This document shows, piece by piece, positions 1-64,000 of a stretch of 64,000 nt of DNA (its first letter is position 1; every line of letters begins with the position of its first letter). The notes under the pieces were generated by a model that was not told the DNA's origin, did no database searches, and saw nothing but the letters and a program-made list of their open reading frames with translations. The DNA lies in the NCBI GenBank assembly GCA_965112155.1, contig OZ218100.1. One strand, written 5' to 3'. A program made the position numbers and the translations under genes. Source of the DNA: Podarcis liolepis (taxonomy: Eukaryota).

Positions 1-740
1 CTCACCCTCAATGTACAGACAGGGCTTGGACTCAGTACATGGCAGCCAGAATGCAGGGCCCTGCTTGGTACCATCTTTCTTAGGCTGTGCTTGTCCTCTC
101 CTCCCATGAGAAGATTTCAGAGTGGAAGTGGAGCTGAGTTCCTATCCTACTGGGCACGATTCAGGATAGCTGCTATAGTACTTATCTCTCCCTTCAAGAA
201 AAATAGGAGCACGGGAAGATGGTTTTAGTTTACGATAAGATTTAATTTAGGATAAGATTTTTGCTCTTTGTTACTGTCTCAATTGCTGTTGGATGTGTGT
301 ATATGTGGAAAGAGGGCTGAGTTTATATTCAGGCTTGGTTTGATGAAAGAGATCTAGGACCTCTTGTTTTGTTGGTTCATAGGGCAGGTTTGGGCTTTAC
401 TGTGACCTGCTGCCCAAGAGTTAATAAGTCTGCCTTGGCATCTTCTATAATGTTGTAAAAGACTTTGACTCCTTATCTAAAACTGTGTCATAGCCCCTTA
501 ACATGGTAACGTGTCTTGCCTAATCTGGGTGGGGGAGGGTTAGTGATTTTAAAAACAACTCTCTTGTCATCTGTATGATCATGATGTGCCCTACATAATG
601 TTTTATCTTTAGAAGATTTTTGTTTAAGGTGCAAGTAATAGTCAAGAATATTCTACTTGAAGTTTATCCTGAATTATAGCACAGCTATAGGGTGTGCTAA
701 AATATGTATGATTAGAGACATGCGTTTCTTTTTTCAACAG

Positions 741-13804
<13,064 letters not shown>

Positions 13805-16800
13805 TTGTTATCCAGGGAAAGGCACTTAACTTAAACCATTACTGATACTCTGATGGAGCAAGTATTGCTCTTTGCTCTTCAGTCTATAAAGCAGTGAAGG
13901 ATCTTCCATCAGTTTTTGGATGGACTAGATGACTTGGGAAAGGCTCCACATCTCTAGTTACTATGACTATGAATGTGATCCGGCACTGGGTTAAAAGCCA
14001 TGAAATATTTGTGTTAACATTGCCTTACTGGTACATCGCAGTGATGTTACTGGCCGATGAAGTGCACAGAGACTTGATGTAGTATGTGAAATTCCCAGGG
14101 TTTTTGTAGTTTACACAATAACAAAATAATTTTAATGGTTTTCTAGTTCCTACCTACTAAGCCATAGAATACTATTTTCTGGTATTTAGATACATCTGTT
14201 ATGAAGCTGTAGAGAAACCTGAAATATATACCATGACCAAATAACTACAACAATGCTTGATTTTTAAGCCCCATACAAAACACTTGTAGAATATTTATTT
14301 AGCAGGTATGAGTTGGAAAAGCAATAAAAGTAAAGGGAGCCAATAACTTTAAGGCAGATTTGTTGTCCTTCTGCTTAACTAGAACAGCCTCTTGATGTAT
14401 GGAAGTGCAGAGCAGTAAAAGTACTCTACAATCCCACTTAATACAGACAAGGTGTGTTTTTGCCTTTACACTTACATTAGGAGAACAGTAAAGCATTATG
14501 GTGAATTATCATTGTGTGGCAGATGTTAGTGTGACCTTGAGGCTTATGGAGGGCTTTCGGCCTTAATTTATCCATAGACCAGGATCCAGAGATGTAATTT
14601 GAATACTGCTGCAAAGAAAAAAGTGCTCCACTCGTTGTTTTTTTTGAGCACAACAGTTCCATGTGCTAGCAACTGGTTTCTTCTGCAGTGGGAATTGTTG
14701 CACCAGATAGAATAAACTGAAGCTCCTCCTGTGTGTATTGTTCCCTCTCACATATCACATATTTGGCTCCAGCCAATTAGCATCCAGTGCACAACTAAGA
14801 TCTTCAGTTGTTTAGCCTTCCACTGTGGAAACATGATTTGTGGTGGGAAGTTTAAAGTAGTAGGTGCATCACAATAGCCTTGTGGTGGTGGTGGGGGGCG
14901 CATACTTCTGTGCTGTCATTCATTTTGATCTGGAAGAGACTTGTCTGCTGCAGTTTGGCCCCAAAGAATCTTTTAATTTCTTGAAAGGAATAAAATTTTA
15001 CTTCATTTCCAATTAATTCTAGTAACTAGAATCCACAGTGTAATATATCCTTAGGATCTCTGGTGTCATGGAAGAAGATGTGGTCATTTATGTTTCCACG
15101 TTGCCCTTTGCTTTCTGCTCTTTGCTTTTCTTCTGCTTTCATTAAACCCTGTAGTCTAGCAAAATCACTCTTAGCTGCTGGTGATCAGGGGGTTGTGGCC
15201 TTTTGCCTCCCACTTGCTGGGTTTATCACTCAGAGATTAAGGGTGGAAAGAGAGTTTGCCTCCCTCCCTCCTTCCTGTCCCACACAAATTTACTTGCAAG
15301 GCACTCCGCTTGATGCAGTTGGCTTCTTCTTAAAAGATCTACTGATAGGAAAAGGATGGGAAGTGGCTTGGAGAAGGGCTAAAACCTGTCACCCTTTTCT
15401 TCCTTTCCCTTCCTGCTAGCAGGTCTGCTTACAAAACACTTACATTTAATCCATACAGTTCTCAATTACAGATGAGAATCAATTTGGCAAGCACTCCTAG
15501 ATTTAATGCGTATGAATGGGTGGTACTTTGTAGATAAAATAGTTAACACAATTATATGAATTCACTTCCTGGCCACTGTTTGTTCCATCATAGTGTTAAT
15601 TATTGCTGTCTGAATAGCAGCCTGTCAGTTCTGTTTTGCATCTGCTTTTCTTCTTTCTGATTTCCTGTCCATCTCCTTCCTCAGGTCGGTCTTCAGCATC
15701 TTTTCTTCTTCAACTGTCATCAGCTGACTTCTTTTCACTTTGCTTTCTCCCAGCATTTCATGCCCTCCTTTCACTTGCCCTGCATTCTGTGACATTACAG
15801 GAATAAGTTATTCCTGTGCATGTCTGTGAATTACAACTATGTAAAGAGCAAGAGAGGAAAACAGAAGAAGAATCTCAAAAATCTTATCACAATAAGGAAG
15901 GTCCAGTGCATACATTCCCTTAAGTTAAACCAAATTTTTTGATCCGGAGAAATGATGGAAGCAGCAGTTCAAGAACAAGGCTATATGAAGATAACCTAAC
16001 GCAGTCTGAGAACATTAAAGGCTACTGGACAACCAGTGCAAATGTCACTAAAGTAAATTAAAATAAAAACCTTGCTTAATTTTTTATTTCATCTCAACCA
16101 ACTGTTCTATTTAGATGACTGGCAAACAAATGAACTAACCTGGATCTAGTTATGAAGTTAACATTTTCAGGGAAATGTGGTCTACAATTGAAATAAGCTG
16201 TATATAAATGTCAGCAAGAACCAGATGTGCAGTTGAAGCATTCTGTGAAATTTTCATGGCAACACTTGCTCCGGCCAAGGCATGCTGCTGTAGCTGTTGC
16301 AGCAAAAAACTTCAAAGTAAGTTCCAACAGTGTGTGGCCCCATCTCTAGGATATAGCTTCATTTGATCATGACCTTTAACAGCTGTTCATAGGCCAGTTT
16401 ATTTTCCAAATCCTCTAACAGCAAAAGGATTTGGCCACCTCTCCATCTCTTCCTCTTGACCTTAAATTTATTAGTGTGTTCTGGATACTCTGTGAGCATT
16501 CAGTATAGTGGAATTTTCTATGCTATACAATCTCCAATTAGATGCCACAAGTAGAGGAAAATGTGTTGAATAATGGAGTACACTATGATGGAGCAAGCTT
16601 TAGAAGAACCTTGTATAATTATTTAATTTGAAACAAATATTGTTGCTTGTAGTGTTTTGTTGCTTTGTTTCAGTTGCCAGACAAACTCAATTTCAATGGT
16701 AGCATTTCTCTAATGTGCAAATTTTAGATGAATGGTGCAATTCACAAACTCCTTATTTCAGTCTAGCAGGAGTGAAGCAGAACAAAGACTGTGTGTCATT

Positions 16801-17261
16801 GGGGTTACAGATTCATAGTCTTATGAGGCATATGAGTTGGAACGGCAGGATATATGAAATATGGGTGTTTATTCTTCCATTTGTGTGTCTCCCTTGATTT
16901 ATGTTCAGCTGAATGTGAGCGGCCTCAGCTAAAAAATACTGAGGTAATGTGATGTGAAAATTCTGCTTGAGGCATTTTGATTTATGAAGACTATTTTGCA
17001 TGTGCAACTCATCACTGGATGTTGTTGTCACCGAATAGAGAACATGCATTTATAAGTTCACTTAGATCCTTAGATTTGAACTTTCATTAGCCCCAGCCAC
17101 CACGTCCAATGGGCAAGGATAATGGGAGTAGGAGTCTAATAATGTATGGAGGACCATGTGTTCACCACCATTTCTAAAAGGGGTTTGTAGTGCACTGATA
17201 GCCTGCTTCAAACCAGAATTTTTATTAGGATCATGTGGATTGATTTATGATGGACTGCTGC

Positions 17262-17307
17262 ATGGATGTTTCTGCATTGTGCAGAATGGATGTTTCTGCA
17301 TTGTGCA
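17262..17307. repeat. Tandem duplication, 24-bp period
   Basis: ATGGATGTTTCTGCATTGTGCA at 17262-17283 and 17286-17307. Confidence 0.85.
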
Positions 17308-18348
17308 TAATGTTTCACTAACTCACTGATGTTTACGGTGACCCACATGAATCACTGGCCTAATTTCAGGCATATTTGTTGAACAGATTTTGAGAGTCAG
17401 CTATGCACCTGCAGTTCTTCATGTCTTTGCTCTGTATTCAGAATACTTGGACTGAAACTTTTTGTATCTTATTTTGTTATCCCATTACAAACTCCAATGT
17501 GACATGGTAATTAATGTATAAAAGTACTGATTATGTAGGTAGAGTTACCTACATGACTGATGCTTTTATTATCAAAGTGTGTAGACAACCAAGAATCTGT
17601 TTGATGGCAGGAACTTTGCCAAAGCAGTAACATGTAAATTGGGTCAGTGGGTTGCAAGTAACACGTGGATTCAAAGAACATGCATTTCTACAATCTTGAA
17701 TTGGAAATTGTTCCAGTGAATAAAATTCTACAAGTGGGGGAGACCCTCTGCAATAATGCAGCTGTTTGGAAATGCAAGAGACAAAGTTTAATGTGGATGA
17801 AGCCTTCTCCAAACCACAGAGTCCAAAATAATGAGCCAGGAACTTATAGCAGATTAACCTTGTAGTTAAGCTACAAATGTATTCAAAGTAAATCTAGAAA
17901 ATATTCTAGAAAATGTTTCTCACCTATAGAAAAGGTCATTGTAATTTTATTGTCATCAGTTTCTTAACCTTTTCTACTGTAGACGTGGGAAGCAGTGCTC
18001 TCAGTGGGGAGAATCCACAGCAGAGATGAGAATGACTAAGTCTCAAAGGCAGTCAAAATGTCATGGATAAGTGAAATGATTGGAAGCCCCTATCATAAAT
18101 GATCCAATCATGTTGTAAAATTATTGGAAGCTACTATTCAATTTTTTGAATATACAGCTGGAACTATTCTGTATTTATAGCATGGTATTGAACACTGAAA
18201 GTAGCTGTTCTAGCAAAGCACATTTTGTTGTGGCATAACTATTAATCTATTGGAAGTGTTCATAGTTGTTTCACTGTTTTGTCTTATTGTTTCTTTGTAA
18301 ACTTATGCAACAACAGAATAGGATCAATATTATTTCGGATTGACTCAG

Positions 18349-18437
18349 TTGTTATCCTATAGATGTCTACTCAGAAATAAGTCCCCTTGAGTTCAGTGGG
18401 GTTTGCTTCCAGGTAGGTGTATATAGAATTGCAGCCT
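18349..18437. mobile_element. Short palindromic (MITE-like) repeat family; further copies near 25643, 29098, 42178, 44430, 50037 and 62505
   Basis: ...atcctata...aagtccc..tgagttcagtgggg...tagaattgcagcc fold-back motif recurring across the window. Confidence 0.55.
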
Positions 18438-18950
18438 TAAGATCGGTTGTAGCATCAGAGAGCCATATTTAAACAGAAGCAAAGCAAGTCAAACATGTAG
18501 TGTGTCAGGTATGCCTCTTGATTTAATTTCAGGTTTCAGGATAGCAAAATTTTGGACCAGTAGGGTAGGAATAAAAGCCCTGTTGTAGTTAAAGATGAGA
18601 AATAACTGGAATGTTTCTACACTATAACAGCTGTTACACACATTTCACAAACCATAAATAAACTGCATAGCTTGCACTCTTACTTTCCTATGAATGCCTA
18701 CAAATATTATTAAATCAAAGCTTTAAGTCACTGAAGGTTGGCATTAAATCTGTTGCTCCAGATGAATTTGTACCCAGTGTTGCATTATCATTAATCTTTG
18801 TTTTTCAGTTAAGTTGCATTCATTGAAGAAATAGTTCTGTATTGATGCTAGAAGATATTCATGTAAAACTTGTAGCCTCAAAAAGACACTGTCAAGTACT
18901 TTTTATATTTTTATATGTCCCATTGTTTGTAAATATCCTCTAAGCTTGAA

Positions 18951-18963
18951 AATAAATTTTATT
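18951..18963. terminator. Candidate back-to-back polyadenylation signals: AATAAA (+, distal PRKD3) and AATAAA (-, NDUFAF7)
   Basis: AATAAA 18951-18956 and TTTATT 18958-18963, about 200 nt past the NDUFAF7 stop. Confidence 0.55.
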
Positions 18964-19160
18964 TCCCTATCATGCGTCTTTTCCCCGCTACTGTATCCTC
19001 TGTACTTCCTCTAACTTTGGTAACTGTATCAAAATCCCTGTGTGCAGGCATTGTTACAGAAAGGCAACGTGATTGTTATAAGACCTATCTACATACCCCT
19101 ATTTCCATGATTCGCAATGGGAAGCCTGCATCGTTTTCTTAAAGCATTGACATTTGGGGT

Positions 19161-29300
<10,140 letters not shown>

Positions 29301-29605
29301 GCTCGCGCCGTCCCTTCCTTCACCTCCCTGACCCTCTTGTCCTGGCAGCCAAATAAAATAATTATTTTGCGAAGCGCCAAAGGAGTTCACCTTAGGGCCC
29401 GTGCCTGTGCTAAGATGCTTATTATTACAATATAGATAGACAAGCAGTGCGTCCCTCTTTCTGCCCCTTTCCCGTTTGTTTCCTAAATCTCTGCCGTTCA
29501 TAGTACGTTATATGTATCTAGCAGGACCTTCCACCTTCTAAGTGAGTGTCGTCATCACTACTACCCGGAAGCTAGGACGACGCGTGCGTGGTCTGGCCGA
29601 GGGAG
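29301..29605. promoter_or_regulatory. Bidirectional promoter between head-to-head NDUFAF7 and CEBPZ
   Basis: Only 305 bp between the two ATGs; CpG-rich flanks; ETS core CCGGAAG at 29565-29571. Confidence 0.85.
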
Positions 29606-29722
29606 ATGGCGACGTTGTCGGAGTTGGAGCTCGAGAAGTCTGACGAGAGAGATGGCGAGGGAGAGGTTGATGATGGAAGCGGCTTCACTCTGGAGGAGGT
29701 GCTGCGCCTCGGAGGCACCAAA
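29606..29722 (+). CDS. CEBPZ: CEBPZ exon 1 CDS
   Basis: gagATGG; [39 protein letters not shown]; gtaaga donor. Confidence 0.93.
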
Positions 29723-32700
29723 GTAAGAAAGAGGCCCTGAGGCGGCCTGGAAAGGGGTCCAGGGAGGTCCCTACGCATCTCTTTCCTTCCACGTGGTGGG
29801 AAAGGGGTGAGAGCCTTGGGTCAGCCTGGCTCTTTTCCCTCGGAAAGGATGGGCTTTAACAGGCGGAGTTTCTCCAAAAGTCGAAACAAAATAAAAAAAT
29901 TCCTTCCAGTAGCACCTTAGAGACCAACTAAGTTTGTTATTGGTATGATCTTTCGTGTGCATGCATCTTCAGATACATGAGATAAGAATCCAATGTCTCT
30001 ATTCAGACCAGGCCTCTCCATGGTTTTAAGTCTGGTAATAAGTTGCAATTCAGCAACTTCTCTTTCCAGTCTATTTCTGAATTTTTTTTTAATAAGACAG
30101 CAAAAGAATTTCAGAAATAGACTGGAAAGAGAAGTTGCTGAATTGCAACTTATTACCAAACTTGAAACCATGGAGAGACCTGGTCTGAATAGAGACATTT
30201 GATTCTTATCTCATTATACATGATAAAGCTATTTTTAGCTGTCCCACCCCTTGCTTTTTCCTGTAAGACCAATTGCAGTCGTTAACAGTTGTCAACAGGT
30301 TTACCACACCTATCAGCCAATCACCTATTCCCACCACCCTTCTGAGTAATAACCCTCCCTACTGTGTCACTATATATAAGGGACTGGTGACTTCTGTTTC
30401 AGTGTATCTGAAGAAGTGTGCATTCACATGAAAGCTCATACCAATAACAAACTTAGCTGGTCTCTAAGGTGCTACTGTAAGGAATTTATTTTGTTTTGAC
30501 TATGGCAGACCAACACGGCTACCTACCTGTAACTTTCTCCAAAAGGGCATTCGCCCTGGAAGGAGACGTCATCTGTCTAATGTTGGCTTCTCACATGTTG
30601 CCGTCTTTTCAAACTGGTGGAAATAAATGGCAGATCTGCTGCATGTGTAGCTTGAGGGGTTACACACATAGTATGTGGGCAGCGAACAATTTTTGTTTTC
30701 ATTTTTAGACATCTCCTCCCTCACTGGGTTATATACAAAGAGCCTTCTGGCCCCGTGTGGACCAACAGATAATATTGTAACAGAAATGTGCGGCCACAAA
30801 TTCTTACGTCACGACTAACCTGTTGTCCTTAATTTTTTTATGTGCAGCCAGTGATTAAGACAGTTTTTTCTGATTTTTGTACATGGTTTTTAGTAAAACA
30901 AAAAATAAAAATCCAGCACTATGAGAGCAGGTGGGACAATTCTTAATACTAGATAGTCCTTACATTGGTGGATATTTCAGAGGTGTGCAAGTAAATTAGA
31001 AGCAGTAATGGGCAATGTTGTCTGCGTATGTTATAAACCTATTTGCAATATGGATGTCTTATAATGCATGCACTGTCAAATGATGTTATCCATGAACACG
31101 CTGCTGAGACAACTTGTTACTTTGTTTTATGCAGCAAGATTATATCATGCTCGCTGCTTTGGATGAGACCGAAGAAATTGTAGATGGTGGAAAAAAAGGT
31201 GCCATTGATGATCTGAAGGATGGTGAATTGGAGGCATTTATAAAATCACTGGGTGTGAGCAGCTATTCAAAAAAATTCCTGGTTGCAGCAGATGAAGAAG
31301 AAGAGGGAGAAGCAGATGAAGGAGAACAAAAACTACGAAAAAAAGAGAAAGTCAACCAAAAGGAAGTAAACAAAACTACAGTAGCAAAAAAAGAAAACCA
31401 AGTGAAAGGAAGTAAAGAAAAAATAGAGTCAAGTAATGCCCAAGATAATAAGAAACAGTCAGTTCCCAATAGTGCTTTGTTGCATGGAACAAAAAAAGAC
31501 AAGGAAGTGGACACTTTTCAGTTTCATGAGCGGCAGATACTACTTATAAAACCAGGGGGCAAATGGTATGATCTGGAGTATACAAATGAATTTTCTACTG
31601 AACCCCAAAATCAGTCCCTTGTATCCAAGTATAAGGCTTTGGCTCAAAAGCTTTACCAACAAGAGGCAGACCTCTGCAAGAGTAAGGCAAATCTATGGAA
31701 AGGATCATCATCAGCTTGGATGAAAACTGTAGTATCCTCAGGGACTCTTGCTGACAGAATGGCTGCCATGACCCTTCTTATCCAAGATGCTGCTGTGCAC
31801 TCACTTCAGTTTATAGAGACCCTGGTGAATCTGATAAAAAAGAAAGGTAGTAGAAGGCAGAGTTTAATGGCCTTGGATACTTTCAAAGAGCTTCTCATGA
31901 CACATCTTCTACCAGACAATCGTAAGCTGTACACTTTCTCCCAACATCCTTTTGGCTCTCTGGAGCAGCTCTCAAGTGGCAACAGAGACTCGAGGGACAG
32001 GCGCCTGATCTTGTGGTATTTTGAGCATCACCTGAAGCACTGGGTGGCTGAATTTGTGCAGGTGTTAGAATCACTGAGTCATGATCCCCTGGTGGCAACA
32101 AAAACCCGTGCTCTTGTTGTTGCGCATGAACTTCTCTGCAACAAGGTAGAGGAAGAGAAAGCTTTTCTTGTGCAGTTAGTAAACAAACTGGGAGATCCTC
32201 TAAACAAAATAGCCACCAAAGCCTCTTATCTGCTAGAGACTCTGCTTCATAAGCATCCCAACATGAAAGGAGTGGTGTGTAATGAAGTGGAGAGGCTTCT
32301 CTATCGATCAAACATTAGCCCCAAAGCACAATACTATGCCATCTGCTTTTTGAACCAGATTGTTCTTAGTCACGAGGAGAGTGAGCTGGCTAACAAACTC
32401 ATTACACTCTACTTTTGCTTTTTTCGGTCTTGTATCAAGAAAAAAGACGTTGAGTCCAAAATGCTTAGTGCTCTCTTGACAGGGGTGAACAGAGCTTACC
32501 CTTATGCTCAGACTAGTGATGAAAAAATAAAGGAGCAGATGAATACTTTGTTTAAGGTTTTGCACCTTGCGAACTTCAGCACTGGCATCCAAGCCTTGAT
32601 GTTGCTGTTTCAAGTAATGGATTCTAATCAGACTATATCTGACCGATATTACACAGCCCTATACAAGTAAGCATCTCATACATTTTGATGTTTCTATTAA

Positions 32701-35700
32701 GTCGCGTTTTGTAGAATATTTACTGCTGATCAGTTTTTTATGGTTTATATGAATTTAAATTGTGAATATTGTGATGGCAAGAGAACTACTTTGTCCCCTT
32801 TTGGATATCAGTAGATGCCCTCAGTAGATGCACATCTGTAATGTGGAGGTTTTTTGTTTTGTTTTGGTTATTATTGGTATTCTCCAGTTGATTATCCTTT
32901 ATTGAAGCAGGGTTGAGCCAAGAGCCTCCTATTGTACCGGTTTTTCTTTCTCCTTCCTCTGAACTCAGTTTACAGAACAATCTTAAGTGGGGTGAGGATT
33001 GAAGTGGCGGATGATCCAAAGGCTTGCTGGCTTGCACCATCCATGGTGGCATAGAACATGCTTCTTTTTGCCTCTGTACTTATTACAAACCCTTACATTG
33101 CCTCTCCAGTTGAAAGAAATGGATGTCCATGGACCTTTCTGCTAGCATAGTGGAGGACTCACCAGCAAAGGTCCCATCCCCTACCCTAACCTGATTGTCA
33201 GTGGATCTGAGTGTTAGGTTGCTCTGTGAATGTTTAAATAAAACAAATGTAGAGATCCGAAGGCCCACTTTTACCCAAATTTTCAAAAACAAAAGGAAAA
33301 AGAATGAAAAATAAAATAGGTTCCCCCCATTTTCCTGTCCCCCTCATGCCTTCACATATTTTATAAAATGTGACTAATTATGGGATATTATTAATTAACC
33401 AATGGTCCACTTTAAACTAGGGTGAGAAAAATTTTTTGTATCAACAGTAGTAGTAAATGATGCAGCTGTCATATGTTGGCCTGTACCTCAAATTCAGAAG
33501 AATGAGTGAATTCATGAGGTTAATGCTGATAATTATTATTTTGTTTTTGCAGGAAGCTGCTGGATCCAGGATTAGCACTGTGTGCCAAACAGTCTATGTT
33601 TCTCAACCTTGTCTACAAATCTTTGAAGGCTGATATAGTACTGCGGCGGGTGAAAGCTTTTATAAAGCGATTGCTTCAAGTCACCTGTGGTCAAATGCCA
33701 CCATTCACCTGTGGAGCTTTGTACCTTGTGTCCGAACTTCTGAAAGTAAAACCAGGGTTACGAGTACAGCTGCAGGATCATGTGGTATGATATCCGTCTT
33801 ATAGAGTTGTTCTTAGCCTACCTTTGTACAACTAGCTGTTGACCTCAATTTTAAAAAAAAATGCTTTCAATCCACAATTTTGGCTTTATATGCTATCCCT
33901 GGAACGTAACTTATCAGAGTTTTGCATGATCACCACATTGGTTTTATCTTAAAACTGATTCATTTCCTAGGAATCTGATGATGAGGAACATTTTCATGAC
34001 CTTGAAGAAGCTGAAGAAGAGGAGGAAAATTTTGTAGATGTTGATGAAGAAACAAAAATAATAAAAACAGAAGAATCTGTGAAACCTCATGACCCAGCTT
34101 CAGGAGCTTCATGGGTACATCACCAAAATCTAGCAGGTAAAAATTGAAAAATTGTGTGTGAGATTCATCTGGCAGATGTTGACTGGAATGTTTCAGGTCC
34201 TAGTAGACGGTATTAAATTCTGCAAACTTTAATCTGAAGGTCGTTACCCAAAGGAAACTTTCCTTATTCAAACTTGTTTATGTGGGGGGGATTGAATGGA
34301 GCCAGAGGAAGGCCATCTGCTAAAAGTGTTTGGGAACAGTGTCAGTAGATAAGACATTGCCAGGGTTATGGGCCATTGCTGCTGCTGTATTAACAACTTT
34401 CATGAGACATTCGCTACTTAAGTGGTGTCCCCCCCATAGTTCTATTTCTGTCAGTAAAAAGTGCTTTAAAAGTCATGTCTCATTCACTTCTCCACCCATC
34501 TTTTGAGTTAGGCTGTTGTCATTTCCATTTTACAGAATGGAAACTGAAGCCATGAGACTTTGGCTGGGCTCACATAACTCCTCTCATGTCCAAGTCCAGA
34601 ACTCTTAATTTCTTGTTCACTCTGGTTTCTGATCTGTTCTAGACATCTGGCAGCTCTGTGTAATAATGAGAGTATTCTTCTTTCAGCTAATCCCACCAGA
34701 TGTTGCAATTGCACTAAAAGAAACTGGCTTACCTTCCCACTCTGCTTTCTAAACCAACATGCATTTTGCAGACTGGGTTGTATGAAATTAGAGCAGGGCA
34801 CAGAGATTTTTGTTGTACCTTTTGTGGTGTTACTGCAGAAGGACTCTCCTGTCTTTAAAATGATAAGAAGATCAGGAGTAGTTGATGAGGGATGATGGGA
34901 GTCCACAACATCTGGAGGGTACCAGGTTGACTACTTCTTTGTTGGATAACTAGGTGTTCCCCTTTTAAGTATCTAGATCTGTTTGTCTTTGATGATACAA
35001 AACATGTCTTCTTTTTCAGGGGGCAAGAATTTGGGTAGCTATGACCCATTACATCGAAATCCTTCATACTGTGGAGCTGATAGAACAAGTTTTTGGGAGC
35101 TAAAGAAGGTACCGTTTTTTCATGAGCACCAGGAATGTGGCTTTTGTGGGAGGGATCCCAGACAACTTTATTTTATTTTTGCAGAATTTTCCCTTTAACA
35201 GTGGATTTGGTATCATTTCATTGGGTTGGATCCAGAGTTAGAGTAGGCTCATTTAAATCATTGGTGTAAGTTAAGTCTCTTGGAGTTCATCAGACCCATT
35301 CTAAGTATAGCCAAGTGTGGAGTCAACCTGTTGAACAAGTTTTAAGAGGAGAGAAGCCTTGTTCAAAGATTAATTCTGGCATCTCTCTTATGACTTTACA
35401 TTGGAACAGGTCTAAGATAACTTCCACCAGCTTCATCCAGCATAGACGCTGCTCAGGAATTATGGGAGTTGCAGTCCAACAACATATGGAGGTCATCACG
35501 TTGGCTGTCTTAAGCCTACAGCTCTCTCTCTCTCTCCCTCCTCCCAATAGAGATTACTTCTCAACATAGGGGATGGTAACATAGTGCTGCAAAACATTTA
35601 GATCGACTACGTATCATGGGGATTTTCCATACTGGCACCTGCTGCTGGAGTTAGTCCAGAGCCCCTCTGATGAGTAGATTCATGTGATAAAAGTGGCACT

Positions 35701-38700
35701 TAATATTACATCTAATATGTGGAGAAGTCAGTTCCATAAACTGCCACATGGGGGATCATGGCCCCTTGTTATCTTGCTTCAAAGCTACTTAGGTAATTTA
35801 TATACTTCAGCTACATTACAGACCAATCAAGAAGTAAGAAATTATTAACACATTTATTAACAGTTGGAACGGTAATAGACAGAACTTTACTGGTTTACTG
35901 TAACCAGCTGATTATTATGTACTGCAAAACAACATGTTTAGTATTTTATCCCCCTAGTGACCTGTTTTTTGTTAGTCATGTTAAGTTTTATGATTTACGT
36001 GTACAATTTTGTAGCAAGAAAATTATAAATAAGGGGGGGGGACCTGGAGTGAGGGTTAATATTTCCATTCAATCTGTTAATATGGTGCCAAAAACTTGTA
36101 TTGGAATAAGATTTTATATTACAACATTGATTTTATTTTTCCAGCTTTCAGAACACTTTCATCCATCTGTTGCCCTCTTTGCAAAAACTATCCTAGAGGT
36201 TAGTTGAATTTCTTACTTTTTCCCACTACTTTGGTTGCCCTTTTGGGTGTCCTGTCACATGTACTTAATGATTTGGATTGCACATGAATAGTTATTTCCA
36301 GACAGAAATGGGGGCAACAAGTAAATGGGGGAACCATTCTTGACACAAATATTTTTTCCTGTAGAAAACCAGATTGGCTAGGGTTTCCACCTTGCTACAG
36401 ATATTCAAAGCAGGAGACAAGGCAGTCTTGTTTCTGCCTGTCTCCCACCTGTCCTCTTGTCCACCCCTTTCTTCACTTGTTGTGTGGCACACCTGAAATC
36501 CTACATAGCAGAGCAGGAATAACCACTGCTGCCTTCCCTCCACTGAAAGGGTTGTGTGTGATCCAGGCAACCTATTTCATCTTTTCCTTCGTCTGAGTAA
36601 CATCACTTATTTGTCTGCTGAATCCAAACATATGTGATTCTTTTGCCACTTCCATTCATGTATTGATGCAAACTGACACTATGAATGTTAACTTTGTTTC
36701 AGGGGAATTACATTGAATACACAGGTGATCCTCTGCAGGACTTCACTCTAATGAGATTCTTGGATCGTTTTGTGTACAGAAATCCCAAAGCTCCTAAGGG
36801 CAAAGGTATGGACCCTAGCAACATTTGTCAGGTGTAGCAGATAGGTTAAGGTTAATAACAATTAATTTTTTGTGTGATTTCTTGACTTTCTAATGCAGAG
36901 AACACCAGTAGCGTGGTAATGCAGCCAAAGAATAAACAGTCCATGAGTGATGTACGAAATCTTGCGGGTAAGTAAGGAGCTTTCATTCTAAAGATTATAG
37001 TCAGCGGTACCCTGTTCGTAAATACAATGCATTGTAAGATCCATCACTTTCAGTGGAAGATATTTGCACAATGGGTTTTATCCAATATTGTCATTCCATT
37101 CAGGAATGGAAGCACGGCCAATTTTTGCCAATTCCTCCTTCCTGCAGCCCTCATGCTGTTGTGGAGGGTCCCCCATCCTCAGTAGTAGATGAGGGAGGCC
37201 TTGGAAGGGGAATTGACAAACATATCCCCCCAAAAAACGTTGTGATCACGGCATCAAACAGAAGGGTGATAACATTTTTTTTAACATTTGGATGCAGGAA
37301 ATAACAAGTGTTCCTTTGATGTAGCTAACACTCTTCGCTGTTAGATGCCAGAAACCTTATTCCTTTTATCATAAGTGTATCATAAGAGTGAGTCGGAAAG
37401 ACTATGGTTTGTGCAAGTACAAACCGTTCTGTTTTGGGGGAAAGCAGGCAGTAAGTCACACCTAGTTTGCTGTTCCAGCAAGCACTTGGGTAAATGAGGG
37501 CTATAATTTGCTTTTTTCACACGACATCTCCTGTTAGTTCTGTATAAAAACATGTAAACAAATTTATATTGATTGTGTAAGTGGAAAACCAGAAAAATTC
37601 TGGAAGACTGTTAAACATAAGAAGAGGATCAGGTCAGTGGCCAGTCTAGTCCAGCATCTTGTTCTCTCAGTGGCCAACCAGATATCTGCGGGAAACTCAC
37701 AAGCAGGATTTGAGGACGAGCCTTCTCCCCTCCTGTGGTTTCCAGCAACTAGAATTCACACGCATTACTGCTGTTGGCTGCAGAGGCAGAGCATAGCTAT
37801 CGTGGCCAGTAGTCTTCAGTGGCCCTCTCCTCCGTGAATTTGTCCATTCTTTTAAAGTCTTCTAGGTTGGTGGCCATCACTGTCTCCTGTGGTAGCAAGA
37901 TCTATAGCTTATCTATGTGTTGCATGGATTCCTTTTATCTTTCCCGACTCTTTCAGCATTTAGTTTCATTGGATATCTATGAGTTCAAGTCTTATGAGAG
38001 AGGCAGAGAACCCTTTCTCTACTTTTCTCCATGCTGTGCATCATCATATAAACTCCTATTGTGTCACCTCTCACTCATCTTTCCTCTAAACTAAAAAGTC
38101 CCAAACGCTGCAATCTTTCTTCAAAGCGAGTCACTCCATCTCCTTGATCTATTTTGGTTGCCCTTTTCTGATCCTTTTCCAACTCTGTAATATCCTTTTT
38201 GAGGTGGAACAATCAACATTGCACACAGTATTGCAAATGCGGTTGCATCACAGATTTGTATAATGGTATTATGGTAGTGGCCATTTGCCCACTTCACTGC
38301 TGCTGCACACCGGGTCAACAGCTTCATCTATTATGACCCCAAAGTATTGTTCCTAGTCCATCACCATCAGTTCAGAAGTAGTAAGTGTGAAATTTGCCCT
38401 GACATGCATCACTTTACACTTGCTTACATTGAATTGCATCTGCCATTTTACTACTCATTCATTCATTTATTTTGGAGAGGTCCTTTTGGAGCTCTTCACA
38501 ATCTCTTTGTTTTGTTTTGTTTCAATGACCCTGAGCAATTTAATATCATTGGCAAACTTGGCCCCTCACTGGTTACTTCTAACTCTAGATTGTTTATGAG
38601 CAAGTTAAAAGCCCACGTCCCGATACCAATCCCTAGAGGACTCCACTTTCTCTGTTTGGAGAATTGTCCATTTATTCCTCCCCGACTTCCTACAACTTAG

Positions 38701-41700
38701 TCAATTTGTGATCCACAAGAGGATAGCTATTTCAGAAGGAGAGACGTCGCATTAAGAAAAAAGAAGGAAGGGGGAGTGATGTTATTGGATACAGAGTTCA
38801 TTGTTAGAGTCTCAGAAGTAGGATCCAGATGAACAGTTAAGGCCTTAACTCATTAACATTACGGCTAAGGATATTCATGTTATGTAAACACCAGTAATGA
38901 TGTGATACACAATAGTGGTTTTGTGGGACCTCTCAAATTTCTATTTGTAATCCATGTTCCCATGGTATCCTATAACTACATTTCTTCTGCCTAAGTGATC
39001 TAAGTAAGAAAAATTAAATTTAGCTTGGATTATATAATAGATTTATTTGATTTACTGTTTAATATTAGGTTATTTTTTAATTTAAAAGTTAAATTCCTTT
39101 TACATTCTGAACTTTTATGCTCTGGACCCCCCCCCCCATTTTTTATAGACTGGGTGAGTGAGGGAGGGATATTCATTTTGCACAGAGAGATTTAGTTGAT
39201 CTCACTGGATTGATTGATTTTGAAGCTAGCAGCCCTAAAGACATTGCTTAGGAAAAATGTGTATGACGTGGCATTTGAATAACCTTTATAGCAAGTTAAT
39301 TTGATAAACAACCATCAGTTCTTTGTTATTTTATTTCCAGTGAATAGCAAGGAATTCCTTGCCCAAGATGAAAGCAAAATCCCAGTAGATGAAGTCTTTT
39401 TCCACAGGTATTGACATATTTGATTGTGACTTCCATATGTTCATTGCTCTTAATTTGGGGAGGGTTTATTCTTGGAGATGCTTTCTACTGTTGTGAAAGT
39501 ATTACTGCAAATCATGCCCATACATTTTTATAGGATAGGGAGATCACGGCTGGGGAAAATGGATATTTCAAATTACTAGATAAGATCAGCGGAGGAAAAA
39601 AGATTTTTATAAAACACATCCATTTCTAGACAACAGTTCCTTGGAATGTTCCATACATCACAGCAAAACAGCAGGGAATTTGCCCAGAATAACTGTGCTG
39701 TTATGGCTCATGTTCTTCCATCAGGTCATCAGCAGCACCTGTGTCTATTATGGGATGCACTGGTTGGTTGCTGGTGATTCTGTTTCAGCCCTGGAGAAGG
39801 CAGTGTACATGCATCTGCTTGCAAATAAGACAACTGCTTATCTAGTCTTATATGACCAGAATAAGAATCTGAAAATGGCAGATTATACCCAAGCCTGTCT
39901 GGCGCATAGCTAGCCCTATCTCTATAACCTTTTGGAAGTGACTTGTCTGTTAAAATGGATATGAAGGAATGGGCTTTTTTATGCTGAAATGGGAAAAATG
40001 CTAAGTAAGGTAGGAGATGTGGGAAGATCATTACAGGTGTTTGAACGTAAACCAGATCAATTTTATGTTATAATTCATGACACATCAGATGTTTACTGTA
40101 GTATTTTGCCATGGAGGAGGGTGAAGGATATATAACCCCCCACAAGCGCCGCGTGGCAGCATGCCTTTCTGTTAGCGTTTGGAAAGAAATGCCCCCACAG
40201 TAGCCCTGAACCAAAGGCTCTTTTTGCCAGCAAATTAATGTTGTGACATCACACTGATAAATCAACTTGCTACCCTGATATTACATGGTGGTACTAGCCT
40301 AATTATCTTTATAATACAGGAGTGGGAAACCTCAGGCCTGGGGACCATACATGTTCCTCTCGGCCTCTCCATCTGGTCCTCATAATGTTCCCCAGGCCAC
40401 ACTCTTCACTGGGCCTGCTTTGCAACCCAGATGTTTTTGTTGGGCTGGAAAGTGTCCTTGAATTCTAATGCTTCTTGTCTGGATAGAACATAGAGAGGGG
40501 TGTGGGAGTCTGTGTAGAAACCAGCCTAAAGCACAAAGATAAAATTTACATGAATTGCTCCGCCCGCTTTTGCCTCTGGCCCTGCCCACCACTGGCATCT
40601 GGCCCCTGAAAGGTTGTTGCAATAGGAAGTAATGACTTTAAAACAGTAGGAAATTGCTTGATGCTTAGGCAGGTTTAACATCTCGAAATATCCTTATTTT
40701 GTAAGTTCACCAAATCAGGATGTCTTAATAACCATGTTTTATACGAATGTGAAAACATTTCTTTTTTCTTTTTAATACGCAGATTTTATAAAAAGTTGGA
40801 CTTGGAGAAGGAGAAAAGGAAACCTGCGAGAGATGATGAAAGTGTGGAAGATGTGGATGATGAAGAGTTTGAAAGAGCTTTAGGTAAGACTTGTCCCATT
40901 TTTCACCCCAACCAGCCTGTAATTAATCAAAGAGATGTAGAGGACTTTGGCTTCCCTTGAAGAAGGGTAGTAATCCTTTGGCAGTTCAATCAGTAGATGG
41001 AACTCAAGGTTATGTGAATTTCCAGTTCAAAGATGTGGGTGGGGAGATGAGCCAACTCAAGCTAAACAACTGCTTACACTACAGTGTTGCCTGGTTGCTC
41101 ATCTGGTATTTGCTCCTCTAAAACGTGGCAAATTCCAGATTTGACATTTGGTCTTGGTGGGTTGTTAGGTGGCAGCTGCTTCATGCAAGAATATAGAGCA
41201 CATTGCAAATTATAACAAATTGCACTTTAAAACAATTTGTTTTAAATACCAAATCAAAATGTTTTGATTTTGCCATCTTTTTTCTTTCAGATTCATTTGA
41301 ACATGATAGTTATTTTGATACACTTGTCAATGAGGACCTTAATTTTGCTGAGTAAGTTTTTTTAAAAAATGGTAATAAATAGAGTTTCTGCATGGGCACC
41401 ATGAATGACTGGATAAAGCAATTAGAGTAAATGGGAGTGTATTGTGTATGTGCATTATGTCACAAGCTCTTCTAAAACGTTGTGCTCTGTGGGGAAAAAG
41501 TTTGTTAAATATACCTCAAGTGTATTCAGAATCCCCCTTCCCTCCTGAAATATGGCTACATTACTTCTGCAATTATGAATCAACCACATTACAAGGAAGT
41601 TGATGCAATTTCCGTGTAAAACGAACAGCCAGACTTCATCTCCCTTGATCTCCTTAGTTATGATTTAGTTTTGGGGAGGAGGAGATTTGAGAATCTGAGT

Positions 41701-44700
41701 TGTGACTCCTAGGGGTGCAGACAGTTGTGAAGATCAGGGCACCTTCTTCCCTTTTCCTTGGAAAGCATTTGTATTCTGCATTTGTATATCTTCTACACTG
41801 GCCTGCCCAGTAACTTTTGGCCCGCCAGGTGTCATTGTACTTAGCATGGCCAATAGTTGAGGACGATGGGAGTTGTAGTCCAAATGCATCTGTAGGGCTG
41901 CAGGTTCATCCTCTGTACTGTTAAGTATGTTGTGAATCAATCTAGCTGCTTTTATCCTGCTGCCTGGCAAATCTCTCTCTCTCTATATATCTATCTATCT
42001 ATCTATCTATCATCTATCTGTCGGAGAGATGAGAACCCTGCTGCTGAATGGGCCTGAGCTAACTTATCTTGTAGATTCCACTCCCATTAGTATTCCTTTT
42101 TCATCTGTAGGCATGTATTAGGAGGGTGGTGTAATCTACCTCTTACTTGCAATCAGGTAGTAGTTTAGAGTGATGAAAGCTGCAACCCGATACACACCAC
42201 GTGGGAATAGGCACTACTGAAAACAATGGGGTTTAGAATTGCAGAGTCAATGGTATGATGAGATGTATCTTCTGAGCGATTGAGTGTGCTGCTTTATATG
42301 TAAACATGGCTTGAAATAGTTTACTCTTAAATGAAGGAATCTCAAAGGACAGCTCAACCACATTTAGCTTAAGAGATCAGTTTTTCCACGGATGGATCAC
42401 TTTGGGTTCCTTCCCCCTACCCCATTTCCACTCCCTCTTAGCTGAACAGTTTGACAGCACACAGCACTTCCCCCTTGCTGGCTCAGAAAGCAGGCAAAGT
42501 GATTTTCACACGCTTATTGTGTGCTGGTGTTCCCACTGCCTTAAATTTCATACACTCTGAAATGTTAGTATTACAATAAAACAGGCTTTTGGGTGGAATA
42601 CTGATATGCTAGGATCTTGGTATATTATATAAGGAGTTTATAGCAGATTTCATTGAACAATTCCCTTGTTATTTAGCATTGTGAAAATATCTGTAGAGTA
42701 CTTTATGAACTCATTTATTGTGGAAATACTCTTGTTATGTGCCTGATAATTTTGGAGTGACCCTATGGGCATTCAGCCAGTAAAACCCCATAAACCAGCT
42801 TTGCAATTTGCTATTCCTAGAGCAGGCAGTTTTACTGGTCAAAAGAGAATTGATCAAGTAATGGTCTAGTATTTTGTAAAGCTGCTAACATTCTGTGCTG
42901 TATCCAGTGGTATTGTCCTGTTTGCACAATGTCTTTTGCTTTCCTAATGGAACTTACCCTCCCACCCCCTGTAAAATCCCCCTAAATCTATTCTGGGGCA
43001 TGCAAGGAAAGGAGATGAAGTGGGATTATTCTATGGATAGAAACCACCAAAACCTGTTTAGTTATGGTATATGCATTAGTTTAACAAAATTTGAGTGTTT
43101 TGTTTATAGACTAAAGTCTGTATTGCTAGTTGTTTGTGATCTTTGTAAGCATTATGAGAAAGTTGGATAGGTGGATTTTCTAAAAGCTTTTTAAATTGTA
43201 TTTTTAAATCAAATTCTAGTAATATAAAAAGCAAAGAGAAAAAGAAAAGCCAAAGTGATGAGGAAACATTGGATGATTCAGAGGAAGATGATTTTGATGA
43301 CCTTGATGATGAGGAAGTGTCTCTGGGTAGTATGGATGAAGACTTTAGAGAAGATCTTGATGAAGATGGAGGGACTTTTATGGATGTCTCAGATGATGAT
43401 AAAGCTTCAGGTAAAAACACGAATGCACTTAATGCCAAATTATTAAATTGCTCGCTTTGTTAAAACACAGATTTTAAATGCCATAGGTAGGTAGCTATTT
43501 TTAAACCTACTTGTTTGCCTTAGTGTTCCACCAGATATTTATGTGATTTAGCTGGAGCAGAAGACCACATAAGTTAGGTGTTGTGGTGGACAGATCCGAA
43601 GGATGCGTGTGCCAAGGCTGATAACGAATCATCAGAAATAAGTGTTGCATCTACTCTTGCATCCTGTAGAGCAGTGTTTCCCAAACTTTAGTCTCCAGCT
43701 GTTTTTGGACTATAACTCCCATCACCCCTAGCTAGTAAGACCAGTGGTCAAGGATGATGGGAACTGTAGTCCAAAAACTGCTGGAGACCCAAGTTTAGGA
43801 AACACTGCTCTAGAGCCTAATTTCATGTTAACACTGGGTCACATTAACACTGTTGATTAAACTAAAATGACAGTAATTGGACCAAGGTGTAGTATTTTTA
43901 TGTGCACCAAGCATGGTTGAATGAACGGTGCTGTCCTATTGCATTTTCAGTATTCAGAAACACACCGTAGAAACATCTGAGCTGACTAGGAGTAGCTGTT
44001 TTGTGGAGTCCATACATAGGAAGTGAGATAACCACAATGTTTCAGGCAGTTGGTTACTTTCTCTGCATGAAAGCTGAAGGTGTTTTCATATTGACAAATC
44101 ATCTGTTTTATGATGTAGTCTGAGTAAAAGTTTTAATAGCTTTCCTTTTTGATAGATGACAATGAAGAGGAGCATGTCAGGCCTGCCAATAAGAAAGGCA
44201 AAAGAAAAAAAGAAATGGATTTTGCTGGATCGATGAAAGGTAACATAAAGACCTCTTAATATTTGATAAAAACTGAGACAGCCTTGGGTGTCAGAAGGCT
44301 GAGGGGTTTTGTAGCAGCCTGCCTCTCTGCTAGAAATGTGACTTGTCACTAGTTTGCAGTCTTTTCACTCAGAAGTTTCTGAGAGCGCCAGGGGTCTGTA
44401 TTAGCTGTGCTGGCTAGATATAAGGCACTTGAGCTTCTATCCTATATCCTCTTTCCTAGAAGTAAGCCCTACTGAACTCAGTGGTATTTACTTGGGCATC
44501 TAATTGTATAGGATTGCACTGGTCATTAATAGACCCATTAAAGGAAAATGACGCAGGAGACAGAATTTACTCACCTAATCACATTGACTTTTAACATTAT
44601 GTTTTGGTTAGTGCCCGAAAATCTGCATGTCCAGTTAGAGGAAGGAGAGGTAGGAATGAACTATAAGGTATTAAGAAACCCAGAGCAGTGTGTAGTTGTT

Positions 44701-46396
44701 ATGGGGGAGACAACATGTGGTTGTGATAGAAACTTCACTTACTCTTTGTCAAGAAATAATTATTTCATTTTCATATCAGACACAGAAAACCAGATGGAAA
44801 GGATTAGTTCAGTTTTCAGCAGGATAGAGTTTTCTTTCAGCTGTACACCTGAAGTCTTATCAGAGATGACAAAGGATAATTGGTTTAGAACTTGATTTTA
44901 AAAATGCAATGGTTAGATTATATTAGCCCAAGCTCTTAAAGAACTAGCATGTAAAATTGCTAAGGTACTTTATAGTTAGCAAAATCCCTTTCCGTACCTA
45001 GAGGAATAGTAAGTGGTAGACTATTTGATACCAGGGACAGTGCTGTCAAGAAAGTTAGAGATCATTTGTTTATAAAACATTGAGAAAATGTTTTTAAAAG
45101 GATGGAGTTTTGAAATATAGCACCTTGTTGCAGATAGTGTAGAAGAGCCTGAGAAGTGCTTCTTGGGAGTCTCTTCCTGTTTCCTGCTCAAATCCATTCC
45201 CCACCCAACACACACTTTGCGTTTTGTTCTTCATGTAGAATAAATAATTGCATATTAATGTTTTAAAGGGTCAAAAGAAAACAAGAAAAGAAAACTGAAA
45301 GACACTGGCATCCTTGCTACTGCAGAAGAAGTAGGTGCCACCAAGTTTTCTATTTTTTAAAAATGTGTTTGCTCTGCTGGTTATCAATGTACTAATCATC
45401 ATCTTTCTTTTGAAGTTTGGTTCCTTGCTGGATGAAAACATTGGGTCCAAGTTTGATAGTATTGGGATGAATGCAATGGCTAACAAAGATAATGCAAGTA
45501 AGTGAATTTCCCTATGTTCAGCAAATATATTTACCTGTCAGGCATTCCAAATGCTCATGTGATGGTTTTAGAAAGGCATTTCAATTAGTTTCATTTGAAA
45601 CAAATGGAGGAGCATATTGATTTCTATCCTCCTCTTTCTCCCAAGTGTCCCTTCTCTTCCCCAGTGCCACCCCTATGTGCACTGCACACTTCATGTCCCC
45701 ATCTGTCCTGCGTTGAGCAGGAAAGTCTGAAAAGAGCTTCTAAGTGTGTTCTGAAGGGTGCTTCTAAATGCCTTCGAAGGATTCCTGCTCAAGAGGAAGT
45801 TGATTCACTCCAGTGCATTTAGAAGCCCTCTTCAGACCTTGATGCTCAACTCTGGAAGGTGGCTGGGATGCATCTGGAGCACACAAAGCCTTCCCACTTT
45901 GAGCCTCATGGGATCCTGTTGGATAGGAATCCAGAGGGCTTAAGATTCCAGTTATATGATTAGCACTGAATCTTCAACGTGATATAATTCATTCCTCATT
46001 GGCCCAAATTACATTTAAGTTTGAAAAATGTAAGTTGTTTGAGACAAGATGGACTGTTGAAGGTGAGGAGGGAACTTTGTATTTATTTGTACATAAAGCA
46101 TTTTGTGTTTTTTAGGACAAAACATAGCAGAGAATTTCTCGGTCATGAATCTCTAACTCAGGCAGTATTCTTTGCATCCATAAAACTCAATGCCAGATTT
46201 TCCCAGGATGTAGTCACTCCAAACTTATCTATGTGCTCTCTGTCTTCCTCCATTAGATGTCAAGCAGCTCAGGTGGGAGGAAGAACGCAACAGGTGGATT
46301 CACAATAAGGATGTGAAGAGCATCATCAAGCAGAAAAAGAAGTTTAGACACAAAATGCTGAAAAACAAACACAAAAGTAAAAAGACAAGAAAATAA
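29606..46396 (+). CDS. CEBPZ: CCAAT/enhancer-binding protein zeta (CBF/Mak21/Noc1 family), complete, 16 exons, 3150 nt, 1049 aa
   Basis: [13 protein letters not shown]|[77 protein letters not shown], acidic region and basic tail; phases close. Confidence 0.97.
29943..29976 (-). ncRNA. Degenerate second hammerhead motif (antisense copy)
   Basis: Minus strand GTAT-CTGAAGA-TGCATGCACAC-GAAA-GATC-ATAC; 4-nt deletion in stem II and loss of the AGCU palindrome. Confidence 0.55.
30317..30380 (+). promoter_or_regulatory. PLE-borne Pol II promoter motifs (CCAAT + TATA)
   Basis: AGCCAATCA (CCAAT 30317-30321) and TATATATAAG 30371-30380, just upstream of the hammerhead. Confidence 0.55.
30404..30441 (+). 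ncRNA. Minimal type I hammerhead ribozyme motif (PLE-type)
   Basis: GTAT-CTGAAGA-A-GTGTG(CATT)CACAT-GAAA-GCTC-ATAC: stem I GTAT/ATAC, CUGANGA and GAAA cores, stem II, palindromic AGCU stem III, predicted cut after 30437. Confidence 0.75.
31135..32666 (+). CDS. CEBPZ: CEBPZ exon 2 (1532 bp)
   Basis: tgcag acceptor; long ORF QDYIML...DRYYTALY; gtaagc donor, phase 2. Confidence 0.97.
33553..33784 (+). CDS. CEBPZ: CEBPZ exon 3
   Basis: [27 protein letters not shown]...QLQDHV. Confidence 0.95.
33971..34136 (+). CDS. CEBPZ: CEBPZ exon 4
   Basis: [13 protein letters not shown]...[10 protein letters not shown]. Confidence 0.94.
34505..34600 (-). mobile_element. MIR/CORE SINE remnant
   Basis: tccattttacagaatggaaactgaagc core motif. 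Confidence 0.5.
35020..35108 (+). CDS. CEBPZ: CEBPZ exon 5
   Basis: [29 protein letters not shown]. Confidence 0.95.
36145..36198 (+). CDS. CEBPZ: CEBPZ exon 6
   Basis: [18 protein letters not shown]. Confidence 0.95.
36703..36805 (+). CDS. CEBPZ: CEBPZ exon 7
   Basis: [34 protein letters not shown]. Confidence 0.96.
36899..36967 (+). CDS. CEBPZ: CEBPZ exon 8
   Basis: (E)[22 protein letters not shown]; follows a 93-nt intron. Confidence 0.93.
37614..38722 (-). mobile_element. Old, decayed CR1 LINE 3' fragment
   Basis: aacataagaagag...ggatcagg..agtctagtccagcatc CR1 3' end; RT-region remnants tgcacacagtattgcaaatgcgg, tttacacttgcttacattgaa, ataccaatccctagaggactccact. Confidence 0.75.
39341..39407 (+). 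CDS. CEBPZ: CEBPZ exon 9
   Basis: (V)[21 protein letters not shown](R). Confidence 0.95.
40317..40620. mobile_element. hAT-type non-autonomous DNA transposon remnant
   Basis: CAGGAGTGGGAAACCTCAGGCCTGGGG hAT-like terminus, decayed body. Confidence 0.5.
40783..40883 (+). CDS. CEBPZ: CEBPZ exon 10
   Basis: [33 protein letters not shown]. Confidence 0.94.
41291..41351 (+). CDS. CEBPZ: CEBPZ exon 11
   Basis: (D)[19 protein letters not shown]. Confidence 0.92.
41972..42019. repeat. (CT)n/(ATCT)n compound microsatellite
   Basis: Direct reading. Confidence 0.9.
43220..43410 (+). CDS. CEBPZ: CEBPZ exon 12 (acidic)
   Basis: NIKSKEKK...[17 protein letters not shown]...[17 protein letters not shown]. 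Confidence 0.94.
43672..43807. mobile_element. Palindromic hAT MITE (136 bp) with 8-bp TSD
   Basis: CAGTGTTTCC...GGAAACACTG near-perfect fold-back; TSD CTGTAGAG / CTCTAGAG. Confidence 0.88.
44156..44239 (+). CDS. CEBPZ: CEBPZ exon 13
   Basis: (D)[27 protein letters not shown]. Confidence 0.9.
45269..45330 (+). CDS. CEBPZ: CEBPZ exon 14
   Basis: AAG acceptor; (G)[20 protein letters not shown]. Confidence 0.88.
45416..45497 (+). CDS. CEBPZ: CEBPZ exon 15
   Basis: [27 protein letters not shown]; follows an 85-nt intron with TACTAAT branch point. Confidence 0.94.
46257..46396 (+). CDS. CEBPZ: CEBPZ exon 16 (terminal CDS)
   Basis: (N)[48 protein letters not shown]. Confidence 0.95.
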
Positions 46397-46445
46397 ATAT
46401 GAAGATACTTAATGTAAACATTTTAAAAAATATTTCTACTTACAA

Positions 46446-46528
46446 TTAGCTTTTGCTGATTAACCATGCTGCTTCATCTTTCTCCCTTTTCCCATGAAAA
46501 CCAGCGTATTCATTACATTTGTAATAAA
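46446..46528 (-). CDS. CEBPZOS: CEBPZOS last coding exon (antisense to CEBPZ 3' UTR)
   Basis: ttttcatag acceptor; (V)YYKCNEYAGFHGKREKDEAAWLISKS-TAA. Confidence 0.9.
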
Positions 46529-49057
46529 CTATGAAAATAGAAGAGAGTCTTTTTTATCTTTTGCACAACTGAATGAAGATTGACATTTGAAGATCTAATT
46601 TTGATTGACTATCTTTCTGATAAAATTGTAGTAGGATTTCCTTTTTATCCGCACTGGATTTTTTCTTTTTAAGTGTTGGGGGAAAAGAATTACACCAACA
46701 TTAATTATCACATACCTTCTAGGATTGATGGGTATCTCCTATGCATTTTTTGTCTGAAATCTGAGAAAATAAAAATGTTAAGTTTGTAACAACAGTACAG
46801 TGCACAAGATTTCAGTCACAAAAATTAAGTAGTGTACATTTTATTACATGGTGGCTACATTTCCTAGGTTTTTTTGGTCAGTCATAAATACCTGTGATAA
46901 TCTTACAGGTAATGCAGCAACTTGGTTGTTTAGTCTCCTCAGGCTGTATTTCCAGTTGAAGACTTGCAGAACTTAGGCTTGTCACATTGGGCACAAAAGT
47001 TGAAAAAGGGAAGGCTATCAGACTCATGTATATTTTAAAATCTCAGTGGTAGGAAGTCTTAAGATAACACAAATTAATCTTTTAACACATTGCATCACTG
47101 GTCTAAAACATCACAGGGGGGATGTATAAAGTTCTTATTGTCTTGAGATCTGTAGGGAGGGCAGTGCCTTGCCCTTCGGCTGCTCTCAAATCTAGAATGT
47201 GCCCTACCTTTCACTTTAAAAGTGGCATAGTGGAGGTTGTCATGGTCTATCTCAGTTTAAGGAAGAACAGGTGGTGGTGGTTGTTTTTTTAAAGGTGTGC
47301 CACAGAGTTCTATTACAATAGTAACTCAAATTCTCCTCGTCTATCCTGAGCATTTCCTACCCAGATACCAATGTAATGCTTAGAATCATAGAATCATAGA
47401 GTTGGAAGAGACCACAAGGGCCATCGAGTCCAACCCCCTGCCAAGCAGGAAACACCATCAGAGCACTCCTGATATACGGTTGTCAAGCCTCTGCTTAAAG
47501 ACCTCCAAAGTAGGAGACTCCACCACACTCCTTGGCAGCAAATTCCACTGCCGAACAGCTCTTACTGACAGGAAGTTCTTCCTAATGTTTAGGTGGAATC
47601 TTCTTTCTTGTAGTTTGGATCCATTGCTCCGTGTCCGCTTCTCTGGAGCAGCAGAAAACAACCTTTCTCCCTCCTCTATGTGACATCCTTTTATATATTT
47701 GCTTGTTGTAATGTGCAAAAGTATCCATGCCAGATAAAGCATGGAGGAAGCTTTTTTCCGTTACATGAGTATACAACAACTCCACCCAAAGGAGCCCTGT
47801 TCTTAAGTTAGTACACAGAAGTGAAAATAGGATGCCTGAATGTGAAATATCAGTCTAGGTTGGGAACAAAGACCTGCACATAGCAGCACTGCCGAATCAG
47901 CGCCAGGCCTATCCATGGCAAGCAGGGAAGATCTGAAATAAGCTTCTACACATTCTTCCTTGATTGAAAGTACATGCCTCTGTGCAACTGAACCTAGAAA
48001 AGTGTTAAAGTGTGAAATGTGCATACCTGGCATAGGCAGGGTTTGTGTGTGCAGCCGCATGACCCCTATGCAAATAGATGTTTTCTGTTCAGAGACAATG
48101 CCTGTGAAAAATTGCTGGTGACTGGTAGTATGATACATGACAACCTAAGCAGGCTAAAGCCTGAGACCTACTGTAGTTGAAATAATTCCAAAAACTGAAG
48201 AGCTGTTCCAAGCAAACAGCTTAACAGCTATATCAGGAATTTTGCAGTAAAATTAGAGAATGCCACCTTCAAGGGAAACTTCCTAATAGGCAATGGATAT
48301 AGTTACTCAGAGGGGACCCGGGTGGCACTGTGGTCTAAACCACAGAACCTAGGACTTGCTGATCAGAAGGTAGACAGTTTGAATCCCCGCGACGGGGTGA
48401 GCTCCCATTGTTCGGTCCCAGCTCCTGCCCACCAAGCAGTTCAAAAGCACATCAAGTGCAAGTAGATAAATAGGTACCACGCCGGTGGGAAGGTAAACAG
48501 TGTTTCCGTGCGCTGCTCTGGTTCTCCAGAAGCGGCTTAGTCATGCTGGCCACATGACCCGGAAGCTGTCTGCGGACAAACGCTGGCTCCCTCAGCCTAT
48601 AGAGCGAGATGAGTGCCGCAACACCAGAATTGTCTGTGACTGGACCTAACCTTTACCTTTTTATAGTTGCTCAGTAGATAGAATGAATGTAAATGAGTGA
48701 GTTCAGAAAGAATGTGTGATTATGTTGGTTATAATACAAATACTGAAATTCCTAGTGTGTTTTCTAAATTTTGCAAATGGAAATAGGCTACTCTGCTTAG
48801 TCTTCCATTTAAGAAATGAACTAGATTTCAATGTATATCCTACTTTTATGTGTAAATAGCACTAATATTCTTATGACTGCAAATTCTCTGGTCAAAACGC
48901 TCTGTGGATTGACAGTTATTTGAAAAAGTAATGAGACACATAGTTTGTTACCTTGATTATTATCCATTTTAACATATAGTGCATATGCGCTAGCAACTCC
49001 GATAATTTCCACTAATATAACTCCTTTGAAAATCTTCCTTCCAAGCTCAGGATTCAT
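46446..49057 (-). CDS. CEBPZOS: CEBPZ opposite strand microprotein, 77 aa, 3 coding exons
   Basis: MNPELGRKIFKGVILVEIIGVASAYALYVKMDNNQ|DFRQKMHRRYPSILE|VYYKCNEYAGFHGKREKDEAAWLISKS*; matches the CEBPZOS pattern and syntenic position; 106+45+83=234 nt. Confidence 0.92.
46523..46528 (+). terminator. Likely CEBPZ polyadenylation signal
   Basis: AATAAA about 127 nt after the stop, followed by a U-rich element (46549-46562). Confidence 0.65.
46716..46760 (-). CDS. CEBPZOS: CEBPZOS middle coding exon
   Basis: ttttctcag/gtatgt; (D)FRQKMHRRYPSILE. Confidence 0.92.
47381..47700 (-). mobile_element. CR1 LINE 3' fragment, relatively young
   Basis: (CATAGAAT)n tail; ORF2 end ...RTRSNGSKLQERRFHLNIRKNFLSVRAVRQWNLLPRSVVESPTLEVFKQRLD. 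Confidence 0.92.
48311..48661 (+). mobile_element. Sauria SINE with 13-bp TSD
   Basis: Head GGGGACCCGGGTGGCACTGTGG, core GCAAGTAGATAAATAGGTACC, CCTTTACCTTT tail; TSD TATAGTTACTCAG / TATAGTTGCTCAG. Confidence 0.9.
48952..49057 (-). CDS. CEBPZOS: CEBPZOS first coding exon (exon extends to acceptor at 49077)
   Basis: gccATG; hydrophobic segment GVILVEIIGVASAYALYV; gtaaca donor. Confidence 0.92.
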
Positions 49058-49579
49058 GGCACAGCTAGTCCCAAGTTCTAGAAACGGAGGGGAACAAACA
49101 TTTCATTAATGACATAAAAATGTTATCAGAACAGGAAATAACTGATTTGTATATATGGTTTGATCAGAGGGATACTGAAGTATATTTGAAGAGAGGCCCC
49201 AACGGGCTATAAAAGGAGAAGAGAGAACTAGAGGCAGGATTTGCTTTCCACTTACTGTGCTCTGCTGAAAGTTCCAGTCCCTTCTCTTAATATTGAACAT
49301 GTACTTATTCAGACAGTCATCCTTTGCTACATGGAGAATGCTGACAACTGTGTAGCAGCTCAGAGGCTGTGCTGTGAATTAAGAATCCATCAGTTGAAAA
49401 TTTAGCTATGGCCTTTAAAGTTGAAAATTTAGGTGGCCTTTTAAGCATACAACTCTGAGTCTGCAATAAGGGGAAACTTAACTTGACAAAGCTGATTTTT
49501 AAAATCATGAATGAGAAGTACTTTGAACAGTCTTTAAAACTTTGGACTTCAAGGTGTAACGGTAAATGCAATTTCTAAA

Positions 49580-49673
49580 GTAGCTGTGACAGGCTATTTC
49601 AGCAAACAAAAGGAATCTTGTGGCACCTAAAAGACTAAATATTTTATTATGACAAGTTTTCAGAGGACTAGTC
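49580..49673 (-). mobile_element. Decayed Penelope-like pseudo-LTR remnant
   Basis: gtagctgtg...aatcttgtggcacctaaaagactaa...aagttttc resembles the PLE terminus seen at 29900-29955. Confidence 0.45.
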
Positions 49674-50200
49674 AATAAAAACTGATGTTTCAATAAAGTG
49701 ATTGTCTTTGTTGGAATTTGTGCTCAAAGTAATGAAACATGGTAAGGTTCCCATCTCCTGAGGATTCCGTACATGACCTCAGACACTACTGGTGAGGTTA
49801 TGTATGGCTAATCCACTTACATGTTTATCATGGATTGACTGTAGAATAAAGGGATGGTGTGCCAGTTATTCAGCACAGGGGACACTTTCAATTTATCCAA
49901 CTTGAAGTCAAAAACAATATTCAATAGACACTTTGCAGCTTGAGCCAAGAGCTCAAATTAAGCACCTATCCACTCCAGTGTACAGGGAACCAAACTGTAA
50001 CCATACTTCAGAGGGCTAACTGGGATGGTAGCTTAGCAGTGTGATCCTAAACATGAATTCAGATGGGGCTTACTCCCTGGTAAATGGTGATAGGATTGCA
50101 GCCTTGATTTCCTACACGGAATGAATTTATGTGCTGCAAATGGTATACCATCCTATGTGCAGTTTGACACGAATGGTGAAAACATGTCTGTTATGTTGCA

Positions 50201-50390
50201 TAATAATAATAAATTATTTGTACCCAGTGCATCTGGCTGGGATTCCCCAGCCACTCTGGGTGGCTCCCAAAAGAATATTAAAAACAGGATAAAACATCAA
50301 ACATTAAAAACTTCCCTAAACAGGGCTGCCTTCAGATGTCTTCTAAAAGTTGTTTAATTCCTTGACATCAGATGGGAGGGCGCCACTACC
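50201..50390 (-). mobile_element. L2 LINE 3' end fragment
   Basis: Reverse complement of the 25300-25500 region (cttccctaaacagggctgccttcagatgtc) with (TAA)n tail. Confidence 0.85.
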
Positions 50391-50979
50391 TAGAAGGCAC
50401 TAATTGCATAGTGGACTGCATTATCATTTAAGGATCTTTTAAATGATATTATTTAATAATCTTGCAACGTTTTTAAGTTCTGTGGGTTTTGTTTGGTATT
50501 GTATATGGGTGTTATTTCTTTCCCCCTCCCCCTTTTCGCATCTTACTTTAACCTGTGCAATTATACACACACACACACACACAATATTTATATATACCGT
50601 GTTTATGGAAGACAATCTTACTCGGCTACGAGTGATCGCCCAAAAAGAAAGATGATTTATATATAAATTTGTATATATAGTTAGTTAGAACTGCAGGGGA
50701 TCAACTAGAAGTACAACCTGTGCAATTTCCCTTACAGAAGTCACCTGAGCTTCCAATGGGCGCATCCAATGGGCCAGTCTAGGCAGCCGAAGGCAGGACA
50801 AGAAGCATCTCTCCTCCTCCCCATGGAACTGCTATCGGCCTACCCTCGGCTGGCCACGTGACTTCAGCCCGCCCCCCAACCAGCAGAGCAGACAAGGCAG
50901 GAACAAAAGGACTTCCTCCTTTTTTTGCTTCTTCCTCTTAGAGTCACTTTCGCTGCTCATATTAAGACACAAAGGCTGC

Positions 50980-51330
50980 AGCCGTACCTCGCCGTCTCCA
51001 AATGTGAGAGCGGCGCTTTACCGCCGGTAACAAACGCAAAGGCGCCCGACCCGGCGCGGCTCCCAGCACCGCGTCCGCCCTTGCGTAGTCCAGACCCACT
51101 TCCGGGGTGGAAGTGCCGAGGCACGCATGCGCATGGGCGCGCGGCACCTTCATTTCGCGCATGCGCTCAGCCTTCGTTCCTTCTCGCCGGTGCTGGAGAG
51201 TTCGCGCTGTGCTCCCTCTGTCGGTCCTGTTGGGACTGGCCGTGTCACTGTGCTGCCTGTAGGTGGCAGTGTAACGCAGCTGTGTCCTGCCGATCCGCAT
51301 AGAGGAAGGGGCAGCCTTCCCTGCTACCAT
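50980..51330. promoter_or_regulatory. CpG island, inferred CEBPZOS promoter/non-coding first exon with ETS(GABP) and NRF1 sites
   Basis: Inverted ETS pair CACTTCC-GGGGT-GGAAGTG 51097-51115; NRF1 ACGCATGCGCA 51123-51133 and GCGCATGCGC 51157-51166; minus-strand donor candidates GTACGG (50987) and GTAAAG (51021). Confidence 0.75.
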
Positions 51331-51865
51331 CGGCTTCTGGAGTGCAGAATTTCCCGCCGCAGCTGAACATAGGAACGTCGGCAGCTGCCTTATACGGAGT
51401 CAGTCTTTTGGCCCACGCAGAGAACATTCACAGCCCTTCCCAGAGATACAGGGAATTGAACCTGACATCTTCTGTATGCCAAGCAGTTGCTCTGCTACTG
51501 CGATCTTCTGCAAGCTCATGGAGCCAGAGTACACGCGTGTGGGAAAGATTGGGCTGTAAAGTCACTTGCAACCCCCAGCTAAAGTTAACAGCAACGAACA
51601 GCATCGAGGCCGATTAAAACATTTTGTAGAAGAGAGTTTGCTTGGTTTTATTTTAAAATCTTCTTTTACGTTTCAAGATGCCCATCAAAATAATGCAATT
51701 CAAGTCAACAAGTAGAATGGATATAATAGAGAAGTACCATGAGGTGGAACCAACGAACCATCAGAAAATAATTGCATGGGACATTGCACAGTTAAAGAGT
51801 TAAAGCATTATGTAACAGCTAGAGAGAATGTTTGCGCTATAGTATTGGAAGGTAAAATTGAGAGT

Positions 51866-52160
51866 AATAATAATAATAATAATAACAACAACATCAACAA
51901 TAATAATGCCGCCCACCTGGCTGGGCTTCCCTAGCCACTCTGGGCGGCTTCCAACAAAATATTAAAATACAGAAATGCATCAAACATTAAAAGCTTCCAT
52001 AAACAGGGCTGCCTTCAGATGTCTTCTAAAAGCTTGGTAGTTGTTGTTCTCTTTGACATCTGGTGGGAGGGCATTCCACAGGGCGGGCGCCACTACCAAG
52101 AAGGCCCTCTGCCTGGTTCCCTGTAACTTGGCTTCTCGCTGTGAGGGAACCGTCAAAGGC
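51866..52160 (-). mobile_element. L2 LINE 3' end fragment
   Basis: Same family as 24783-25574 in reverse orientation; (TAA/CAA)n tail. Confidence 0.87.
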
Positions 52161-52830
52161 CCTGATCCTCCCTCTGCTCTGTTGAGCCCTTGATTTGCAG
52201 GCAGAAAGTCCCAGTTTCCATCCCTGATATCTTCTGGGAGAGCTAGGAAAGGTCAGTCAGCTAGGAAGATATTGAGATAAATGGGCCAATGTTATGACTT
52301 GGTCTAAAGCAGCTTACTATGTTCTAAAAGCGAAATTACCACCAAAAAAGATTTATACACACACACACACACACACACGGCGCTCTGGCACTTGTCACAA
52401 TGTTCTCTTGTGCCAGAAGTGGTTTAGTCATGCTGGCCACATGACCCAGAAAGGCCCCCATTCTCTCTTAACTGGATAGCCCTTGAAATAGACGACTGCC
52501 TTTGTGTGAACACATGGGCATCCTAGTGACCATGGTGTGAGAAACTTGACTCCTGGCACTATTATGTAACTCTGAATTTAATACATTGTCCGGTAGTACC
52601 TGTTGAATTAGTTTTTGCATGTCTTTTACTTTGTAGAGATGCCCATGCTCTTTGCTTTCAGCAGGGATTATCTGAAAGGGTGAAAAGTATTTCCAGTACC
52701 TAAGGTGGGACAAGTGGGTTGGTTTTCATTTCAACAGAATAGACTCAAGGAAGCTGATCTGATATGGTTGGCTTGCTCATAAAATGCAGAAAACACAAAA
52801 GGATAAGCCCAAAGCTAAATAAGGTTTACT

Positions 52831-52855
52831 CCGCCCTCAAAATGCCTTCTTTAAA
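52831..52855 (+). promoter_or_regulatory. Candidate SULT6B1 core promoter (GC box + TATA-like)
   Basis: CCGCCC 52831-52836 and TTTAAA 52850-52855, about 55 nt upstream of the ATG. Confidence 0.35.
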
Positions 52856-52907
52856 GGCCTTTGCTGTCCTAGCAACCCAGCAGTAGCTCACAACGAAGAA
52901 GGCAAAG

Positions 52908-53103
52908 ATGACTGAGAAAACTTTTGCCGAGGAAATAGAGAAAGCTCTGGAAAAGTCCAAAGGCCTTAGCATCCATGAGCTTCTCTTTACCTACCAGGGA
53001 ATCCTCTACCCGTCTTCTGTCTGCAGTGCAGAAACATTCCAAGCTCTGGAGAACTTTGAAGCCAGAAAAGATGATGTGGTGTTGGTGTCTTATCCCAAAT
53101 GTG
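52908..53103 (+). CDS. SULT6B1: SULT6B1 exon 1 CDS
   Basis: MTEKTFAEEIEKALEKSK...VSYPKC; gtgaat donor. Confidence 0.93.
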
Positions 53104-56100
53104 GTGAATACAACCTTCCATTATTTTTCTACATACAGCAATGATGTCATGAGCAATGCAGCAGGACTGATGGGTGGTTTTTTTTTAGTACTGTATAAGG
53201 AAAGCTATTAACTAGCATTGCTGAGGGTAGTGTGCACTAGCACAGAAGTTGCCTTTAACTGGTTTACAGAGCGGGTCACACCAATAAGCTTATTATTTTC
53301 AATACATCTGAAACCTGTTGAAAACTAGACCACCTGCTCTTCCATTATTGCTACTTGTGCAAACCATTGAAAATGCACTTAAAGCCTTAAGGCATTTCAA
53401 TAAAAATGCTTTGCATTTTTAAAGGCACTATCAAACTGAGTTTGGAGTGGACAAAGCCAGAGAGGCAATGTTCTTGTGTAGATGTCACAACCAAACCATG
53501 TGTCTTGGATTTGTGCGTTCTTTCCTCCCTTTTCTCCTCCTTCCTTTTGTTCACACGGATTTCCTCCTCCTCTCCCACTTTGTTGCTCATAGTAACCTTT
53601 CTTTCTTTCTTTGTCTGAATGGTTATCACAAACCATAGTTTGTCTCCAAATCAGAACTGGAGGCTGACTGTGGTTTGCAGTAATCATAGGACTCAGCTAT
53701 ACAGCTTCAAATAAAACGTTTTAAGTGTGTTTTAAGTGCAAGATACAATGTGACACTAGATAGCAATGGTGAGTCTTATGGAAAATTCAATGTATTTTGA
53801 AAAACGCTTTAAAAGTACATTTTCAGAAGGTTTTTTTTAAATGTGTGTGTAGATTCCACCATAGTTTGACCAGGTTTGGATGCCACAGCAAATGATGGCT
53901 ACCAGGAAGTACCGGAGGAGAGCATGGTTTTCACAAGTGTGAAGCAAAACTCAAGAGTTGGTGGTGGTGTTTTTTGGGAGGGATAGTAGATTATTCAATA
54001 TTTTAGTGGCTGTATTACAAAGAAGATATATTTTTAAAAATGAACATGTAGTAGAGTAAAAGCCCAAACCAGTTTACTGTAATGTTAAAAATTGTTATTA
54101 AAACTGAACACTTCTATTTGAATATTTATTGATTGGAAAATAGTTTCAACCTGTCATTATAACTAGCTTAAAACAATACTGCAGAATGATTTATTTGTGA
54201 GACCTTGACCAAGCACAATCATGGTTATAAAGTTGGTCTTGAGCCTATAGGCAGGGGTAGCGACCATGGCTCCCTCCAGGTGTAACTGGATCCCTGCTCC
54301 CCTCAGGCTCAGTCAGCATAGCCAATAGTCAGGGGTGGCGGGAGTTGTAGTCCAGCAACCTCTGAAGGGCACCACATTTGCTACTCCTGCTATATTCTCT
54401 CAGATATATGGCCATGTGCCTTCCTGAAAGAAAAAAGGCATGAATTTCTTTCTTAAGAAAGCACCTCTGGGCATGTATTGTCACTTGTCTTCTTGTCACT
54501 TGGAATTAAAGGGCTGGCTTTCCTCAGAAGGCAGACAGCACTTCTTTTGAATCTCCAGACAGCATTCTGGGAATATAGCCACCCATCAATTCTGAAATGT
54601 CAACTCTTCCATCTTATGATGGTACTTCTCTACAATGTGTAAAAGTTAAGTTGGTGTGCCAGGGCTGGGGAACCATCAACTTGGGATGGTGAAATGCCTT
54701 AAAGTCCACCATAAGGATTACAAGCATTCCACTTATTTGTTTGTTCCAGGTATTAATTGGCTCATTCTGATTGTGAATGATCTGATCGCTACCACTTTGA
54801 AAACCAAGCATGAGAACACAGAGCTACCTTTCATTGAGTGTGGGGATCCAGAAAGGTATCAGGTTAGTAAGACACAAAGCCTAGCCTCCAAAATCAGACA
54901 CTTCACTCACACACATGCGTTACTCACACTGAAAGGAAGTAAGGGAACACGGGCAAACCTGCCCAACTGGTGACCCACCAAGCCAGGAGTAATCCATCAG
55001 CCATGTCTGGCAGTTCACCAAGTGCTCAGTAGTGATCCTGATTTTGTTGTCATTCTGAGATAACGAAGAAGCATGGTAGCGGTGGTGAAGAACCTGGGGC
55101 ACCACGGAACATGGCTGTTGTGCTCAGCCAATAGTGAGATGTAAGTTCTGCTGGTTTATCCTGGGAATCCCAGTTATTCCAACTGCCTTTTGATTAATAT
55201 GTGTCAACATAGCCGATCATTTTCATGTATGTCTGAGTCATCCATTTGATGCTACTTTTCTGTTCCTTTTTTTTTAAAAAAAGAGGATGAAACAGTTCCC
55301 ATCTCCAAGGATTGTAGCTACACACCTCCACTACAACCTTCTTCCCAAGTCCATCTTCAAAAATAAAGCCAAGGTAAGTGGTATAAGATCAGCTTCTTTA
55401 ATTTGTCAGGAAACATTTGCAGAAGTGACTCACAACTGTAAAGCAGTCAACAGTTCGTGGGAGCCTTGTGGGCACTGTAAGATGTTTCTGGTGCTGGATA
55501 TTGGTAACAATACAAGACAAGAGGTTTAGTAGGAAGGAAGCATTGGGCCACTCCTTTCGTCAGCCACAAATAAAGAGGGGGAAACATGTTGTAAAGTGCA
55601 TGGGGCAGTCATGAGTTTTTATAATACCAGATGTTTCTAGAAACATAATGTATCACAATGGGCTCATGCTCCAACCTTCAGGGGATGTGAAACCAGAGAG
55701 ACTGGAGTGCCTGAGAATGTGCTTTTTGAAAGGACTCATGACATAGTTCTTTCTGGCCATTATTTCAGCCTTCCCTTCTCTTACAAAAGAATAGCTTACT
55801 TCTAGTTGTAGTTTAGGTAGCCCAAAGTGGCATTGTTTTTGTTAATGACAGGAGGAGTTAAAATTTATGTCCTGTTTTCTCACCTCAGGTACTGCTGCTA
55901 TTTCGTAATCCTAAAGATACGGCTGCATCATTTTTCCATTTTCACAACAATGCTCCAAGCATTCCCAGTTATAACTCCTGGGAGGAATTTTTTTCACTTT
56001 TTATGAATGGGCAAGGTACTCTATTAATACTTTTGAATGGATTTGGGAAATTAAACCTCTTGTGAAAACATGTGAACTATATTCAAGCTCTACCAATTTT

Positions 56101-59100
56101 GCTGATACTAGTGCTAGCAGGGGAAGACTTGGGTTTTGCCCACGATAACTGTGGTTTGCAGTTTGAATGGCTTTTTAGCAATGGAGATACAATCTGGAAA
56201 GGGAAGCATCTGTGTGCCTTGACTGGTGAACATGGGCTGAAAACTGATGATAGTTGTTGAGAGAGGTGGAATAATGATAGAGGCATTATTGTCCTTGGTG
56301 TACACTCACATTCCTTTTGTCTCAGTGTCACTCCCAATCAAACAGGAGTATAAAACCATAAAAAACTATTTGCTGTACATGAATATTGGATGAGTGTTTG
56401 CATCACAGTCGTTCATGTCACCTTCAACATCCTGTTGTCTATATATAGCCGAAGCCCAACTGAGGATGTGCATGAATGTTTTTCCCCCAATAGCTGGCCC
56501 CATATTATCAGAGACAAAATTTGAAAGACTTTTGTTGATTAAGAATAAATCTCTCTTTTCTTGTGATTGTACGTTATCCCTGTGGGTATAAAGAGATATT
56601 GTGTGAACACTATGCAATGTTTTAAAAATAGCCTACTGTTAAAGTTTTAACAGTTTCTACTAGTAATAAAATACTTCTGATGAGTTGTCTTGGTCTGACC
56701 TGCAGTTGCCTGGGGAAGCTATTTTGACCATGCAGTCGTGTGGAACAAACATATAGATGATGAAAATGTTCTGGTTCTAACATATGAGCAATTAAAAGAG
56801 GTGAGCATATTCATAACTACCAGCAAGGGTAGTCTAAAAATAAGACGTTATCCCAACTTGCATAGGCTTTGCAAGATATAACTAGATCAGGATCATTGTT
56901 TGAGGGCGGGCTCATCCATGTTTCAGCTCCTAAACTTTTTCTGAATGTGAGGGAAGAGCCTGGAATATTTGAAGTGATAACAAAGGACAGAGAGTCTCTG
57001 TTTATCTGAGGAGCAGAGTGTCCCAGTGAATAACCCCACCCCATGCCCATAACCTATAGGCACTTGGAGCTAGAGGACAGTGATCCTTGCTTCCATCCTT
57101 GATTTGGCATCTGAAGAAGAACATGAGCCAATGCTGCCAATGCTGGCCCTTAATGTCATCAACAGTGGAATTCCTGGCTTGTTTCTGTAACTCATTTGAA
57201 TAGTCAAGGAATCGCTGGCAACACAGTAGCAGCCAAAACCTGTTTACCAAGCTGAGAGATGAGTATGTCTAACCATACTAATGGAAAGTATGGCTTTCCA
57301 AAGAAAGCAGGAAGAGCAAACTCTGTTATAGGGGGTTGGCGTACTTCCTTTTGGATGTGCCTCAGTTGTGACATCCATTTCATTAAGGGTTTGTTCCCCA
57401 GCATTCATATTCGTGGCAAGAACACTGATTGCAGTAAGGTAGTCTCATACTCTGGATGCTTGCCATAGGGAGAGAGTTGAACATCCAGTACCCATTTGCC
57501 TCCTGTAGTTTTCATCTACCTGCAGCATTATATGGCTAGTGTGGACCTTTCTGTTTGGTGGCATCACCAAGATTACCCCAAAGCAACCATAACTGTGCTT
57601 GAATACTGGCAATGTATTCTGAATCCCATATTGTTCTGGTGTAGCTTACCATGGGAGAAAGAACTTTCAGTATTGATCTTCTCACTACATTGCTTTCAGG
57701 ACCTGGTTGCTGGAGTGAAGCAAATAGCTGAATTCTTTGGCTTTACTGCTACTGCAGAGCAAATTCAGGCTATTGCAAACAGGACTGCGTTCCAAGCAGT
57801 GAGGGACAAATCACAGGAGACACATGGAGCGGTTGGCCCACTGATCTTCCGGAAAGGTTGGTGATAAACTTCTAATTTTGCTATAGCTTGCTTTAGAGCA
57901 GTCTCTTATGAGTAGTCATAAGTGTCTTCCATGTTTTAATTGATTAACCATGCAGTCCTATGGATATATATCTGGGGAAAGCCAATGCTGTGCTCTCTAG
58001 GTGTTTTGAGCCACAGTATATATAATTTCTTGATCACTGACCATGCCAGCTTGGGCTGATAGGAGCTGTAGTCCAACAGTATTAGGAGGGCATTCCATTA
58101 GCTATCCCTAATCTATACTCAGAACAATGAGTATTTCAATGGAGCCTACCCTCAAATAAGTGCACATAGGATTGCAGCATCCATCAACCATAGCCAGTAG
58201 TTGGTGATGACAGAAGTTGTAGTCCAACAGCACTGAGAGAACACCATGTTGGCTGTCTCTAGTCATTACTGACTGGCAGAGGCTTTCCTGAGGTCAAGAC
58301 CAGGGGCCTTTCCTGGAGATACCAGAGACTGAACCTGAGACTTCCTACATGGAAAATGTTTTTTGTTGTTTTTATACACCACCCTGCCTCCCAAAAGGGA
58401 CACCATGTCATCTACCACTGAGCTAGGGCCCTTTCCCACTGTATTAGTATATAGTAAGCTAAGGTAAAGGTAAAGGGACCCCTGACCATTAGGTCAAGTC
58501 GTGACCGACTCTGGGGTTGCGGCGCTCATCTTGCTTTATTGGCTGAGGGAGCCAGCGTACAGCTTCCGGGTCATGTGGCCAGCATGACTAAGCCGCTTCT
58601 GGTGAACCAGAGCAGCACACGGAAACACAGTTTACCTTCCCGCCGGAGCGGTACCTATTTATCTACTTGCACTGGCGTGCATTCAAACTGCTAGGTGGGC
58701 GGAGCTGGGACCAAACAACGGGAGCTCACCTCGTCATGGGGATTTGAACTGCCGACCTTCTGATCAGCAAGCCCTAGGCTCTGTGGTTTAACCCACAGCA
58801 CCACCCGCGTCCCTATATAGTAAGCTACATGCATCTAAAAAGAGATTCAATAAATGAACGTGATGGTCTTACAGAACAAGAAGCACTGCAGAGAAGACTG
58901 ACAAATTTGACACAGGAGGGCCATAGCTTTTGTGGCTGTATTCAGAGGCCTTCCTACTGGCCAACCTGAGGAAAAAAATTGTACCATTTTGTTCCCGGTT
59001 ACAATAACAAAACCTAAAGATTTTTACTGGATGATCTTCATATTTTTGTCTAGCAAAGTTTATATGATGTCTATTAAATGTCTCTTTCCCTCCCTCCATT

Positions 59101-59246
59101 TTCCTTTCATTCCAGGTGTGGTTGGTGACTGGAAGAACACTTTTGATGAAGCTCAGAGCCAGAAAGTGGATGCTAAATTCAAGGAGTGTTTAGAAGGAAC
59201 CAAGCTGGGAGCAAAACTGAAGTACGATGTGTACTGCAAAACCTGA
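52908..59246 (+). CDS. SULT6B1: Cytosolic sulfotransferase family 6B member 1, complete, 7 exons, 909 nt, 302 aa
   Basis: FEARKDDVVLVSYPKCG, IECGDPERYQ, ATHL (catalytic His), RNPKDTAAS (3'-PB), WGSYFDH, FRKGVVGDWK, LGAKLKYDVYC; syntenic position. Confidence 0.94.
54252..54389. mobile_element. Palindromic hAT MITE family copy
   Basis: CAGGGGTAGC...GCTACTCCTG termini; GGGAGTTGTAGTCC motif. Confidence 0.65.
54750..54862 (+). CDS. SULT6B1: SULT6B1 exon 2
   Basis: (G)INWLILIVNDLIATTLKTKHENTELPFIECGDPERYQ. Confidence 0.93.
55284..55373 (+). CDS. SULT6B1: SULT6B1 exon 3
   Basis: RMKQFPSPRIVATHLHYNLLPKSIFKNKAK. Confidence 0.93.
55889..56015 (+). CDS. SULT6B1: SULT6B1 exon 4
   Basis: VLLLFRNPKDTAASFFHFHNNAPSIPSYNSWEEFFSLFMNGQ. 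Confidence 0.95.
56706..56800 (+). CDS. SULT6B1: SULT6B1 exon 5
   Basis: (V)AWGSYFDHAVVWNKHIDDENVLVLTYEQLKE. Confidence 0.95.
57700..57856 (+). CDS. SULT6B1: SULT6B1 exon 6
   Basis: DLVAGVKQIAEFFGF...THGAVGPLIFRK. Confidence 0.95.
58462..58813 (-). mobile_element. Sauria SINE with perfect 14-bp TSD
   Basis: TSD TATATAGTAAGCTA at 58448-58461 and 58814-58827; (AAAGGT)n tail and ...CCACCCGCGTCCC head. Confidence 0.93.
59116..59246 (+). CDS. SULT6B1: SULT6B1 exon 7 (terminal CDS)
   Basis: (G)VVGDWKNTFDEAQSQKVDAKFKECLEGTKLGAKLKYDVYCKT-TGA. Confidence 0.95.
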
Positions 59247-59742
59247 AAAGAGCTTCTTATGAAGTGCTTCGTTCTCATGACAGTTTTGTTTGCTATCATA
59301 TATTCAAGAAAAGCTACAAGCAGAGCACACAATCCTTTGAGGCAAATTTTAGATATTGTCACACTCTAGTGTCGAACTTCTAAGATACATTTTAATTAAG
59401 CTGGATATTTTCATGCTGCTTAATAGAACACAGGGCGACCTATTTCTCCCAAACCGTATCAGCAAGCTGCTACTATTATGTTTCTAAGAAGTAGGGGAAG
59501 GTGACACGGACATGCGATTGCCAGGTGCCAACCTGGGGAACTTGTCAGTCTCTTTCAAAGCTCTGAAGGAGCAGCAAAAGATGCAGTGATTGTGTGTCTA
59601 GTGCCATTGCTGCGCAGGTTTCTTTTACCCACCTGCATTTGTAGCTGAAGGCAGAGGTGGACAATGGACACATGGAACTATGGAGGCGTGGGGCGATCGG
59701 TACTGCATCTGGATCTTTTACTGTTCCCCAGAACTCTTAAAG

Positions 59743-59863
59743 CAGGCATGAGGAACTCCAGATGGTGTTAAACTACAGTTCCCATCATCCTTGGCCATGC
59801 TCATGCTGCTTGGAGCTGATGGAGTCCAGCTACATCTGGATGGCCCCAACTTCCTCATCCCTG
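59743..59863. mobile_element. Palindromic hAT MITE family copy
   Basis: CAGGCATGAGGAA...TTCCTCATCCCTG termini; ACTACAGTTCCCATCAT motif. Confidence 0.6.
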
Positions 59864-59917
59864 CTTCAAACAGACTGCTGGGACACTAAGTTGTCTGTGG
59901 GAAATCCTACACAAGGC

Positions 59918-59961
<44 letters not shown>

Positions 59962-59962
59962 T
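59918..59962. repeat. (TAA)n microsatellite
   Basis: Direct reading. Confidence 0.95.
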
Positions 59963-60860
59963 CCCTCCCTTTACACCTTGGGGCATCACAATGATATGTT
60001 GAAACACATTGCTGTAGCCTCTAAAGAAAGTGGGACTTTGCACTCTTCATAGTTTGAATAGGAGGTGCTGAGCAGTGCTATTTGGGATCAGGCACGCATA
60101 TGTTTCTTGTTCCACTTATTTAGGCTTTCTAAGTTGTTTGTGGCAAGGTAGCGGACTCCTGTGACTTCAACAGCTGAGAGAAATTCAGCAAGTGAAGCTT
60201 TTCCCAGCGTGTGGATGTAGTGATGGAAAAAGCTTCATGCCATGTTACTCTGCGATGTAATAACTTGAACAGAATTCCAGATGGCTGAGGCCCTGCTCCA
60301 AACTAATTTTAAGGATGAGAAGGCCATTGAAGACTAGATTATCTCCAGTGCTGTGTCAGTGGGGTTCTGCTGGCACAATGGGACTTTCCTCCCTCCATGC
60401 ACCCCAAAATCTGCTCTGGGGGATTCCCCAACTTATTTTGAGGGTGTGAGGGGAACTGGAGGGAACAGGGGAGGAAGAAGAAGTTGCACTGCACTCACAG
60501 AAGTCCCTTGTGTTAGCAGAGCTGCAGGGTTGGATACGGCCCTCAGTTTTATGTTTTCTAATTTGGGGAAATTATATTTTTGATAAGTCAATCTGGATTC
60601 ACATAACAAACCCCATAACAAAAGGATCATTGAACTCCATTAAAATCTTTAAGGAAGTGATCTTTATAATGGCTTTAAGCCCCTTTTCATAGCAAAGCAG
60701 CATGTTGCATTAGGTTTCCAGACAGAGCACATTAGCAGAAGCAGATGTCGAAATTATTCCAACACTGATGAAATAATTTGAAATTTACTCATTACATCAA
60801 GATGATTCTTCCCCCTCCCCCTCCTGCTGACATTTATTTCCTTCGACTATGAACTTCATT

Positions 60861-60866
60861 AATAAA
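60861..60866 (+). terminator. Candidate SULT6B1 polyadenylation signal
   Basis: AATAAA followed by GU-rich ttgtttgtt...tgtgtt; about 1.6 kb after the stop. Confidence 0.4.
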
Positions 60867-61490
60867 CTCTTGTTTGTTACTGCTGTGTTACATTCATTTG
60901 CTGGCATGTTGCAAAAGCACTCTATAGAGATCCAAAGGAATTTCCCCATTCTTTTTCAATCTGTGCCAAGGCTGAAATCTCTAATATGATCACACCTATT
61001 AAGACAACAGTGAGCAGTCTTCTGGCTTGTGGAATCCACTTTGGTCTTTTTCTTACTAGATCCCCAAGATCCACCAACTGGATCTTGCACAGTGGCTCAG
61101 TGGGCCAGCATATGCCTGAAATAAAAAAATAAAAATAAAAAAATGGGTACCGTAACTCTGAGCATCATGCTAAACCTAGGAAAATCCACTCCTGGCTTCT
61201 CTCCCCACCCAAGCTTCCTTTATGCCACTAGCCAGGACATAACTGTTGCTATGGCTGAACAGATTGAAGTTATAAACGCTTCCTGATTTTCCTGATTACT
61301 GCAAGTCACACGGAAGTTGAACAGTAGATCCTAATCTGCCTTTTGCTCATTCCTACTGTGTCCCTTCCACTGCAGACTTCCAGGTGGAAATATGTGTCAA
61401 TACACCATATTTCTTAAAGACACTAGCCTCTATTGTGCCTTGATCTTCCCAAAGAAAAACACAACCCTGGCTAAGTGCTGGGAATCCCTG

Positions 61491-62438
61491 TGTTATAAGA
61501 AAAAACTGCTCCTTTCCCCCTTATGGGGTACCCAAGAGCCCGTATAGAGTCCTTATGTAGGCTATCTATCGGCAGGAGAAAACAACAGGGGCCAACCAGA
61601 GAATATTGAGAAGCAAAGCAGCTAGTAAGCATGATCTTTATTAGACTGTTGCAACAGGGTCCCCCACTCACCCCACGCAGGGAGGGAGGAGAGGAACCCA
61701 GAACATTGGTGTGCAAGCTCCACCAATGCAAGCTCCACCAATAGACTTTTGAAATTGCCTACCCTGTAGCTCAAGACCACCCCCAAAACATCAAACATAT
61801 ATCACAGAAAGAGGTGGTCCCCAGCAGAAATTTGAGTCTGTTGCTTCTCTCCTGTCTGCCAGGATACCTGATACAGCGGTACCTCGGGTTACATACGCTT
61901 CAGGTTACATATGCTTCAGGTTACAGACTCCTCTAACCCAGAAATAGTACCTCAGGTTAAGAACTTTGCTTCAGGATGAGAACAGAAATCGTGTGGTGGC
62001 GGCACAGCGGCAGCAGGAGGCCCCATTAGAAAAGTGGTACCTCAGGTTAAGAACAGTTTCAGGTTAAGAACGGACGTCCAGAACGAATTAAGTTCTTAAA
62101 CCGAGGTGCCACTGTAATGCCTTATCTGATTGTCTTTTCTGGGTAGCCTGGCCTTTTCTTTGAGATGGTAAATACTTAGTTCCTGAATCTCTTATGCATA
62201 TTGATAGTGTGCTCAGCTTAACAGATACTTGCCAGACTGTATTTACAGGGAGGTGTAAGCCCCTACAGTCCAAAGACAATTGGAAAGCTTTTCCCATCTC
62301 CTTCCTCCTTGCAGAGAAATATTTGAGGTCAATTTGGGAGAGTCAAAATGGTTTCAGGATTGTTCTCCTGTACTATTTCAGACACGTGGTTTATATACTT
62401 ATGTATGTGTTTGCCTTGACCTTAGAATTCCTATAACA
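61491..62438 (-). mobile_element. Solo LTR (ERV or Gypsy class), about 705 bp excluding the nested MITE
   Basis: Terminal inverted repeats TGTTATAAGAA...TTCCTATAACA (TG...CA); 4-bp flanks CCTG/CTTG; minus-strand AATAAA at 61637-61642. Confidence 0.7.
61874..62114. mobile_element. Tigger/pogo-like MITE (241 bp) nested in the solo LTR
   Basis: TA TSD; TIRs CAGCGGTACCTCGG / CCGAGGTGCCACTG; internal TCAGGTTA repeats. Confidence 0.88.
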
Positions 62439-64000
62439 CTTGGAATCTCACACCATTTGTCGTGCAACAATGTAGTGCTCATATCGCTATGGATTCGACA
62501 TTTACAGCTCAGCCCTATCCAGAGGTAAGTCTTGTTCAGTTCAGTGGGGCATACTCACAGGTCATTGGGGCCATTGGGGTTAGGATTGCAGCAAAAGCCT
62601 TCAAAGTCCCACTAAAAGCTGACATTGCAGACTAAATTCTTTACCCATGGGAAGAAAGTTTGTGAAGTTTAAAAACACCGCAGAGATAAATTCCTTGCAG
62701 GTTGTGTCCAATGTCAGCAAACGGATTTCTGTTTAAGCTTGAATTTTAGATTTAATCTTTACGATGACAACAAAGGAGCAGGGAAATAGATAAACAATAT
62801 ATTTGGCTGTAGACAAATGGGATGTTGTTTCTGAAGAAGGGGACTCACAGTAAATCCTCCCTCTAAGAAAGATGGTTACCTCCATGAGCTCAGAGTCGAG
62901 GAGAATTATGATGCAGGCTGCTAATAAAGTGAAATGGAATCAAAGCAGGCAGAGTGGCTGAGATCCATTTTCTCATTTACAAAATGTACACGGTTCAAAT
63001 GGCAGCATTTTCCAATATTTTAATGGGAAATATAATTAATGTTAGATTACAATAGCAGGAACATTAAAGTACAAGGTGCAGATGACATCAAATAAATTCC
63101 GAGGGCAGCTTGGCAATTAGAACAGAAGCCAAATGGATATATAATGAAGGGGGGCCTTGAAATACAGTTGTACCTATTATACGACTGGGGCAATTATCTG
63201 CCATTGTGTTCCCTTTAATGATGGTGCTTTGGCGAGAACACCAGCACCTTGCAATGAATTTATGATGCAAATAACTCTATGATTTCAATCCCACCTTTAT
63301 TCAATTCTACCTTTATTGTAGCATAGCTGTGGCAGTCTATTTTGGAGCACTAAAATTAAATTACTTTGCAATTATTTATGGCTGCTAATAGTCTCAGGAT
63401 CTGCATTTGGGAAGGGGAGGGAATAAGTACGCTTAAGAAAGGGGCATATTACAGCAGGTACCCAATATTTGAGCTCGTCATCAAAGCGCTTAGAGAGAAT
63501 GTTTAACTTATGGGGGCCATTTTCCAAGTGATGAACATAATTACTGTTAAGCACTGCAACTGGTAATTTTTAGGCAATGGGGGTCTGCAAATATTAAGTA
63601 ATGTCAGTGTTGGCACATCCATGCAGATACACCATTCTTTTTACGCACCAGGAACTACTTCATGAAAAGTGTTATGCTTTTGAACGTGGAACGTTTCACT
63701 GTGGTTGAGAACAGAAATATTCAAAGTGTAGTTTGCAATTCGAAATGGATCTGTAAATCCCCATTGACCTATGCCTGCACGGATCAATTCAGAGTTGCCA
63801 ACTAGCCAATATTTTACTGATATTTTACCTTAAAATCGTCTTCTGACTGGTAACCTGGATTCAGTAAGCTCCAGAGTCTTTGGCTTCACCCATAACTGAT
63901 CAGACTGGCAGACTTTATCTTCACTTCTTTTCTTGACCTATCAAATTCTGTCGCCTACAGAACTGCTTTCTCAGTCTGAGCTAATAAAAACCCTGGCTCT

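Follow-up and report, generated by a model that had tools for sequence, protein, structure and literature searches.

Why should a putative self-cleaving motif lie beneath its own antisense copy in the first intron of a host gene? The insertion considered here carries a Penelope-like hammerhead motif together with an upstream inverted arm, and the preliminary description read this arrangement as a start-site-dependent switch, in which host pre-mRNA would be protected by the antisense arm and RNA started at an internal promoter would self-cleave. We favour a different answer, to which we give a probability of roughly 87%: the masking would be a neutral by-product of the routine way in which this family inserts, not an evolved switch.

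We take the host gene to be CEBPZ: its second exon (start 31135) has a match (E 3.7e-36) in MAK21/NOC1, the yeast homologue of CEBPZ, which agrees with that name. The insertion described at the outset, 653 bp (29881–30533) flanked by a 12-bp target-site duplication (TSD), was recovered in full, beginning 159 nt 3′ of coding exon 1 where about 160 nt had been stated. Twelve nucleotides is also the longest repeat between the insert flanks, and the insert is the sole copy of its element family within the window (the whole 64-kb stretch of DNA analysed). Feature coordinates are collected in Table 1. Upstream of exon 1, a GC-rich stretch at ~29100–29300 may contain the start of a divergent gene, presumably NDUFAF7 judging by synteny.

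Table 1 Features of the host gene and of the fold-back insert in its first intron (window positions)
Feature	Position	Strand	Remarks
Host coding exon 1 (CEBPZ/NOC1/MAK21 homologue)	29606..29722	+	GT donor at 29723
Intron 1 of host gene	29723–31134	+	GT and AG read in sequence
TSD, left copy, 12 bp	29869..29880	+	TTTCTCCAAAAG
Left arm piece 1 ("mask")	29881..29976	-	Inverted copy of 30404–30499 (RNA start to inner 3′ end of family)
Second hammerhead copy, damaged	29943..29976	-	4 nt missing at stem II; stem III no longer palindromic
Left arm piece 2	29977..30101	-	Inverted ORF 3′ end (30102–30214 plus 12 nt of upstream family sequence)
Right arm, last Penelope-like ORF codons (endonuclease C-terminus)	30102..30223	+	Premature stop
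Predicted internal promoter	30315..30380	+	CCAAT box, C-rich box, TATA box
CCAAT box	30317–30321	+	Within AGCCAATCA at 30315–30323
C-rich box	30352–30366	+	5 private changes
TATA box	30373–30380	+	TATATAAG
Minimal type I hammerhead motif	30404..30441	+	Inferred RNA start G30404; predicted cut after 30437
One-sided 34-nt "tail", right arm only	30500..30533	+	Compare PMC8557442, PMC11167929
TSD, right copy, 12 bp	30534..30545	+	TTTCTCCAAAAG
Host exon 2, open frame	31135..32670	+	Frame end given; exon 3′ end approximate

The insert consists of two head-to-head arms, visible as inverted pairs at 29977–30089/30102–30214 (95% identity) and 29871–29977/30403–30509 (85% with gaps). As first described, the left half is an inverted copy that lacks the promoter segment; its full extent is 29881–30101, what had been taken for a 12-nt loop being family sequence in reverse. 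In the right arm lie the final ~40 codons of the family ORF, in frame identical to the C-terminus of a GIY-YIG-bearing copy (L026), in agreement with the GIY-YIG-type C-terminus claimed for this half. The longer copies L017 (E 6e-4) and L026 (E 1.1e-3) match the Pfam GIY-YIG model weakly, neither reaching the curated cut-off, and in translations of L016, L017 and L026 a CX4CxxC motif precedes the GIY-YIG-like domain. A CX2–5CxxC motif upstream of GIY-YIG is ascribed to Neptune and Nematis (Craig et al. 2021, PMC8557442), and an inverted 5′-truncated copy with a one-sided tail is described as the typical structure (PMC8557442, PMC3846280). The CEBPZ insert combines such a copy with a one-sided tail of 34 nt, within the 30–40 bp of that structure, and a 12-bp TSD; with the C-terminal GIY-YIG and upstream cysteine motif of the longer copies and a hammerhead in the pseudo-LTR, these sequence features support assigning the element to the EN+ Penelope-like elements (PLEs) of Neptune/Nematis type, in keeping with the Penelope-like identity and inverted pseudo-LTR originally proposed. 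It differs from the Neptune/Nematis elements of PMC8557442 in that only the terminal 432 bp, without RT, are present at the CEBPZ locus, and in a left arm that skips the promoter via a locus-specific junction. Pen2a_Av of Adineta vaga (PMC3846280) is alike in its inverted pLTR, shorter than the direct one, its tail at one end, its short TSD and its TATA plus initiator-like motif. In the green anole, the Poseidon element (Frangieh et al. 2024, PMC11167929) likewise has two internal RT start sites that bound the tail, a hammerhead just upstream and uncut RNA as template; it belongs to another clade, the CEBPZ family having an extra Zn-finger-like motif.

The family is abundant. Exact 20-letter patterns of the hammerhead 5′ half gave 10,478 + 2009 + 1112 = 13,599 genome matches, that is, more than 13,000 copies of the hammerhead end, and a genome DNA search for the family returned 3286 candidates, of which 40 were scored. 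Two samples of loci were characterized: sample 1 comprised 87 loci, all on contig C1, covering 98 of the first 100 listed among 2609 motif matches (3 duplicate loci dropped), and sample 2 was built with a motif that lies downstream of the ribozyme, the first 100 of its 4450 listed matches yielding 68 loci (2 duplicates dropped), with 4 loci common to both samples. Under a strict rule (a matched arm with a divergent partner within 600 nt), a divergent inverted partner was found at 53 of 87 and 32 of 68 loci, respectively, rising to 54 of 87 and 40 of 68 under a loose rule; convergent-only loci were absent among the 87 + 68 sampled. Solo and fold-back copies are thus both numerous, and 45 of 54 fold-backs repeat the end pattern of the CEBPZ insert, with the end of one arm close to query position 397 and that of the other close to 432.

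The CCAAT and TATA boxes reported on the CEBPZ sense strand were found there and are intact in this copy (Table 1). Across the family, arm 5′ ends peak at the base corresponding to G30404, 31 nt after the TATA box (21 of 161 exactly, 40 of 161 within query 302–305; 25 of 124 within query 301–305 in sample 2). Where the match stops at this peak, the preceding base was G in 14 of 19 sampled cases (p 3e-4), and genome-wide an extra G precedes the peak in 2009 of 3121 non-T cases. Other reverse transcriptases are known to copy the 5′ cap as a G. The extra G suggests that capped sense RNA is the template of the inverted arms, with biased untemplated addition as a possible alternative source of the same base. 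The proposed start at an internal promoter is accordingly supported at the family level, by both the 5′ ends and the extra G, but it falls at G30404, not at 30395. A literature search of titles and abstract openings found no publication on cap-derived G in Penelope-like elements, a result that is not proof of absence.

From these genomic fossils we infer how the insert was made. The endonuclease would make two nicks, one per strand and 12 bp from each other, and each would prime cDNA at one of two internal family start sites; a start near 30499 for one cDNA and near 30533 for the other would leave the tail on one side only, and two internal RT starts bounding the tail, with uncut RNA as template, are reported for Poseidon (PMC11167929). 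The left cDNA would run to the 5′ end of the promoter-started RNA (G30404) and then jump to the ORF end, after which the two cDNAs would be joined head to head. A cDNA that ran off the 5′ end of its RNA and then jumped to a new template would leave the left arm without a promoter, and this is the best reading of the left junction because this junction lies at the family 5′-end peak and is unique in the genome (1 match at ≤2 mismatches). Promoter-skipping junctions similar to it, with other landing points, occur at L037, L135, L136 and L148. Loss of the left-arm promoter through a later microhomology deletion is possible, but such a deletion would have struck the G30404 base by chance. Self-priming on an antisense template, proposed and favoured for Pen2a_Av in PMC3846280, would be a further route to an inverted arm; here, in contrast, the 5′ pile-up and the extra G point to capped sense templates. 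The insert is a 5′-truncated head-to-head double copy of a Penelope-like end, likely dead on arrival and decaying neutrally.

Two other accounts of the left-arm gap were rejected. A promoter-less subfamily is ruled out by the single genome match of the junction. A spliced intron does not fit either: the skipped part has no GT start, though 30397–30402 resembles an acceptor, and family arms begin at G30404 with an extra G, with no starts at T30403 that follow a common first exon.

Is the motif that would be masked an active ribozyme? The hammerhead call rests on pattern and literature. CUGANGA, GAAA and UH boxes are all present, with an extra base after A9, a palindromic 15.2–16.2 and a short stem I, as in the definition of minimal type I hammerheads in PMC4209133, and the scissile C is at 30437. 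Metazoan PLE hammerheads (Cervera and De la Pena 2014, PMC4209133) are alike in the core boxes, the extra base before stem II, the 4-bp stem I and the palindromic stem III without loop; the CEBPZ copy differs from them in that its G10.1–C11.1 pair is G.U and its second copy is damaged. The motif first placed at 30404–30441 therefore keeps its boxes and its cut site at 30437, but carries two changes that had gone unmentioned, at 30424 and 30429, and the suggested comparison with Rfam models did not back it: with a limit of E 10, a scan of 29000–31500 gave 38 matches, all to microRNA-like hairpins and short of the gathering score, and no hammerhead family. All 14 of 14 core ribozyme bases are intact in this copy (chance 0.53), as they are in 61 of 79 family arms. 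The T at 30429, a CpG-type change at a position where family arms have C in 100 of 130 and T in 29 of 130, is what reduces the G10.1–C11.1 pair, termed highly conserved in PMC4209133, to G.U; no usable publication on the effect of G.U at 10.1–11.1 was found in the literature search. The base at 30424 differs from 113 of 120 family arms, and lies in loop II, where it breaks only a 14-nt stem II palindrome.

Compared with intact copies, the CEBPZ motif is predicted to be weaker in stem II (−2.2 vs −4.1 kcal/mol), in the dimeric active fold (−5.5 vs −11.1 kcal/mol) and in the best two-copy fold (−17.0 vs −30.6 kcal/mol). In published work, a single minimal hammerhead gave no cleavage in vitro and dimers little (PMC4209133), and the anole hammerhead required protein, with no RNA ends at the cut site (PMC11167929). 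Within sample 2, 98 of 124 family arms run across the cut site and 4 start within query 335–339, counts that show the survival of uncut RNA and not an absence of cutting, since cut RNAs may simply escape copying. A lone, weakened minimal hammerhead at CEBPZ would, even unmasked, cut little or not at all.

As a separate observation on the family, stem II of its hammerhead is a perfect 14-nt palindrome (window 30416–30429), and among abutting fold-backs (loci L032–L191) 24 of 45 and 12 of 21 combine an arm that extends to the RNA start with an arm that ends at query 313–337. The palindrome may serve the pairing of two RNAs or two cDNAs during insertion.

The predicted folds do differ by start site. 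In models of the pre-mRNA a mean of 0.84 of the hammerhead bases were paired with the left arm, in support of the proposal that the upstream antisense arm pairs with the ribozyme, and the mask duplex is predicted at −127.6 kcal/mol. Stems I and II had a probability of 0.0 in pre-mRNA models against 0.3–0.4 in RNA from 30404, so that the anticipated contrast between long and short RNA appears, but with stems that are only partly formed in the free state. A start-dependent conformational contrast is thus predicted; any consequence is doubtful, and the host gene is likely unaffected by the mask. The same models contain a hairpin at 29977–30214 (113 bp, 95% paired, a 49-bp perfect run, −177 kcal/mol), which is a candidate substrate for A-to-I editing.

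The masked geometry is, moreover, the family default. In sample 1, 31 of the 64 loci with a complete hammerhead have it covered by an antisense arm upstream, and in sample 2, 22 of the 45; a promoter-less antisense arm lies upstream of a promoter-bearing copy in 10 of 54 cases (promoter-bearing arms drawn from 178 loci, 29 picked for full-length similarity). Whichever strand is read, a head-to-head pair presents its antisense arm first and its sense arm second, so that the mask needs neither selection nor a set orientation; and since any fold-back contains a masked sense arm whichever strand is transcribed, comparing the orientation of sense copies is confounded. For 60 solo or tandem loci, a flank-skew proxy of host direction had a mean of −0.009 (SE 0.008; 25 of 60 positive). 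The suggestion that the switch explains tolerance of the insertion finds no support, as about half of the sampled loci carry the mask and the mask is strand-symmetric. Close opposite-strand hammerhead pairs were already noted in PMC4209133, and a search of titles and abstract openings found no publication on antisense masking of Penelope hammerheads, which is not proof of absence.

Nor does the locus bear marks of constraint. In a comparison with 29 close copies, the 432 nt of the right arm show 19 changes, which fall on the ribozyme (2 of 38) and elsewhere (17 of 394) alike (p 0.68; low power, one allele) and on paired and unpaired parts alike (7 of 209 vs 11 of 189; p 0.33; low power, one allele). 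The two arms share 0 derived changes, two end rows of that comparison being alignment-edge artefacts, and the left arm lacks 4 nt opposite stem II. A 15-nt stretch upstream of the TATA box holds a cluster of five changes (p 3e-4, uncorrected for ~29 windows). Neither purifying selection nor compensatory pairing was detected at the CEBPZ copy (one allele, low power), and by these counts the ribozyme has decayed at a neutral rate. A contig of organism F crosses the right junction by 76 nt, with flanks differing at 49 of 1449 letters, which places the insert before at least one species split; among the matches listed it alone passed the bridging rule of 31 letters, at the right junction, and contigs of organisms A, B and D reach 12–27 letters into the element at both junctions (suggestive only). 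From these alignments the insert is thus older than at least one species split, an age in line with its 4% decay and one that calls for no function.

Counted against the neutral reading are the survival, across at least one species split, of an insert that lies only 159 nt from the first donor, the intact core, TATA and CCAAT boxes, and the fold that differs by start site. A wider claim would run as follows: head-to-head Penelope ends would silence themselves on both strands and, if free copies cut or mis-splice, fold-backs would be retained in introns genome-wide and the CEBPZ copy, with its capped start at G30404, would be a start-site-dependent ribozyme switch. We regard this as improbable. 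A passive filter, to which we give slightly less credence still, would share the mechanical origin of the neutral reading, with introns tolerating fold-backs better than solo sense copies: the hairpin would hide the ribozyme or other harmful signals, and the CEBPZ locus would be one survivor without regulatory role. One such signal could be a possible cryptic exon of 74 nt at 30403–30476, with an acceptor-like TTTCAG at 30397–30402 and a GTAAG donor at 30477 that is owed to a change carried by this copy alone; the exon would be frame-shifting, and sits beneath the predicted hairpin. The strength of the predicted mask duplex and the abundance of both solo and fold-back copies agree with such a filter, but long hairpins may have costs of their own, and minimal hammerheads are near-inactive alone (PMC4209133, PMC11167929). 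Related hammerhead retrozymes are reported in a preprint (10.64898/2026.07.22.740005) to be depleted from introns in two Xenopus species, which favours the filter and, by analogy, makes genic selection on hammerhead motifs possible. A selected switch at CEBPZ itself is very improbable: it could draw on the family-level start site, the intact motifs, the predicted fold difference and an insertion common to at least one other species, but ribozyme and arms show no constraint, G10.1–C11.1 is lost and the stem II palindrome broken, the C-rich promoter box has five changes, family RNAs started at G30404 were mostly copied uncut, and the geometry is that of the family at large.

On the neutral by-product reading, the CEBPZ locus itself matters little, as one of more than 13,000 copies of the hammerhead end. 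The family fossils are more useful: arms that stop at one base 31 nt past the TATA box, frequently with an extra G, and that mostly cross the cut site suggest that inverted pseudo-LTRs are copied from capped sense RNA that has not been cut, which bears on how PLE ends form and on the role of the hammerhead. Should fold-backs prove enriched in introns, insertion geometry alone would be able to neutralise a ribozyme.

Two minor observations concern other sequences at these positions. On the host sense strand, the left arm contains AATAAA at 29890–29895, ~170 nt into intron 1. Elsewhere in the genome, another element with inverted-repeat ends occupies the same TA at the hammerhead start at L077:1295–1529 and L087:1293–1501, which rules out an intron as the source of these same-position gaps, and L178:1396–1995 has a gap at the same position.
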